From positions 1-60,321 of the forward strand of contig JBBSKW010000001.1 in the NCBI GenBank assembly GCA_038256005.1: a stretch of DNA of 60,321 bases, given 5' to 3'. This document shows positions 1-60,321 of the stretch, piece after piece; positions within the stretch are counted from its first letter, which is position 1; each line of letters begins with the position of its first letter. Under the pieces are notes generated by a model. That model searched no databases. It was not told where the DNA came from and worked only from the letters and a program-made list of their open reading frames with translations. The translations under genes were made by a program, and so were the position numbers. This stretch comes from Pyrinomonadales bacterium (GTDB lineage: Bacteria > Acidobacteriota > Blastocatellia > Pyrinomonadales > Pyrinomonadaceae).

Positions 1-1054
1 AGACTACGGAATTCGCGGCCGAGCCTCGGCCCTGTGAGAGTATTCCTTCGTTCGTGCAAAAATCTGAGATATCGCTGACGACCAGAAAATATCCCGCCAG
101 CTTTTTCATCTCGATTATTCTGAGTTCTTTATCGAGCCGAGCCTGTATCTGAAGCCGCGTCGCTTTGCTGCTTTTTCGATATCTTTCGATCGCCCGCTGC
201 TCGACCTTCTTTCGCAAAAGCGAATCCATCGTCTCGCCTGTCAGTAAAGGATAATCCGGGAAATTGTATGAAAGCTCGTCCAACGAAAACTTGATGCGTG
301 ACGCGATCTCGGATGTTATATTGACGGCGCCCGGCTGATCCTCGAAAAGAGCCGCCATTTGATCGTTTGTTTTTAGATAACGCTCGCCGTTCTCTGAAAG
401 CAGCTTGCCGGCATCATAGATCGTGCAGTGGTTCTTTATGCAGGTGAAAACATCGAAGAGCTGTCGATCACTTTTATCAGCGTAATACGGGCCGTTGCTG
501 GCAAAGAAAGGCACCTTTAGTTTATGGGCCAGGCCAAGCAAAGATTGATTTATCGATTCTTCACTTCGGAGATGGTGCCGCTGAAGTTCGACGTAAAGCC
601 GGTCTTCGAAAACGTATTTGAGCCAAGCCAGATCCGCCTGGCCGCGGCCCGTTTTGATGCTGTTATGCATAAATCCATCGGCACCGCCGGTGTAGCACAA
701 CAGGTTTTCGGAATGCTGTTCGACATCTTTCCGCGTCGCAAAATGCTCGCCTTTCTTGTTGCGAAGCTTGACCGTTGTGATCAGCCGGCTTAGGTTTTGA
801 TAGCCTTTTAGATCGATAGGAACCAGCGGCAAAAGGCTGCCGTCTTCAAGCGTGATCTCAGAACCAATGATGGGCCTAATTCCTTTTTCTTTTGCTTCGA
901 AATGAAACCGGACTGCACCCGAAACGGTATCGCGATCGAGTAAAGCGACCGTGTGCAGACCTAATGCAGCGGCGCGGTCTATTAGGCCTTCCGGTTGTGA
1001 ACCGGAAGAAAGAAAGCTGAACGCCGAACGCGTATGTAGTTCGCAAAAGGACAT
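1..1054 (-). CDS. dnaE2: Error-prone DNA polymerase III alpha subunit DnaE2. This is the N-terminal part; the 3' end runs off the window edge.
   Basis: My own minus-strand translation from ATG 1054..1052 gives MSFCELHTRSAFSFLSSGSQPEGLIDRAAALGLHTVALLDRDTVSGAVRFHF. This is a typical PHP-domain N-terminus of DnaE-type polymerases. The frame stays open to position 1. It starts 2 nt after the imuB stop, which is the classic imuA-imuB-dnaE2 order. It is absent from the ORF track because no stop lies inside the window. Confidence 0.8.
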   Translation of the reverse strand, partial: MSFCELHTRSAFSFLSSGSQPEGLIDRAAALGLHTVALLDRDTVSGAVRFHFEAKEKGIRPIIGSEITLEDGSLLPLVPIDLKGYQNLSRLITTVKLRNKKGEHFATRKDVEQHSENLLCYTGGADGFMHNSIKTGRGQADLAWLKYVFEDRLYVELQRHHLRSEESINQSLLGLAHKLKVPFFASNGPYYADKSDRQLFDVFTCIKNHCTIYDAGKLLSENGERYLKTNDQMAALFEDQPGAVNITSEIASRIKFSLDELSYNFPDYPLLTGETMDSLLRKKVEQRAIERYRKSSKATRLQIQARLDKELRIIEMKKLAGYFLVVSDISDFCTNEGILSQGRGSAANSVV

Positions 1055-1056
1055 TG

Positions 1057-2319
1057 CTAATCGTATTCACCGATGAGAAACCATTCGTGCCCGACCTTGC
1101 AAAGACGGTAAACGCCTTGGGCTTCGACCTCGACATCCCATTCCTGTGTCTTCCAGGAGTTTTCCCACCATTTCGAATTTGCACGCCAGACGCCGCTGTA
1201 TTCGATAACGTGTCCGCTGAAATATTTCGTTCGTAAAAAGACCAAGCGGCCTTCGCGAACAAGTACTTCAGCTCGGATCGGCGGCCGAAAATAACTAAAA
1301 GCTATGATCGGTTTCGCCGGCCCACTCTCAATGCTTTCACGGCCCGCCGGCATTGCTTCTGCATCCAAAGTGAATGCCTCTGCTGCTCGTTGATCAATGA
1401 TCACCGGCACTCCGACATTCTCTTCCCCGACCAGCTTTTTCAATTTGTTTACCGTTAAGAGCAGGCTCTGCGGTTCGGGTCGTGAGACGGCATACAAGCC
1501 CGTTTGCGACGGCCGCGGCTTGGTGAAATGCGCAATAACATTTACCGCTTTGATCCCCGCTTCCGGCGGATCCAGCGAAACCCGAAGGTTTATAAGCTTT
1601 AGCCAGAACGATCGCTCAAGCGTTGGGAAAGAGGTTTTTATCTGGTACTTTCGTTTGGTTCTATTCGATAGCTCGAACAAAAGATCCAGTTGTTCGGTGC
1701 TCAAGCCAATATGCGCGATCCGGACAAAAAGATCGTCGAGTCCGTGGTTGAGCAGAAATATCAACTGCTCGAAATCTTCCACCGGCGAATCGAGAAGATA
1801 GCTCCATGACGACTCACTTTCCTTAAGGTTTGGCGTAAGCACCGCTGAGCTTTTTTGCTCGGCGATATCGATAATTTCTTCGAATTCGCGGCCGTATCGC
1901 CCGATCAATTCTTCGCGCGGTATCTCGATCAGATCTTCGACCCGCCGCAGCCCAAGATCAGTGAAAACATTAAGCGTGTCCCGTTCTATCGGCAGATCGC
2001 TGAGCGGCAGCTTTTGAAATGTATCGGGCGAATGAACAACGTTGCTTACACCATCATTCTGGCGGGCAAGCAACGTAGCGGTTTCGATCGTTTCCGCAAC
2101 GGCGACGCTACCCGGCACGTTATGCTTTTGTAATTCCTCAAGTATCTTGCGGGCTATCAACGACCGCTTGCCGATCAGACGCTCGAGTCCGCTTACGTCG
2201 AACAAAATGCCGTCATCAAGCACTTCTATCGAATAAGCAAACTGATGCGCGACAGAGACCAAGGCCTCTTTGTCCTCTTTTGCATTCGGCGAAACTATAC
2301 AGGCATATGATCTAGACAT
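1057..2319 (-). CDS. imuB: ImuB, the Y-family DNA polymerase-like protein of the mutagenesis cassette
   Basis: Track ORF 1057..2463. I prefer the internal ATG at 2319 (MSRSYACIVSPNAKEDKEALVSVAHQF...), which overlaps the imuA stop by 8 nt. It is about 420 aa with an N-terminus like DinB/ImuB family proteins, and it lies between imuA and dnaE2. Confidence 0.75.
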   Translation of the reverse strand: MSRSYACIVSPNAKEDKEALVSVAHQFAYSIEVLDDGILFDVSGLERLIGKRSLIARKILEELQKHNVPGSVAVAETIETATLLARQNDGVSNVVHSPDTFQKLPLSDLPIERDTLNVFTDLGLRRVEDLIEIPREELIGRYGREFEEIIDIAEQKSSAVLTPNLKESESSWSYLLDSPVEDFEQLIFLLNHGLDDLFVRIAHIGLSTEQLDLLFELSNRTKRKYQIKTSFPTLERSFWLKLINLRVSLDPPEAGIKAVNVIAHFTKPRPSQTGLYAVSRPEPQSLLLTVNKLKKLVGEENVGVPVIIDQRAAEAFTLDAEAMPAGRESIESGPAKPIIAFSYFRPPIRAEVLVREGRLVFLRTKYFSGHVIEYSGVWRANSKWWENSWKTQEWDVEVEAQGVYRLCKVGHEWFLIGEYD

Positions 2320-2962
2320 TGCGGTAATCCGCCTCGATCCGAGCCGGGATCGGGCGGCCGTAAAACTGTTTTCGTGAATGCATTGCGATATGAAATTCGC
2401 GGAGCAATTTGAATCGTCCGCTGCCGGACCATTCCGTCCGCTCACGTGAAAAAACGAATGCACTCTGCGATGCCGAACCGGTAACGGGCTCGTCGGCGGT
2501 TGCTATGACAAGCGTCGGCGTGTCTTTTACTCGGGTTCGGTAGCGGTACCAATACGTCTTTGGAACTAACTGGAGTTTGCTCGCGGGCAGTCCGTTCAAA
2601 TTGAGCCATATCGCCCCAAACCCTTTAGCCTGAACAAGATGGTCCGCCGCAGTGAACGCCTTTTCGATATCGCCAGCACACTTAACCCATAAAAGATTTT
2701 CGAGCTTTACGCCCGCAAGTACGGCCGAAGGCGGATCGAATCCTCCGGCTGAATCAACCACCGCACATATTTCGCCTGCCGTCGTAAGCTTTGCGATAAT
2801 GGAAAGCGTTAGGCTAGCTTTCCCTGAACTTGGCCCACCCGATATTTCGGCAACAGAGCCGCGGAAAAATGCGATTCCCACTGATTCGAGAAGGATTTCC
2901 TCGGTATGCCGCTGCTCTTCTTTTAATTGGGACGCCGGTTTTACCAGACTTAAATTCCGCAT
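2312..2962 (-). CDS. imuA: ImuA-like RecA-fold (SulA/RecA-like) cell-division inhibitor/mutagenesis protein
   Basis: 216 aa with a P-loop-like motif (ISGGPSSGKASLTLS). It is the first gene of the imuA-imuB-dnaE2 arrangement. Confidence 0.65.
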   Translation of the reverse strand: MRNLSLVKPASQLKEEQRHTEEILLESVGIAFFRGSVAEISGGPSSGKASLTLSIIAKLTTAGEICAVVDSAGGFDPPSAVLAGVKLENLLWVKCAGDIEKAFTAADHLVQAKGFGAIWLNLNGLPASKLQLVPKTYWYRYRTRVKDTPTLVIATADEPVTGSASQSAFVFSRERTEWSGSGRFKLLREFHIAMHSRKQFYGRPIPARIEADYRNV

Positions 2963-3091
2963 ATCGATTCTGCCTTAATGTGCTATATTTAAGAATATAT
3001 TGCACAGATGCAACACTTGTCAAAGAATTATTGATGGTTAACCGGATCACTGACCGTCAAAAGCCGGCGTGATACAATCACCGCTAAGAAC

Positions 3092-4486
3092 ATGCAGGAA
3101 AACCCTTTGCTACAAGCATTATTCGAGAATGAACGCGGTCCTGTGACCGTGTCGGAACTGAATTCCGACATCAAATCGGTGATCGAACGAAGCTTCGCAA
3201 GCGTTTGGGTCGAGGGCGAGATCACGAATTTTCATTCGGCAGCCTCAGGGCATTGGTATTTTTCATTGACCGAAGGCGGGTCATTTCTCAAAGCCGCATG
3301 TTTCAAAGGCCAGAATTTTCGGATCCGTTTCAAACCGACCGACGGCCTACAAGTAAGGGTTCGCGGGCGAATAACGACGTACGAAGCTCGTGGCGAATAT
3401 CAGATCATCGTAGAATCGCTCGAACCGGTCGGTGAAGGTGCACTTGCCGTTGCATTCGAGCAGATCAAAGCAAGATTGCAGAAAGAAGGGCTTTTTGATG
3501 AATCTATCAAACGCCCGATTCCACCATTTCCCCGCCGAGTTGGGGTTGTCACATCGCCAACCGGTGCTGCACTACAAGATATTTTGACCGTACTCGAACG
3601 CCGTGCAAGATCGGTCAGCATCGTGATCGTTCCAACGCTGGTCCAGGGTGAGCGAGCCGGTGAACAAATAACCAACGGAATTCGAATGGCTAACGAATTC
3701 AACGCAACCGCTTCGGACGCGGAGAAGATCGATGTGCTGATAGTCGGTCGCGGCGGTGGTTCGGCTGAAGATCTTTGGGCATTCAATGAAGAGCTGGTCG
3801 CACGGGCAATTCGCGAATCGAACATTCCGGTGATATCGGCGGTCGGCCACGAAATAGATTTCACGATCGCCGATTTCGTCGCCGATCTGCGGGCCCCGAC
3901 TCCATCCGCTGCCGCCGAGATCGTTGCAAGAGCAGAAGCAGATATAGTTGAACATCTACGCCGCTCGACCGCCGAGCTGATACGTTCGATGAATATGCGA
4001 CTATTAACCGCGCATGGAGAAGTACGATCGCTTGCAATGGCAACGGTCTTTGCAGAATTTCCGGCAAGGCTTCGCGAGAAACGGCATCAAATCGAACGAT
4101 CGATATCTGACACGACACAGATCATTGGTCGGACTTTACAAGATCGATCAAAAGAACTTCGCGACGTTTCGCTTCGACTGTCGCCCGTAGGTTTGGCAAG
4201 AAAAGTCGGTGAGAACAAACGTACTTTGGGCATTCTGGACCAACGCACTAGAGCAACCGGAACTGCTTTGATCAGAAAGCGGCAAGTGCATATCGAAACG
4301 GCAATGGCACAACTAGATGCAATGTCGCCATTGCGCGTTTTGGATCGCGGCTATTCGATAACCCAGACCATAGATGAGACGATCGTTCGCGATGCGGAGC
4401 CGCTGGCTCCGGGCGACAAACTTACAATTCGCCTAGCTCGCGGACGAGTCGATGCTTCGGTCACAGATGTTTTTCCGGCGGAATAG
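3092..4486 (+). CDS. xseA: Exodeoxyribonuclease VII large subunit
   Basis: 464 aa. The N-terminal OB-fold region (VSELNSDIKSVIERSFASVWVEGEITNFHSAASGHWYFSL) and the central catalytic region (GVVTSPTGAALQDIL, RGGGSAEDLWAFN) are characteristic XseA motifs. Confidence 0.9.
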   Translation: MQENPLLQALFENERGPVTVSELNSDIKSVIERSFASVWVEGEITNFHSAASGHWYFSLTEGGSFLKAACFKGQNFRIRFKPTDGLQVRVRGRITTYEARGEYQIIVESLEPVGEGALAVAFEQIKARLQKEGLFDESIKRPIPPFPRRVGVVTSPTGAALQDILTVLERRARSVSIVIVPTLVQGERAGEQITNGIRMANEFNATASDAEKIDVLIVGRGGGSAEDLWAFNEELVARAIRESNIPVISAVGHEIDFTIADFVADLRAPTPSAAAEIVARAEADIVEHLRRSTAELIRSMNMRLLTAHGEVRSLAMATVFAEFPARLREKRHQIERSISDTTQIIGRTLQDRSKELRDVSLRLSPVGLARKVGENKRTLGILDQRTRATGTALIRKRQVHIETAMAQLDAMSPLRVLDRGYSITQTIDETIVRDAEPLAPGDKLTIRLARGRVDASVTDVFPAE

Positions 4487-4501
4487 AGAGGTTCAACGTA
4501 A

Positions 4502-5170
4502 TTGAAGAAAGCATTTTTGATCACCGCCACCGTGTTGGCATCGTTGGTATTGATCGCTTCGATCTCGGCATATTTTTATTGGCGGAGCTTTGAAGACACA
4601 CCGCAATATTCGCTCGCATTGCTGATCGACAGTTCGCGACGAGGCGACGACCAGGCATTTGCTCAATTCGTCGATACCGACACGGTAGTCGAGAATTTTC
4701 TTCCGCAGATCACATCGAAAGCCGCCGCGATGTACGGTCGCGGAATGCCGCCCGCAGTGCTCGACCAACTTCTCAAGATCGCATCACCGATCTTGCCGAT
4801 CGCGAAAGAACGGGCACGGACCGAGCTTCCAAGGCTGTTGAGAAATGAAACTCAGCGGTTTTCCGAAGTACCTTTTGCGGCGATGGTCTTGGGAGCGGAT
4901 AAATATTTGGACATCAAAACTGATGGCGAACTCGCTACAGTAACTTCGCGGCTACCCGAACACAAATTTGAAGTGCAGATGAAAAAGAACGGAGAACGGT
5001 GGAAGATCGTCAGTGTTCGCGACGAAGCACTTGCGACGCGGATCGCACAGTCAGTAGGCCAACAATTGATCGGAGCCGCGAGAAATACCGACCCTAAGAA
5101 CGCCGGAAAGAGTTTGGGAGTTAAAGACCTGAAATCATTAATAAAACAGGCTGAGATCTTTTTTGAATAG
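4502..5170 (+). CDS. Hypothetical membrane-anchored protein, possibly DUF2939-like
   Basis: 222 aa with a TTG start preceded by GAGAGG. It has a single N-terminal TM helix (FLITATVLASLVLIASISAYFYW) followed by a soluble domain. It sits between xseA and xseB. Confidence 0.5.
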   Translation: MKKAFLITATVLASLVLIASISAYFYWRSFEDTPQYSLALLIDSSRRGDDQAFAQFVDTDTVVENFLPQITSKAAAMYGRGMPPAVLDQLLKIASPILPIAKERARTELPRLLRNETQRFSEVPFAAMVLGADKYLDIKTDGELATVTSRLPEHKFEVQMKKNGERWKIVSVRDEALATRIAQSVGQQLIGAARNTDPKNAGKSLGVKDLKSLIKQAEIFFE

Positions 5171-5172
5171 TT

Positions 5173-5397
5173 ATGGCAAAGACGTTTGAAGAATCACTCG
5201 ACGAACTCGAGCAGATCGTCGGAAAACTTGAGGAAGGCGATATGGCCCTTGAAGAAAGCCTCGCTCTATTTGAACGCGGCGTAAAGCTATCGAGAGATTG
5301 CCGCGATAGATTAACAAAGGCCGAGCGCCGGATCGAAGTCTTGATGAAAGATTCGAGCGGCGAGATCGGCCTTGAAGAAATCGAACTGCCTGACTAA
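5173..5397 (+). CDS. xseB: Exodeoxyribonuclease VII small subunit
   Basis: 74 aa. MAKTFEESLDELEQIVGKLEEGDMALEESLALFERGVKLSRDCRDRL is a textbook XseB sequence. Confidence 0.9.
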   Translation: MAKTFEESLDELEQIVGKLEEGDMALEESLALFERGVKLSRDCRDRLTKAERRIEVLMKDSSGEIGLEEIELPD

Positions 5398-5410
5398 ATT
5401 CTGCGTTCGC

Positions 5411-5977
5411 TTACGGCTGTTCCTGCGTTGCCTTTGCGGCTTTTCGCTGTTGGATCAGATCGCACGATTGATAAGCTCCCGAAGGATCGACCGCTGTGTT
5501 GCCTACCTCAACATGCTGCAGTTTTCCTTCCGTATCGACAACGAACGTTGCTCGGCGTCCGTATCCGGACTCTTCGTTGTAAAGCCCGAATGCTTTTGAG
5601 ACCTCTCGTTTCCAGTCGCTGAGCAGTGGAAACGTGACTCCAAGCTGCTTTGCGAACTCTTTGTTGGAAGCGAAGCTATCCATTGAAATTCCAATTACCT
5701 GTGTTTCTTTTGCGTCGAATTTTGCGATATCAGCCTGATACGCTTTTAGTTCGGCCGCTCAGCCACCGGTGAAGGCGAGCACATAGAAGGCAAGGACGAC
5801 GTTCTTCTTGCCGCGAAAATCACTGATTTTTACCTTATTTCCGGCAGTATCATTCAGCTCAAAATCCGGTGCGGCATCGCCTACTTTTAGGGCTGTGTAA
5901 GGCGCAGGCTTTGACTGGGCGATAACGCCTAATGAGCTCACGCAAACGAATAAAAAGGTTAATACGAGACGTTTCAA
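5411..5977 (-). CDS. Secreted AhpC/TSA (BCP-like) peroxiredoxin with an in-frame TGA at the peroxidatic Cys position. It is either a candidate selenocysteine protein or a pseudogene.
   Basis: Track ORFs 5759..5977 and 5411..5683 share one frame. They are joined by a single TGA (5759..5761) plus 25 sense codons (AAELKAYQADIAKFDAKETQVIGIS). The joined product has a signal peptide and then VVLAFYVLAFTGG-[TGA]-AAELKAY. This matches the FYPxxxTxxC-xxE active-site block of AhpC/TSA/BCP proteins, with the TGA exactly at the Cys position. Confidence 0.6.
5724..5743 (-). other. Candidate bacterial SECIS-like hairpin downstream of the in-frame UGA
   Basis: The mRNA reads UGA-GCGGCCGAACUAAAA-GCGUAUC-AGGCU-GAUA(U)CGC. 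The stem begins 15 nt after the UGA and has 7 bp with a bulged U. The apical loop contains GG about 22 nt from the UGA. This geometry resembles SelB-binding SECIS elements. Confidence 0.4.
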
Positions 5978-5989
5978 TTCAGTTGACCT

Positions 5990-6045
5990 CAGACAAGAAA
6001 AGTTCGTGATCTAAAGGCTAAGATAGCACAATCGATCACGAACTT
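5990..6045 (-). terminator. Hairpin terminator after the BI-1 family gene
   Basis: Perfect 12-bp inverted repeat AAGTTCGTGATC (6000..6011) / GATCACGAACTT (6034..6045). On the minus strand it is followed by TTCTTGTCT. Confidence 0.45.
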
Positions 6046-6076
6046 ATATTATTCACTAACTTTTGGCAGAAAGAAC

Positions 6077-6784
6077 TTAATCTCTCGAACTGAAAATGCT
6101 CAGGATATACCAAAAGAGCAACGCGATTCCGGCGAACAACGTCAGTGAAGCTGCGACGTGTTGTTTCGGATTATACTGGTGCAAAACCTGCGACGTGTTG
6201 TAAAGGATCGCAGTTCCCGCAAACGCGACCATCACGAATGCGAATACGCTACCGAGCGAAAATCCGAAAAGTGCACTAGCGACGATAAACCCAAGAGCCG
6301 CAAAGCCGCCGATCGCTACGATCGGACCAAGCCAAGAAAAGTCTGCCTTGGTAATGAAAACGGTCGCCGTAATTCCCAAAAATAATCCGAGCGTTACGAT
6401 GCCCGCCTTCGGAATTACTGAAGCGTCTGAGTAAGTAGCCGCGATGAATATCATCGGCACAAATATAACCGCTTCAGCCAAGACGAAAATACCTAGCCCG
6501 ACGTACTGCATTGCCGTCGACGTATCCGACATCGCCCATTTGTTTGCAAGGTACGAAACACCCATAAATAGGCCGAGCACGACAAGCCAACCCATGCTGC
6601 CGCCCATAAACATGATCGAAGCGATCTGGTATGCCGCCCCTGAAACGAATAGAAACGTTTCAACGACAACAAACGCGAGAATTGCCGCGGCAAGCAACAT
6701 GTAAGTCTTGCGAATGAATTGAGCCCGTTCTGCCGGCATCGCGTCCGCTACTGAATTGCCAAATGATGTTGAGTATTCGTTCAT
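6077..6784 (-). CDS. Bax inhibitor-1/YccA family inner-membrane protein
   Basis: 235 aa. The N-terminal ERAQFIRKTYMLLAAAIL motif is followed by about 7 TM helices, typical of the BI-1/YccA family. Confidence 0.8.
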   Translation of the reverse strand: MNEYSTSFGNSVADAMPAERAQFIRKTYMLLAAAILAFVVVETFLFVSGAAYQIASIMFMGGSMGWLVVLGLFMGVSYLANKWAMSDTSTAMQYVGLGIFVLAEAVIFVPMIFIAATYSDASVIPKAGIVTLGLFLGITATVFITKADFSWLGPIVAIGGFAALGFIVASALFGFSLGSVFAFVMVAFAGTAILYNTSQVLHQYNPKQHVAASLTLFAGIALLFWYILSIFSSRD

Positions 6785-7246
6785 ATATTCCTAGCATTTA
6801 GATTCCGATCGTGCTGGATTGTTTGCATCCTTCCTGAAGAGTCCGATCTAGTACACATTTACGATCTATCTACCAATGTAACTATTGTATAACGAAAACG
6901 ACGGCTTGAAAAGAAGATTAGAAGATTGAAAAGGTTCTCAACGGTGTTCCAAAGAATACTACAAGTTTAAAGGCGGAAAAGGCACCAAATACGTCTCCCA
7001 CACCGTACAAAGCACCTTTTCCATTTCCGGATTCACCGACCGTGGAGATCGACTCATCCGAAACCTGTGTGAATGCCTACAAAGCCAATTTAACTCTAAC
7101 TCCGAGAACCTGGCAACATTCTGATTCAATTTTACTTTTCTATTAGGGGCGAAAAAACAATTGTATATTTGTAGCGGAACATGTCAAGTGTTCGGACCTA
7201 TTTTCGAAAAACTACCTGGTCGACCTCGCGGTTCAAAATGCGATAG

Positions 7247-7648
7247 TTATCTACTTCCAGCAACCTGTATGCGAGCATTCGCATGTTCGATCCGTTCACG
7301 GATGGCTTCAGTATTCTCGCTTGGTTCGGTGGCGACCGAAGCAAGCTCTTTCTCAGCTTCTTCGCGGTCAATCTTGGCAGCATTCAGATCAACATCGTCG
7401 GCGTTCTCCGCAAAGTCCGTCATTACTGAAACGAGGTTATTGCTCACCTCAACAAACCCCGTCGAAACAGCCAACTTTTCAACGTTGCCCTTTTCCGAAT
7501 ACGTTAGAATCCCCGGCTTCAATGCCGAGATCAGCGGGGCGTGGGCGGACATTATTCCAGCCTCGCCGTTTGCAGTCGGAACGGTGACCGATTCGACCTC
7601 GGCTTCAACAACTTTTCGCTCGGGAGTTACTACTTCAAGTTTCAACAT
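7247..7648 (-). CDS. atpC: F0F1 ATP synthase epsilon subunit
   Basis: MLKLEVVTPERKVVEAEVESVTVPTANGEAGIMSAHAPLISALKPGIL. I prefer the ATG at 7648 over the TTG at 7660 used by the track. It lies directly downstream of atpD. Confidence 0.9.
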   Translation of the reverse strand: MLKLEVVTPERKVVEAEVESVTVPTANGEAGIMSAHAPLISALKPGILTYSEKGNVEKLAVSTGFVEVSNNLVSVMTDFAENADDVDLNAAKIDREEAEKELASVATEPSENTEAIRERIEHANARIQVAGSR

Positions 7649-7662
7649 AAATCTAAGCAATA

Positions 7663-7734
7663 ATGTTCAAAGTTCATGGTTTAAGGTTCAAAGTTCAACC
7701 AAAAATATTAAACCGTGAACCCGAAACCTTGAAC
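7663..7734. repeat. GTTCAA-unit palindromic intergenic element in the atpD-atpC spacer
   Basis: A direct 12-nt repeat GTTCAAAGTTCA occurs at 7665..7676 and 7686..7697. It is followed by an imperfect inverted copy, GTGAACCCGAAACCTTGAAC (7715..7734). A related element lies at 22875..22948. Confidence 0.5.
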
Positions 7735-7739
7735 TGACT

Positions 7740-9293
<1,554 letters not shown>

Positions 9294-9547
9294 TTACAAA
9301 GGAATAAGAATAGCATAGGAATCGAGGGAGCCGCAAAGGCATAGCGGGATTTCTATAACCCGCGGCGGGTGAATATCACCCCTCTAGTACGTGCGAAATA
9401 CGTACGCGGCCGGAGGAATCGAATAGTGCGTGCCGATTCGATGTTAAAGCAGTTTGGGATCGCAGTGGAGAAAACGGTGTAGTTTGAGACCGTGCGCGTT
9501 GAAAAGTTCGGCCAAGAACCGATGCTCGTGCTTGAGCTCGTCTCGCA

Positions 9548-9588
9548 GGAAAAGAAATGGCCGCCTCTAATTGAACATAAAGGCGACC
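9548..9588 (-). terminator. Possible terminator after the 92-aa membrane protein gene
   Basis: The minus strand reads GGTCGCCT-13 nt-AGGCGGCC (one mismatch) followed by ATTTCTTTT. Confidence 0.35.
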
Positions 9589-9603
9589 GTTCTTGTTATT
9601 GAT

Positions 9604-9882
9604 TTATTGATGAACCCGGTCCGAACCGGATATTTTTACAAGCTTGTTATAAACGCCGAGAAGAAGAAACGGTGAAACCCATTGGCCAATGAAGCGGCTT
9701 TTTTCAGAATTGCCTGTCATTTCAAAATAAGCAGAGACACCGATCGCGCCGATCGCTGCCCAAAGAAAAATGTCCGATGGCAACTTTGCCGTTTGTTCCT
9801 CGATCGTTCGTGCGACGATCCCTTCCGAGTGCTTCTCAGCCTCGGGCGTTGTAGTAGTCTGTTGTGTTGCTGTTCCGATCAT
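9604..9882 (-). CDS. Hypothetical small membrane protein
   Basis: 92 aa. A hydrophilic N-terminus is followed by two predicted TM segments (IFLWAAIGAIGVSAYF; WVSPFLLLGVY). Confidence 0.5.
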   Translation of the reverse strand: MIGTATQQTTTTPEAEKHSEGIVARTIEEQTAKLPSDIFLWAAIGAIGVSAYFEMTGNSEKSRFIGQWVSPFLLLGVYNKLVKISGSDRVHQ

Positions 9883-9956
9883 TTAATATACGTCCCCTTG
9901 TTCGAATTGTGTTGAGGCCATATCCCCAAATTCCTGGCGAACATCGCCTTATCAAC

Positions 9957-10130
9957 CTAAACTTTCTTCAAAACTATAGGCTTATGCGCCGCCCTAGCGC
10001 CGCCCTTTTCGCTCTCAACCAGGTACTTCGGGTCATCACTTGAAGCCTTAACCTCGTAAGTGTTTATCTTCGTCGGCGAGGTAAGTTTATTTGGACCGTT
10101 CCGGTCGTTTTTCTCTGCGAAGTTTCCCAT
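9957..10130 (-). CDS. Possible small hydrophilic protein of 57 aa, below the ORF-track length cutoff
   Basis: My own translation is MGNFAEKNDRNGPNKLTSPTKINTYEVKASSDDPKYLVESEKGGARAAHKPIVLKKV. It fills the gap in a run of small same-strand genes. Confidence 0.3.
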   Translation of the reverse strand: MGNFAEKNDRNGPNKLTSPTKINTYEVKASSDDPKYLVESEKGGARAAHKPIVLKKV

Positions 10131-10157
10131 TCGACCTTGTCGTCTTTTTTTAAGATC

Positions 10158-10361
10158 TTAGCCTTTAGCTTTCGCGGCTCCTTTGTGTCCCGAACCGCCT
10201 GGATTTTTGCCTCCGCCGTCTTGTTTATTCACGGTCGCCCAAGCACGGGCCTCGGCCTCATCTTTTGAAACCCCTTTTTCTTCATAGGCTTGGACGATGT
10301 GGCCGGCCTTTCGTTCCTGCTTCGCGGTGTACTTACTTGTTCCGTCTTTCTTGGTCGGCAT
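10158..10361 (-). CDS. Small conserved hydrophilic protein with a K/G-rich tail, function unknown
   Basis: 67 aa. The block SKYTAKQERKAGHIVQAYEEKGVSKDEAEARAWATVNKQDGGGK resembles a widespread small-protein family that is often annotated only as hypothetical or as a plasmid-stabilisation-like protein. Confidence 0.55.
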   Translation of the reverse strand: MPTKKDGTSKYTAKQERKAGHIVQAYEEKGVSKDEAEARAWATVNKQDGGGKNPGGSGHKGAAKAKG

Positions 10362-10370
10362 AGTTTCCTC

Positions 10371-10634
10371 TTAGAGAATTCCTAAAACGCCTTCGGCAGC
10401 CGGAACGCGAGTTCGTTCGCGGTTGATGAAGGTCTGTGCGATGACGAAAAGGTTCTCGGACTCGGACTCGATTTCATTACTTCGTATCTTTTGATGAGCA
10501 CGAAAGATCGATGCCGCAAATCGGTTGCGGTCCACACCGTCAGTTCCCTGCCGCTGCTTCTTTTTCACTGTGGTAGCTGGTCGAAATTGAAACATCGCTG
10601 TTACCCCATTTAAGTCTGAATTCTTTTCGTACAC
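10371..10634 (-). CDS. Hypothetical protein; the start is uncertain and may be the internal MFQFRP
   Basis: An 87-aa ORF with no recognisable motif. It is on the same strand as the neighbouring small genes and tightly spaced with them. Confidence 0.35.
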   Translation of the reverse strand: MYEKNSDLNGVTAMFQFRPATTVKKKQRQGTDGVDRNRFAASIFRAHQKIRSNEIESESENLFVIAQTFINRERTRVPAAEGVLGIL

Positions 10635-10783
10635 GTTGCCGCTTGTTAACGCCTTCGCGGCAAGACGCGTGCCATTCGGTTTGTTCGCAAATGTTACGCA
10701 CTCGGCGGAATTCCATTGACACCAAGCAGGCGTTCTTGTAGCCTCAAACCTGAATCAAAATCGCATTTGCCGGGACTATTTAA

Positions 10784-11752
10784 TTGAGCAATCTTCGAAA
10801 ACTCGAACTACCGCCACAGGGCCTGAACACGCTTTTCGGTGTACAGGATCAAAACATTAAGTATCTGGAAACGCTTCTCGACGTGAGCATCGGCGCTCGA
10901 GGCAACGAGCTGTTGATCGATGGCGATCCGGCCGATATCGATACGGTCGAAGAGATATTGCGCGATTTCGGCAAACTCTTTGCCGAAGGGCAAACGTTCA
11001 CCGATAACGAACTGAAAGACGCTTTCAAGCAGATCGCAGAAGATCGTGCATATAGTCTGATGGACCACTTCCAGCGAAATCGGTTCAATCCGTCCGGCAA
11101 GAAATCGATCGCGCCGAAAACGGCGAATCAGCGGAAGTATCTTGATGCGATCGCCTCAAACGATCTTGTGTTTGGGATCGGCGTTGCCGGAACAGGAAAG
11201 AGCTATCTGGCCGTTGCGATGGCGGTCGACGCATTATTGAAGAAACAAGTTTCGCGAATTATTTTGACGCGTCCTGCGGTCGAAGCGGGCGAACGGCTTG
11301 GGTTTTTGCCGGGCGATCTGCAGGAGAAAGTTGATCCGTATCTTCGACCGTTGTACGACGCCTTATTCGATCTGGTCGATGCGGAAAAGGTCACAAAAAT
11401 GCTCGAAAAACGCATTATCGAGATCGCTCCGCTTGCATTCATGCGCGGACGAACTCTTGCTGACGCATTCATCATTCTCGACGAAGCTCAGAACACCACC
11501 AGCGAACAAATGAAAATGTTCCTGACCCGCATCGGCTTCGGGTCCAAAGCCGTCGTCACCGGCGACCGCACTCAGATCGACCTGCCCCGCGGCCAAAAAA
11601 GCGGCATCAAGGAAGCCGAACTGGTTCTGAAAGATCTCGACGGCATCGAGTTTGTCTATTTCACCGATAAAGACGTCGTTCGACATAAATTGGTTCAGAT
11701 GATCGTCCGTGCGTATGAAGACTACGATACTGACGAGGACGGCGCCCAGTGA
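10784..11752 (+). CDS. ybeZ: PhoH-like ATPase (YbeZ)
   Basis: 322 aa with Walker [13 protein letters not shown] and IILDEAQN. It is followed by ybeY with a 4-nt overlap. Confidence 0.9.
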
Positions 11753-12165
11753 TCGTTAACCTGCAGCGAAAGATAAAACTGGACGGTCGATCATTCGAGA
11801 GGTTTATAGAAAAGATACAAGCTGTTGAAGAAGCTGGCGGTCGAGAATTCTCGGTCGCCTTTGTTTCAGACCGCCGGATGAAAGAATTGAACAAGCTCTT
11901 TCGCGGCAAAGAGGATACGACCGACGTTCTTTCCTTCCCGCACGAACCTGACGAATTCGATCCAGACAAAGAAAACCTTGGCGACATCGTAATATCTGTC
12001 GAACAAGCACTTCGCCAGGCCGAGCTAAATGGTCTCACTCTCGAATTGGAGATTAAGCAACTGATCCTACATGGTGTGTTGCACCTGTGCGCCTACGATC
12101 ACGAAACCGACAACGGGGAGATGAACGCACGCGAACTCGAACTGCGCGAAAATCTCGGAATTTAG
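11749..12165 (+). CDS. ybeY: rRNA maturation endoribonuclease YbeY
   Basis: 138 aa with the zinc motif [14 protein letters not shown] (H-x3-H-x5-H). Confidence 0.9.
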
Positions 12166-12244
12166 CCCCATATCTACGCATATAAACGCTGGTCAGAAAA
12201 TTCTTATCTGCGTCCATCCGTGTTAATCTGTGGCTAATTTTCTT

Positions 12245-13771
12245 ATGGCTGAACAACAAAAAACCGCTGAGCCGTGCGTGATGGTCATCTTTGGAGCGAC
12301 CGGTGATCTTACTAAACGTAAGCTCTTCCCTGCCCTTTATAATCTGGCGAAAGACGGCCATTTGCCCGACAACTTCGCGATCGTCGGGGTTGGGCGTCAG
12401 GAGATGCTGTCGGAGGAATTTCGCGATGAAATGACCGCGAACCTGAAAGAGTTCGCCGGGACGAAAGGCGATGCCGAGCATATCAAATGGTTTTGCGAAC
12501 GTACGTTTTACACCGGCGGAGATTTTGATGACGATAAAAAGCTGTTCAACGATCTGAAAGATCTTCTTCGCGACGTGACCACCGCCCACAACATCCCCGA
12601 AAACTATTTTTATTACATGGCGATCCCACCGAATCTTTTTGCCAATGTGGCACAGAAGATCGTAAAGAATGGGCTGGGCAAAGAGGAGAACGGAAATTGG
12701 AGGCGGTTTATTTTTGAGAAGCCGTTCGGTCACGATCTCGGTTCGGCAAAAAAGCTGAATGCCGATCTGTTGAAGATCTTGAAAGAGCGGCAGATCTACC
12801 GCATCGATCATTATCTTGGAAAAGAGACGGTGCAGAATTTACTAGTTTTTCGATTTGGAAACAGCATCTGGGAACCTATCTGGAATCGCAATTACATTGA
12901 TCTCGTTCAGATCACGGTTGCCGAAACACTAGGCGTTGAACAGCGCGGCGGTTATTACGACACGGCCGGTGCCTTACGCGACATGATCCCGAACCACATT
13001 TTCCAGCTAATGACGCTGACAGCCATGGAACCGCCCGTCTCATTCGAAGCCGATTCCGTCCGCGACGAACAGGTTAAGATCTTGCAAGCGATAAAGACCT
13101 TCACGCCGGAAGAAGCTTTGCATAATGCAGTTCGCGGCCAATATGGAGAAGGCAAGTTCGGTGCAAAGAAAGTTCCTGCCTACAAAACCGAAGAAAGCGT
13201 GTCGCCCGAATCGCCTACCGAAACATACGCCGCACTAAAACTAGACATCGACAATTGGCGTTGGGCTGACGTGCCGTTTTACGTGCGAACGGGAAAGCGT
13301 CTGGCGGCAAAACATTCGAGTATCGTTATTCAATTCAAGAAAGCTCCGTTCGTACTGTTTCGCGACACCTCCATCGAAAGGCTCACGACCAATCGCATCG
13401 AGATCCACATTCAGCCCGACGAAGGCATCACGCTGCACTTCGGTGCTAAGGTCCCCGGGCCGATCGTGCAGATGGGCGCGGTCGACATGGATTTCAACTA
13501 CGTTGACCACTTTGGCGAACAGATCTCGACCGGTTACGAGCGATTATTGTTCGACTGTATGATCGGCGACGCAACGCTTTTTCAGCGTGCCGACATGGTC
13601 GAATCGAGTTGGGCTATTGTCACGCCGATAATTGACGTCTGGACGGCAATTCCACCGCGAGACTTCCCGAATTACGGGTCGGGCGGTTGGGGGCCTGCGG
13701 ATGCGGACGAACTGTTGGCCCGCGACGGCCGAAAGTGGAAGAATACCGAACATCCGATGGCTGCCAAGTAA
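12245..13771 (+). CDS. zwf: Glucose-6-phosphate 1-dehydrogenase
   Basis: Contains [19 protein letters not shown] and [10 protein letters not shown] prefer the ATG at 12245 over the GTG at 12230. Confidence 0.93.
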
Positions 13772-13818
13772 CAGTTGCATTTCTGCGTGCGGCAACTTAA
13801 CATTCAGTTTCATTAAGT

Positions 13819-15141
13819 ATGTTAATTGAGATAGTCGTCGGTGCACTGGTCCTTATCGCTCTCGTGTTTCTCGCGTCGGTCGATCTTGCGTTTTCACACC
13901 TTTCCGATCTCAGCCTACGGCGCCTTTCGTCCGAGTCGGACGACACGCTCAACACACGTTCGACACAGCTGTTAAGAACTATCCTCGCCGATCGCCCACG
14001 ATTCCGTTTCGCTCTCTCCTCAGCGATCCAAGCGCTTCTGATCGGGTTCACTGTGCTTGTCACATGGATGGTGCTCAACTGGACGAACGATCGTACCCTA
14101 CTCTTAGTTTATGCTCTGGTGATCGGCCTTTTCGTGACGGCCGTCTTCCGTCAGATCCTTCCGCGATTGTTGGTTCGCGATAAGCCAGAGCGCAAGTTGT
14201 TAGTGCTCCTTCCGATCGTTCGCCCGCTTTACGCCGCTGCGACGGTGCTGACGAGTCCATTCGCAGGATTCTTTACGGTCAAGGAAACTTCGAAGATCGA
14301 CATGACCGTCAACCCGGATTCGCCCGATGATGATGACGGCTATGACGAAGGCTTTCAAGCACTAATGGAAGTCGGCGAGGCCGAAGGCATCTTTGAAGAA
14401 GACGAACGTGAATTGATCGAATCGGTCGTTGAGTTTAGCGACACGCGTGCGGGTGAAATAATGACGCCGCGAACGGAAATTTGTGGTATCGCGGCAGGAA
14501 CAACGGTTCGAGCGGCCCGCGATGTGATGATCGAGGAAAAGTACTCGCGGCTGCCTGTATATCGCGATTCGATCGATAACATCGAGGGAATTATTTACGT
14601 TCGGGATCTACTGACCGCTTGGGCAAGCGGACGAGAAGACGACCCGATAGACAGCATGCTTCGTGACGTTTATCTTGTCCCTGAGACTAAGTCCGCGGCT
14701 GATCTGCTCAAGACGATGCAGGTCGAACATGTGCAGATCGCGATCGTAATTGATGAATACGGTGGCGTGGCCGGCATCGTGACTTTGGAAGACATCATCG
14801 AAGAGATCGTTGGCGAGATCGAAGATGAGGACATCGAAGAAGAAGAAATAATCGAGATCATAGAGGGCGAAGCTGGATATTATGATGTTCTTGGGTCGAC
14901 CGAGATCGACAAGATCGAACGCCTATTCGACATCGAGCTGGAAGACGACGATTACACGACCGTTGCCGGAATGGTCACGAGCGAGGCCGGTTATGTCCCG
15001 AAGCAAGATGAAGAATTGATAATTCGCGGCCTGAATATCACTATTCTTCGCGCAGAAGAAAAGCGTATCAATTTCCTACGACTAAGGCTTGCAGACCCGG
15101 ACGCTGAGGTAGCCGTTGACAAATCGTCAACCCAAGCCTGA
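13819..15141 (+). CDS. CNNM/DUF21 transmembrane protein with a CBS pair and a CorC_HlyC domain (hemolysin/CorC family)
   Basis: 440 aa. An N-terminal DUF21-type TM region is followed by CBS-like repeats and a C-terminal transporter-associated domain. It contains an acidic EIEDEDIEEEE linker. Confidence 0.85.
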   Translation: MLIEIVVGALVLIALVFLASVDLAFSHLSDLSLRRLSSESDDTLNTRSTQLLRTILADRPRFRFALSSAIQALLIGFTVLVTWMVLNWTNDRTLLLVYALVIGLFVTAVFRQILPRLLVRDKPERKLLVLLPIVRPLYAAATVLTSPFAGFFTVKETSKIDMTVNPDSPDDDDGYDEGFQALMEVGEAEGIFEEDERELIESVVEFSDTRAGEIMTPRTEICGIAAGTTVRAARDVMIEEKYSRLPVYRDSIDNIEGIIYVRDLLTAWASGREDDPIDSMLRDVYLVPETKSAADLLKTMQVEHVQIAIVIDEYGGVAGIVTLEDIIEEIVGEIEDEDIEEEEIIEIIEGEAGYYDVLGSTEIDKIERLFDIELEDDDYTTVAGMVTSEAGYVPKQDEELIIRGLNITILRAEEKRINFLRLRLADPDAEVAVDKSSTQA

Positions 15142-15173
15142 TCTATTAAGGCGTTAAAAATCGGGCGCGGAAA

Positions 15174-15229
15174 ACGCGTTCTAAACTGCGACGTTCAGCG
15201 CATCGGCCGAACCTACATTTAGAACGCGT
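15174..15229. terminator. 12-bp inverted repeat between convergent genes, possibly a terminator structure
   Basis: ACGCGTTCTAAA (15174..15185) pairs with TTTAGAACGCGT (15218..15229) across a 32-nt loop. There is no clear T-tract. Confidence 0.3.
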
Positions 15230-15264
15230 AATTTACTCGGAAGCGAAACGTTTACCCTTCCCAA

Positions 15265-15702
15265 CTATTCCGATACTACGTCGACTGCCCCAGTCTTCGC
15301 GTCGGAATTTTTTGCACTCCGCGGTACTGGTTTATCGTAGCCTTTTCTTGGGATCAAAATAATTCGGTCAAGTTTGATCGGATGCCGCGACATATTGGCG
15401 GCCATTTGATCGCCATTGCCTTCAGAGTAATCGAATGAATAGGTGTACTGCCCCGCTGCAAGCCGTTTACAGAGCTGATCCTCAAGGTGAAAGACGAAAG
15501 CATCGGCGTAAATGCCAAGCCCTTCATCAACCTGTCCGATCACATTCTCTTCGTCGCCTTCCAAATATACGGGGATCGCTTCAAGGTGTTCACATCGTCC
15601 ATATAGCTGTCCGAGAACGTGTCGCCGCGAAACCGAAAGAGTTTTAATTTCCGTCTGTCGGTTCAATACAGCCACGGCCGGGTCAATTGTTTCTGATTCC
15701 AT
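15265..15702 (-). CDS. Hypothetical protein
   Basis: A 145-aa ORF with coding-like composition and no recognisable motif. Confidence 0.5.
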   Translation of the reverse strand: MESETIDPAVAVLNRQTEIKTLSVSRRHVLGQLYGRCEHLEAIPVYLEGDEENVIGQVDEGLGIYADAFVFHLEDQLCKRLAAGQYTYSFDYSEGNGDQMAANMSRHPIKLDRIILIPRKGYDKPVPRSAKNSDAKTGAVDVVSE

Positions 15703-15746
15703 TTTCTGCTCCTAAACTCTGGGGGAGTGTGGGCCTATAAGCCGCT

Positions 15747-15790
15747 TCAAAATAAAAACGGTGCCGACAACTTTCGCTTTCGGCACCGTT
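15747..15790 (-). terminator. Rho-independent terminator of the RRM protein gene
   Basis: The minus strand reads AACGGTGCCG-13 nt-CGGCACCGTT followed by TTTATTTT. Confidence 0.7.
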
Positions 15791-15808
15791 TCAACCTAAA
15801 TTAAAGGC

Positions 15809-16162
15809 TTACCAGCGTTTTCCGCCGCCGTAGCCGCCGCCACCGCCGCCGCCACGGTTACCACCGCCGCCGCCGCCGTAACCACCACCACCACCGCCGC
15901 GACCACCGCGATCTTCGCGGGGTTTAGCTTCGTTAACTTTAAGATTTCGGCCGTTTACTTCTTTGCCGTCAAGCTGTGCGATAGCTTCATCGCCTTCCGA
16001 CTTCGACGACATTTCGACGAATCCAAATCCGCGTGAGCGGCCGGTTTCACGATCTTCGACGACGTTCGCCGATTCGACCGTTCCGTGTGCTGCAAAAAGA
16101 TCACTGAGATCCTGATTCGATGTACCAAAATCCAAATTACCTACGTAAAGTTTCGTTGACAT
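15809..16162 (-). CDS. RRM-type RNA-binding protein with a glycine-rich C-terminal tail
   Basis: RNP2 is KLYVGNL and RNP1 is RGFGFVEM. The C-terminus is GGRGGGGGGYGGGGGGNRGGGGGGGYGGGKRW. Confidence 0.9.
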   Translation of the reverse strand: MSTKLYVGNLDFGTSNQDLSDLFAAHGTVESANVVEDRETGRSRGFGFVEMSSKSEGDEAIAQLDGKEVNGRNLKVNEAKPREDRGGRGGGGGGYGGGGGGNRGGGGGGGYGGGKRW

Positions 16163-16552
16163 TATTATTTATCCTTTCCCGCCTAGGGGAATTTCTTAGA
16201 AGCTGCGAATTGGACTTATTTGGCCACGAATTCGGATACTCAAATTTCGAGAGTTACTTCTGACTTACTGACAAGGCCCGCTCTCAAATCTGATCCAAAA
16301 CCGTTAAGAAAAGGCGCATCGTTCAATGCGAGAGTAGGATTACCTTTTCAGGATGCACCTTTCGTTATTAAATAGCAAGCCGGCACGCGGGAAATCGGGG
16401 CTTTGGAGAAGTATCCGTCATGGATAATTCTTAAACCTTCTAAAGCTTATTTGCGTTTAGGCTGTTTAAGTTTAGTATTTAGAAATTCGTTTTGCGGCCC
16501 GTTCGCTTCGGGCAACTAAATATATACAAACTCCGTCAAGCAAATCTTAAAG

Positions 16553-19351
16553 ATGAAAAAACGATCGATCCTTTTTCTGGCGTTGTATTGCGTCATTCTT
16601 TCCATCAACTCATTTGCTCAAGTGGAACCAAAGTTCGACTTTTACGACCGCGGCCCTTACCGCGAAAATGTGCCCAAACCGCAAAAGACGCTTCGGTTTG
16701 ACGTGGGCGAGCAGCACACGACCTATGGGCAAATGGAGCAGGTCATATTTGGCATTGCGAATGCCGCACCCGACCGCGTCAAGATATTTGAGATCGGGAC
16801 GACGAATGAAAATCGGATGCAGTATGTCGTCGCGATCTCCTCGCCCGAGAATATGGTCCGGCTTGATGAGATAAAGGCGAATACAGTTAAGCTTGCCGAT
16901 CCGCGAAATACAAATGCTTCCGAAGCAGCCGCGATCGCAGCGAATACTCCGGCTACGGCTTGGATGGCATATACGATCCACGGAAACGAATCGGCTTCAT
17001 TCGAGACGTTTATGCAGGTCGTCTATCAGCTTGCCGCATCGAACGAACCCGCGACGCTCGACATTCTAAAGAACAACATAGTCTTGATCGTTACCGGTGA
17101 GAACCCCGACGGACATGAACGATTTGCAACCTGGTATAACTCGGTCGCTATCGGAAGCCCAGACCGCAACGCTATCGAAAAACGCGAACCGTGGGCGATC
17201 TGGGGCCGAGTCAATCATTACCGATTTAATCTGAATCGCGACACGCTGACCTTTTCGCAAAAGGAATCGCGCAATATGCAGAAGGCGTATTTGGAATGGA
17301 ATCCGCAGCTCGCCGTCGACCATCACGGACAGACTTCGCAGTTCTTCTTCCCGCCCACGAGTTTGCCGGTAAATCCGAATCTGCCTCAGCCCGCGACGGC
17401 GAAATGGGAAGACCGTTACGGCCGCTCGAATGCCGCAGCCTTTGAAAAGAACAATTGGGATTACTACATCCGGGACGTTTTCGACGCATTCTATCCCGGC
17501 TATTGGGATATGTACCCGAGCTTGAACGGTGCGACCGGAATGACCTATGAAACAGACGGCGGCGGACCCAAAGGCTTAAATTGGACACGTGACGACGGAA
17601 CGATCGTTACCTTCAGATCGTCGATCGCAAAACATTACGTTGCGTCACTGGCGACGCTTGAAACGAATGCCAGACACCGCGAAGAGCGGCTGAAGGACTT
17701 CTACGAATTTCGTGCGAGAAGCATTGCCGATCATAAAAGTTCGAAACTGAAACGTGTCGTGATCGATCCGTCAAGCGATCGTGTAAAGGCCGCAGAGATG
17801 ATGGAAATATTGCGTCTCTCGAAGGTTGAAGTAAAGGTCGCAACCGCTCCGTTCACGTCTCCGACCGCTCATACTTATATGGAAAAGGACGCGAAGGCTG
17901 CGTCGAAAACATTCCCAGCCGGTTCGTACATTATTGATCTCGATCAGCCGCAACGCATCTACATCAAGTCAGTGCTTGAACAGAACACCCCGCAGACTCA
18001 GGCTTTCATTGATGACAATATGGCCCGATTTCGCCGTAACCAACTTCGCGGCAAAGGCCAACCGAAGGAAGATTACGGCTTTTATGACATTACGGCTTGG
18101 TCGCTTCCGCTTGCGTTCGGATTAGATGCCTGGTGGACGGAAGAAACGTCGAATGTGGCGAGCAATGCGGTCGATGCTGCATACCTTGAAAATGCAAAAC
18201 GCGGAACAGTATCATCGCGGGCTTCTGTCGCGTACATCATCCCGTACGAGACCGATTCGACAAGCGCGATGATCATGCGCATGCTGCAGGAAGGGCATAA
18301 GATCGCCGTGACAACTCGTCAGTTGAACGCGGGTGGAAAGAACTATCGGCCGGGCACATTTGTCGTTCGTGTTTCGCGTAACAGAGAGGCCATCCACGAT
18401 GTGGTCGCACGCTATTCGCGGGAAATGGGCGTAAACGTGATCGGCGTAAATTCCGGTTATTCTGACGAAGGCGACACGAGCGTCGGCGGCGAAGCTGTGT
18501 TATCGCTTCGTGCACCGAAGATCGCGATCGCTGCTGACGAAGGCGTAAGCCAGGAATCATACGGCGCGATCTGGTGGACATTCGATAAATACGGCGTGAA
18601 ATTTACGCCGATGACGATCGGCTCGATCCGTAGCGACGGCCTGAAAGATTACAACGTTTTGATCTTGCCCGAAGGCTCGCCGGGAAGATATATGAGCCAG
18701 TTCGGAGCAGGCGGAATTGCGACGCTTAAAGAGTTTGCCTCAAACGGCGGGACGATCGTAACCATCAGCGGAGCATCGGTCTTTGCGGCATTGAAAGACG
18801 TTGGGCTAACTTCGACCAAGCTGGTCGGCAGCGACGACGACGAACAGAAAGGAAAGGCCGACGGCGACGCGAAAAAAGAACCTACGCCTCCGCCAACTCC
18901 CGAACCGACACCGGCTCCGATCAGCGATCAAACTACGGACGTCGGTGCCACACTTCCCGCGATAGCTTCGCCATCAGCAAATTTAAACAATGTACCCGAA
19001 GGCCTGGCCGGAGCGATCATGCGTGCGACCGTGGATCAAACTACATACCTAACTTACGGCGTTAACAAGACCGAAATGCCGGTGCTTTTGGCAAGCGGTT
19101 ATTTCTTTAGGTATTCTAAGGAAGGCACGAACGCCCTTGTGTTTGATGCCAACCCAAAGAAGCCTCTCACCATCTCAGGATTTGTTTGGGAAGGAAATAC
19201 TGAAAGACTCTTAAAGGGAACGTCTTATGTGATCGATGAAAATCTAGGCCGCGGTCATGTTGTTCTATTCGCCGAGGATCCATTCTTCCGCGGTATGACG
19301 CGGGCAAATACACGGCCGTTCTTTAATTCGATCTTGTTCAATCCATTTTGA
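16553..19351 (+). CDS. Secreted M14-family zinc carboxypeptidase-like protein of 932 aa
   Basis: It has a signal peptide, the HGNE zinc/catalytic motif (AYTIHGNESASFE), NPDG, a P/T-rich linker (PTPPPTPEPTPAP) and a large C-terminal region. Confidence 0.8.
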   Translation: MKKRSILFLALYCVILSINSFAQVEPKFDFYDRGPYRENVPKPQKTLRFDVGEQHTTYGQMEQVIFGIANAAPDRVKIFEIGTTNENRMQYVVAISSPENMVRLDEIKANTVKLADPRNTNASEAAAIAANTPATAWMAYTIHGNESASFETFMQVVYQLAASNEPATLDILKNNIVLIVTGENPDGHERFATWYNSVAIGSPDRNAIEKREPWAIWGRVNHYRFNLNRDTLTFSQKESRNMQKAYLEWNPQLAVDHHGQTSQFFFPPTSLPVNPNLPQPATAKWEDRYGRSNAAAFEKNNWDYYIRDVFDAFYPGYWDMYPSLNGATGMTYETDGGGPKGLNWTRDDGTIVTFRSSIAKHYVASLATLETNARHREERLKDFYEFRARSIADHKSSKLKRVVIDPSSDRVKAAEMMEILRLSKVEVKVATAPFTSPTAHTYMEKDAKAASKTFPAGSYIIDLDQPQRIYIKSVLEQNTPQTQAFIDDNMARFRRNQLRGKGQPKEDYGFYDITAWSLPLAFGLDAWWTEETSNVASNAVDAAYLENAKRGTVSSRASVAYIIPYETDSTSAMIMRMLQEGHKIAVTTRQLNAGGKNYRPGTFVVRVSRNREAIHDVVARYSREMGVNVIGVNSGYSDEGDTSVGGEAVLSLRAPKIAIAADEGVSQESYGAIWWTFDKYGVKFTPMTIGSIRSDGLKDYNVLILPEGSPGRYMSQFGAGGIATLKEFASNGGTIVTISGASVFAALKDVGLTSTKLVGSDDDEQKGKADGDAKKEPTPPPTPEPTPAPISDQTTDVGATLPAIASPSANLNNVPEGLAGAIMRATVDQTTYLTYGVNKTEMPVLLASGYFFRYSKEGTNALVFDANPKKPLTISGFVWEGNTERLLKGTSYVIDENLGRGHVVLFAEDPFFRGMTRANTRPFFNSILFNPF

Positions 19352-19362
19352 TGTAGCTATTT

Positions 19363-19848
19363 ATGTTTACAGTAAAAGCAGGTTACAGCGACAAGTTCGA
19401 ACTTCGCTCGGGCGTAGAACAGGTCCGTGAATTCTTTGCGGATCTGACCAACGTCGCCGATCTTATGCCGGGCGTTGCAAGCATCCATACCGACGCAAAA
19501 GGCGTTTCCCATTGGAAGATCGAAGCCGATATTCCGGTCGTGGGACAAATGATGCAAAAGTTCAGCGTCGAACTAGCTGAAGTGTCGGAAGAACGCGTTG
19601 AGTGGTTTCCGATGCAGGCCGAGACGCAGAATTTCCTGCGGTTCTCGACAGAGTTTTATGAGAAGGCAAAGAATGTAACCTTGGTTCATTTTTCGCAAAT
19701 GGTCGAATTAAGGCGTAAGAACGCACGTGATCTGCATATGCTTGCCGGACTCGCGGGCGAAACATTGATAAGCAATGAAATGAGCAAAAAGATCACAGAA
19801 ATGATCAAAATATTTATTCAACGAACAAAGGAGAAGTTAGAGAAATGA
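19363..19848 (+). CDS. SRPBCC-superfamily (polyketide cyclase/CoxG-like) protein
   Basis: 161 aa with a START/Bet v1-like pattern. This is a weak assignment based on motifs only. Confidence 0.5.
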   Translation: MFTVKAGYSDKFELRSGVEQVREFFADLTNVADLMPGVASIHTDAKGVSHWKIEADIPVVGQMMQKFSVELAEVSEERVEWFPMQAETQNFLRFSTEFYEKAKNVTLVHFSQMVELRRKNARDLHMLAGLAGETLISNEMSKKITEMIKIFIQRTKEKLEK

Positions 19849-20711
19849 AGAATTTATTCGCTTTATTTGTATTTGCGATATCGCTGAGTGTTCCCGCTTT
19901 CGGACAAGTGACACTTCCGCCGGTGAGCCAAAAACAGGAGATCGCTCAGACGATCGGAGACACGTCGATCAAGATCGTTTACCATCGCCCAACCGTGCAA
20001 GGCCGAAAGATCTGGGACGGTTTGGTTCCTTATGGTGAAGTATGGCGTTCGGGCGCGAATGCGGCCACCGTGTTCGAAGTTTCGAAGGATGTGACGATCA
20101 ACGGTAAAGCTCTTCCGGCCGGGAAATATTCTCTGCATACAATTCCGACCGCGACCGATTGGACCGTGATCCTGAATAAAGACGACGGACAGTGGGGCAG
20201 TTTCTCCTACGATGCCGCGAAAGATGCTGTTCGCGTTCCCTCAACACCAGTTAAAGGCACGTTCAACGAAGCGGTGACTTACTCATTCATTAACCCGAAA
20301 GCGGATAGTGTTGACATTCATCTCGCTTGGGAAAATCTGGCGGTACCGTTCACGGTTGGCATCGGGGACATTCACGGTCGGACGCTTGGACAAATTCGAG
20401 AAGCTCTGGCTGTTGCTGCTGCTGACAAGAAAACACCACTCCTCAACCAGTTTGCGGGTTATGTCGCTAGCTTCAAGTTGAAGCAGCATTTGGCTGAGGC
20501 AATGACGAGCATCGATACCTCGATCGCGGCCCGTGAAACCTTCGGAAATCTTTCGACTAAGGCACGCCTCTTGGCCGAACAAGGTAAAGTCGCCGAAGCA
20601 ATAACAACGGGTGAAAAGGCGATCGCAACCGGAAAGGCCGCAACTCCGCCGGCAAATCCGAATGCTGTAGCTAACTTCCAGAAAACTGTGGACGAATGGA
20701 AGCGAATGTAA
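19845..20711 (+). CDS. DUF2911 domain-containing secreted protein
   Basis: It has a signal peptide followed by IKIVYHRPTVQGRKIWDGLVPYGEVWRSGANAATVFEVSKDVTINGKALPAGKYSLHTIP, the characteristic DUF2911 core. It overlaps the upstream gene by 4 nt. Confidence 0.7.
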   Translation: MKNLFALFVFAISLSVPAFGQVTLPPVSQKQEIAQTIGDTSIKIVYHRPTVQGRKIWDGLVPYGEVWRSGANAATVFEVSKDVTINGKALPAGKYSLHTIPTATDWTVILNKDDGQWGSFSYDAAKDAVRVPSTPVKGTFNEAVTYSFINPKADSVDIHLAWENLAVPFTVGIGDIHGRTLGQIREALAVAAADKKTPLLNQFAGYVASFKLKQHLAEAMTSIDTSIAARETFGNLSTKARLLAEQGKVAEAITTGEKAIATGKAATPPANPNAVANFQKTVDEWKRM

Positions 20712-20740
20712 TTGAACATTTTACGTAAAGTCGCTCTTGC

Positions 20741-20778
20741 GGCAGATGGTTTTATTGACATCTGCCTTTTTTTTTTTT
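20741..20778 (+). terminator. Rho-independent terminator
   Basis: GGCAGATG-10 nt-CATCTGCC followed by a run of 12 T. Confidence 0.8.
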
Positions 20779-20877
20779 AAGCTGTCAGTGCGTCTAAAAT
20801 TAATCATAATGCATTCGTTAATGTGAATGACAGTTTTCCTTTTTCCCAAATAGATTGAATAAGTCAAGGAGTTCAAA

Positions 20878-21525
20878 GTGAAACAACTACAGTGGTTTAC
20901 CATCTTTTCCGCACTCATCGTCGTCGGCATTGCCGGTATCCTATTAGGAACTTACAGCACAAATACTTCAGTCGCGCAAACTTCGTCTGAAGTGAAGAGT
21001 GATGACCAAATAGTTGAAACTAAAAAGAGGTTTCCAATTATCGGCGAAAATGGACGCTTTGAATTGGATCTCTCTAGTTTGACCCAGAGTGATGGTGATT
21101 GGGTGGTCGGAGTTCGCAGGGCGCCTGAAGGAAACAATAGCTTTATTGAAGCCGCAAGAATCTTTTGGCAAGAAGATAAGACTTTTGGTCAGGTTCCGGC
21201 CCGAATAGAATCACTTGATTTGAAAACGATGTCGCTTTCAAACGGAAAAGTAATTTTGGGAATGTCGAATCAGGTTTCGAAATCGAGCGTAGCGATTCTT
21301 GTTGAAATCAGTGCTGGCAATGAACTGACTATCCGTGGGAGTGACGGGGTGACCACAAATATCTCAGGGGATGAGCAGACGATTGCGAATGGCATCGCGA
21401 CCTCAGAAGCTCCAAAGGGAATGCATAGTCTGTTTGGAAAACTTTCGAGTCTCAAGTCGGCAAACTTCTATGAGCAGAAAGGCGAGGCTTTAGTAAATAT
21501 CAAAAAGGTTAAAATAAATGAATGA
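20878..21525 (+). CDS. Hypothetical membrane-anchored protein, partner of the Cys-rich peptide
   Basis: 215 aa with a GTG start 6 nt after AAGGAG. It has one N-terminal TM helix (WFTIFSALIVVGIAGILLGTY) and a soluble S/T/N-rich domain. The DNA is AT-rich. Confidence 0.55.
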   Translation: MKQLQWFTIFSALIVVGIAGILLGTYSTNTSVAQTSSEVKSDDQIVETKKRFPIIGENGRFELDLSSLTQSDGDWVVGVRRAPEGNNSFIEAARIFWQEDKTFGQVPARIESLDLKTMSLSNGKVILGMSNQVSKSSVAILVEISAGNELTIRGSDGVTTNISGDEQTIANGIATSEAPKGMHSLFGKLSSLKSANFYEQKGEALVNIKKVKINE

Positions 21526-21781
21526 AAGGTTAATTCTTGGTCTAACGTTTCCTCTCGTTTTTTCGATTTGTCTTATCCTAGGCGCCGCCTCTGGCTCTAA
21601 GGTTTCTGCCCAACAAGGCTGTACGTCAACTTCGTATGAGGAAACTAGCGGCGGTTGTTGGAATAATGAAATCGTTTCGGTATGTGGTGGGATCACATGT
21701 ACTGCGACGCAAGGATACTGTTCTGACGAAAACGGCCCCTATGTTTATTGGCGAACTACCCCGGCTTGTACAAACGTCTAA
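21518..21781 (+). CDS. Small secreted cysteine-rich peptide with 6 Cys in about 55 mature residues
   Basis: 87 aa. The signal peptide ends in VSA-QQ. The mature part is GCTSTSYEETSGGCWNNEIVSVCGGITCTATQGYCSDENGPYVYWRTTPACTNV. Its start overlaps the upstream stop by 8 nt (ATGAATGA). Confidence 0.6.
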   Translation: MNERLILGLTFPLVFSICLILGAASGSKVSAQQGCTSTSYEETSGGCWNNEIVSVCGGITCTATQGYCSDENGPYVYWRTTPACTNV

Positions 21782-21830
21782 ACCGTAGAGGCTTGCAAAC
21801 TTCGATTTAACGTTTCTCGTTATCGAGACT

Positions 21831-21880
21831 ATCATCCCGTCAGATTGGAAGAAATCGGATTTGACGGGATGATCTTTTTG
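21831..21880 (+). terminator. Rho-independent terminator
   Basis: ATCATCCCGTCA-17 nt-TGACGGGATGAT followed by CTTTTTGTC. Confidence 0.65.
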
Positions 21881-21923
21881 TCTTATTATTCTTATTGAAA
21901 TTGATTTTCATTTTCTTATAGAG

Positions 21924-22199
21924 ATGCAAAACAACACAGCCCTCAAATTCGCACCGGTTTTTTCAGACGAAAAGCGCGTTGATCTTTCGATCGAGAATGG
22001 CGAGGCTCGCCTTCAGCTTTCAACGTGGACTGAGGGCCTTGGCTGGTGCACGCAAAAGTCGATGCAGCTCGATGCGGAGATGCTTGATGAAGTTCATCGC
22101 GTTATTTCTGCCGCTCGGCTGAAGATCAAGCGAGATACAGCGGATGCCGCATCTGGTAACTTATCGGCCAACGTATTGGAATTTCCGAAGTTCGCTTAA
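21924..22199 (+). CDS. Hypothetical protein
   Basis: A 91-aa ORF bounded by terminators on both sides, with no recognisable motif. Confidence 0.45.
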   Translation: MQNNTALKFAPVFSDEKRVDLSIENGEARLQLSTWTEGLGWCTQKSMQLDAEMLDEVHRVISAARLKIKRDTADAASGNLSANVLEFPKFA

Positions 22200-22214
22200 T
22201 ATTTGTAAGAGCCT

Positions 22215-22252
22215 AAAAAAGAAAGGCCCGGAATTGCTCCGGGCTTTTTTTA
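22215..22252. terminator. Bidirectional rho-independent terminator
   Basis: An A-tract, then GCCCGGA-ATTGC-TCCGGGC, then a T-tract. It lies between convergent genes. Confidence 0.7.
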
Positions 22253-22287
22253 TTATGGGGGCTGGCATTAGCCGCAACTTCTACCCG

Positions 22288-22749
22288 TTAACTTACTTCG
22301 CGAAGAACGATGCGATCGGTCGTGACTTTTGCCGTACGCTCAGATGTGAGCTTTTCAAGCTCTTCAATGTGCATTTGCTCATCCGATATTTGGCCCTCTA
22401 GCCAGAATTTCTGTGGCAGATCGTTGTCATCGCAAGATGCCCAGGCAGACATGTAAACGGCCATCGCTTCCCTTTCGAGCTCGAGACCTTGCTGGAGCAT
22501 TTCGTCAATCTCCGTCGATTGGCGAATCATCGCGGGCTCAACGGTTGGAACGCCGCCGAGAGCGACGATCTTGTCACCCAACACTTCTGCGTGGTCCTGC
22601 GCTTCTTCGGCCTGGTCACGAAACCAACCTTTGAAAACCTCACGGTCTTTGCCAGTTACGAGATAACTGTGTTGCGAATACTGGATAACACCGGCGAGTT
22701 CTAACGACAGTGCTTTGTTGAGATTTTCGACTAATTCTGCTCGAGCCAT
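22288..22749 (-). CDS. Bacterioferritin-like (ferritin-like four-helix bundle) protein
   Basis: 153 aa. LNKALSLELAGVIQYSQHSY...EEAQDHAEVLGDKIVALGG...ELEREAMAVY...DEQMHIEELEKL aligns with Bfr di-iron ligand blocks (E, ExxH, E, ExxH). Confidence 0.7.
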   Translation of the reverse strand: MARAELVENLNKALSLELAGVIQYSQHSYLVTGKDREVFKGWFRDQAEEAQDHAEVLGDKIVALGGVPTVEPAMIRQSTEIDEMLQQGLELEREAMAVYMSAWASCDDNDLPQKFWLEGQISDEQMHIEELEKLTSERTAKVTTDRIVLREVS

Positions 22750-22874
22750 AATATTCCTCCGCGGCCAAGAACGACCGGATTCTTAAACAATACCTATGGA
22801 GACCTAAAATGTCAAGCTAAGTGCTTTGTTTTCAAGTATTTAATAATGAAATGCAATTTCAGTTTCAGTCAACT

Positions 22875-22948
22875 GAGTTCCAAGTTCAATGTTCCAAATT
22901 CAAAGTCTAAGGCCGCACCCCCAACCTTGAACCTGGAACTTGAAACAC
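22875..22948. repeat. GTTCAA/GTTCCA-unit palindromic intergenic element, second copy
   Basis: The left arm is GTTCCAAGTTCAATGTTCCAAATTCAAAG. The right arm is CCTTGAACCTGGAACTTGAAAC, an imperfect reverse complement matching about 17 of 22 positions. They flank a C-rich loop. The units are the same as in the atpD-atpC spacer element. Confidence 0.45.
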
Positions 22949-22957
22949 TAACTGAGC

Positions 22958-23743
22958 TTAGGTGATCGTTCCGCCATCAACAGTTATGACTTCACCGTTC
23001 ATATAGGAATTGCGTGGGCTAACGATGAACGCAGCAAACTCCGCAAGTTCTTTGGGTTCGCCAAGACGCTTCAGCGAGACCCAGTTCTCGTGGGCCTCTA
23101 AAAGCCGTTCGGGCAAGGTGTTACCGAGATCCGTATCAAAAATTCCGGCTGCGATCGCATTTACCGTGATGCCGAAATTCGCGGCTTCGCGGGAAAGGCA
23201 TTTCGTAAAACCGATCATCGCGGCTTTGGACGTAGCGTAGTGAACGGAGGTCGGAAGTGCTCTAATGGCACCGATGCTAGTGATGTTTAATATGGTTCCG
23301 CCGCGCTCCCGGATCATCTGTTTATAGAAAGGCTTTGTTACTGCAAAAAGGCTGTTTACATTCGTATCGACGACCCAGTCCCAGCTTTTATCGGTTGTTG
23401 TAGCGAAGTTATCGGGTTTATTCACGGCGGCGTTATTGACAAGGATATCGACCGCTCCCCAAGCTTCCCGGATCTCGCGAGCAATGTGCTTCATCCCAAA
23501 GCGGTCGGTCACCGACACCTTATAGGCCAAAGCCTTCCGACCAAAACCTTCAATTATCGACTTCACGTTTTCGGCGAGGTCGTCGTTGCTGTGATAGTTA
23601 AAAGCAACATCGGCGCCTTCGCGGGCGAAGACTTCGCAAATGGCTGCGCCGATCCCACGCGTGCCGCCCGACACAAAAGCCCGTTTCCCTTCCAATAAAA
23701 GACTCAAATCAAATTCTCCAGTTCGGTCCGAATCCAACTGCAA
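22958..23743 (-). CDS. Short-chain dehydrogenase/reductase (FabG-like)
   Basis: 261 aa with VSGGTRGIGAAI (TGxxxGxG), NNAA and YATSKAA (YxxxK). Confidence 0.85.
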   Translation of the reverse strand: MQLDSDRTGEFDLSLLLEGKRAFVSGGTRGIGAAICEVFAREGADVAFNYHSNDDLAENVKSIIEGFGRKALAYKVSVTDRFGMKHIAREIREAWGAVDILVNNAAVNKPDNFATTTDKSWDWVVDTNVNSLFAVTKPFYKQMIRERGGTILNITSIGAIRALPTSVHYATSKAAMIGFTKCLSREAANFGITVNAIAAGIFDTDLGNTLPERLLEAHENWVSLKRLGEPKELAEFAAFIVSPRNSYMNGEVITVDGGTIT

Positions 23744-23800
23744 TACAAAAGGTTAATTAAATAGTATGCGACTGACAAGTTGTTGGGGATACAAATCAGC

Positions 23801-24982
23801 TCAAGCGGCGAGAATCTTAGCTTTTGGAGCATGGTGAGCCGGGAGCAACGCGGTTATCTCTTTAATGATGGCCTCGGTCGAATTTGGGACAGACATAGTT
23901 GCCGTTGCGGCACGCAACGCACGGTACTTTTGGGGATCATCAGAAAGCGAACGAACGGTCGCGACAATGTCAGATGATTTCTCAAGCATGATGCCGGCAC
24001 CACGGCTTTGCAGCAGTTTTACCGTTCCCGCTTCCTGCGGCATTGGAGGAGTTGTCAGATCTGCGATGATTGGCAAATGGCAAGCAAGGGCCTCGAAGGT
24101 TGTAAGCCCGCCAAGCTTTGAAACCATCACGTTCGCCGACTGCATTAACTTTTCTATGTCGTCCGAATAGCCGATGACCTTAACCGGAAACTTTGCGGTC
24201 TTAGCGATCTCAACCGCCTCGAGCCTAAGCTCTTCGTTCTTACCTGCTAGAAAGATCGCCTGAATGTCCAGTTCGCCGCGAACAAGTTCCTTGAAGATCG
24301 CCGGGATATTACCGCCCCCAACCCAGCCCGCGTTTACGAAAACAGTAAACTTATCCGGATCGAGGCCGAAAGCTTTTCGCGCGGTCTGAGCATCCGCTTC
24401 GCTAACCTCTCGAAATTTGGGATCAAGCGGCAAGCCCGAGATCTTTATCTTGTCGGAAGACACGCCGTAATCGATAAGCTGTTGCCGTGCGTCGTCGTTT
24501 GCTACCAAATATAACGACACATCATCACATGCCCAGCCCTTCCAGAATCCATAGCACGGATCAGTGACGACCGTAACTAGCGGAATCTGATCCTGTAACT
24601 TTAACTCGCGAAGAATACGGCCAAAGATGTGCTGTGTTAGAGGATGAACGCTTACAACTATATGCGGACACCATTTTTCGAACGATGCCTTGAGCGGAAC
24701 AATGCACCGGTTGAGGAAAAATCTGTGGGTCTCCGGCCGGAACCAGTTCACCGCCCAATAGAGATATTTCATCCAGCCCTGCTTATTTCGCAGCAGCCAG
24801 TTGTAAACACTTACAAGCTTTTCGGTGATGTGATGCGAATCTTCGATCGCTTTGATTATCCGAACTGTGATCGATTCACCATGCCAAAATCTTTGAAGCC
24901 CGACGGCCAACGCCTGAGCGGCAGACCGATGCCCGCCGCCAGTATCGGATGAGATGATCAGGATTTTGGGCGTATTCGGCAT
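23801..24982 (-). CDS. GT28-type glycosyltransferase (MGDG synthase/UgtP-like diacylglycerol glycosyltransferase)
   Basis: 393 aa. ILIISSDTGGGHRSAAQAL is the hallmark N-terminus of the MGDG-synthase family. A C-terminal Glyco_trans-28-like region is present. Confidence 0.8.
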   Translation of the reverse strand: MPNTPKILIISSDTGGGHRSAAQALAVGLQRFWHGESITVRIIKAIEDSHHITEKLVSVYNWLLRNKQGWMKYLYWAVNWFRPETHRFFLNRCIVPLKASFEKWCPHIVVSVHPLTQHIFGRILRELKLQDQIPLVTVVTDPCYGFWKGWACDDVSLYLVANDDARQQLIDYGVSSDKIKISGLPLDPKFREVSEADAQTARKAFGLDPDKFTVFVNAGWVGGGNIPAIFKELVRGELDIQAIFLAGKNEELRLEAVEIAKTAKFPVKVIGYSDDIEKLMQSANVMVSKLGGLTTFEALACHLPIIADLTTPPMPQEAGTVKLLQSRGAGIMLEKSSDIVATVRSLSDDPQKYRALRAATATMSVPNSTEAIIKEITALLPAHHAPKAKILAA

Positions 24983-24997
24983 TCTTGAGACGAACTT

Positions 24998-26167
24998 CTA
25001 GGCCTTTAACGCGACTTCCCTTGCCGCTGCGAAGCTCATATCCTTCGCGGCTTTCTTCATCTGGCCTTCAAGCTTCTTGATCTTCAGCAAATGGCCCGGA
25101 TTGAATGGAAGCGACGGATAGTAGCAATTTGACTCGTGCGTACAATGGCAACCGTTACCTGCTTCCTTGCGGCGTTCCTTCATCATGTCGGTCTTCCACG
25201 CGGCCTGGAAATTCCAATCGTAATCGCGAAGGTTCAGAACGTCCGGTTTATTCTCACACGATGAAAGCACACCATTATCATAAATAACCGCACCGGCACT
25301 ACCGGCGTAACACTTCAACTGTGCCTTGTTTTCTTCTTTTGTTTTGGCGATCAGATCGTGCATGTATAAATCGACCGCGGCCTTGAAGAAGCCCGATTTA
25401 CCACCGTAGTTATTTTTCAGGGCAGCATTCTTCGTGTCGTCCAAGATCATCTGTGAAAGCTGGCCATAACGATTATGGTCAAAGTTCAATTCATTCGGAT
25501 CCGCTGATGGTGGACGGATGTAGTTAATATTTACCTTGTCCGGCTTAAGGTCATTTTTCAGAAAATCATACCAATCGAAGATAGTGTCTTCGTTCGAACG
25601 CATAACGCAAGTACACGTCTGAATATCCAACTGGGGATATTGCTCACGTTTCATTTGCTGAAGCGTCCGTGCAGTGTGGATCGCCTTGTCCCAGCTTCCC
25701 TCTTTACGCCGGATCTTCTCGTGTGCGTCCTTCATTCCGTCGATACCAAGTGCGACGGTGACGTTCAGATTCGGACATTCGTCAAGTATCTGCGTAACAT
25801 CCTGGAAGATCCGCTGATGGATTTGGCCGTTAGACATCAGATAAACAGAGTCGAGCTTGTTGTTTTCGTAAAACGACCTTACGATCTGTGGAAGATCTTT
25901 CCTAGTAAAAGGTTCGCCGCCAGCTAGAACAAGCACACCAAGATTACCGCCGAGCGTTTCCGAGATCTTTGCGATCTCATCGGCCTTCATTTGCAGCTTT
26001 TTGCGCGGCCGGTCATCAAGCTCTTCGGTAAAAAAGCAATGTGTGCAGCGCATGTCGCAAACGCTTGTTACTAAAATGTTTAGAAACACGGGCGAGATCG
26101 GCTTGCCGACAATAATGCTGGCATATCGTTTGAATATCTCGCGAGTTGTAAAGTCCATGAAATCCAT
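24998..26167 (-). CDS. Radical SAM enzyme with a C-terminal Cys-rich (SPASM/twitch-like) region
   Basis: 389 aa with a CxxxCxxC cluster (VCDMRCTHC) and GGEP. The C-terminus has C-x17-C ... CxC-x5-C (KCYAGSAGAVIYDNGVLSSC ... GCHCTHESNC). Its stop lies 15 nt upstream of the glycosyltransferase start. Confidence 0.85.
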   Translation of the reverse strand: MDFMDFTTREIFKRYASIIVGKPISPVFLNILVTSVCDMRCTHCFFTEELDDRPRKKLQMKADEIAKISETLGGNLGVLVLAGGEPFTRKDLPQIVRSFYENNKLDSVYLMSNGQIHQRIFQDVTQILDECPNLNVTVALGIDGMKDAHEKIRRKEGSWDKAIHTARTLQQMKREQYPQLDIQTCTCVMRSNEDTIFDWYDFLKNDLKPDKVNINYIRPPSADPNELNFDHNRYGQLSQMILDDTKNAALKNNYGGKSGFFKAAVDLYMHDLIAKTKEENKAQLKCYAGSAGAVIYDNGVLSSCENKPDVLNLRDYDWNFQAAWKTDMMKERRKEAGNGCHCTHESNCYYPSLPFNPGHLLKIKKLEGQMKKAAKDMSFAAAREVALKA

Positions 26168-26286
26168 TGTTTTTCCCTATCGCTCTTTTGTAGCATTTTC
26201 TTTGATGCAAAAACACGCCGCAACATTTCAATTTACTTTATTTGCTACAGTTTCAGCAACGCAGAATAACGGTTAGAATCAAGTTT

Positions 26287-27492
26287 ATGTTCCGCCGAAT
26301 ATACCTAGACAACAGCGCGACAACCGCCATCGACCCGGAAGTTCTCGAGTCGATGATGCCCTACTTGACGGGTAAATTCGGCAATGCGTCGAGCATTCAT
26401 CATTTCGGCCAGGAAACCCGTTCAGCGGTCGATAAAGCTCGGCACCAGGTCGCGGCCTTATTGAACGCCCGCCCAAATGAGGTCGTCTTTACATCCGGCG
26501 GCACCGAATCGAACAATCTGGCGATACGCGGCTTGATCGAACGGAACGCTGACGCCCTCGTCCGCAACTCCTCGACCATCCCGCATATCATCACTAGCGC
26601 GATCGAGCACTCGGCCGTCAAAGAGGTCTGTGCTGATCTCGAAAAATCGGGTTGCGAGGTTACTGATCTACCGGTTTATGAAAACGGTTTGGTGAAGATC
26701 GATGACGTTAGAAATGCCGTGCGTGAGAATACGGTTTTTATTACGATAATGGTCGCCAACAACGAGATCGGGACCTTGCAGCCGGTTGGCGAGATTGGAA
26801 AGTTAGTTCGCTCACTGCGCTCGGACGGCCAAAAGGTCTGGTTTCACACTGACGCGGTTCAGGCGGTCGGGAAAATGCGGGTTGATGTCGAAGCGATGGG
26901 ATGCGATCTGCTTTCGATCTCGGGTCACAAGATACACGCACCGAAAGGGATCGGTGCCTTGTACGTTCGCCGCGGAACGCGTCTACACGCACAAAATATT
27001 GGCGGTCGACAGGAACGAGGAATTCGCGGAGGCACCGAGCCGGTCGCGCAGATAGTTGCATTGGGAAAGGCCGCGGAACTTGCGGGATCACGATTGAATG
27101 AAGATCCGGTGAATCTTCGGGCTTTTCGTGACGATCTGGAACAGCGTGTTTTTGAGAATATCGAGGGAGCGACCCTTAACGGCGATCGCGAGATCCGTCT
27201 GCCAAATATCTCGAATATCTCGTTCAGCGGCGTCGAAGGCGAAGGTCTGCTGATCAATCTTGATATGCAAGGCATCGCCGTTTCGACCGGTTCCGCCTGC
27301 TCGTCCGGCTCCCTCGAACCCTCGCCTGTTATCCGTGCAATCAGCAATGACAACGAAGACCGTGCCCGCGGGGCCATTCGCTTTAGCTTAGGGAAAGATA
27401 ATACAGCAGAAGACATCGACCGCCTGATCGAGATCCTTCCGGCTTCCATAAGTACTTTGCGGAGACTGTCACCGGCAATTACAAGGCAATAA
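26287..27492 (+). CDS. Cysteine desulfurase (NifS/IscS class)
   Basis: Contains IYLDNSATT, the PLP lysine motif SGHKIHAPKGIGALYVR and the active-site loop STGSACSSG. I prefer the ATG at 26287 over the track start at 26242. Confidence 0.9.
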   Translation: MFRRIYLDNSATTAIDPEVLESMMPYLTGKFGNASSIHHFGQETRSAVDKARHQVAALLNARPNEVVFTSGGTESNNLAIRGLIERNADALVRNSSTIPHIITSAIEHSAVKEVCADLEKSGCEVTDLPVYENGLVKIDDVRNAVRENTVFITIMVANNEIGTLQPVGEIGKLVRSLRSDGQKVWFHTDAVQAVGKMRVDVEAMGCDLLSISGHKIHAPKGIGALYVRRGTRLHAQNIGGRQERGIRGGTEPVAQIVALGKAAELAGSRLNEDPVNLRAFRDDLEQRVFENIEGATLNGDREIRLPNISNISFSGVEGEGLLINLDMQGIAVSTGSACSSGSLEPSPVIRAISNDNEDRARGAIRFSLGKDNTAEDIDRLIEILPASISTLRRLSPAITRQ

Positions 27493-27498
27493 TGTAAA

Positions 27499-27525
27499 AC
27501 AGCCCATCGATGATCGACGGGCTGT
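27499..27525. terminator. Hairpin between convergent genes, possibly a terminator without a T-tract
   Basis: ACAGCCCATCGA-TGA-TCGACGGGCTGT, a 12-bp stem with one mismatch. Confidence 0.35.
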
Positions 27526-27559
27526 CCGGTGTGGGATCGAAGGTTTTTATCAAATTTTA

Positions 27560-27832
27560 CTAATCGTTGATTAGGATACCGCAGTTCACGGGGGCAGAAT
27601 CCTTCAAATCATTGATAAGGATTCCGACGAGATCGTTGATCAGTATGCCGACTAGGTCATTGATCAGGATTCCCCAATCCTTTTTATCTTCATTCGTTGA
27701 GCATGTTTCAGTATTCTTGAAACCTGAACCGTTACGGTCATTGATCAGAATTCCAGCGTTTGCCACCGTGGAACCCATTGCGATCATCATTGTGAGTGCG
27801 ATCGCGGCGACTTTGTTTTTTAGGTTTTTCAT
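27560..27832 (-). CDS. Secreted repeat protein/precursor carrying five GILIND hexapeptide units, an unrecognised family
   Basis: 90 aa. GGAG lies 10 nt upstream of the ATG. The signal peptide is MKNLKNKVAAIALTMMIAMGSTVANA. The rest is GILIND-RNGSGFKNTETCSTNEDKKDW-GILIND-LV-GILIND-LV-GILIND-LKDSAPVNC-GILIND-stop. I checked this by hand translation. Confidence 0.75.
   Translation of the reverse strand: MKNLKNKVAAIALTMMIAMGSTVANAGILINDRNGSGFKNTETCSTNEDKKDWGILINDLVGILINDLVGILINDLKDSAPVNCGILIND
27563..27754 (-). repeat. Five in-frame 18-nt units, each encoding GILIND with different synonymous codons
   Basis: The units are at 27737..27754, 27656..27673, 27632..27649, 27608..27625 and 27563..27580. 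Their codons are gga att ctg atc aat gac; gga atc ctg atc aat gac; ggc ata ctg atc aac gat; gga atc ctt atc aat gat; ggt atc cta atc aac gat. Confidence 0.85.
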
Positions 27833-28073
27833 TTCTTCAGTTCTCCAGTATTTTGATCGAAGTTCTAAGCTTCGTGATGCAATCTCTAATTCAATACATG
27901 TGCCACAATCTGAAAGACTAAATTCGCTCTCTCTAAGTCTCCTATTTTCAATACTTTACATCGTAGGAAAGGTCGATCTTTCTTCTTCTCTCGAAGATAC
28001 ATGGGGTGCGTATTAAGTATTCACTTTTCCTGCCTACGCCGCTAAAGCCAGTAAACTGTGTGAGTTACGCCAC

Positions 28074-28090
28074 TGGATAGTTACTATCCA
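28074..28090. promoter_or_regulatory. Perfect palindrome TGGATAG-TTA-CTATCCA in the divergent intergenic region, a candidate operator
   Basis: A 7-bp perfect inverted repeat with a 3-nt spacer. It sits inside the 433-bp AT-rich spacer between the GILIND gene and the GGDEF-EAL gene. Confidence 0.25.
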
Positions 28091-28265
28091 TCTTAAATGT
28101 ATACGGAGTAGCCAGTTGTAGCGATCCTTGTTCGATTTTCCTAGCTTTTTGGGGAAGTAAGATGGTAGACTTTTATTCGCGCGGATAGTGTCAGCAATCT
28201 GCTCAAGTCTCGTACCCACACTTCATAAATTGCAGGCCCAAACTAAACAAGCATCCATAGCGAAT

Positions 28266-30506
28266 ATGGATCGAGATAAGATTTCGAACTACACTAAGCT
28301 CGTAGTCATCTTTTTCGGCGCCGTGTGTCTTTCATCTGCATTGTTCGTGCTCCCAACCCATAAACTGGATTGGGGGTACTTGCTGATTCTTGCATTTAGT
28401 GTTTTCGTTGCGCCGCGAATGAGCGTCTCGCTTCCCAAGTCGAATTTGATCCTGAGTTTTTCCGATGCGGTAGTTTTCCTGACCTTTTTACTCTATGGCG
28501 GTGAGTTAGCGATTCTGACTGCCTTTGTCGAAACGGCCGCCAATGCCATCGACCTCCGCCGACGTGGGGTCAAGCTTGCAAAGTGGTTTCTTCCGTTCAA
28601 TTCGTCGCTTGCGGTGCTTTATACGACGGCCACTTGCGGAACACTCTATCTATTTACAGGCTGGAACGGCACAGTGTTTAATTTATCCAGTACGCGAGAG
28701 CTCGCAACGGTACTCGGAGTTCTTTCCCTATCACAATTTTTTGGCTCATCGCTTTTCGCAGCGATATACCAGAAGATACGCTCCAGCGAAAGCGTCTGGA
28801 CAAATTGGAAATCACAGGGCATCTCGAGTGCATTCGCTCAATTTGCTGGCGCAGGTATTGCGGGCGTTGCATTCCGTGTGATCTCGTTCGCTGACATCAC
28901 GCTCGCAGTGATTGCGTCGGCCATCTTCGGATTTGCATACTTGAACTATCGAAAGATGATAGGCGAGATCAACTTGTCGATCGAGAACGTCGAAGAAGCC
29001 GAACGGCAGAAGGCGGAAACCGAGCGCGTGCGCCGCCGCGAGGCCGAGAAGCACGCCGGCCAGTTGCAACAGTCGCTGGTAAAAGAAGAACGTGCAAATA
29101 CGGCACTTAGAAAGAGTGAAAAAGATTTTCAACATGCCGCCTTACACGATTCGTTGACCGGACTCGCAAATAGAAAGCAGCTTAATGACATTCTCGTAAA
29201 ATTGATCGATTCGTACAAGAACGATCCTGGGACATCGTTCCAGGTTCTTTTCCTCGATATCCGCAGTTTTAAGAACATTAATGACACGCTCGGCCACACC
29301 GTTGGTGACAAGGTCCTCGCCATCGCCGCAAAGCGTTTCCAACGACTCGTTAATCCACTAGATACGGTCGCACGTATCGGTGGAGATGAGTTCGCGATCA
29401 TACTCCGAAATGTTTCCACGAGTGCCAAAGCTCATAAGGTTGCTCGTCGGCTTTACGACAGCATAAAGCAGCCGTTCAGCCTGGCGGGGCACAAGATCGC
29501 GATCGATCTAAATATTGGCATAGCTCCGTGTGACGCCGAGTACAGTACTCCCGAGGAGATCCTTCGCGATGCGGACATAGCAATGCATTTTGCTAAGGAA
29601 AAGAACGACGGGCTAGCCGTATTCACGACCGACCTCCGCTCGAGATTCCAGGAACGCGTCCGTTTTGAAATGGATCTTCGCAATGCGACCGAACGTGGCG
29701 AACTTTCGATGCATTATCAGCCGATCGTGTCACTTGACGACGCACGACTAGTTGGTTTTGAGGCTTTGATCCGTTGGTATCACCCGCATTATGGGATGAT
29801 TCCGCCAAACAAATTTATACCGATCGCTGAGCAGTCTGGTCTGATACAGCCGATCACGGTTTGGATCCTCCAGCAAACATGCGCTCAGCTTGAACAATGG
29901 CGCTCGATCGGCCCCGAGTATAACGATCTGATCGTTAGCGTTAATATCTCGGGTAAGCACCTTTCGAATAACGATCTGATCGACGATGTCGAAAATGCAT
30001 TAGCAACAACCGGCTTACCGGCTAGCTTGTTAAAACTCGAGATCACTGAAAGTTCGGCGATGGAAAATGCCGATCATACGATCACGGTCCTAAACCGGCT
30101 GAAACAATTGGGTGTGCAGCTTTCAATAGATGACTTCGGCACTGGTTATTCGAGTTTAAGTTATTTGCAGAGGCTCCCATTCGACACTCTCAAGATCGAC
30201 CGTTCGTTCGTCAATAATGTAGGCGTGAAAGGAGAGAACTCCGAAATCCTACAAACAATAATTTCGCTTGCTAAGAACCTTCGAATGCGTGTCATCGCAG
30301 AAGGCATTGAGACCGAATCACAATTGGCCGTCCTTCGGAACCTCGGCTGCGATTACGGCCAAGGTTATCTGATCGCCAAGCCGAAGTCCGTCGAAGAAAC
30401 GGAACGGCTACTTTACGCTCGACCCAACTGGCTTAGTTTCGGCATCGAAGACGTTACTTTGGATAAAAGTAACCACGTCACGGATGCTCAACTGCCGGTT
30501 TTCTAA
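28266..30506 (+). CDS. Membrane-sensor diguanylate cyclase/phosphodiesterase (multi-TM N-terminal domain, coiled coil, GGDEF, EAL)
   Basis: About 6-7 TM helices are followed by a charged coiled coil. The GGDEF motif is intact (ARIGGDEFAIIL). The EAL motifs are intact (EALIRW, DDFGTGYSSL, KIDRSF, EGIE). I prefer the ATG at 28266. Confidence 0.9.
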   Translation: MDRDKISNYTKLVVIFFGAVCLSSALFVLPTHKLDWGYLLILAFSVFVAPRMSVSLPKSNLILSFSDAVVFLTFLLYGGELAILTAFVETAANAIDLRRRGVKLAKWFLPFNSSLAVLYTTATCGTLYLFTGWNGTVFNLSSTRELATVLGVLSLSQFFGSSLFAAIYQKIRSSESVWTNWKSQGISSAFAQFAGAGIAGVAFRVISFADITLAVIASAIFGFAYLNYRKMIGEINLSIENVEEAERQKAETERVRRREAEKHAGQLQQSLVKEERANTALRKSEKDFQHAALHDSLTGLANRKQLNDILVKLIDSYKNDPGTSFQVLFLDIRSFKNINDTLGHTVGDKVLAIAAKRFQRLVNPLDTVARIGGDEFAIILRNVSTSAKAHKVARRLYDSIKQPFSLAGHKIAIDLNIGIAPCDAEYSTPEEILRDADIAMHFAKEKNDGLAVFTTDLRSRFQERVRFEMDLRNATERGELSMHYQPIVSLDDARLVGFEALIRWYHPHYGMIPPNKFIPIAEQSGLIQPITVWILQQTCAQLEQWRSIGPEYNDLIVSVNISGKHLSNNDLIDDVENALATTGLPASLLKLEITESSAMENADHTITVLNRLKQLGVQLSIDDFGTGYSSLSYLQRLPFDTLKIDRSFVNNVGVKGENSEILQTIISLAKNLRMRVIAEGIETESQLAVLRNLGCDYGQGYLIAKPKSVEETERLLYARPNWLSFGIEDVTLDKSNHVTDAQLPVF

Positions 30507-30611
30507 GTTCTCGATTACAATTCTTTACATTTGATCTGGTGCGGTTGCGCTTGGTTAACACACCGAGCCGAACTATACTCATTGAAAATCCGATGAATAT
30601 AGGAGTCCGCA

Positions 30612-32735
30612 ATGTTTAAGAGATCACTTTTTCTTCTGGTCGTAGTCTCTCTGTTTGCCGCTACCGTGCCTGCTCAAAAAGCTAACGGTTACCCAAAGGC
30701 AAGAAAGGTCGATCAGGTCGATGATTTCCACGGAATAAAAGTATCCGATCCATACCGATGGATGGAGGATACTGGTTCGGCTGACACGCAGAAATGGATC
30801 GAGGATCAGGTCAGCTACACCAACGCATACCTAGCGACTATTCCCGAGCGCGAGAAGATCAAGAACCGCTTGACCGAGATCTGGAATTACGAGCGCATCT
30901 CAGCACCTTCGAAGGTTACCGACGGTTTTTACATCTATACAAGAAACGATGGCCTTCAGAATCAGAGCGTGCTATACCGTTCGACATCGAAGGACGATCC
31001 GGGAACGATCTTTTTTGACCCGAACAAGCTATCGACCGACGGCACGGTAGCTCTCGGGGGTTCGTCGTTTACCGACGACGGCAAACTCTGGGCATATAGC
31101 GTTTCGCGTTCGGGTTCTGATCGAACTGAATGGAAGATCATGAACACCGAAACCGGTGAGCACCTTGCTGATACTCTTCCGCCGAATCGACAAGGTGGTG
31201 TTGCCTGGCTGAACGACAATTCTGGATTCTTCTATCAGCGATATCCGGCTGCCGCGGCAGGTGCGGAGCTGCGTGCCGCGAATCGTTTTCCAAAGATCTA
31301 CTTTCACAAGCTTGGAACACCGCTTTCCGAAGATGAGGTGATCTACGAGCGTCCGGAAGATGGTGAACTAACTTCAGGCGGCGGCGTGACCGAAGACGGC
31401 AAGTGGTACGTTATGTCCACATCGAAAGGAACTCAGCGGATGAACGAGATCCACTTTAAAGATCTCACAAAGCCCGATTCAACGATCGTGCCACTTGTCG
31501 CAGAACGCACAAACAGTTGGGGGTTTGTCGGTAACGACGGGCCAGTCTTCTATTTCCGCACTGACAAGGACGCCGAACGCGGTAAATTGGTAAGCGTTAA
31601 TGTTCTTGCACGAACCCGGATCTGGAACGATGTTATTCCGCAATCAGCCGAAACGCTGAACGGCGTCCAGATGATCAATAACCAGTTCGTCGCGAATTAT
31701 CTGAAGGACGCGTACACGAACATTAAGATCTATGACAAGAACGGCAAGCACGTCCGCGACGTCGCACTTCCGGGAATCGGTTCGGCTGGCGGCTTCGGCG
31801 GTAAGCAGGACGCGACCGAAACGTTTTACACATTCTCGAGCTACAACTCGCCACCGACGATCTATCATTACGATATGAAGACCGGCAAGAGCACCGTCTT
31901 CCGCAAGACGCCTGTGAAGTTCGACGGTTCGCAGTACGAAGTCAAACAGGTGTTCTATACTAGCAAGGACGGCACGAAAGTTCCGATGTTCATCACGCAT
32001 AAGAAGGGCCTCAAGCTCGATGGCACGAACCCGACGATCCTTTATGGCTACGGCGGTTTTAACATAAATCAAACGCCGGGCTTTTCGGTCACGCGTGCCG
32101 TTTGGATGGAAATGGGCGGCATCTACGCTGTTGCAAACATCCGCGGCGGTGCCGAGTACGGTAAAGAATGGTGGGCAAACGGTGCAGTCCTGAAAAAGCA
32201 GAACACCTTCGACGACTTCATCGCCGCCGGTGAATATCTGGTTGCCAACAAATACACCAGTTCGCCGAAGCTTGCCATTCAGGGCGGTTCGAACGGCGGC
32301 CTGCTTGTCGGTGCGGTTCTAAATCAGCGGCCGGATCTATTCGGTGCGGCGCTGCCTGCGGTTGGTGTGATGGACATGGTTCGGTTTACTGAATTCACCG
32401 TTGGTGCGTTCTGGAAATCCGATTACGGCGATCCGAAGAAGCGTGAGGAATTCAAAGTTCTCTACGCTTATTCACCGCTGCACAACATCAAGCCGGGAAC
32501 GAAATATCCGGCGACGATGGTCACAACGGCAGATACCGACGACCGCGTCTTCCCTGCTCACAGCTTCAAGTACGCAGCCGCGTTGCAAGAAGCACAGGGA
32601 GGCGATAAGCCAATCCTGATCCGCATCGAAACCAAAGCCGGCCACGGCGCCGGTAAACCGGTTTCGAAGCAGATACAGGAACAAGCCGATATCTACGGCT
32701 TCCTCGTCAAAAGCTTGGGTATGAAAGTCAATTAG
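30612..32735 (+). CDS. Prolyl oligopeptidase (S9A family), secreted
   Basis: 707 aa with a signal peptide. DDFHGIKVSDPYRWMED is the classic POP N-terminus. The catalytic Ser motif is GGSNGGLLVG, and the DDRV and GHG blocks are present. Confidence 0.9.
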   Translation: MFKRSLFLLVVVSLFAATVPAQKANGYPKARKVDQVDDFHGIKVSDPYRWMEDTGSADTQKWIEDQVSYTNAYLATIPEREKIKNRLTEIWNYERISAPSKVTDGFYIYTRNDGLQNQSVLYRSTSKDDPGTIFFDPNKLSTDGTVALGGSSFTDDGKLWAYSVSRSGSDRTEWKIMNTETGEHLADTLPPNRQGGVAWLNDNSGFFYQRYPAAAAGAELRAANRFPKIYFHKLGTPLSEDEVIYERPEDGELTSGGGVTEDGKWYVMSTSKGTQRMNEIHFKDLTKPDSTIVPLVAERTNSWGFVGNDGPVFYFRTDKDAERGKLVSVNVLARTRIWNDVIPQSAETLNGVQMINNQFVANYLKDAYTNIKIYDKNGKHVRDVALPGIGSAGGFGGKQDATETFYTFSSYNSPPTIYHYDMKTGKSTVFRKTPVKFDGSQYEVKQVFYTSKDGTKVPMFITHKKGLKLDGTNPTILYGYGGFNINQTPGFSVTRAVWMEMGGIYAVANIRGGAEYGKEWWANGAVLKKQNTFDDFIAAGEYLVANKYTSSPKLAIQGGSNGGLLVGAVLNQRPDLFGAALPAVGVMDMVRFTEFTVGAFWKSDYGDPKKREEFKVLYAYSPLHNIKPGTKYPATMVTTADTDDRVFPAHSFKYAAALQEAQGGDKPILIRIETKAGHGAGKPVSKQIQEQADIYGFLVKSLGMKVN

Positions 32736-32761
32736 GAAAGGCCCCACGGCATTCAAGCGAC

Positions 32762-32792
32762 GAAAGGCACTCGAAATCGGGTGCCTTTCTTT
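32762..32792 (+). terminator. Rho-independent terminator after the prolyl oligopeptidase gene
   Basis: GAAAGGCAC-10 nt-GTGCCTTTC followed by TTT. Confidence 0.55.
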
Positions 32793-33294
32793 ACGCATCA
32801 GCCATGTAGATTCGGGTCGTTCCGGCTTCCCACAACGCAGCTTCGGTAGCGATCTTGAAATAGTCGAGATCCTCGCCTCCGTAAAGTAAATTGAATCCGT
32901 CCCAAAGCGTGAAATGCCCGGTTGCACTGCCATTCTTGAACGGCACGCGGAACCCAATTATCCCACGAATACCTTGAAACTTTTTCGCATCTATTGGCTG
33001 TTTGGAATATCGTGTTGGCGGGCCATAGACCTTTTCCATATACGTCCAAAAGTCCTTCACTCGTAGGCCATACCAATTCTTGTCGCGGCCTTGGCGTGTG
33101 CGAAACTCCTCGGTCCAACGCGGGATCTTATGGTCGTTAAAATTAAGAGGCTTGCTCAGCCGGACAATGCAAGTGTCGTCAATATCCGGACTGTTTACGC
33201 TACCGCCGATCTCTTGTTTAACAGATTCAGCCGTCCGTCCTTTTCCGGGATACCACGGAACTAACAGATCGAAATCAGGTAGTACCTTTGCCAT
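32791..33294 (-). CDS. Tae4-like (papain/NlpC-P60-like) peptidoglycan amidase family protein
   Basis: 167 aa from the ATG at 33294, with GGAGGA 7 nt upstream. The track ORF starts at a TTG 15 nt further up. The Cys block DDTCIVRLSKPLN and the His block GHFTLWDG align with the catalytic C and H blocks of T6SS amidase effector 4 (NACPIRMSYVLN / GHVTLWNG). There is no signal peptide. Confidence 0.65.
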   Translation of the reverse strand: MAKVLPDFDLLVPWYPGKGRTAESVKQEIGGSVNSPDIDDTCIVRLSKPLNFNDHKIPRWTEEFRTRQGRDKNWYGLRVKDFWTYMEKVYGPPTRYSKQPIDAKKFQGIRGIIGFRVPFKNGSATGHFTLWDGFNLLYGGEDLDYFKIATEAALWEAGTTRIYMADA

Positions 33295-33375
33295 AATCAC
33301 GTCCTCCAAAGGAATCTATTGGGCAAGACGATATCACAAAAATTAATTTGCGGAGAATAAAGGGCGTTTCGATAT

Positions 33376-36192
33376 CTACCTATGAAACGCGCAGAAGTCG
33401 CGGGGTTGTTTGCCGTCTTCGAACGTTCGGGCGTCGTGGTCGGGGCAGTTTGCGGTAGCACGCAGGCCGGAGTCGCGGCAGACGATTACGGAAACTTTGC
33501 CTGACATCGCAGCCGGAGTAGGGTTTTGCGTCTTCCTGTCCGGAGCTTTATTGCTTTCAGAATCTTCCTGCCACGTCTGCTCTACCTCAGTCGATTCCGT
33601 ATCGGTTAGAGGAGTTCGTGCGGTCAGATCCTCTTCGGTCAGCAGCAGTCGATTTGGGATCGTGCCGCCGATGAATAATTCAACACGCCGAAACTCCGCC
33701 GGGACATTCGTCACAAATATCTCGGGCCGTTCGGGCGCGGTATCGACGGCCCATGCAGGATCGTCGAGTATCGGGTCAGGAGTAGGTGAAACGGTTGCAA
33801 CAGGAGTAGGTGTTGCGGATGCGGTCAAGGCCTCAGAGCCATCAAGTTCGCGAATCAATGAACCATTCCGCGTATCGATCTCAGCTTTTCTGATCCCGGC
33901 GGGCATCGACCAATCGCCGTTCCATTCCGGATGAAGATCGAGAGCGGCTTTCATAAAATCGGCCCAGATCGGCATCGCCGAATCAGAACCTTTCATTCCA
34001 AGATCGTCATTATCATCAAACCCGACGTACACGACCACAACAAGTTCAGGCGTGAAGCCGGCGAACCAACCGTCCCGCGAAGTTCCGGTCTTCCCTGCAA
34101 ATGCGGTCTTTCCCGCGACGTTTCGAAAGCCCCAAGTTTGAACCTGAGCCGCCGTTCCGCGATTGACGATGTCCTTCATGATGTCGTTCATCACGTACGC
34201 AACGTCGGGCCGGATCACCTGCTTCTTGTCCGGAGCGGGTTCCATCTTTGTCGTTCCGTCACCGGCCGTGACACGGGTGATCGGCGTCGGCAAGACTCGG
34301 TCGCCAAGATTGGCAAAAATTGTATAAGCTGTCGCAACATTTAATGGCGTTGCCTCGGCGGTTCCAAGAGACATCGAGGGATACGCCCGCTCGACCTTTG
34401 GAAAACCGGCCTTGTGCGCTAGATTCATCACCTTGCCGACGTTGACCTGCATACCGACATCGACCGCGATCGTGTTCTTGCTCTTAACGAGTGCATCACG
34501 AAGCGTTACTTCCTTATTCGAAAACGTGTCGCCGAAATTGTTCGGAGCGTAAGAATCGCGGCCGGACGTAAATATCTTTTTCTCGTCTTTCAAAACGGTC
34601 GCTGCGGTGAAGACTCGAGACGCTGTATCGTATGCCGAGTTGATCGCGGTCGCGTAAACGAACGGCTTGAACACCGAACCCGGCTGCCGCATTGCACTCG
34701 TCGCACGGTTGAATTGGTTCTCCATGTAATCTCGGCCACCGACCATCGCCACGATCTCACCGGTCTTTGGCCGCATTGCGACGAGCGACGCATTCAAGTT
34801 CCCTTTCGTCTGCTTGGGAAAATATTTGTCGAGTTTCTCTAAGCGTTTGACGACCGTTTCGTAGGCGAGCCGCTGCAGGTCAGGATCGATCGAGGTATAA
34901 ACGCGAAGATGCTGCAGAGCCTCCGGATCGCTGATGATCGAGGGAAGCGTGTCGACCACATACTGGGTAAAGTACGGCATCCCCTGAAGCTCTTTCTTGT
35001 TAGATAGCGCCTTTAACTCAAACTTGACGTTTCGTGCCCGTTCATATTCTTCGGGCGAGATCTCACCGGCTTCGAGCATCGACAGAAGCACCTGGTTTCG
35101 GCGTTCAGTAACTCTTTCGGGATTTTTGTACGGGCCGTACCGATTCGGGCTTCGAACGATCCCGGCAAGAAAAGCCGATTCGGGCAAGGTCAATTGCGAG
35201 ACGTCTTTGCCGAGATAAATGTTCGCCGCTTCGCCGACGCCGTAGATCGAAACGCCCGCCTGCTGCCCGAGATAGATCTGGTTTGCATAAAGCGTGAAAA
35301 TCTCTTGTTTGGTCAGACGCGTTTCGAGAATGATCGACATGTAGGCTTCGGTGATCTTCCGTTCCCACGTCGGCTCGCGTGTAAGAAAAAGGTTCTTCAC
35401 GAGCTGTTGTGTTATCGAAGAACCGCCTTGATTTGCCAAGACACTATTCTCGTCGCCCTCATACCGACTCCAAAGAGCTCGAGCGATACCGCGGATATTG
35501 ACGCCGTAATGTTCAAAGAAGGAACGATCTTCGGTAACGGTGATCGCCTTGATCAGATGCTGCGGCAGGTCTTGAAACGTAACGGTCTTGCGGCGGCCGT
35601 CGCCTTCAGCGGCGATCGTGCTCAAGATACGCGGTTCGAGCTTTGCGTTGTCAACCTCACGAGCGATCCGTAAGTCTGTGACTGAGGCGACCTCTTTTCC
35701 GTCCTTTGAAAACTTAACGAGCAGCGGTGGAAAGATATTCTGGCCATCGATCGTTCCGGTAATTCCCGGCTCGATATTTACGCCATCGTCGCTAACTTTG
35801 AATCTACTTCGCGAAGCATCGGCCTTGGCATTCTTATCGATGTAACCGGCAGAACGTAGGTATTCAAGTAGTTCGGGAAGTGTTAACGCCTCTCCCTTTC
35901 GGAGCGTTTTGGGTGCGGAGTAAATTCCTGCAGAAGCGGTGAACACTTCGCCGCTTAGCAATCGCCGATCAATTCGGTCGGAAAATTCTAACCAATAATA
36001 TCCGAGGGTTAGAAATGACGTGAGAGCAAAGAGGAGTGAGAAAGAAAGCGTCCAGACGTTGAAGATCTTGCCGAAAATACGACGCCAAAGCGGTGGCGGC
36101 GGTGCTTTGAAAGCGGCGACACGATTCGCCTTGACCCAGCCATTTGGAAGCCGCTTTGAGCGCTTCGTTCTTAGTTTTATTTCTTCGGACAT
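33376..36192 (-). CDS. mrcA: Class A penicillin-binding protein (PBP1A; glycosyltransferase GT51 plus transpeptidase) with a C-terminal extension
   Basis: 938 aa with an N-terminal TM anchor. The GT51 motifs are EDRSFFEHYGVNIRGIARA, GGSSITQQLVKN and RKITE. The transpeptidase motifs are SVFKP (SxxK) and KTGT. A tail of about 170 aa ends in a Cys/His motif. Confidence 0.9.
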   Translation of the reverse strand: MSEEIKLRTKRSKRLPNGWVKANRVAAFKAPPPPLWRRIFGKIFNVWTLSFSLLFALTSFLTLGYYWLEFSDRIDRRLLSGEVFTASAGIYSAPKTLRKGEALTLPELLEYLRSAGYIDKNAKADASRSRFKVSDDGVNIEPGITGTIDGQNIFPPLLVKFSKDGKEVASVTDLRIAREVDNAKLEPRILSTIAAEGDGRRKTVTFQDLPQHLIKAITVTEDRSFFEHYGVNIRGIARALWSRYEGDENSVLANQGGSSITQQLVKNLFLTREPTWERKITEAYMSIILETRLTKQEIFTLYANQIYLGQQAGVSIYGVGEAANIYLGKDVSQLTLPESAFLAGIVRSPNRYGPYKNPERVTERRNQVLLSMLEAGEISPEEYERARNVKFELKALSNKKELQGMPYFTQYVVDTLPSIISDPEALQHLRVYTSIDPDLQRLAYETVVKRLEKLDKYFPKQTKGNLNASLVAMRPKTGEIVAMVGGRDYMENQFNRATSAMRQPGSVFKPFVYATAINSAYDTASRVFTAATVLKDEKKIFTSGRDSYAPNNFGDTFSNKEVTLRDALVKSKNTIAVDVGMQVNVGKVMNLAHKAGFPKVERAYPSMSLGTAEATPLNVATAYTIFANLGDRVLPTPITRVTAGDGTTKMEPAPDKKQVIRPDVAYVMNDIMKDIVNRGTAAQVQTWGFRNVAGKTAFAGKTGTSRDGWFAGFTPELVVVVYVGFDDNDDLGMKGSDSAMPIWADFMKAALDLHPEWNGDWSMPAGIRKAEIDTRNGSLIRELDGSEALTASATPTPVATVSPTPDPILDDPAWAVDTAPERPEIFVTNVPAEFRRVELFIGGTIPNRLLLTEEDLTARTPLTDTESTEVEQTWQEDSESNKAPDRKTQNPTPAAMSGKVSVIVCRDSGLRATANCPDHDARTFEDGKQPRDFCAFHR

Positions 36193-36292
36193 TCTTTGAA
36201 GCTGTTAAGGAATAAGACAGGTTTCGGTTTCCGGCGGTTGCCCTGTAAAATTTTATAGGTTCTAAGCATCCGATGTCCAATTAATTGTACCT

Positions 36293-37135
36293 ATGAAAAC
36301 GCTCGTAACCGGCGGCAGCGGCTATTTAGGCAGGCACATAAGGCAAGCTTTTGACGCTCACGACTTTTCTCGTCGTTCAGGGCTTGATGTTTTGAGCCTG
36401 CAAGATGTGCAGATTGCGTCGGAATACGACCTGGTAATTCACCTCGCGTCACACCTTGATAAATCGCCTAACGCCGCTGAACAGGTTTTCTTGACCAACG
36501 TTGAGGGAACGATAAATTTGCTTAGACAGGTTCGCAAAGATGCTGTTTTCATCTTTGCTTCAACGAAAGACGTTTACGGCCGTTTCGCCGACAATTTTGC
36601 CGAGGTGCCCGAAACTTGCCCAACGATCTATTCGGGCCAATCAGCGCTTGAATGGTCGAAATTGATCGCGGAGAGATATGTAGAATTCTATTCGAATCAG
36701 ATCGGTTTCCGTTCGTGCATATTTCGGCTTTCGACGATTTATGCCCCGAAAACCGAGGGCAATACGCCAAGTTTTGTTGGCAACTTTGCAGATGCGATAA
36801 ACTTCGGCGAACGAATATATTTGCCGGGCGGCGGCGTTCCGCGTCGCGACATCTTGCATGTAGACGACTTTGCCGCGGCGTGTCGAGCTTTTGCCGATTC
36901 AGTAATACGACATGGCTTGTATAATCTGGGCGGCGGTCCGGGGAACGTTATTTCGCTTCGACGACTTGTGGAGAGAATGGAGGTGGTCTCAGGGCTGCAA
37001 GCAGTTATCGACGAAGAACAAACAATTCCTCCACCGGTCCCGATAAACTATGTCACCAGTTTGAAACTAGTAATGCAAGAGCTCGACTGGAAACCCGAGA
37101 TCTCGATCGACGCGGGATTAAAGACGCTGTTTTAA
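36293..37135 (+). CDS. NAD-dependent epimerase/dehydratase family protein
   Basis: 280 aa with a Rossmann motif (LVTGGSGYLGRHI). It is adjacent to LPS core genes. Confidence 0.75.
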   Translation: MKTLVTGGSGYLGRHIRQAFDAHDFSRRSGLDVLSLQDVQIASEYDLVIHLASHLDKSPNAAEQVFLTNVEGTINLLRQVRKDAVFIFASTKDVYGRFADNFAEVPETCPTIYSGQSALEWSKLIAERYVEFYSNQIGFRSCIFRLSTIYAPKTEGNTPSFVGNFADAINFGERIYLPGGGVPRRDILHVDDFAAACRAFADSVIRHGLYNLGGGPGNVISLRRLVERMEVVSGLQAVIDEEQTIPPPVPINYVTSLKLVMQELDWKPEISIDAGLKTLF

Positions 37136-38188
37136 ATGAAAATCCTAATTCGCGGGACAAATTGGATCGGTGACGCGGTGATGACAATTCCCGCAATGCG
37201 CGAGTTGAACCGCATTTTCCCCGATTCGCACCTAACACTGTGGACGCGCCCGTGGGCAGAAGGCATTTTTCGCGATGCCGATTTCGTGGACGAAATAATT
37301 ACCTTCGACAAGAAACCTCGGTGGCTAAAACCGACTTTGGCGGAGGCTGAGATGTTGAAGAAGGAAAAGTTTGATCTTGCGATCGTGTTTACCAACTCGT
37401 TCGAATCGGCATTGGTCACCAAACTTGCAAATATTCCTCGCCGAATCGGATTCAATAAGGATTTGCGTGGATTGCTGCTGACGGATCCGATCGCCGTGCC
37501 CGAATGGAAAGGCCGTGCACACGAAGTCTTTTATTATCTAGAATTGGTTAAACAAAGTGAAAGTCGCATTCTCGGCACCCAAACGGTTGGAATGGCGTCG
37601 CCGGATATTCGGCTTGATGTCAGCGAAGAACGTCTTGCGGAAGCACGAACGAAACTTGGGAAGGCAGGCGTCGATCTTTCAAGACCTCTGGTCGCGATCG
37701 GTCCGGGTTCGACGAATTCCCGAGCGAAACGGTGGCCGGCGGAACGCTTCGCTAGCCTGGCCGATCTGCTCAGTATCGATTCAAACGTTATCATCATCGG
37801 CACAGCGAATGAACAGAGTGTTGCCGCTGACGTTCGTAAACATGCCATATCAACGCCGATCGATCTGACGGGAAGGACCAATCTTGATGAAGCAACAGCA
37901 ATCCTTTGCGTAGCCGACCTTTTCGTCTCAAACGATATGGGCCTCGCTCACGTTGCTTCCGCCGTCGGCACGGAAACGATTGTGATCTTCGGCCCGACGA
38001 ATGACGTAACAACGCGGCCATATGGTGAGAATTCGACCGTGATCAGACATCAGGTCGAATGCTCGCCATGCATGCTTCGCGACTGTCCGATCGACCACCG
38101 CTGTATGATCGCCGTGTCGGTCGATAAAGTATTTGAAATTGCTACTTTACGACTGCAACCCGCATCCCCGATAATAAGCCACGAATGA
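37136..38188 (+). CDS. waaF: GT9 ADP-heptose:LPS heptosyltransferase (WaaF-like)
   Basis: 350 aa. MKILIRGTNWIGDAVMTIPAMRELNRIFP is a typical GT9 N-terminus, and GPGSTNSRAKRWP and NDMGLAHVASAVG are present. It is followed by gmhB. Confidence 0.8.
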   Translation: MKILIRGTNWIGDAVMTIPAMRELNRIFPDSHLTLWTRPWAEGIFRDADFVDEIITFDKKPRWLKPTLAEAEMLKKEKFDLAIVFTNSFESALVTKLANIPRRIGFNKDLRGLLLTDPIAVPEWKGRAHEVFYYLELVKQSESRILGTQTVGMASPDIRLDVSEERLAEARTKLGKAGVDLSRPLVAIGPGSTNSRAKRWPAERFASLADLLSIDSNVIIIGTANEQSVAADVRKHAISTPIDLTGRTNLDEATAILCVADLFVSNDMGLAHVASAVGTETIVIFGPTNDVTTRPYGENSTVIRHQVECSPCMLRDCPIDHRCMIAVSVDKVFEIATLRLQPASPIISHE

Positions 38189-38703
38189 AGAAAGCAGCCT
38201 TTATCGATCGCGACGGAACACTTATCGAAGAGGTAAATTTTCTATCGAACGTCGATGATCTAAAGATATTTGATTACACGCACGAAGCACTCGATCTGCT
38301 TCGTGCGAACGGATTTCGCATCTTTGTTGTTACCAACCAGTCAGGTATCGGCCGAAACCTTTACGATGAGGCGGCAATGCACTCGATCCATGAAGCGATG
38401 AACGAACGCCTGGGCGACCGTATCGACGCGTATTATTTTTGCCCTCATCTTCCCGATGCAGGCTGCATGTGCCGCAAACCGAACCTTGGAATGATCGAAG
38501 CCGCACAACGTGATTTTGAATTTGAGCTCGAAGGATCGTGGATGATCGGTGACAAGGGCTTGGATATTAAGACCGGAATGAATGCGGGAATTGCAACGGC
38601 GATGGTATTGACCGGTTACGGTAGCAAACACTTGGACCAACTAGACCGACAGCCTGACATCGTCGCCGACAACTTGATCGAAGCCGTCCGTCGGATCGTC
38701 TAA
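38185..38703 (+). CDS. gmhB: D-glycero-D-manno-heptose 1,7-bisphosphate phosphatase
   Basis: 172 aa with HAD motif I FIDRDGT, VVTNQSGIGR, and the zinc motif CPHLPDAGCMCRKP. Confidence 0.85.
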   Translation: MKKAAFIDRDGTLIEEVNFLSNVDDLKIFDYTHEALDLLRANGFRIFVVTNQSGIGRNLYDEAAMHSIHEAMNERLGDRIDAYYFCPHLPDAGCMCRKPNLGMIEAAQRDFEFELEGSWMIGDKGLDIKTGMNAGIATAMVLTGYGSKHLDQLDRQPDIVADNLIEAVRRIV

Positions 38704-40206
38704 GCTACGGTCAACGCCATTCTGATATTGCGGAAGCGTTACAGTAAACTCGGCGCCTTTGCCGTCGCCTTCGCTCGTTACCGCAACTGAACCGTTATGC
38801 AGTTCGGCCAGATTTCGAACGATAGCAAGCCCGAGTCCAAGCCCGGCATTATCTTGCCTTTCGCGTTCGGCATCTTGACGAAAACGTTCGAAGACCGACG
38901 GCAAGAATTCAGAGCTAATGCCGATTCCTTCATCCCGAACAAAAACGGTCGCCTTACCGTCACACGGCAGCATCGAAACATGGATCGTCGCGCCTTCGCC
39001 GGAAAACTTGATCCCATTCTCTATCAGGTTTGAAAACACCTGAACCAGCCGATTCCGGTCACCTTCGACGAGGCAGGTGTCGGCAGGTTTATCCTTGAAC
39101 TCTATTTTTACGTCTTTCTTTGCCGCCGCCGGCCGCAGGCTCTCTACCGAATGTTCGACCACAGCCGCAAGGTCGATCGCTTCGAACTCAAGCCGCAGTT
39201 TACCCGAGATCAGACGCGCAACATCTAGCAGATCTTCAATGAGTCGGTTCTGATTTTCTGAGCTGCGTATGATGGTGGAGACGGCCTTTTGCTGCTGACT
39301 CTCGTCGAGGTTTCCGTCTTTAAGGAGGCGCGCCCAACCGAGGATCGAATTCAAAGGCGTCCGCAGTTCGTGTGATACAGTCGCCATAAACTCATCCCGC
39401 AAACGATTGGCGATCTCCGCATCGCGACGCGCGGATTTTTCGTTGAAAAGCAAATCTTCGCGTTCGCCTCCGATTTGCAAAAGCCTTTCGTTTACAGCCT
39501 CAAGCCTCTCCGTCCGCTCGGCTATTCGCAATTCCAATTCCTGATTCGCTTTAACAAGAGCACCTTCCGCATTTCGCCGCCGCCCAAACTCTCGAAAAAC
39601 TAACAAATTTGCTAGGACAAGTGCCGCAATGCCGGCGATACTACTAATGATCAGGATCCAAATAGTTTTGTATAAGCTATCCGAAAGGCTTTTTTGGCGA
39701 CGATCAAGCAAGCTTGATTCCTCAGCCTTCAGCTTTTCGATCGAAGCCCGCATTCCATTCGTCGCCGTTTTGACCCGTTGCGGCGAAAACTTTATCGCAG
39801 CCGAATCAGCGTCCGCGGTCGCACGCGTTTCGATAGTGTCCGCGGTGATCGCAAAGTATTCGGAGACATAGGCTTGCAGTCGGTCGAGCTCGGCAAGGTG
39901 AGATTTGTTTTCCACGGAACGCTGCCGAAGGTGATCTAGATTTTGTCTGATCTGTTGTTCGGCTCGGCGGTGTGGTTCCAGGTAAGTTCCGCTGCCGACC
40001 ATTGTGTAACCACGTACGGCTGCTTCGGAATCGATTATAAGATAAAGGACCTGGTCGAGCCGAGCGATGACGTCCTGCGAATGCTTCTGCCATCCTAGTG
40101 CCTGCTGTGACGAAACCGTGCTCTGGTAAAACACGATTCCGATCGTCGCCAGCATCAAGAAAACGAAGGCGGAAACTAACGGTAATTTGCGTTCGATCTT
40201 AAACAC
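38641..40206 (-). CDS. CHASE3-domain sensor histidine kinase
   Basis: 521 aa with a TM segment, a CHASE3-like periplasmic region (EAAVRGYTMVG), a second TM segment and a coiled coil. The HisKA H-box is FMATVSHELRTPLNSILGW. The HATPase N/G boxes are present. The start is GTG. Confidence 0.85.
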   Translation of the reverse strand: MFKIERKLPLVSAFVFLMLATIGIVFYQSTVSSQQALGWQKHSQDVIARLDQVLYLIIDSEAAVRGYTMVGSGTYLEPHRRAEQQIRQNLDHLRQRSVENKSHLAELDRLQAYVSEYFAITADTIETRATADADSAAIKFSPQRVKTATNGMRASIEKLKAEESSLLDRRQKSLSDSLYKTIWILIISSIAGIAALVLANLLVFREFGRRRNAEGALVKANQELELRIAERTERLEAVNERLLQIGGEREDLLFNEKSARRDAEIANRLRDEFMATVSHELRTPLNSILGWARLLKDGNLDESQQQKAVSTIIRSSENQNRLIEDLLDVARLISGKLRLEFEAIDLAAVVEHSVESLRPAAAKKDVKIEFKDKPADTCLVEGDRNRLVQVFSNLIENGIKFSGEGATIHVSMLPCDGKATVFVRDEGIGISSEFLPSVFERFRQDAERERQDNAGLGLGLAIVRNLAELHNGSVAVTSEGDGKGAEFTVTLPQYQNGVDRSLDDPTDGFDQVVGDDVRLSV

Positions 40207-40350
40207 TATCGGTCGATCAAGTACTCATTCAGCAGAAAACATAAGCGAGGGAAAACCGGGGCACGTCTTCAATAATAATACGATTTCGCCCGCCGAACCA
40301 AATTGGACTCAAGGTCTCGACAAAAGCTTCTAAGCGAAAACAATTGCTGA

Positions 40351-42096
<1,746 letters not shown>

Positions 42097-42366
42097 TTAC
42101 GCAGGCGGTTCTGACTTGCCGTCCTCTTTCTTTTTCTGGTAACGCCCGTCCTTCATTTGCGTGATCACTTCCTTCGATTTTGCCGCCTCCGGATTCATCA
42201 GTTCCTGTAGTGCGTTCATCGATGCACCGAGGCCTGTTGTTCCTTCCGCCGCGTTTCGTTCAAATTCTTCGGCGGTACAGGTCTGCGGCTTTGAAAGCAT
42301 CTTCAGCCCCACCGCGACTCCGACGATCAGTAAAATAAAAAATCCTAGTCCGATCCAATCGCCCAT
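42097..42366 (-). CDS. Hypothetical small membrane protein
   Basis: 89 aa with one N-terminal TM helix. Its ATG immediately follows the kdsB stop (TAAATG). Confidence 0.5.
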   Translation of the reverse strand: MGDWIGLGFFILLIVGVAVGLKMLSKPQTCTAEEFERNAAEGTTGLGASMNALQELMNPEAAKSKEVITQMKDGRYQKKKEDGKSEPPA

Positions 42367-43197
42367 TTATGCCAAGAGTTCGTGTGCTTTTTGCTCGGCT
42401 TCGAGCAAAGCCCTGACTAATTTCAAATCAGCGTCGGTATCAACGCCGATCGACCGCGACGTCGATTCGACCGCCTTGATCCGTGCACCGTTCTCAAGTG
42501 CGCGAAGCTGCTCAAGCATCTCCGACCTTTCCAAATGCGTGGGCTGCAGTTTTGTAAACTCTAACAGAAACTCTCGCCGATAAACGTAAAGCCCGGTGTG
42601 CTTATGAAAAGACTTGAGCAATTCAGGCTCATGCCGCAAAGCACTAACCAGATCGCCGCCATGTCGCTCAGCTGAAACCCGAGGGAACGGTAGAGGCGAA
42701 CGCGAAAAATATACTGCATTTCCATTTTCGCCGACCGCGATCTTTACGATGTTCGGATTCAAAAGGTCTTCAATGCTTTCGATCTCTTCAAAAGTGGTAG
42801 ACATCTCGGCGGATGGATCGTTGATCAAGGCTCGCACGGCTTGATCGATGGTCGCGGGCGAGATCACCGGTTCATCGCCTTGCACATTGACGATGATCGA
42901 ACCATCCAGCAAACTCTGAGCGACCTCTGCAACCCGATCGCTACCGGACAAATGCTCAGCCGAGGTCATCACGGCTTCGTGTCCCGCCCGTTCTACTGCT
43001 TTGACAATTCGTTCGTCGTCCGTCGCGACGATCACGCGCGAAACGTAGCCCGCTTCCCTTGCCCGATCCGCCGTGTGAACGATCAGCGGTTTTCCTGCAA
43101 GTTCGAGCAACATTTTGCCCGGCAAACGGGTAGATGCGTACCTTGCGGGCACGATCGCGATGACATTTTGTAGGGTGTTCTTCCCGTTAGGCTCCAC
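42367..43197 (-). CDS. kdsB: 3-deoxy-manno-octulosonate cytidylyltransferase (CMP-KDO synthetase)
   Basis: Contains IAIVPARYASTRLPGKML and VNVQGDEP. The start is GTG. Confidence 0.9.
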   Translation of the reverse strand: MEPNGKNTLQNVIAIVPARYASTRLPGKMLLELAGKPLIVHTADRAREAGYVSRVIVATDDERIVKAVERAGHEAVMTSAEHLSGSDRVAEVAQSLLDGSIIVNVQGDEPVISPATIDQAVRALINDPSAEMSTTFEEIESIEDLLNPNIVKIAVGENGNAVYFSRSPLPFPRVSAERHGGDLVSALRHEPELLKSFHKHTGLYVYRREFLLEFTKLQPTHLERSEMLEQLRALENGARIKAVESTSRSIGVDTDADLKLVRALLEAEQKAHELLA

Positions 43198-43286
43198 GGG
43201 ATTCTAGGCTATCTGCATTTTCCGTTTAACACAAGAGGCGAATTTCGAAACTTGGCTGACGGCTGCCGTTTCATTACACTTAAAGC

Positions 43287-44147
43287 GTGGAAAATATCCA
43301 AGCAATAGAGGCCGACCAACCGTTCAAGCCCTTATCAAACGACTCAGCGAATCCATCACCAGATAACCCGCCGTGGGGTAGCTGGGCTGCTTTCGGCGTT
43401 TGGGTTGCGAGCGTAGCGTTGGTCATAATTTGTCCTTTGATCTTCGTTCTTCCGTACATTGCCTCGGTCGGGATCCTGAACGACCGCGAACAGTTTCAGT
43501 TAGCTGTAAAAACAGACCCGACCGCTGTCTTTCTCCAGATCATCGGCATTATTCCTGCACATTTGCTGACGCTTGCTCTCGCGTGGTTTGTCGTAACCCG
43601 CGGCCGGACGTTTTCGTTCAAAGAAATGCTTGGATGGGAGTGGAACGGCTTTCGTGTATATCACGCGATCTTGATCTCGGTCGGTTTTTACGGACTTGCG
43701 ATTATTGCGTTACTGATATTTGGCGACGTCGAAAACGAGTTCGACATAATGCTCAAATCTTCGCGGTACATTGTTTACGTCGTCGCATTCTTCGCGATCG
43801 TCACAGCACCAATTGTCGAAGAAGTTGTTTACCGCGGCCTGATGTATTCGGCATTTCAGCGGACGCTGGGAAAAGTTGCTGGCGTTTTGCTGGTTACTTT
43901 CCTTTTTGCTCTGGTCCACGGGGCCCAATACAGCGTTGGCGGACAGCCGGATTACGCGGTGATGTCCGTACTCTTATTGCTAAGCCTCACTTTGACGGTG
44001 CTTCGAGCGAAAAGCGGGAATCTGCTGCCTTGCATAGTGCTGCATATCGTTTTCAATTCGATCCAATCGATCCTATTGATCGCAGAGCCATTCCTTCGCC
44101 CGTTCATGGAGAATGCCGAACAGACGGTCAGTTTGTTTGCAAAATAA
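43287..44147 (+). CDS. CPBP-family intramembrane glutamic endopeptidase (CAAX protease-like)
   Basis: A multi-TM protein with the motifs EEVVYRG, FALVHG and HIVFNS. Confidence 0.8.
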   Translation: MENIQAIEADQPFKPLSNDSANPSPDNPPWGSWAAFGVWVASVALVIICPLIFVLPYIASVGILNDREQFQLAVKTDPTAVFLQIIGIIPAHLLTLALAWFVVTRGRTFSFKEMLGWEWNGFRVYHAILISVGFYGLAIIALLIFGDVENEFDIMLKSSRYIVYVVAFFAIVTAPIVEEVVYRGLMYSAFQRTLGKVAGVLLVTFLFALVHGAQYSVGGQPDYAVMSVLLLLSLTLTVLRAKSGNLLPCIVLHIVFNSIQSILLIAEPFLRPFMENAEQTVSLFAK

Positions 44148-44149
44148 AA

Positions 44150-44174
44150 AGGACAGGAAATTTCTTCCTGTCCT
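44150..44174. terminator. Bidirectional hairpin terminator between convergent genes
   Basis: AGGACAGGAA-ATTTC-TTCCTGTCCT, preceded by an A-rich tract. Confidence 0.6.
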
Positions 44175-44198
44175 TGCTGCTCTTAATCTGTCTTGATC

Positions 44199-45356
44199 CT
44201 ACTGAGGTTTTCCAACCAAAGTGCCACCGCTCGACTGTTTGCCTCCGCCGTCCGATGAAGGTGGAGGTGAAGATGGTGCAAAGATCGGCCCCGAATCGGC
44301 CTGTCGGCCGCGTGGGAAACTAAATGCGCCTCGGTCTTCCTGGAAGACGGTTTTGCCTTCCTGCCGCTGCATTTGTGAAAAAGGTGGAGAAGACGGTTCA
44401 CCTCCGCCAACTCGATGTCCACGGGTGCGCGTCTCGTTCCGAACCGGCACGGTCGGTTGCGTCGGCTGCGTCCCGCCACCCGAGGGCGGGTAGTAAATCA
44501 CCGGCGGCAGATTGTACCAACCAATATAGCGTCCATAACCATATCCATAAGGTGATGACCAGCCATATCCGAAAGGTAGGAAACAATATCCGGCACGGAA
44601 GGGATCGTAAACCCACACGCCGAACGAGTTGTACATATTCCAACGTCCGCCGCGATAGGAATTCAATAATGACGATTGCATTGTGCGGTTATCGAGCGAA
44701 GCGACCATTTTGGCCAGCTCTTTCGAACGTGCTTTGCTCCAATCGTCCAGAGAGTCTGTTTCATCGCGATCAAACTTAGCTACCTTAAACTGCCCGTCTC
44801 CACCAAACGATTCTCGTCCGCCTTTGAGGAGCTCGCCGTTAATATCGCCGAATCGGGCACGGCCCTTTCTGACCGAAAATGTGCTTTCTTCTTCAGACAC
44901 GTCCAAGCGAAAAACACCGGAATCGACAACCACAAACTTAGAATGAGGGCCCGCAACTGTTACCAAAAAGTCGTTGCTCGCAAAAACTTCAAAGATCGCC
45001 GCCCCTTTGTGGAGCTTAAGGCTCATGTTTTCGAGATCCGTCGAGATGAACTCAAATTCGCTGTCTCCGCCGATACGCACATAGGAGCCGGGATTTAAGA
45101 GAATCTCGACCTTTCCATTCGTACCCGTCGTAACGCGGTCGCCAACTCCAACATTGTCGTTCTTTAAAAGTGTTCGGCTTTGGCCGCCGGCTAACTGAAT
45201 GCTTACGTCGCCGACGATCTGGTTCACTCCGCCCGCCTTAGCCGATATAACATACTTGCTCTGAACTTTCGGCGTTCGCTCCTGCGAAAAGGCAGCGACC
45301 GAAACAAAACCCATGATCAGACCGAGGGCGGCAAGTCTAAAAGTATTTTTCCACAT
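44199..45356 (-). CDS. FecR-domain secreted protein with a G/P/Y-rich C-terminal low-complexity region
   Basis: It has a signal peptide and a FecR-like block (GDRVTTGTNGKVEILLNPGSYVRIGGDSEFEF). The C-terminus is rich in GY/GW/P repeats. Confidence 0.6.
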   Translation of the reverse strand: MWKNTFRLAALGLIMGFVSVAAFSQERTPKVQSKYVISAKAGGVNQIVGDVSIQLAGGQSRTLLKNDNVGVGDRVTTGTNGKVEILLNPGSYVRIGGDSEFEFISTDLENMSLKLHKGAAIFEVFASNDFLVTVAGPHSKFVVVDSGVFRLDVSEEESTFSVRKGRARFGDINGELLKGGRESFGGDGQFKVAKFDRDETDSLDDWSKARSKELAKMVASLDNRTMQSSLLNSYRGGRWNMYNSFGVWVYDPFRAGYCFLPFGYGWSSPYGYGYGRYIGWYNLPPVIYYPPSGGGTQPTQPTVPVRNETRTRGHRVGGGEPSSPPFSQMQRQEGKTVFQEDRGAFSFPRGRQADSGPIFAPSSPPPSSDGGGKQSSGGTLVGKPQ

Positions 45357-45538
45357 TGTTTAAGGCTCCTTAGGAAGAGTGTTTCCCTAATCCTAACCAC
45401 TTTCAGCAAAAATAACAAGATTTTAACGTCAATGAGATGACGGGGAAGATTCCTGACGTTGCCGAAATTTTTTGAACAACCAATTCGCAACACTCGTAAT
45501 CTTACTTAGCGACCGGACACATCCGGGGAATACAAGAG

Positions 45539-45796
45539 ATGGCAACTACAAAAGATCCAGCACAATGTTTCGCACCGCTCGAAGTGATCGAGCGACTCCT
45601 CGAAATACGCGAGGAATTAGGATTTTCCAAGACTTTATATCTCGACCGCGCCGATCAGCTCACGGATTTTTTAGATTCTTACGGATTTGATATTTACGCT
45701 TTCTCTACGCGAAACGAGAAGCTGAATTACGGCGATTACCGTACGCCGGTAGTACCGGGCGGCGATGTGCATCACTTATCTGAAGTCGCACACTAG
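45539..45796 (+). CDS. Hypothetical protein
   Basis: An 85-aa ORF with no recognisable motif. Confidence 0.4.
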   Translation: MATTKDPAQCFAPLEVIERLLEIREELGFSKTLYLDRADQLTDFLDSYGFDIYAFSTRNEKLNYGDYRTPVVPGGDVHHLSEVAH

Positions 45797-45882
45797 TTCG
45801 ATCAAGCAAAGTATAAGTTCACAATCAACTGAAGGAACGCGGAAGGTGATCGAGCGATCGGTGGCTTTCCGCTTTCTTCTTT

Positions 45883-47178
45883 TTATTTAGCCTTAACGAT
45901 GAATATTGTCCCATCGTCGTCGAGATATTTATTTTCGGTAAATTCGGAAACGTCCTTTCTGACGTAGTCGATCATTTCTTTTGCCGTAAGATTCTTACAC
46001 TCGAGAATACAAGCGGCAAATCTTTCTTTTCCATATTCTTCGCCTGTTTCGTTGGTAGCTTCGGTGATCCCGTCCGTGTAGATGACCAAAATCTCACCCG
46101 GCTTTCTAAAACGTGCGAAATGCTGGTGGTATCGGGCATCGCGAAACATTCCAAGCGGAAGATCGCCAAATTCAACAAATTCGATCGCATCGTCAGCTCG
46201 AATTATCATCAGCGGATTGTGACCTGCGTTCGAGAAAACGAATGTCCGGTTTGTGCAATCCAGAATGCCATAAACCGCCGTAATGAATTGATGATCTTCC
46301 ACTGAATCCCAAAGCAGATTATTGACCTTTGACATCGCGATGTGCGGCGCATAGCCTTCCTGAACGCCGGCTCGTAATGACGCACGAAGAAACGACATCA
46401 GTAGTGCCGCAGGAATTCCCTTTCCAACCGCGTCAGCCACTACGATCCCAAGCTGGTCATCAAAGATCTTTACCCAATCGTAATAATCGCCTGAAACTTC
46501 TTCGGTCGGGAAAATATAGGCACTGATGTCAAAGTTTTCAACTTCAGGGTCTTCGTCGGGCAAAAGCTCTAATTGAACCTGCCGAGCTATCTCTAGCTGA
46601 GCTTCAATCCGCTTCTTCTCGACGGCCTGTTCGTGGAGGTTGACCTTTTCAATGATGATCGCGACCTGCGAGGTCAATAGCTGCAGGACCGCAAGATCGT
46701 CCTCCGAGTAGGCGTTAAGTGCGTCACTTTCAAGGTCAAACGCACCGATAACTTTATCGTTCGAAATGATCGGCGCTACCATCTCAGACTTCGTACGGAT
46801 TCGCGCTTTGAAATATCTTTCGTCCTGCTCAACGTCCGGCGAAATGATCGCCTGGCCGGTCTGAGCGACCCGGCCGAGAAAGCCCTCGCCGAGTTTCAAA
46901 CGCGGTTCGATCAGCTCAAAACTAATTTCATAACCGCGGATGACGCGAGATTTGAAAATGTACTGATCACCGTCGTCTTCGTTGGTTTCGATCAGGTAAA
47001 TTCCGGCGGCATCATATGGCAAAAGCGTGCCGAGTGTGTCCATTACCAGATTTAACACTTCATCGAGATTCAACGAACGACTGATCTTCTTAGTGATATC
47101 GAGCAGCATTCGCAACTTATCCACGGTAGCAAGCTCTGGCCGATGTACTGAAGTATTGGGTTGGACTATGTCGTTCAT
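45883..47178 (-). CDS. GAF-domain PP2C-type (SpoIIE/RsbU-like) serine phosphatase
   Basis: 431 aa. An N-terminal GAF domain is followed by a PP2C/SpoIIE domain (EEVSGDYYDW, VADAVGKGIPAALLM, YTDGITEA). Confidence 0.85.
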   Translation of the reverse strand: MNDIVQPNTSVHRPELATVDKLRMLLDITKKISRSLNLDEVLNLVMDTLGTLLPYDAAGIYLIETNEDDGDQYIFKSRVIRGYEISFELIEPRLKLGEGFLGRVAQTGQAIISPDVEQDERYFKARIRTKSEMVAPIISNDKVIGAFDLESDALNAYSEDDLAVLQLLTSQVAIIIEKVNLHEQAVEKKRIEAQLEIARQVQLELLPDEDPEVENFDISAYIFPTEEVSGDYYDWVKIFDDQLGIVVADAVGKGIPAALLMSFLRASLRAGVQEGYAPHIAMSKVNNLLWDSVEDHQFITAVYGILDCTNRTFVFSNAGHNPLMIIRADDAIEFVEFGDLPLGMFRDARYHQHFARFRKPGEILVIYTDGITEATNETGEEYGKERFAACILECKNLTAKEMIDYVRKDVSEFTENKYLDDDGTIFIVKAK

Positions 47179-47789
47179 TTACTGCCGGTGAAGATAGATG
47201 CTTGATATAGGTCCCAAAGCTTTGACACCTTTATTCTGTATTCGACCAAGGCACGGCTAACGTTAAAATGCCGTGCGATCTGTGCGATGGTCATTCCGTC
47301 TCGAATGTAGCGTTTCAGTGAGCTGTACGGCACTAACGCTGCGGCTCCGGTTCCGTAGGCTTCCTCTTCGATAACTTTGTTGTAGTCGCGGGCGATAGTC
47401 CTTCCCGATCTATCTTTGCGTTCGATCGCCAGCCTGCTCGGCTTGTGGCCAAGAAAGACGTGGCTAACCTCTTCCATAAGTGTAGCATTATGGCGATTTT
47501 TGCCATGTGTCGGGTTTAATATTATCAGCTTGCGTCCGTCAGGAAGTTTTATTGACGCGGCACCGCCTGACCAATCGTTTTTGCCTTGACCAAGAAGCTG
47601 AGCCCGAGTCTCATCGGAAAGCTGATCGATCGTCGAGAACGGTACGACAAGCAGCTTTGCATAGTGAGCAAGTTCGAACGGGTTCAGTGGTGCCTCGTCA
47701 TTCCGCAATCCCGCGAATTCTCTCAATCCACGGGCGCTCAATTCGAACTGGCGGCCTTTCTGGGTTGGCGGGAGTTCATCGGTGTCCAT
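47175..47789 (-). CDS. ImmA/IrrE (M78)-like protein with a variant metal-binding motif
   Basis: 204 aa. ATLMEEVSHVFLGH aligns with FTLAHELGHxxLH of the M78 family, with EEVSH in place of HExxH. The downstream EEEAYGTGAAALVP and IARHFNVSRALVEYRI blocks match the family C-terminus. It overlaps the phosphatase gene by 4 nt (ATGA). Confidence 0.6.
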   Translation of the reverse strand: MDTDELPPTQKGRQFELSARGLREFAGLRNDEAPLNPFELAHYAKLLVVPFSTIDQLSDETRAQLLGQGKNDWSGGAASIKLPDGRKLIILNPTHGKNRHNATLMEEVSHVFLGHKPSRLAIERKDRSGRTIARDYNKVIEEEAYGTGAAALVPYSSLKRYIRDGMTIAQIARHFNVSRALVEYRIKVSKLWDLYQASIFTGSK

Positions 47790-47858
47790 CGAAATAGTGA
47801 AGCCCGTGAAATGGCCACGGGCACTATCAAAACTTCATCGAGCCTAAAAACGCGGTCT

Positions 47859-48380
47859 CTAAAATACCTTAAATTCAGAATCTACGTCTTCATCCGAAAG
47901 AGCGACGCGGTAGTTCTTTGACTGAACCTGTTTCGTGATCAAAAGGTCGTCCTTGGTCTTTAGAAGGTCAGCTCGGTTATAAACCGAGATCTCGAAATTG
48001 TAGCCGTGCGTGATCGCATCTTTCGGACAAGCTTCAACGCAAAATCCGCAGAAGATACAACGGCCGTAATCGATGTTGTAAACCTTCGCAAATCGCTCGT
48101 CGCGACCGACGCGGTCGGCGTAAGGACGCGGATCCGTCTCTGCCTCAATGTAAATGCAATCGGACGGGCAGGCAGCGGCACAAAGATAGCACGCGACGCA
48201 TTTTTCCTTACCGGCTTCATCTACATGCAACAAATGCTGGCCGCGATAACGCGGTTGCACGGTTACCGGTTGCTCAGGGTAATGAACCGTCCACTTCTTG
48301 CGTGGAATCTCGGAAAGCGTCCGCTTCATTCCCTTAAGAACTGCGGAGGTCGAAGTTATAACGTCTGAAATTAATGACAT
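47859..48380 (-). CDS. nuoI: NADH-quinone oxidoreductase subunit I-like 2x[4Fe-4S] protein
   Basis: 173 aa with CVACYLCAAACPSDCI and CIFCGFCVEACPKDAI. The N-terminal region is typical of NuoI/TYKY (HYPEQP...RYRG). Confidence 0.8.
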   Translation of the reverse strand: MSLISDVITSTSAVLKGMKRTLSEIPRKKWTVHYPEQPVTVQPRYRGQHLLHVDEAGKEKCVACYLCAAACPSDCIYIEAETDPRPYADRVGRDERFAKVYNIDYGRCIFCGFCVEACPKDAITHGYNFEISVYNRADLLKTKDDLLITKQVQSKNYRVALSDEDVDSEFKVF

Positions 48381-48406
48381 CTGCTAAAACAATTCGTAAA
48401 AATTGG

Positions 48407-48730
48407 CTATTTTGAGAATGTGTAGGCGATAAACCCAAGGTTGAGTATCGCATATAAAGTGGGCACAATGATCGCCAAGGCCCCAACAATAACCCCGGCG
48501 ATTGCGAGTCCTTTTCCGCTATATTTTTCAGGATCACTCTTGGTGCGGCTAATTCCCAGAAAACCAACGATGACTGCGGCAACGCCAAGAATAAATGGAA
48601 AGACCGAACAGAACCAGATAATGAGGGCCGGAACCATCAAAAACAAGCCAACCACTCCCAGAGCAATCGATACGATTCCCATCACGGGACTAGGGCTCGT
48701 CGGCGTATGATTCTGATATTGAGCGTTCAT
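48407..48730 (-). CDS. DUF4190-like small membrane protein
   Basis: 107 aa. Two TM hairpins flank GISRTKSDPEKYSGKGLAIAGVIVG, which is characteristic of DUF4190. Confidence 0.65.
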   Translation of the reverse strand: MNAQYQNHTPTSPSPVMGIVSIALGVVGLFLMVPALIIWFCSVFPFILGVAAVIVGFLGISRTKSDPEKYSGKGLAIAGVIVGALAIIVPTLYAILNLGFIAYTFSK

Positions 48731-48823
48731 AGCTGAAGCAAAATTCGTAAATTAGATGACCATAATGCCGAAGTCATCAAAAGCCCGAATTCGAGCTGTT
48801 TCCTTTCTAGTACCGTCAGCCTA

Positions 48824-49825
48824 TCACTGATTTGCAATCATAGCTAACACGACCGCGAAGTTCAGGATGAGGTAGATGATCACTAATATACTTGCAACCA
48901 ATCCGATCGCTCCGGTGATCAAACCTCCCAAGGCGAGCCCAGCACCGCCGTAATTGGCCGGATCATTGTTTATCTTACCTCTAGCCATAAATCCTGTAAT
49001 AACAGCAATTAGCGGAACGATGAATGTACCGCAACAGATAGTCAACCCAAGAACGCCTGAGATAAGGGAAACAAGGGCCAGCGTGGTGTTCTGTCCTGAT
49101 GCCGCGACCGACGGATTCTGTCCAAAATTCTGTTGATCCTGCATATTTGACTCCATTGCTGCCGGCGGCGTCCATTCAGCCTTGGCAAGCGGTTCTGCGG
49201 CTTCTGGAGCCGAGTGCTCAAAAGGATTGTATTCCGTTTCTGGTTCCGCAAATTGCGGAGTTTGTTCCAGGGCTTCAGGTTCATTCGACTCCAACGAAAA
49301 TGGCGAAGCAGGTGGTTCAGGAGACAAAAATGGGGATGCTGGCTCGGTTGAGGAATTTGATGGTACCGGATCCGCCGAAGACATTCGTGCATCACCAAAA
49401 GGCGACGGTATCGCCGGCGAGCTTTGCGAAAACTCGTCGGGCGGCGGCGAACTAAATTCCGGTGCGGCAATACTCGGTTCGATGAACTTTGGAGCTTCCG
49501 GTTCAGGCGACGACGACGGAACATCGATAACGTTTTCGTCAGCGTCATCCAGTCTGGCCATTTCAGCTCGAAGTTCAGCCTCCGACACTACCTGAGTCTT
49601 TCCAGAATCAAAAGGTTCAGGTATCTCAAGCACCTGTTCTTCAGCCGCCATTGGTTCCTGCGCTGTCGAAAGCGAAGCCATTGCCGCAGCAATTTCGTCT
49701 TTGCTCGCGACCATTGTCTTGAACGGATCGACCTCTTCGGGGTCGCCAGCGAGAGCCGTACCATCGATCTGGCAAAACTTTAGGTTGTCGTCGAATGTTT
49801 TATCGCACGTCGGGCAGCGTTTCAT
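48824..49825 (-). CDS. Zinc-ribbon protein with a P/E/S-rich linker and a C-terminal DUF4190-like membrane domain
   Basis: The N-terminus is MKRCPTCDKTFDDNLKFCQIDGTAL. An acidic proline-rich region of about 200 aa follows. The C-terminus is GFMARGKINNDPANYGGAGLALGGLITG, flanked by TM helices. Confidence 0.65.
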   Translation of the reverse strand: MKRCPTCDKTFDDNLKFCQIDGTALAGDPEEVDPFKTMVASKDEIAAAMASLSTAQEPMAAEEQVLEIPEPFDSGKTQVVSEAELRAEMARLDDADENVIDVPSSSPEPEAPKFIEPSIAAPEFSSPPPDEFSQSSPAIPSPFGDARMSSADPVPSNSSTEPASPFLSPEPPASPFSLESNEPEALEQTPQFAEPETEYNPFEHSAPEAAEPLAKAEWTPPAAMESNMQDQQNFGQNPSVAASGQNTTLALVSLISGVLGLTICCGTFIVPLIAVITGFMARGKINNDPANYGGAGLALGGLITGAIGLVASILVIIYLILNFAVVLAMIANQ

Positions 49826-49937
49826 CAGTTATCTTCCTTGATCAAGAAACTATCGGGATGAGGAACATCGGCGGAGAATGCAAATCCTGCATTCCCTGCA
49901 CCGAATCCGCAATTGCTTACCCTTTATACCCTTAGCT

Positions 49938-50354
49938 TTAGACTAATTCAAGTTTGCTAAAGAAATAAGCGATCTCGATCGCCGCATTTTCGTCGGAATC
50001 CGAACCGTGAACGGCGTTTTCTCCGATCGACGCTGCGAAGTCTTTTCGCATCGTTCCCTCCGCAGCCTCGGCCGGATTTGTCGCGCCCATCAGCTCACGC
50101 CACGCCGAAACGGCATTCTCTTTTTCGAGCGCCAACACAACGCACGGCCCGCTCGAAATAAATTCCGTAAGCTCGCCAAAAAACGGCCGTTCCGCATGAA
50201 CCGCATAAAAACCTTCAGCTTCTTTCTTCGTCTGATGGATCAATTTCATCCCGCGGATCTTAAATCCCGCAGCCAAAATTCGATCGACGATCTTTCCATG
50301 GTTACCCGCACGCACAGCGTCCGGCTTAATAATTCCAAATGTTAAATTGCTCAT
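49938..50354 (-). CDS. ndk: Nucleoside diphosphate kinase
   Basis: Starts [14 protein letters not shown] and contains NAVHGSDS. I prefer the ATG at 50354; the track ORF extends upstream into the sucD 3' end. Confidence 0.93.
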
Positions 50355-50439
50355 TAAATTTACCTTATTATTTAAGTATGTCCGAAGTATCTTGAGTGGA
50401 TGTAAGTCCGCGGAATGTCCAGCAACTCGCGCGAAGTAC

Positions 50440-51324
50440 TTACGCCACGGCTTTCGACCCCAAAACCTCAACGATCGCGGCACCAATATCTGCCGGTGAT
50501 TGTACTACTCGAATTCCGGCTTCGGTCAGAGCTTTCATCTTTTCAGCGGCAGTTCCTTTTCCGCCCGAAATTATCGCACCGGCGTGGCCCATGCGGCGTC
50601 CTGGAGGTGCGGTCTGACCGGCGATAAATGCGACGATCGGTTTGGTGACATTATCTTTAGCGAAAGCAGCAGCCTCTTCTTCGGCGGTTCCACCAATCTC
50701 GCCGATCATTACGATCGCGTCGGTTTCGTCGTCCGCCTGAAACAATCTCAAAGCGTCGGTATGCGTCGTTCCGATGATCGGATCGCCGCCTATGCCGATC
50801 GCGGTAGATTGACCAAGGCCTAACGCTGTTAATTGGCCGACAGCTTCATATGTAAGCGTTCCCGAGCGCGACACGACTCCAATTCGGCCTTCTTTGTGAA
50901 TGTGGCCAGGCATGATACCGATCTTGCATTTGCCGGGCGAGATGATACCGGGGCAATTTGGGCCGATCATTCTTGTCGAACGCGTACTCAGATATTCGTT
51001 AACCTTCACCATGTCCGCGATAGGAATACCTTCAGTGATACAAACGACCAGCGGCAACCCCGCGTCGGCAGCTTCCATTATCGCGTCCGCAGCAAATGCC
51101 GGCGGAACGTAAATCACCGAAGCATTCGCACCCGTTTCCTTAACGGCATCGGCAACAGTGTTGAAGACTAGAATGCCTTCGTGCGTTGTGCCGCCTTTCC
51201 CGGGTGTAACGCCGCCAACCACGTTCGTGCCGTATTCGACCATCTGAAGCGTGTGAAACGTGCCCTCTTTTCCGGTTATGCCCTGAACAATTAGACGTGT
51301 GTTCTTATCGACTAAAACTGCCAA
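50440..51324 (-). CDS. sucD: Succinyl-CoA synthetase alpha subunit
   Basis: Contains [25 protein letters not shown] and the phosphohistidine loop GHAGAII. The start appears to be TTG. Confidence 0.93.
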
Positions 51325-51516
51325 AGTGTTTCTCCTGATCTGGGTTTATATAAAGCGAAAGTATAACACGGTCAACATTTTCCTCTGCAATTGCCATCTG
51401 AAAACTTTTTTTGAACATTTTCCGTCGTATATCCGTTTTGCTTCTGTATCCAAACGGAATTTGGCGCGGTGGTTTATCGTCGATCCAAAATCCGCAATCT
51501 AAAATCCGAGATCGTT

Positions 51517-52761
51517 ATGCGGCAGCTTTATTCATTTTATTCCGACGCCTTCTGGATCGCTTTGAAGTCGATCCTTGAACACAAGCTGCGCGCTCTGCTC
51601 ACGCTTGTCGGCATTATCATCGGCGTTGCAGCGGTGGTGGTCGTCGGTGCGTCGATCGCGGGTTTGAAGACTTACGTTATCGATCAGGTCTCCAAAGTAC
51701 TCGGGTCTAATCATTACATGATGACCCGAATGGCGAGCATGGAAGACCTTTCCGATGAGGAATTTGAACGCCGAAACCGCCGACACAAGGACATCACCTG
51801 GGAAGAATATGAATATCTTCGCGATAATCTAAAACTCTCGTCCTATGTCGGGGCACAGATGAATGCCGGAGCTGACTTGCAGGAAGGCACCGTCGAAATG
51901 CCGTCGGTTCGGATGATGGGCGTGACCGACAACATGGCCGATATCGAGGACAAAACCCTTGAAGAAGGTCGTTTCTTTTCAAAGGAGGAGGTAACGCGAA
52001 ATTCTGCGGTCGCTGTCATCGGCATGGACGTAAAGGAAAAGTACTTTGAGTTCACATCGCCTATTGGAAAGACCCTAAAGATCCGTGGTGTGCCCGTTAC
52101 TATTATCGGTCTGGAAAGGAAACGCGGCTCATTCTTTGGTCAGTCACAGGATCGGCACGTCTATATTCCGATCACGCTTCACAATCAGATATTCAGCCGC
52201 AGAGATGGCGTCCAGGTCCATGGCAAAACGGTCGAGAAAGTAAATTTTCATCCTGCTATCGAGGAAGCTGAGCTGCTACTTCGAAATCGACGCCAACTGC
52301 TCGGCAGCGACGAGAGTACATTCTCCGTCGTTAACGTTGATGAGTTCAACAAGACTATGGATCAGATCACCGGTGCGATCGCAACGGTCGTTATTCCTAT
52401 CACGCTGATCATTCTCGTCGTCGGCGGAATCGTGGTGATGAACATCATGCTCGTTTCCGTGACTGAAAGAACTTTTGAGGTAGGACTAAGGAAAGCGATC
52501 GGGGCAACGAGAAAACAGATCCTTTTGCAGTTTCTTATCGAATCAGCCTTGCTTTGCGTTGTCGGCGGCATTCTAGGACTAGTCGTTGCGATCCTTGCTA
52601 CTCAATTGGTCGGCTATGCCCTTTCCATGACGATGTCGATCACTGCCGGATACGTATTTCTTTCTATCGGCGTATCGACGGGTATCGGTATTTTGGCAGG
52701 GCTTTATCCGGCATGGAAGGCTGCTCGGCTCGATCCGATAGTCGCGTTGCAAAAGACTTAA
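51517..52761 (+). CDS. MacB/FtsX-type ABC transporter permease
   Basis: It has an N-terminal TM helix, a large periplasmic MacB_PCD-like domain and a C-terminal FtsX 3-TM bundle (VTERTFEVGLRKAIGATRKQIL). I prefer the ATG at 51517. Confidence 0.85.
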   Translation: MRQLYSFYSDAFWIALKSILEHKLRALLTLVGIIIGVAAVVVVGASIAGLKTYVIDQVSKVLGSNHYMMTRMASMEDLSDEEFERRNRRHKDITWEEYEYLRDNLKLSSYVGAQMNAGADLQEGTVEMPSVRMMGVTDNMADIEDKTLEEGRFFSKEEVTRNSAVAVIGMDVKEKYFEFTSPIGKTLKIRGVPVTIIGLERKRGSFFGQSQDRHVYIPITLHNQIFSRRDGVQVHGKTVEKVNFHPAIEEAELLLRNRRQLLGSDESTFSVVNVDEFNKTMDQITGAIATVVIPITLIILVVGGIVVMNIMLVSVTERTFEVGLRKAIGATRKQILLQFLIESALLCVVGGILGLVVAILATQLVGYALSMTMSITAGYVFLSIGVSTGIGILAGLYPAWKAARLDPIVALQKT

Positions 52762-52762
52762 T

Positions 52763-54028
52763 ATGGCCATCGCATCATCATTACCGATAGAAGTTCTCAA
52801 GATGGCGTATGACAGCGTTATCTCGCACAAGTTTCGTTCCGCGCTAACGATCTTAGGCATAGTCGTCGGCATTATCACTTTCGTGGTTGTTGCCTCGATC
52901 TTGACCGGAATGCGAGGCAACATCATAAAGATGTTTGAGGAATACGGCACGAACAATATCTATCTTTTCCATCTTTCAACCGGTTTTGGCCCTAGCAACC
53001 GCGATGAGCGAAATCGTAAAGCACTGACGATGGATGACGCTTACGCTATTGTGGCCCAATCTCCGGCTGTTCAAGACGTCGCCACCGTTGCCGTAAACAT
53101 CGGCTCATGGGGAACCGGTTTTGACGACAATATGATCTACGGCGATAAGAACTTTCGTTGGGCCCTTACCGACGGAGTGACGCCGAATTATCTCGAGGTA
53201 GCGAACGTTAGGTTAAAGAATGGTCGTTGGCTGACCGAAATGGACGAATATGAGCGTCGAAAGGTCTTGGTAGTAGGCGTTAATGCGGTCGACGCATTGT
53301 TTAATTCTGACGCCGATGAAGCTCTGGGGAAAGAGATCAGAATGAACGGCACGACATGGCTTATTGTCGGTGTGCTTGAAAAACGCGAGGCGGGGTTTTT
53401 TGGCGAAAACGAAGAGGATCGAAAGATCTTTATGCCGTTTCGCACCGCACGAAAGTCAGCTCCGACCCGCGATGCAGTTCTCCACATCGCACAGGCAAAG
53501 CCGGGCCGGCTCAATGACGCTGTTCAGGAAATAGAAGGTGTTTTACGCGTACGGCGGGAAGTAAAGACCGGCGAGCCAAATAATTTCGACGTTAAAACCG
53601 CTGACGATTTCATGAAGCAATTTGACGGGATGATCGCGGGGATCGGCATCGCTGCCATCGCTATTTCCGGACTTGGACTACTAGTCGGCGGAATCGGCGT
53701 AATGAACATTATGCTAGTGTCGGTGACCGAACGGACGAAAGAGATCGGCATCCGCAAAGCTCTCGGTGCGACGCGTTCTAATATCGTCCTGCAATTTCTC
53801 GCTGAAGCAATGGCTCTGACGTTCCTCGGCGGCGTTATCGGACTCTCGATCTCGATCGGGATCTCAAATTTGATAATGCTGCTGCTACCGACTCTGCCGG
53901 CAAAGGTCGAGATCTGGATGATCGTTTCCTCGCTCACTATCTCCGTCCTTATCGGCCTCGTTTTTGGAGTTCTACCCGCCCGAAAAGCCGCAAAACTCGA
54001 CCCAATCGAATGTCTGCGCTACGAATAG
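52763..54028 (+). CDS. MacB/FtsX-type ABC transporter permease, a paralog
   Basis: Same architecture as the upstream gene (VTERTKEIGIRKALGATRSNIV). It starts 1 nt after the upstream stop. Confidence 0.85.
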   Translation: MAIASSLPIEVLKMAYDSVISHKFRSALTILGIVVGIITFVVVASILTGMRGNIIKMFEEYGTNNIYLFHLSTGFGPSNRDERNRKALTMDDAYAIVAQSPAVQDVATVAVNIGSWGTGFDDNMIYGDKNFRWALTDGVTPNYLEVANVRLKNGRWLTEMDEYERRKVLVVGVNAVDALFNSDADEALGKEIRMNGTTWLIVGVLEKREAGFFGENEEDRKIFMPFRTARKSAPTRDAVLHIAQAKPGRLNDAVQEIEGVLRVRREVKTGEPNNFDVKTADDFMKQFDGMIAGIGIAAIAISGLGLLVGGIGVMNIMLVSVTERTKEIGIRKALGATRSNIVLQFLAEAMALTFLGGVIGLSISIGISNLIMLLLPTLPAKVEIWMIVSSLTISVLIGLVFGVLPARKAAKLDPIECLRYE

Positions 54029-54042
54029 TGCTAAAGTGACAT

Positions 54043-54510
54043 ATGTCATTTCCATTTACGAAGGCATTGTTGATCGGTGTTGTCGCCGGAATGCGAAGCA
54101 TGACCGCCCCCGCAGTGGTATCAGCATCAATTACTAAACTGGATGCGGAAACTCTCGGATCGTTATATGTTATTGCTGATCCGAAAGTCGCAACTATTCT
54201 CGACATTGGCGCCGGTGCCGAACTCGCCGCTGACAAATTCCCATTTATCGGACCGCGGATCAATTCGGGGCCGCTAGTATTTCGAGCGGTTTCAGGTGCT
54301 ATCTGTGGTGCGACGGTTTCGAAGCTAAATCATGAAAATATGGTGGTTGGAGCAATCGCGGGCGGAGTTGCTGCCGTGATTTTCGCTCACGTCGTATACT
54401 CAGCACGAAAGCATTTAAACTGCGATTTGGGAATTCCTGATCCGCTACTGGCCATAGCCGAAGATACTGCCGCGTGGACTATCGGACGTTTAGCGGTCGC
54501 ACGCAATTAA
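54043..54510 (+). CDS. DUF4126-like membrane protein
   Basis: 155 aa and glycine/alanine-rich, with a multi-TM pattern (LLIGVVAGMRSMTAPAVVS). Confidence 0.55.
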   Translation: MSFPFTKALLIGVVAGMRSMTAPAVVSASITKLDAETLGSLYVIADPKVATILDIGAGAELAADKFPFIGPRINSGPLVFRAVSGAICGATVSKLNHENMVVGAIAGGVAAVIFAHVVYSARKHLNCDLGIPDPLLAIAEDTAAWTIGRLAVARN

Positions 54511-54511
54511 C

Positions 54512-55009
54512 TTACTCACATTTGACCCGTTTCATCGGAATATCCATTCCACTGACCTTGCCGTTGTGATTGCCTTCGATGCGTGCAAAGAGTGAATCCG
54601 CATCGCCCTTCTTGTAAATAATGCGTTGCGGAAAATCGTGTGCGGGATTTTCGAAGACCACTTCGGTAGCCGTTGCCTTCGCCAATCTAAACGCCGTTTC
54701 CTCTTTGCTGGATGAAGGCTTAGCAATGTAATCAATACCCGCTTTGCCGGACACGATCCGTAAAAATTCGTAAGAAACGGTTTTGCCGCCGACTACGGTT
54801 CTGCCTGTGCCGATAAGCGTTTCGCCGAGAGGCTTCATCCATTGCTCGGCTATCGTCATGTTTCGTTGTGGCACGTTCAGTTCCCAACAGCCTGCAATGA
54901 AGGCAAGATCCTCAACCTTTGGTTTTCCACCCTGTGCGTTGGCCGAAGAAAAAGCAATTGAAAGAAGAAGGGCGACCGACATCGTGTGGATACTATAGAA
55001 AGATCTCAT
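54512..55009 (-). CDS. Secreted hypothetical protein, possibly DUF6265-like
   Basis: 165 aa with a signal peptide. The conserved-looking blocks are FIAGCWE and FENPAHDFPQRIIY. Confidence 0.5.
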   Translation of the reverse strand: MRSFYSIHTMSVALLLSIAFSSANAQGGKPKVEDLAFIAGCWELNVPQRNMTIAEQWMKPLGETLIGTGRTVVGGKTVSYEFLRIVSGKAGIDYIAKPSSSKEETAFRLAKATATEVVFENPAHDFPQRIIYKKGDADSLFARIEGNHNGKVSGMDIPMKRVKCE

Positions 55010-55098
55010 CGTATTTAAACTCCGGAAAAACTAGATTTGTAACTACATTCACAAACTAGCAGTCGCCCAGTTGTTCGTATTGTATAAATCCGACAGTG

Positions 55099-55908
55099 CT
55101 ATTCGCCGACAACAAATAGTTTCGACATTCGATGTGAACTTGCACGAAAAGCCGTCGGGCTGGTTCCGGCAAACGATGCAAATTCGCGGTTCATATGTGG
55201 CTGATCGTAATATCCGCATTCGATAGCAGTGCCCGCGAGATCGCTGACAGTTCCAGTTTCGAGAAATCGGATCATTCGTTGAAATCGGTTGATTCGTGAG
55301 AATAGCTTTGGGGAAATGCCTACGCGTTCGGCAAATCGCCGCTCCAACCGTCTTTCGCTCCAACCAAGTTCCCTTGCGAGTTTCCTGACCGACGTTCGTG
55401 CGATCTTAAGTGAATGAACTGCGTACTCCATCTCATTCGAACTCGCAAGATCCAAGACCCTTAGCTCATCGAGGTATTTTTCGAACACTGTGACGCGATC
55501 GTGAAAGTCAGTCGCAGATGCAAGCTGCTCGTGGAGACGATCTTCGTTCGTGCCCCAAATATCGCCAAGACATTCGATGCGATCGGTAAGCTGAGAAAGC
55601 GGAAACCGGAAAACGCCGAATGCACCGGCAGGTTTGAATCGAACGCCGAAGAGCGAGACCTTACCGCTAGGCCCGATCAATAGATGCTTCGTCATTTGAC
55701 CGGCCGCGATCGTCCGTGGCTGAAGGTCACATTCGTTGTCGTTAGTGAAACGTCGAAACCGATCGGAAAGATTAAAGATCAATTCAGGACAGCCGTCGGG
55801 CAGAACAGGCTGAATCGAATCGCCGGGGGAGGCGTCATCTTCGATCACCCAGAAGCGTTTGATCCGGGCGGCGTATCGCGGAGATGGAGATGATTCAAGA
55901 CAATTCAT
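55099..55908 (-). CDS. AraC-family transcriptional regulator
   Basis: 269 aa with a C-terminal double HTH (VRKLARELGWSERRLERRFAERVGISPK ... GYYDQPHMNREF). Confidence 0.8.
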   Translation of the reverse strand: MNCLESSPSPRYAARIKRFWVIEDDASPGDSIQPVLPDGCPELIFNLSDRFRRFTNDNECDLQPRTIAAGQMTKHLLIGPSGKVSLFGVRFKPAGAFGVFRFPLSQLTDRIECLGDIWGTNEDRLHEQLASATDFHDRVTVFEKYLDELRVLDLASSNEMEYAVHSLKIARTSVRKLARELGWSERRLERRFAERVGISPKLFSRINRFQRMIRFLETGTVSDLAGTAIECGYYDQPHMNREFASFAGTSPTAFRASSHRMSKLFVVGE

Positions 55909-55911
55909 CGA

Positions 55912-57312
55912 CTAAAGCTCGATCGTTTCTTCGTATCCCGGCACGACAACATTCCAGCCAAATCGCTCGCGGATATGTTCTGCCATTGCTTCCGCGGCTT
56001 CAGGTTCACCGTGTGTGGTGAAGATTGTTTTGGGGGCATTTGGTACGCCTTCGAGCCAACGCAGCACTGCCTTCCAATCGGCGTGTGCAGAAAAACCTTC
56101 CACCTTCTCCACGTGGCACCGAACCGGCAACCAATTCTTCATTATCTTTACTTCTTTCTCGCCGTCCTGGACGCGACGCCCGGTCGTTCCTGCGGCTTGA
56201 AAACCAACGAAAACCACTGTTGCATTCTCATCCGGCAGCATTCGCATCGCGTGATGCATTACACGTCCACCGGTCATCATTCCCGATGCCGAAATTATGA
56301 TCCGAGTACCTTTCATCGAATTTAATTTCATTGATTCATCGCGGCTCGATGCTGTTGTCATCGAAGCGGTTCGCAACGGATGCCGCTTAGTATTAATAAT
56401 TGAAACGTATTCTTCATCGTGTTCTTCAGACCATCGGCCGTAAACCTGCGTCGATTTTGCCGCCATCGGAGAATCTACGATTACGGGTAAGATCGGAATG
56501 CGTTTCTCGTCCTCCAATTCGCGGATCAGATAAAGGACTTCCTGAGTTCGCCCAACGGCAAATGCAGGAATTAAGATCGGTCCGTTTCGTTCGGCGGCCT
56601 CGTTGATAATGCGTGCCATCTGCGTAGGCGAATCAACATCGCCATGCAAACGATTGCCGTAGGTCGATTCGACCATTAAGTAGTCGCAGCTTGGCGGCGA
56701 CGCGGGATCCTTCACGATCGGTTGATCGTAATGCCCTAGGTCACCTGAGAACAAAAAGCGAAGGTCTTCGCCATTCTCTTTCGCGCCTTCTAGCTCCAGC
56801 AGAACAAGGCTCGCTCCCATGATATGTCCCGCGACCATAAAGCTTGCCTTGATACCCGGACAAATATTCACCGGCGTTGCATCGTTTGGAACAGGATGGA
56901 TCAGCTTTAACGTTTCATTAGCGTCATTCTCGTCATATAGAGGTAAGGCCGGAGAATGCGAGGTAAGGGCGTTTCGATTTCGGTAATCGGCGTCTTCTTC
57001 CTGAATACGGCCGGAATCGGGCAGCAATATTTTCAGCAGATCGTTGGTCGCACGAGACGTGAAAACCGGCCCTTTGAACCCGAGTTTTACGATGCGTGGC
57101 AAATAGCCCGTGTGATCGATGTGTGCGTGTGTGATTATTACGGCATCGAGCGAGCGTGGATCGAACTGCGGCTCTTGCCAATTTCGCTCGCGAAGTTCCT
57201 TATAGCCTTGGAACATTCCGCAGTCCACGAGGATCTTTTTATCATCGTGTTCGACCAAATACTTCGAGCCCGTAACCGTTCCGACGCCGCCATAGAAAGA
57301 TATCTTTGCCAT
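55912..57312 (-). CDS. MBL-fold beta-CASP family hydrolase (RNA-metabolising metallo-beta-lactamase)
   Basis: 466 aa with HAHIDHTG (HxHxDH) and beta-CASP-like motifs. The C-terminus is GFSAHAD and THGE. Confidence 0.85.
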   Translation of the reverse strand: MAKISFYGGVGTVTGSKYLVEHDDKKILVDCGMFQGYKELRERNWQEPQFDPRSLDAVIITHAHIDHTGYLPRIVKLGFKGPVFTSRATNDLLKILLPDSGRIQEEDADYRNRNALTSHSPALPLYDENDANETLKLIHPVPNDATPVNICPGIKASFMVAGHIMGASLVLLELEGAKENGEDLRFLFSGDLGHYDQPIVKDPASPPSCDYLMVESTYGNRLHGDVDSPTQMARIINEAAERNGPILIPAFAVGRTQEVLYLIRELEDEKRIPILPVIVDSPMAAKSTQVYGRWSEEHDEEYVSIINTKRHPLRTASMTTASSRDESMKLNSMKGTRIIISASGMMTGGRVMHHAMRMLPDENATVVFVGFQAAGTTGRRVQDGEKEVKIMKNWLPVRCHVEKVEGFSAHADWKAVLRWLEGVPNAPKTIFTTHGEPEAAEAMAEHIRERFGWNVVVPGYEETIEL

Positions 57313-57387
57313 GCGGAGATAGTAGCAACGAATAACTCATAACTAAAAGTGAATAACGAATAATGGATAACGAATATTCACTCTTCA

Positions 57388-58668
57388 CTAATTCACGTAT
57401 TCCTTCGGGAACCAAAACACATTATCTGGCTCTTCCGATTTTGATTGGGTCTTTCTGAGGTTTGCGTGACCCAGCAGCTGCTTTGCGGTTTCACCATCCG
57501 TCCAAAATGTGGCGGTACCGAAGTTCAGGCTTATCTTGATGCTTTGCACTTCGTCGATCGCAAATTCGCTCACACTGAAATGTTCAACGATACGGCCTAA
57601 GATGTCAGACAATGTAGCTTCCGTCGCGGTCGGCAGGATGATGAGAAACTCGTCGTTCGTGGACCGAGCCAGAAAATCCATCTTGCGTAATTGCTGGCGC
57701 AACCCGGCAGATACGAATAATAGGACCTTATCCCCCACGGCATGGCCGAGATCACGATTTATCTCATCAAAACCACGTACATCAGCGGTCATCACCGAAA
57801 GCGGACGCTCATCTCGAAAACGGTGCGATTCGGCCAACTGGTTTTCTAGCACCATGAAAAATGCGCGTTCATTTGGAAGGCCCGTGAGCGGATCCGTAAG
57901 TGCGTTTGAGAGCGATCGCTCGAACGAAAACGAACCGAGGAAGAGAGGGGCGATTCGCGCTCCGATGTTCGTGAGCGATAGCTTCGTCACTTCAAGATCG
58001 TCGGGAATTTCCTTCAAAAAGATCATAAATATGCCGAAGATCGCATCGTCATGAATCAACGGTATCGCTGCAGCAGCCGTGATCAGCCCTCCTGCATCCT
58101 CAATAACATACTCGCCGATTCGTTCCTCATCGGGATCTATCTCGACCTCGCCACCATGATAGGCAAGGCCGGATACACCTGCGTCCAACGGAAGAACGCT
58201 GGACCGAAGAACGATCTCATCGTTGCTTTCAGATTCTTTGATCTGGAAAAGCTCCCCGCCAACATCAGGGACGAGAAGCATGGACGCTTTGTGCGGCACG
58301 ATAGCATTCACACGACTCGACACAAGCCGGAACATATCCGCAGGCTCAAGTGAATTTCCGAAAAACGCATGAGCGTCATCAAAGGCGTCAAGATCTGCTT
58401 CAGTCTCGGGCAGTTCGTATCTTACGCGATCTTGTTGAACGTTCATCCGGGTCGCTCGAAACTTGAGAAAAGACCATCCGCAAATCAGAGCATAGGCCAC
58501 AGCCAGTGACGACAGTCCCGCAACCTTTAATTCCGGCGTGATCGACGATACGGCAATAAAATACGTAAACAACGGAGCCAGCAATCCAAACAATGCGAGC
58601 AATAAATGCGCCAACATTGTTGCAGTACCGTCGTCAAAAACTGTTTTCGAGGGTTGAGGATTTTCCAT
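57388..58668 (-). CDS. Membrane protein with a GAF-like region and a degenerate GGDEF domain (TNDEF) that retains the RxxD I-site
   Basis: 426 aa with N-terminal TM helices. The GGDEF-domain blocks are LTGLPNERAF and DLGHAVGDKVL. The signature reads RKMD-FLARS-TNDEF instead of RxxD-x5-GG(D/E)EF. Confidence 0.8.
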   Translation of the reverse strand: MENPQPSKTVFDDGTATMLAHLLLALFGLLAPLFTYFIAVSSITPELKVAGLSSLAVAYALICGWSFLKFRATRMNVQQDRVRYELPETEADLDAFDDAHAFFGNSLEPADMFRLVSSRVNAIVPHKASMLLVPDVGGELFQIKESESNDEIVLRSSVLPLDAGVSGLAYHGGEVEIDPDEERIGEYVIEDAGGLITAAAAIPLIHDDAIFGIFMIFLKEIPDDLEVTKLSLTNIGARIAPLFLGSFSFERSLSNALTDPLTGLPNERAFFMVLENQLAESHRFRDERPLSVMTADVRGFDEINRDLGHAVGDKVLLFVSAGLRQQLRKMDFLARSTNDEFLIILPTATEATLSDILGRIVEHFSVSEFAIDEVQSIKISLNFGTATFWTDGETAKQLLGHANLRKTQSKSEEPDNVFWFPKEYVN

Positions 58669-58868
58669 ATTCGGGAAGGCGGGTAATTGATCGAACGCGG
58701 AGGACGGGAATAATTCCCACTTAGAAAGATACTGTTTTTACGCCACTTTCGTCAACATTTTGCCATTTTTCATTTCGCGTCCTTGGCGATTGCTAAAACT
58801 GCTCCAACATCCCGAAAAATAGGGCCAAAAAAAAGTTCTCAAAAGTCGACGTTTTGATCATTTTAGGG

Positions 58869-58897
58869 TTGACTAACTGTCTTTTGGTTTCTATATT
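58869..58897 (+). promoter_or_regulatory. Sigma-70-type promoter: TTGACT, 17 nt, TATATT
   Basis: TTGACT is at 58869..58874 and TATATT at 58892..58897. A near-identical promoter is repeated at 59379..59407. Confidence 0.5.
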
Positions 58898-59007
58898 GGC
58901 GTTTGCCTCAAAATATCTTTGAGATTGAGGCAAACTGCGTTCGCGCAGCGTTAAGGAATAAATAGGTTAGTTTTACCTTTGAAGAAGACAGGAGACTTGA
59001 ATTAGTT

Positions 59008-59277
59008 ATGAAAAAAGTAATCGCACTTTCGTCAGTATTGGCTCTCAGTGCTTTAGGAATGGCTTGCGGCGACGCAGCTAACACAAACACGGCAGCAAAC
59101 AAACCGGCTAACGCCAACATGAATGCTAACAGACCAGCAGCAACGCCGTCACCGGCAATGAACTCGAACACGACGATGTCAACCACCAACTCGACCACCA
59201 CATCGAATGGCAACGTGACAACGACGAACTCGACCACCACCACCAAGCCGACAACCTCGAACACGAACGTTAAATAG
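59008..59277 (+). CDS. Lipoprotein with an N/T-rich low-complexity mature region
   Basis: The lipobox is ALSALGMAC-G. The mature region consists almost entirely of N, T, A, S and P. Confidence 0.7.
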   Translation: MKKVIALSSVLALSALGMACGDAANTNTAANKPANANMNANRPAATPSPAMNSNTTMSTTNSTTTSNGNVTTTNSTTTTKPTTSNTNVK

Positions 59278-59298
59278 TTCGCTGATCGATCTTTTCTT

Positions 59299-59340
59299 GA
59301 AAGGCATTTGGAAGAAATTCCGGATGCCTTTCTTGCTTTC
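59299..59340 (+). terminator. Hairpin terminator
   Basis: GAAAGGCAT-16 nt-ATGCCTTTC followed by TTGCTTT. Confidence 0.5.
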
Positions 59341-59378
59341 CCCCTATTCGAATTCTCAATGAATCGATATTTTGGGGG

Positions 59379-59407
59379 TTGACTAACGAGTAGATGGTCA
59401 TTATATT
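59379..59407 (+). promoter_or_regulatory. Sigma-70-type promoter: TTGACT, 17 nt, TATATT (duplicate)
   Basis: TTGACT is at 59379..59384 and TATATT at 59402..59407. The flanking GGGTTGACTAAC matches the first copy. Confidence 0.5.
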
Positions 59408-59515
59408 GTCGTGAGTTCCACAATTTGATTGATGGGGACAGCAGCAGTCCGAAACGATCGCTGTGATTGAAGTTTGATTAACGATAATCTTTGAGAAGAC
59501 AGGAGAACTAACTAA

Positions 59516-59812
59516 ATGAAGAAAATTATTGCACTTTCGTCCCTATTGGCGCTGAGTGCGTTAGGAATGGCTTGTGGTGACGCAGGCACGGGAGCAAACA
59601 ATACTGCGGCTAATGCAAACCGCATGGCTGCAAACATGATGAATCAGGCTAATGCTATGATGTCGAATGCTCAACAGCAGATGGGCAATGCGATGAATCA
59701 AGCAAGCAATGCTATGAGCACGGCGAGCAATGCTGTATCGACCGCTTCGAATGTGGCCAAGGATACGATGAAGGCCGATTCAAATATGTCGAACGCAAAC
59801 ATGAAGAAATAG
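59516..59812 (+). CDS. Lipoprotein with an M/N/A/Q-rich low-complexity mature region, paralogous in its signal peptide to 59008..59277
   Basis: The signal peptide and lipobox MKKIIALSSLLALSALGMACGDA are nearly identical to those of the upstream gene. The mature region carries repeated NAM/MMN motifs. Confidence 0.7.
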   Translation: MKKIIALSSLLALSALGMACGDAGTGANNTAANANRMAANMMNQANAMMSNAQQQMGNAMNQASNAMSTASNAVSTASNVAKDTMKADSNMSNANMKK

Positions 59813-59837
59813 TCTCAGCAGTTTTTTAGAAAATAAA

Positions 59838-59875
59838 GAAAAGCGTTGCTTTTTAAGCATCGCTTTTCTTTTTTA
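59838..59875 (+). terminator. Rho-independent terminator
   Basis: GAAAAGCGTTGC-TTTTTA-GCATCGCTTTTC (one mismatch) followed by TTTTTT. Confidence 0.7.
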
Positions 59876-59892
59876 CAGAGATCGACGTTTAC

Positions 59893-60321
59893 TTAAGTAT
59901 CTTTAGCCAACGCTTCCCGGAGCCCGGTTACTTCTGTCACCGGACGCTGGCATACAAAACCTTCGCAAACATAGGCCGTTGGCTTGCCGTCTACGATGGT
60001 TCGCTCCTTCAGTAACTCAAGATCCGACGGCGAACCGTCTGTCGCTATTGCCACTTTAAATGGCCTGTACTCCGACCATAATTCCTTCACGAGTTCATTT
60101 CGTTTCTCGCCGACAATGACAACTTCCTTCACATCTGCCAAATTAAATTCGATCGCCGACAGTGCCCTGCCAAAGCCCTGCGGATGGGTACGGATCTGCG
60201 TCGCAGCTATTCGCAGAACGGTCATCCCAAATCGTTCGTACCGCACATCGCCAGTCAGTTTCGCAAGCTTCAGCAAAATATCCGCCGCAACCGAATTTCC
60301 TGATGGCGTCGCGTTGTCGTA
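59893..60321 (-). CDS. Thioredoxin-domain/DUF255 (YyaL-like) protein. This is the C-terminal part; the 5' end lies outside the window.
   Basis: The frame stays open to the window edge. The C-terminal block GKPTAYVCEGFVCQRPVTEV is typical of the YyaL/SSP411-like family. Confidence 0.65.
   Translation of the reverse strand, partial: YDNATPSGNSVAADILLKLAKLTGDVRYERFGMTVLRIAATQIRTHPQGFGRALSAIEFNLADVKEVVIVGEKRNELVKELWSEYRPFKVAIATDGSPSDLELLKERTIVDGKPTAYVCEGFVCQRPVTEVTGLREALAKDT

Follow-up and report, generated by a model that had tools for sequence, protein, structure and literature searches.

The window analysed here, a stretch of 60,321 nucleotides from a Pyrinomonadales bacterium, carries on its minus strand a reading frame (5977..5411) whose translation contains a single internal stop, the TGA at 5761..5759. 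The two ORFs listed for this region (5759..5977 and 5411..5683, both on the minus strand) lie in the same frame. The initial annotation had regarded them as one reading frame broken by a single TGA, and this was confirmed by the recognition of a continuous frame of 188 codons. The coordinates of the gene and of its individual features are summarized in Table 1. The gene of the window starts with TTG, whereas its relatives have ATG at the equivalent MK(K/R) start position. It is also present on complete Pyrinomonadaceae chromosomes (e.g. OZ244585.1 and OZ252034.1). Gene callers deal with it in one of two ways: they report a product of 60–73 aa plus a "redoxin domain-containing protein" of roughly 90–113 aa, or, where contigs are short, render the UGA as Trp. 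On long contigs the gene is called as two fragments, and the public annotation splits it likewise.

Table 1. Features of the peroxiredoxin gene identified in the window
Feature	Position	Strand	Remarks
Predicted selenoprotein CDS, complete	5411..5977	-	188 codons; TTG start 5977..5975, UGA at codon 73, TAA stop 5413..5411
UGA codon 73, predicted to be read as selenocysteine, peroxidatic position	5759..5761	-	TGA in 82/82 sequences
GAGGU, likely ribosome-binding site	5986..5990	-	8 nt upstream of the TTG start; proposed from the sequence
Predicted signal peptide, residues 1-20, (M)KRLVLTFLFVCVSSLGVIA then QS	5918..5977	-	cleavage predicted before Q21
Active-site block F64-Y-V-L-A-F-T70-G-G-U73	5759..5788	-	Thr70 at 5770..5768; aligned to FFPLAFTGIC of AhpE
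Arg142 codon, conserved catalytic arginine of peroxiredoxins	5552..5554	-	aligns with the Arg of ANRGTFVVD in AhpE
Cys172 codon (AYQSCDL), candidate resolving cysteine in the C-terminal helix	5462..5464	-	invariant; putative role
SECIS-type hairpin GCGUAUC-AGGCU-GAUA(U)CGC	5724..5743	-	RNAalifold, covariation, synonymous invariance

The read-through protein, with Cys substituted for the stop, was used as a query against Pfam. It matched PF00578 (AhpC-TSA) over residues 32–155 with a score of 131.1 bits (gathering score 26; E value 2.8e-38), and the Redoxin model of Pfam was matched as well. The top sequence match in the PDB was AhpE of Mycobacterium tuberculosis (E value 4.8e-26), with the TGA aligned to the peroxidatic Cys of this enzyme (LAFTGG[U]AAEL versus LAFTGICQGEL). 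For structural comparison, an AF2 model (pLDDT 86.9) of a natural Cys homologue, P0017, which is 57% identical to the window protein, was used. This model superimposed on AhpE with a TM score of 0.87–0.90 and an rmsd of 1.5–2.0 Å at about 40% identity, and matched AhpE, Bcp4 and Bcp1 with a probability of 1.00 (TM up to 0.90). By fold, the archaeal Bcp4 and Bcp1 are nearly equal to AhpE, which ranks first by PDB sequence. By the sequence match and the modelled homologue, the window protein belongs to the AhpE-like branch of the peroxiredoxins and has their thioredoxin-type fold. In searches against NCBIfam the best model was BCP NF006960 (83.9 bits, cut-off 140) and none of the models, including those for selenoproteins, reached its cut-off; the score for PrxU NF040737 (79.3 bits) was below the equivalog cut-off of 270.

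Two residues encoded downstream of the TGA, Arg142 and Cys172, are invariant both in 23 aligned Sec-type sequences and in an alignment of 33 Sec- and Cys-type sequences. The site of Cys172 is included in a C-terminal helix (residues 167–183) of the P0017 model, and this residue is a candidate for the resolving cysteine. The canonical Pro of the active site is replaced by Val66 in the window protein, and Val is found in 79 of the 82 Sec-type sequences, while Pro is kept in Cys-type homologues (FYPAAFTGGC) and in AhpE. Since both the HMM and the fold match, we consider this substitution a deviation within the family, which does not exclude the protein from the peroxiredoxins. The N-terminus, as read from the sequence, consists of a charged n-region, a hydrophobic core and a V-I-A|Q motif. 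The same architecture was seen in the examined Sec-type and Cys-type database homologues, and residues 3–20 of the P0017 model form a separate N-terminal helix. The protein is therefore best described as putatively exported via a signal peptide. These results agree with most of what had been proposed for the protein in the initial annotation, i.e. a stop located exactly at the catalytic Cys, a candidate resolving Cys within AYQSCDL, and a signal peptide followed by an AhpC/TSA fold; only the designation of the fold as BCP-like did not hold, as the protein is AhpE-like by PDB sequence and by fold.

The comparison set consisted of 82 sequences, namely the window gene and 81 related loci from distinct Pyrinomonadaceae/Blastocatellia MAGs, with amino acid identities of 57–92%. 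All 82 sequences carry TGA at the catalytic codon. A genome scan confirmed 541 related stretches, the best 80 of which all have TGA; nearly all of these 80 are labelled as Acidobacteriota, mostly as Pyrinomonadaceae or Blastocatellia. Many of the loci share their neighbourhood, a Bax1-I gene being present in 55 and xseB in 44 of the 81. Third codon positions account for 70% of the differences upstream of the TGA and for 62% downstream of it, and the mean amino acid identity of the two parts is 82% and 74%, respectively. None of the 82 sequences contains an additional stop or a frameshift, and the substitution patterns on either side of the TGA are those of coding sequence.

Exactly 15 nt after the UGA there begins a hairpin with the consensus GCNUAUC-AGKCU-GAUA(U)NGC, composed of a stem of 7 bp, a bulged U in the 3' arm and a 5-nt AGKCU loop. 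The structure was predicted independently by RNAalifold, and 99.1% of its cells are paired. Only one stem pair is variable (GC in 51 sequences, AU in 18, CG in 7, GU in 2 and UA in 1, with 3 unpaired, i.e. 79/82 paired), and it occurs in all four Watson-Crick types plus GU. On a gene tree this pair switched its state 16 times or more, compared with a minimum of 24 when the tip states were shuffled. Replacement of Ile by Met (ATC to ATG) coincides exactly with GCC as the partner. Codons +7 to +10 (TAT-CAG-KCT-GAT) have a synonymous entropy of zero and are unique in this respect among the 94 degenerate conserved codons. The fold of the single sequence is not significant (z = -1.55 for a 63-nt stretch); the hairpin is significant beyond chance because of the comparative evidence, i.e. 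the TGA shared by 82/82 sequences, the synonymous invariance and the covarying pair. As six of the seven stem pairs are invariant, the support from covariation amounts to the one variable pair together with the invariance of synonymous sites. The spacing of the hairpin and the G in its loop would also fit the bSECIS consensus reported by Zhang and Gladyshev (2005). Taken as a whole, the structure is most probably a bacterial SECIS, to which SelB would bind.

An extended lower stem, visible in the single-sequence fold of the window, is not conserved in the relatives and was left out. Screening of the whole window against Rfam at gathering thresholds gave no matches, and a permissive search of positions 5650–5800 returned only chance matches (MIR164 and sR7). 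Since no family was matched beyond chance, Rfam speaks neither for nor against a SECIS. A search of the window and the loci for hairpins with AGKCU loops preceded by TGA yielded only scattered matches, presumably due to chance.

Among the 120 best database matches, 25 have Cys at the aligned position, and six of these, checked at the DNA level, have TGC or TGT. The Cys forms occur only in clades more distant than the 81 TGA loci. In three distant homologues with TGC/TGT the hairpin is absent, and in a close TGC clade, which has FYVMAFGPNC at the active site, a remnant of it persists in which a mismatch is left uncompensated or the loop is altered. The constraint on the hairpin tracks the presence of UGA. 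The distribution of the two types of homologue, as it emerges from the alignments, corresponds to the classical Sec/Cys pairing.

We also looked for the Sec machinery. Neither the 60-kb window nor the 81 short loci gave a tblastn match to SelA, SelB or SelD (E. coli queries taken from NC_000913.3), and no tRNA-Sec was found in the window or the 81 loci using ARAGORN and Rfam. The sole ARAGORN match, a "tRNA-Ser(ACT)" at 46344–46435, was treated as a false positive, since it is placed inside a SpoIIE-like ORF (45883..47178) and lacks Rfam support. SelD, SelA and SelB have been reported in Ca. Chloracidobacterium thermophilum B (Peng et al. 2016, PMC5029168 Table S1), a species of the class Blastocatellia, to which the source organism also belongs. 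Other TGA-interrupted frames of the window amounted to 53 candidates; those examined by hand were shadow frames or short intergenic ORFs, none of them convincing. In the literature we found no paper linking Blastocatellia or Pyrinomonadaceae with selenocysteine and, judging by titles and abstracts, no paper on an AhpE-type selenoprotein.

The retention of UGA in all 82 sequences, together with the conserved downstream hairpin, indicates that the codon almost certainly encodes Sec. We therefore conclude that the gene at 5977..5411 (minus strand) is very probably intact and encodes an AhpE-like peroxiredoxin destined for export, in which selenocysteine, specified by UGA 5761..5759, takes the peroxidatic position, with the hairpin at 5743..5724 serving as the SECIS. 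The initial annotation had pointed to a candidate selenoprotein with a foldable GCGUAUC-AGGCU-GAUA(U)CGC segment 15 nt past the UGA, and had advised an alignment of orthologues. The segment was located at the above position, the alignment revealed TGA in all 81 related loci and a downstream hairpin covarying at one pair, and the candidate status is now supported by the 82/82 TGA codons, by coding constraint on both sides of the stop and by the conserved covarying hairpin.

Several other explanations of the interrupted frame were weighed against this one. A pseudogene, created by a TGC-to-TGA nonsense mutation in a Cys-peroxiredoxin and having an untranslated, decaying downstream part, had been put forward as the alternative in the initial annotation, and it accords with the single internal stop dividing the frame, the fragments in the public annotation and the failure to find Sec machinery in the window. 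However, the relatives do not display an intact Cys codon beside one decaying allele: TGA is present in 82/82 sequences representing distinct species-level genomes, the 95 downstream codons show a coding substitution pattern at 74% mean amino acid identity (62% of differences in third positions) and include the invariant Arg142 and Cys172, and further stops and frameshifts are absent throughout. We consider inactivation of the gene extremely improbable. A one-base error of sequencing or assembly in the window has a practically negligible probability, as the identical TGA is carried by the 81 other genomes and by the same-strain gene in two independent SRA assemblies from different runs (0 and 1 mismatch over 567 nt). 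Synthesis of two polypeptides, i.e. a secreted N-terminal fragment of 72 residues and an independently initiated C-terminal one, with the hairpin playing an unrelated role (e.g. as a regulator of re-initiation), is suggested by some relatives, in which the predicted downstream ORF starts at M/L shortly after the TGA. Nevertheless, 57 of the 82 sequences have no ATG, GTG or TTG within the 12 codons following the TGA, and elsewhere the position of such a codon is not conserved. Moreover, neither fragment would hold the whole thioredoxin fold or the whole active site, Thr70 being encoded upstream and Arg142 downstream of the stop, and the C-terminal one would be devoid of a signal peptide, which leaves this arrangement with hardly any likelihood.

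Reassignment of TGA to Trp or Gly in this lineage (genetic code tables 4 or 25) might seem to be indicated by the 55 of 120 best database homologues that are full-length with W at the site. These W proteins originate from short contigs, where the DNA has TGA and table 11 does not yield the query; the W is therefore a gene-caller artefact. In addition, TGA terminates 6 of 27 well-defined genes of the window (including phoH, pyrG and corC), so the code is the standard one with TGA not reassigned, and a changed code is very hard to credit. A somewhat less remote alternative, though still unlikely, is read-through of the UGA with insertion of another amino acid, either Trp by a near-cognate or suppressor tRNA or Cys by a tRNA-Sec-like tRNA(Cys) or allo-tRNA, with the hairpin acting as a read-through stimulator or SelB site. 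Its basis is that no Sec genes were found in the window, that selC* tRNA(Cys) and allo-tRNAs, the latter occurring in Acidobacteria, are possible nonsense suppressors (Mukai et al., PMC5389517), and that Cys is functionally acceptable at the site, as shown by the close Cys-encoding clade. Insertion of Trp at the peroxidatic position would, however, produce a dead enzyme, yet Thr, Arg and the fold are strictly conserved, whereas a Cys product would be encoded more simply by TGC, and retention of UGA in 82/82 lineages would not be expected. Furthermore, selC* was described in anaerobic Firmicutes, Thermodesulfobacteria, Nitrospirae and Proteobacteria, but not in Acidobacteria (PMC5389517), the Sec trait has been reported for the same class (PMC5029168), and the hairpin geometry and AGKCU loop resemble those of SECIS elements of the SelB type. 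We assign a similarly small probability to a combined possibility, in which the UGA and hairpin form a selenium-flexible recoding site of aerobic soil Acidobacteriota, with SelB or a related factor able to bring in Sec-tRNA(Sec) as well as a tRNA-Sec-like or allo-tRNA loaded with Cys, and the exported peroxidase carrying Sec or Cys depending on the selenium supply. Such tRNAs are reported from Acidobacteria (PMC5389517), and the close Cys clade with its decaying hairpin shows that the site readily switches between Sec and Cys.

Under the favoured interpretation, i.e. an exported selenocysteine peroxiredoxin, SelB in complex with Sec-tRNA(Sec) would bind the AGKCU apical loop and the bulged U of the hairpin and, competing with RF2, bring Sec to the UGA positioned in the A site of the ribosome. 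The full-length pre-protein would then be exported, via its predicted N-terminal signal peptide, to the periplasm of the diderm acidobacterial host. There, Thr70 and Arg142 would activate the selenolate of U73 for attack on a hydroperoxide, converting it to selenenic acid, which may condense with the invariant Cys172 of the same or the partner subunit to form a selenenylsulfide. Re-reduction of the latter could be performed by an envelope thiol-disulfide reductase relay, with a system of the DsbD/ScsB-TlpA type as the presumed reductant.

Peroxiredoxins with a TxxU motif are an experimentally verified and long-established family of bacterial selenoproteins (PMC13188914, PMC9312934, PMC1794560). 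Their prototype is PrxU of Eubacterium acidaminophilum (Sohling et al. 2001, as listed in PMC13188914, PMC9312934, PMC1794560 and PMC5029168), and the family arose repeatedly by Cys-to-Sec replacement, with 5 events counted (PMC1794560). The gene described here resembles this family in encoding an AhpC/TSA domain with predicted Sec in place of the peroxidatic Cys in a T-x-x-U motif, in having known Cys homologues, and in containing a SECIS-type hairpin inside the coding region just past the UGA. Unlike PrxU, the window protein is AhpE-like, carries a predicted signal peptide along with a C-terminal Cys that does not vary, and is not a PrxU equivalog; it also departs from the PxxxTxxU motif (PMC13188914) in having Val instead of Pro. 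It occurs in Blastocatellia, a class on which the literature searches yielded no selenoprotein paper. With AhpE of M. tuberculosis (Rv2238c) the protein has in common the motifs LAFTG-x-C/U, LLSD-W and NRGTFVVD. AhpE is a cytoplasmic, mycoredoxin-dependent 1-Cys enzyme with Cys at the active site, the Pro kept (FFPLAFTGIC) and no resolving Cys, whereas the window protein is distinguished by a predicted signal peptide, by probable Sec at the active site, by Val in place of Pro and by an additional C-terminal helix with Cys172.

A functional precedent for the recycling of an exported peroxiredoxin is provided by PprX of Caulobacter crescentus, a cell-envelope enzyme whose reduction runs through ScsB-TlpA (Cho et al. 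2012, PMC3322552). PprX, too, is a signal-peptide-bearing thiol-dependent peroxiredoxin with a non-canonical position of the resolving Cys; unlike the window protein, it represents the BCP/PrxQ subfamily, has Cys and retains PXXXTXXC. None of the genes next to the peroxiredoxin gene encodes ScsB, DsbD or TlpA. The suggestion, made in the initial annotation, that a signal-peptide-bearing Sec-peroxiredoxin would be notable was overstated, because the TxxU family has long been established and exported peroxiredoxins such as PprX are known. As regards the hairpin, it is similar to the SECIS of E. coli fdhF in being placed in the coding region soon after the UGA and in possessing a bulged U, and the loops are similar (AGGUCU in fdhF; AGGCU/AGUCU here). 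The fdhF stem begins 11 nt after the UGA and has a 6-nt loop and a bulged U in the 5' arm, whereas in the window gene 15 nt separate the UGA from the hairpin, the loop measures 5 nt and the U bulges from the 3' arm.

The gene thus represents a further Sec-peroxiredoxin of an already familiar kind and not a new category of biology. Since it is split in annotation, or has its UGA translated as Trp, the annotated gene sets of this lineage lack an antioxidant enzyme whose catalytic apparatus is complete. If the product does contain Sec, these bacteria need selenium for peroxide defence in the envelope, and an exported AhpE-type branch would be added to the known Sec-peroxiredoxins. The collected sequences also constitute a comparison series for the gain, maintenance and loss of a SECIS, with a rigid hairpin in the 82 Sec forms, a decaying one in the sister Cys clade and none in the distant Cys forms.

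Translation of the minus strand bore out the reading of the initial annotation, in which two ORFs form one frame broken by a single TGA: the frame comprises 188 codons with one internal stop. The TTG start codon occupies the MK(K/R) position at which the relatives of this gene carry ATG. The N-terminus, (M)KRLVLTFLFVCVSSLGVIA/QS, displays the order of charged, hydrophobic and small residues of a type I signal peptide, and the same layout is present in the N-termini of the database homologues examined, which points to export of the peroxiredoxin.

Location of the features of the peroxiredoxin gene and of three related Cys-codon loci (locus coordinates refer to the respective locus)
Feature	Position	Strand	Basis or remark
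Coding frame, 188 codons	5977..5411	minus	translation with single internal stop
Start codon TTG	5977	minus	GAGGU 8 nt upstream
TGA, codon 73	5761..5759	minus	sole in-frame stop before the end
Hairpin GCGUAUC-AGGCU-GAUA(U)CGC	5743..5724	minus	15 nt past the UGA
Terminal stop TAA	5413..5411	minus	translation
Cys-clade locus L090 (FYVMAFGPNC)	102-662		TGC at catalytic codon
Cys-clade locus L091 (FYVMAFGPNC)	354-908		TGC at catalytic codon
Cys-clade locus L092 (FYVMAFGPNC)	57-959		TGC at catalytic codon

When the stop was replaced by Cys, the read-through protein matched the Pfam family AhpC-TSA (131 bits, E 2.8e-38) as well as Redoxin. Its closest solved relative is AhpE of M. tuberculosis (E 4.8e-26), with LAFTGG[U]AAEL aligned with LAFTGICQGEL of AhpE, and GRRATFVVD with ANRGTFVVD. 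This alignment places the TGA at the exact position of the peroxidatic cysteine, as had been proposed, three residues past the active-site Thr70 and upstream of the catalytic Arg142. An AlphaFold model of the natural Cys homologue P0017 (pLDDT 86.9) superimposed on AhpE (TM 0.87-0.90, rmsd 1.5-2.0 A); thus, the term "BCP-like" of the initial annotation should be replaced by "AhpE-like". The Pro of the PxxxTxxC/U motif is replaced by Val (Val66, window 5780..5782) in 79 of the 82 Sec-type sequences (FYVLAFTGGU), i.e. the window gene and 81 related loci, and is retained in distant Cys-type homologues (FYPAAFTGGC). This change may be connected with the use of Sec.

Protein searches returned two classes of close match: fragments of approximately 103-117 aa starting just past the stop, and complete proteins in which W takes the place of the stop. 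The DNA loci were obtained by a profile scan of one-genome-per-species contigs, from which the best 80 of at least 541 confirmed related stretches were taken; a 3.37-Mb contig provided the 81st. Nearly all carry a Pyrinomonadaceae, Blastocatellia, Chloracidobacterium or Acidobacteriota label, and many share a neighbourhood (a Bax1-I gene upstream in 55/81, a convergent xseB in 44/81). Codon 73 is TGA, and not an intact Cys codon, in all 81 loci (the best 80 of at least 541, plus one), whose products share 57-92% aa identity with the window protein. Typical Pyrinomonadaceae-type copies with TGA and hairpin (70% identity) were also found on contigs labelled "Actinomycetota bacterium" (JBDTZT010000298.1) and "bacterium" (JAQSDP010000202.1), which suggests that these contigs are mis-binned or mis-labelled.

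The hairpin that had been noted downstream of the UGA was recovered independently by RNAalifold from the 82 sequences, although the single-sequence fold of this region is unremarkable (z = -1.55). Its stem cells are paired in 99.1% of cases, as against 10-66% after a shift of the 3' partners by 1-3 columns, and six stem pairs are invariant or almost so. The third pair joins the wobble base of an Ala codon with that of an Ile/Met codon, and occurs as GC (51 sequences), AU (18), CG (7), GU (2) and UA (1), being unpaired in 3. Sequences with C on the 5' side of this pair have ATG as the 3' codon: here Met replaces Ile in the protein, so that pairing is preserved. When mapped onto a neighbour-joining tree from which the hairpin codons had been excluded, the third pair showed at least 16 state changes (minimum 24 and mean 29 with shuffled tips), which indicates many independent, yet phylogenetically coherent, switches. 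Codons +7 to +10 (TAT CAG GCT/TCT GAT) show zero synonymous variation in the 82 sequences, compared with a mean of 1.36 bits for the remaining conserved degenerate codons of the gene; the next-lowest value is that of Lys +13, directly past the stem.

No model matching the hairpin was found in Rfam. The bSECIS consensus of Zhang and Gladyshev from 2005 reportedly places the loop 16-37 nt from the UGA, with G within the first two loop bases, and we take the present hairpin to be compatible with it. The loop AG[G/U]CU resembles the AGGUCU of the E. coli fdhF SECIS (NC_000913.3; UGA + 11 nt + GGUUGC-AGGUCU-GCACC), but the spacing (15 nt), loop size (5 nt) and bulged U on the 3' arm differ. In the window sequence, the minimum-energy fold (5699..5761, minus strand) contains an extra lower stem, GCG..CCGA / UCGG.CGC, around the hairpin, starting directly past the UGA; the consensus structure for all 82 sequences lacks this stem.

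Cys occupies the aligned position in 25 of the 120 best database matches, mostly within a canonical FYPAAFTGGC (approximately 47-54% identity to the query), and the catalytic codon is TGC or TGT in the DNA of the six Cys-type homologues examined. Both forms share the signal peptide, the catalytic Arg and, close to the C-terminus, an invariant Cys (Cys172 in the window protein); such Sec/Cys pairing typically marks a selenoprotein family. In three distant TGC/TGT homologues the amino acids of the hairpin stretch vary and no equivalent hairpin is present. The closer TGC clade (FYVMAFGPNC) retains a recognisable copy 15 nt downstream of the codon, which is intact in L090, carries an uncompensated A.C mismatch in L091, and has a loop U-to-C change in L092 that occurs in none of the 82 Sec forms. 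In these three sequences the hairpin looks like a fossil SECIS left by Sec-to-Cys conversion. Across the forms compared, constraint on the hairpin goes with the presence of the UGA. The Cys-type homologue encoded in L092 (P0114, 300 aa) has a fused C-terminal cupin domain, and its gene is followed on this short contig by a VTT-domain gene and two TatA/B/E genes.

The gene is an intact one for an exported-type AhpE-like peroxiredoxin, with a universally conserved UGA as the catalytic codon and a structurally constrained hairpin downstream of it. Direct tests led to the rejection of four other explanations of the stop. The TGC-to-TGA pseudogene considered in the initial annotation is ruled out by the conservation of TGA and by the coding-type substitution pattern on either side of it: third codon positions account for 70% of substitutions before and 62% after the TGA, with mean pairwise aa identities of 82% and 74%. 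A sequencing error is also untenable, since the TGA recurs in the 81 loci and in two assemblies obtained independently from practically the same strain (0 and 1 mismatch). ATG, GTG and TTG are absent from the 12 codons past the TGA in 57 of the 82 sequences, making a separately initiated downstream protein, and hence a split gene, impossible. Finally, TGA terminates 6 of the 27 solid window genes, including phoH, pyrG and corC, which excludes a reassigned code.

The main remaining alternative, which we regard as very improbable, is decoding of the UGA as another residue, e.g. Cys brought by a tRNA-Sec-like tRNA (PMC5389517). Sec decoding, taken as a whole, is a highly probable reading. No homologues of tRNA-Sec, SelA, SelB or SelD were detected in the window or in the 81 loci, and no convincing second UGA-interrupted gene or SECIS-like element was found elsewhere in the window. 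The only ARAGORN hit in the window, a 92-nt "tRNA-Ser" with anticodon ACT (46344..46435, minus strand), lies inside a 431-aa SpoIIE/PP2C-like ORF (45883..47178), has no Rfam tRNA match and is almost certainly a false positive rather than a tRNA-Sec. "Ca. Chloracidobacterium thermophilum" B, which like Pyrinomonadaceae belongs to the class Blastocatellia, is listed with SelD, SelA, SelB and one known selenoprotein (Peng et al. 2016, PMC5029168, Tables S1 and S2); several further Acidobacteria are given in the same tables. This lends indirect support to a Sec machinery in the present genome.

Under Sec decoding, SelB with Sec-tRNA(Sec) would bind the hairpin and insert Sec at codon 73, and the pre-protein would be exported and cleaved after Ala20. 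U73, together with Thr70 and Arg142, would reduce peroxides through a selenenic acid, which Cys172, on the C-terminal helix (modelled for residues 167-183 of a homologue), would resolve to a selenenylsulfide. The enzyme might be recycled by an envelope reductase relay, by analogy with Caulobacter PprX, which is recycled by ScsB-TlpA (PMC3322552); no envelope reductase partner gene adjoins the peroxiredoxin gene.

The TxxU peroxiredoxins are an experimentally verified bacterial selenoprotein family (prototype: E. acidaminophilum PrxU) included in every survey, with 12 members and 5 independent Cys-to-Sec events counted in 2006, and 91 members in 78 organisms in 2016. The present gene is a further example: it has the defining features and the same working, but does not qualify as a PrxU equivalog (79 bits, cut-off 270), has Val for the expected Pro of PxxxTxxU, and falls in the AhpE-like branch; its product also bears a signal peptide and a Cys near the C-terminus. 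An exported Sec-peroxiredoxin is less remarkable than the initial annotation proposed. We found no link between this lineage (Blastocatellia/Pyrinomonadaceae) and selenocysteine in the literature.

The gene is useful for studies of SECIS evolution and for annotation. On long contigs it is divided into two ORFs, and NCBI nr contains just C-terminal fragments (e.g. MBX3268567.1, MBK9165177.1, HCA57423.1), named "redoxin domain-containing protein", "peroxiredoxin family protein" or "hypothetical protein". Many JGI, NCBI and ENA predictions from short contigs (P0001-P0016 and others) span the whole gene and place Trp where Sec is expected. The DNA of two of these, one each from JGI and NCBI (L093:316-876, L094:257-814), has TGA, so the Trp is an artefact of the TGA=Trp table applied by gene callers to short contigs.

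Elsewhere in the window, no ORF exceeds 92 aa in a 1.5-kb stretch (9252..10783) flanked by atpD (minus strand, 7740..9251) and phoH (plus strand, 10784..11752). The gene after atpD is atpC (minus strand, about 7247..7660), but an ORF of atpG size is missing upstream of atpD, which suggests a split of the ATP synthase genes at this point.
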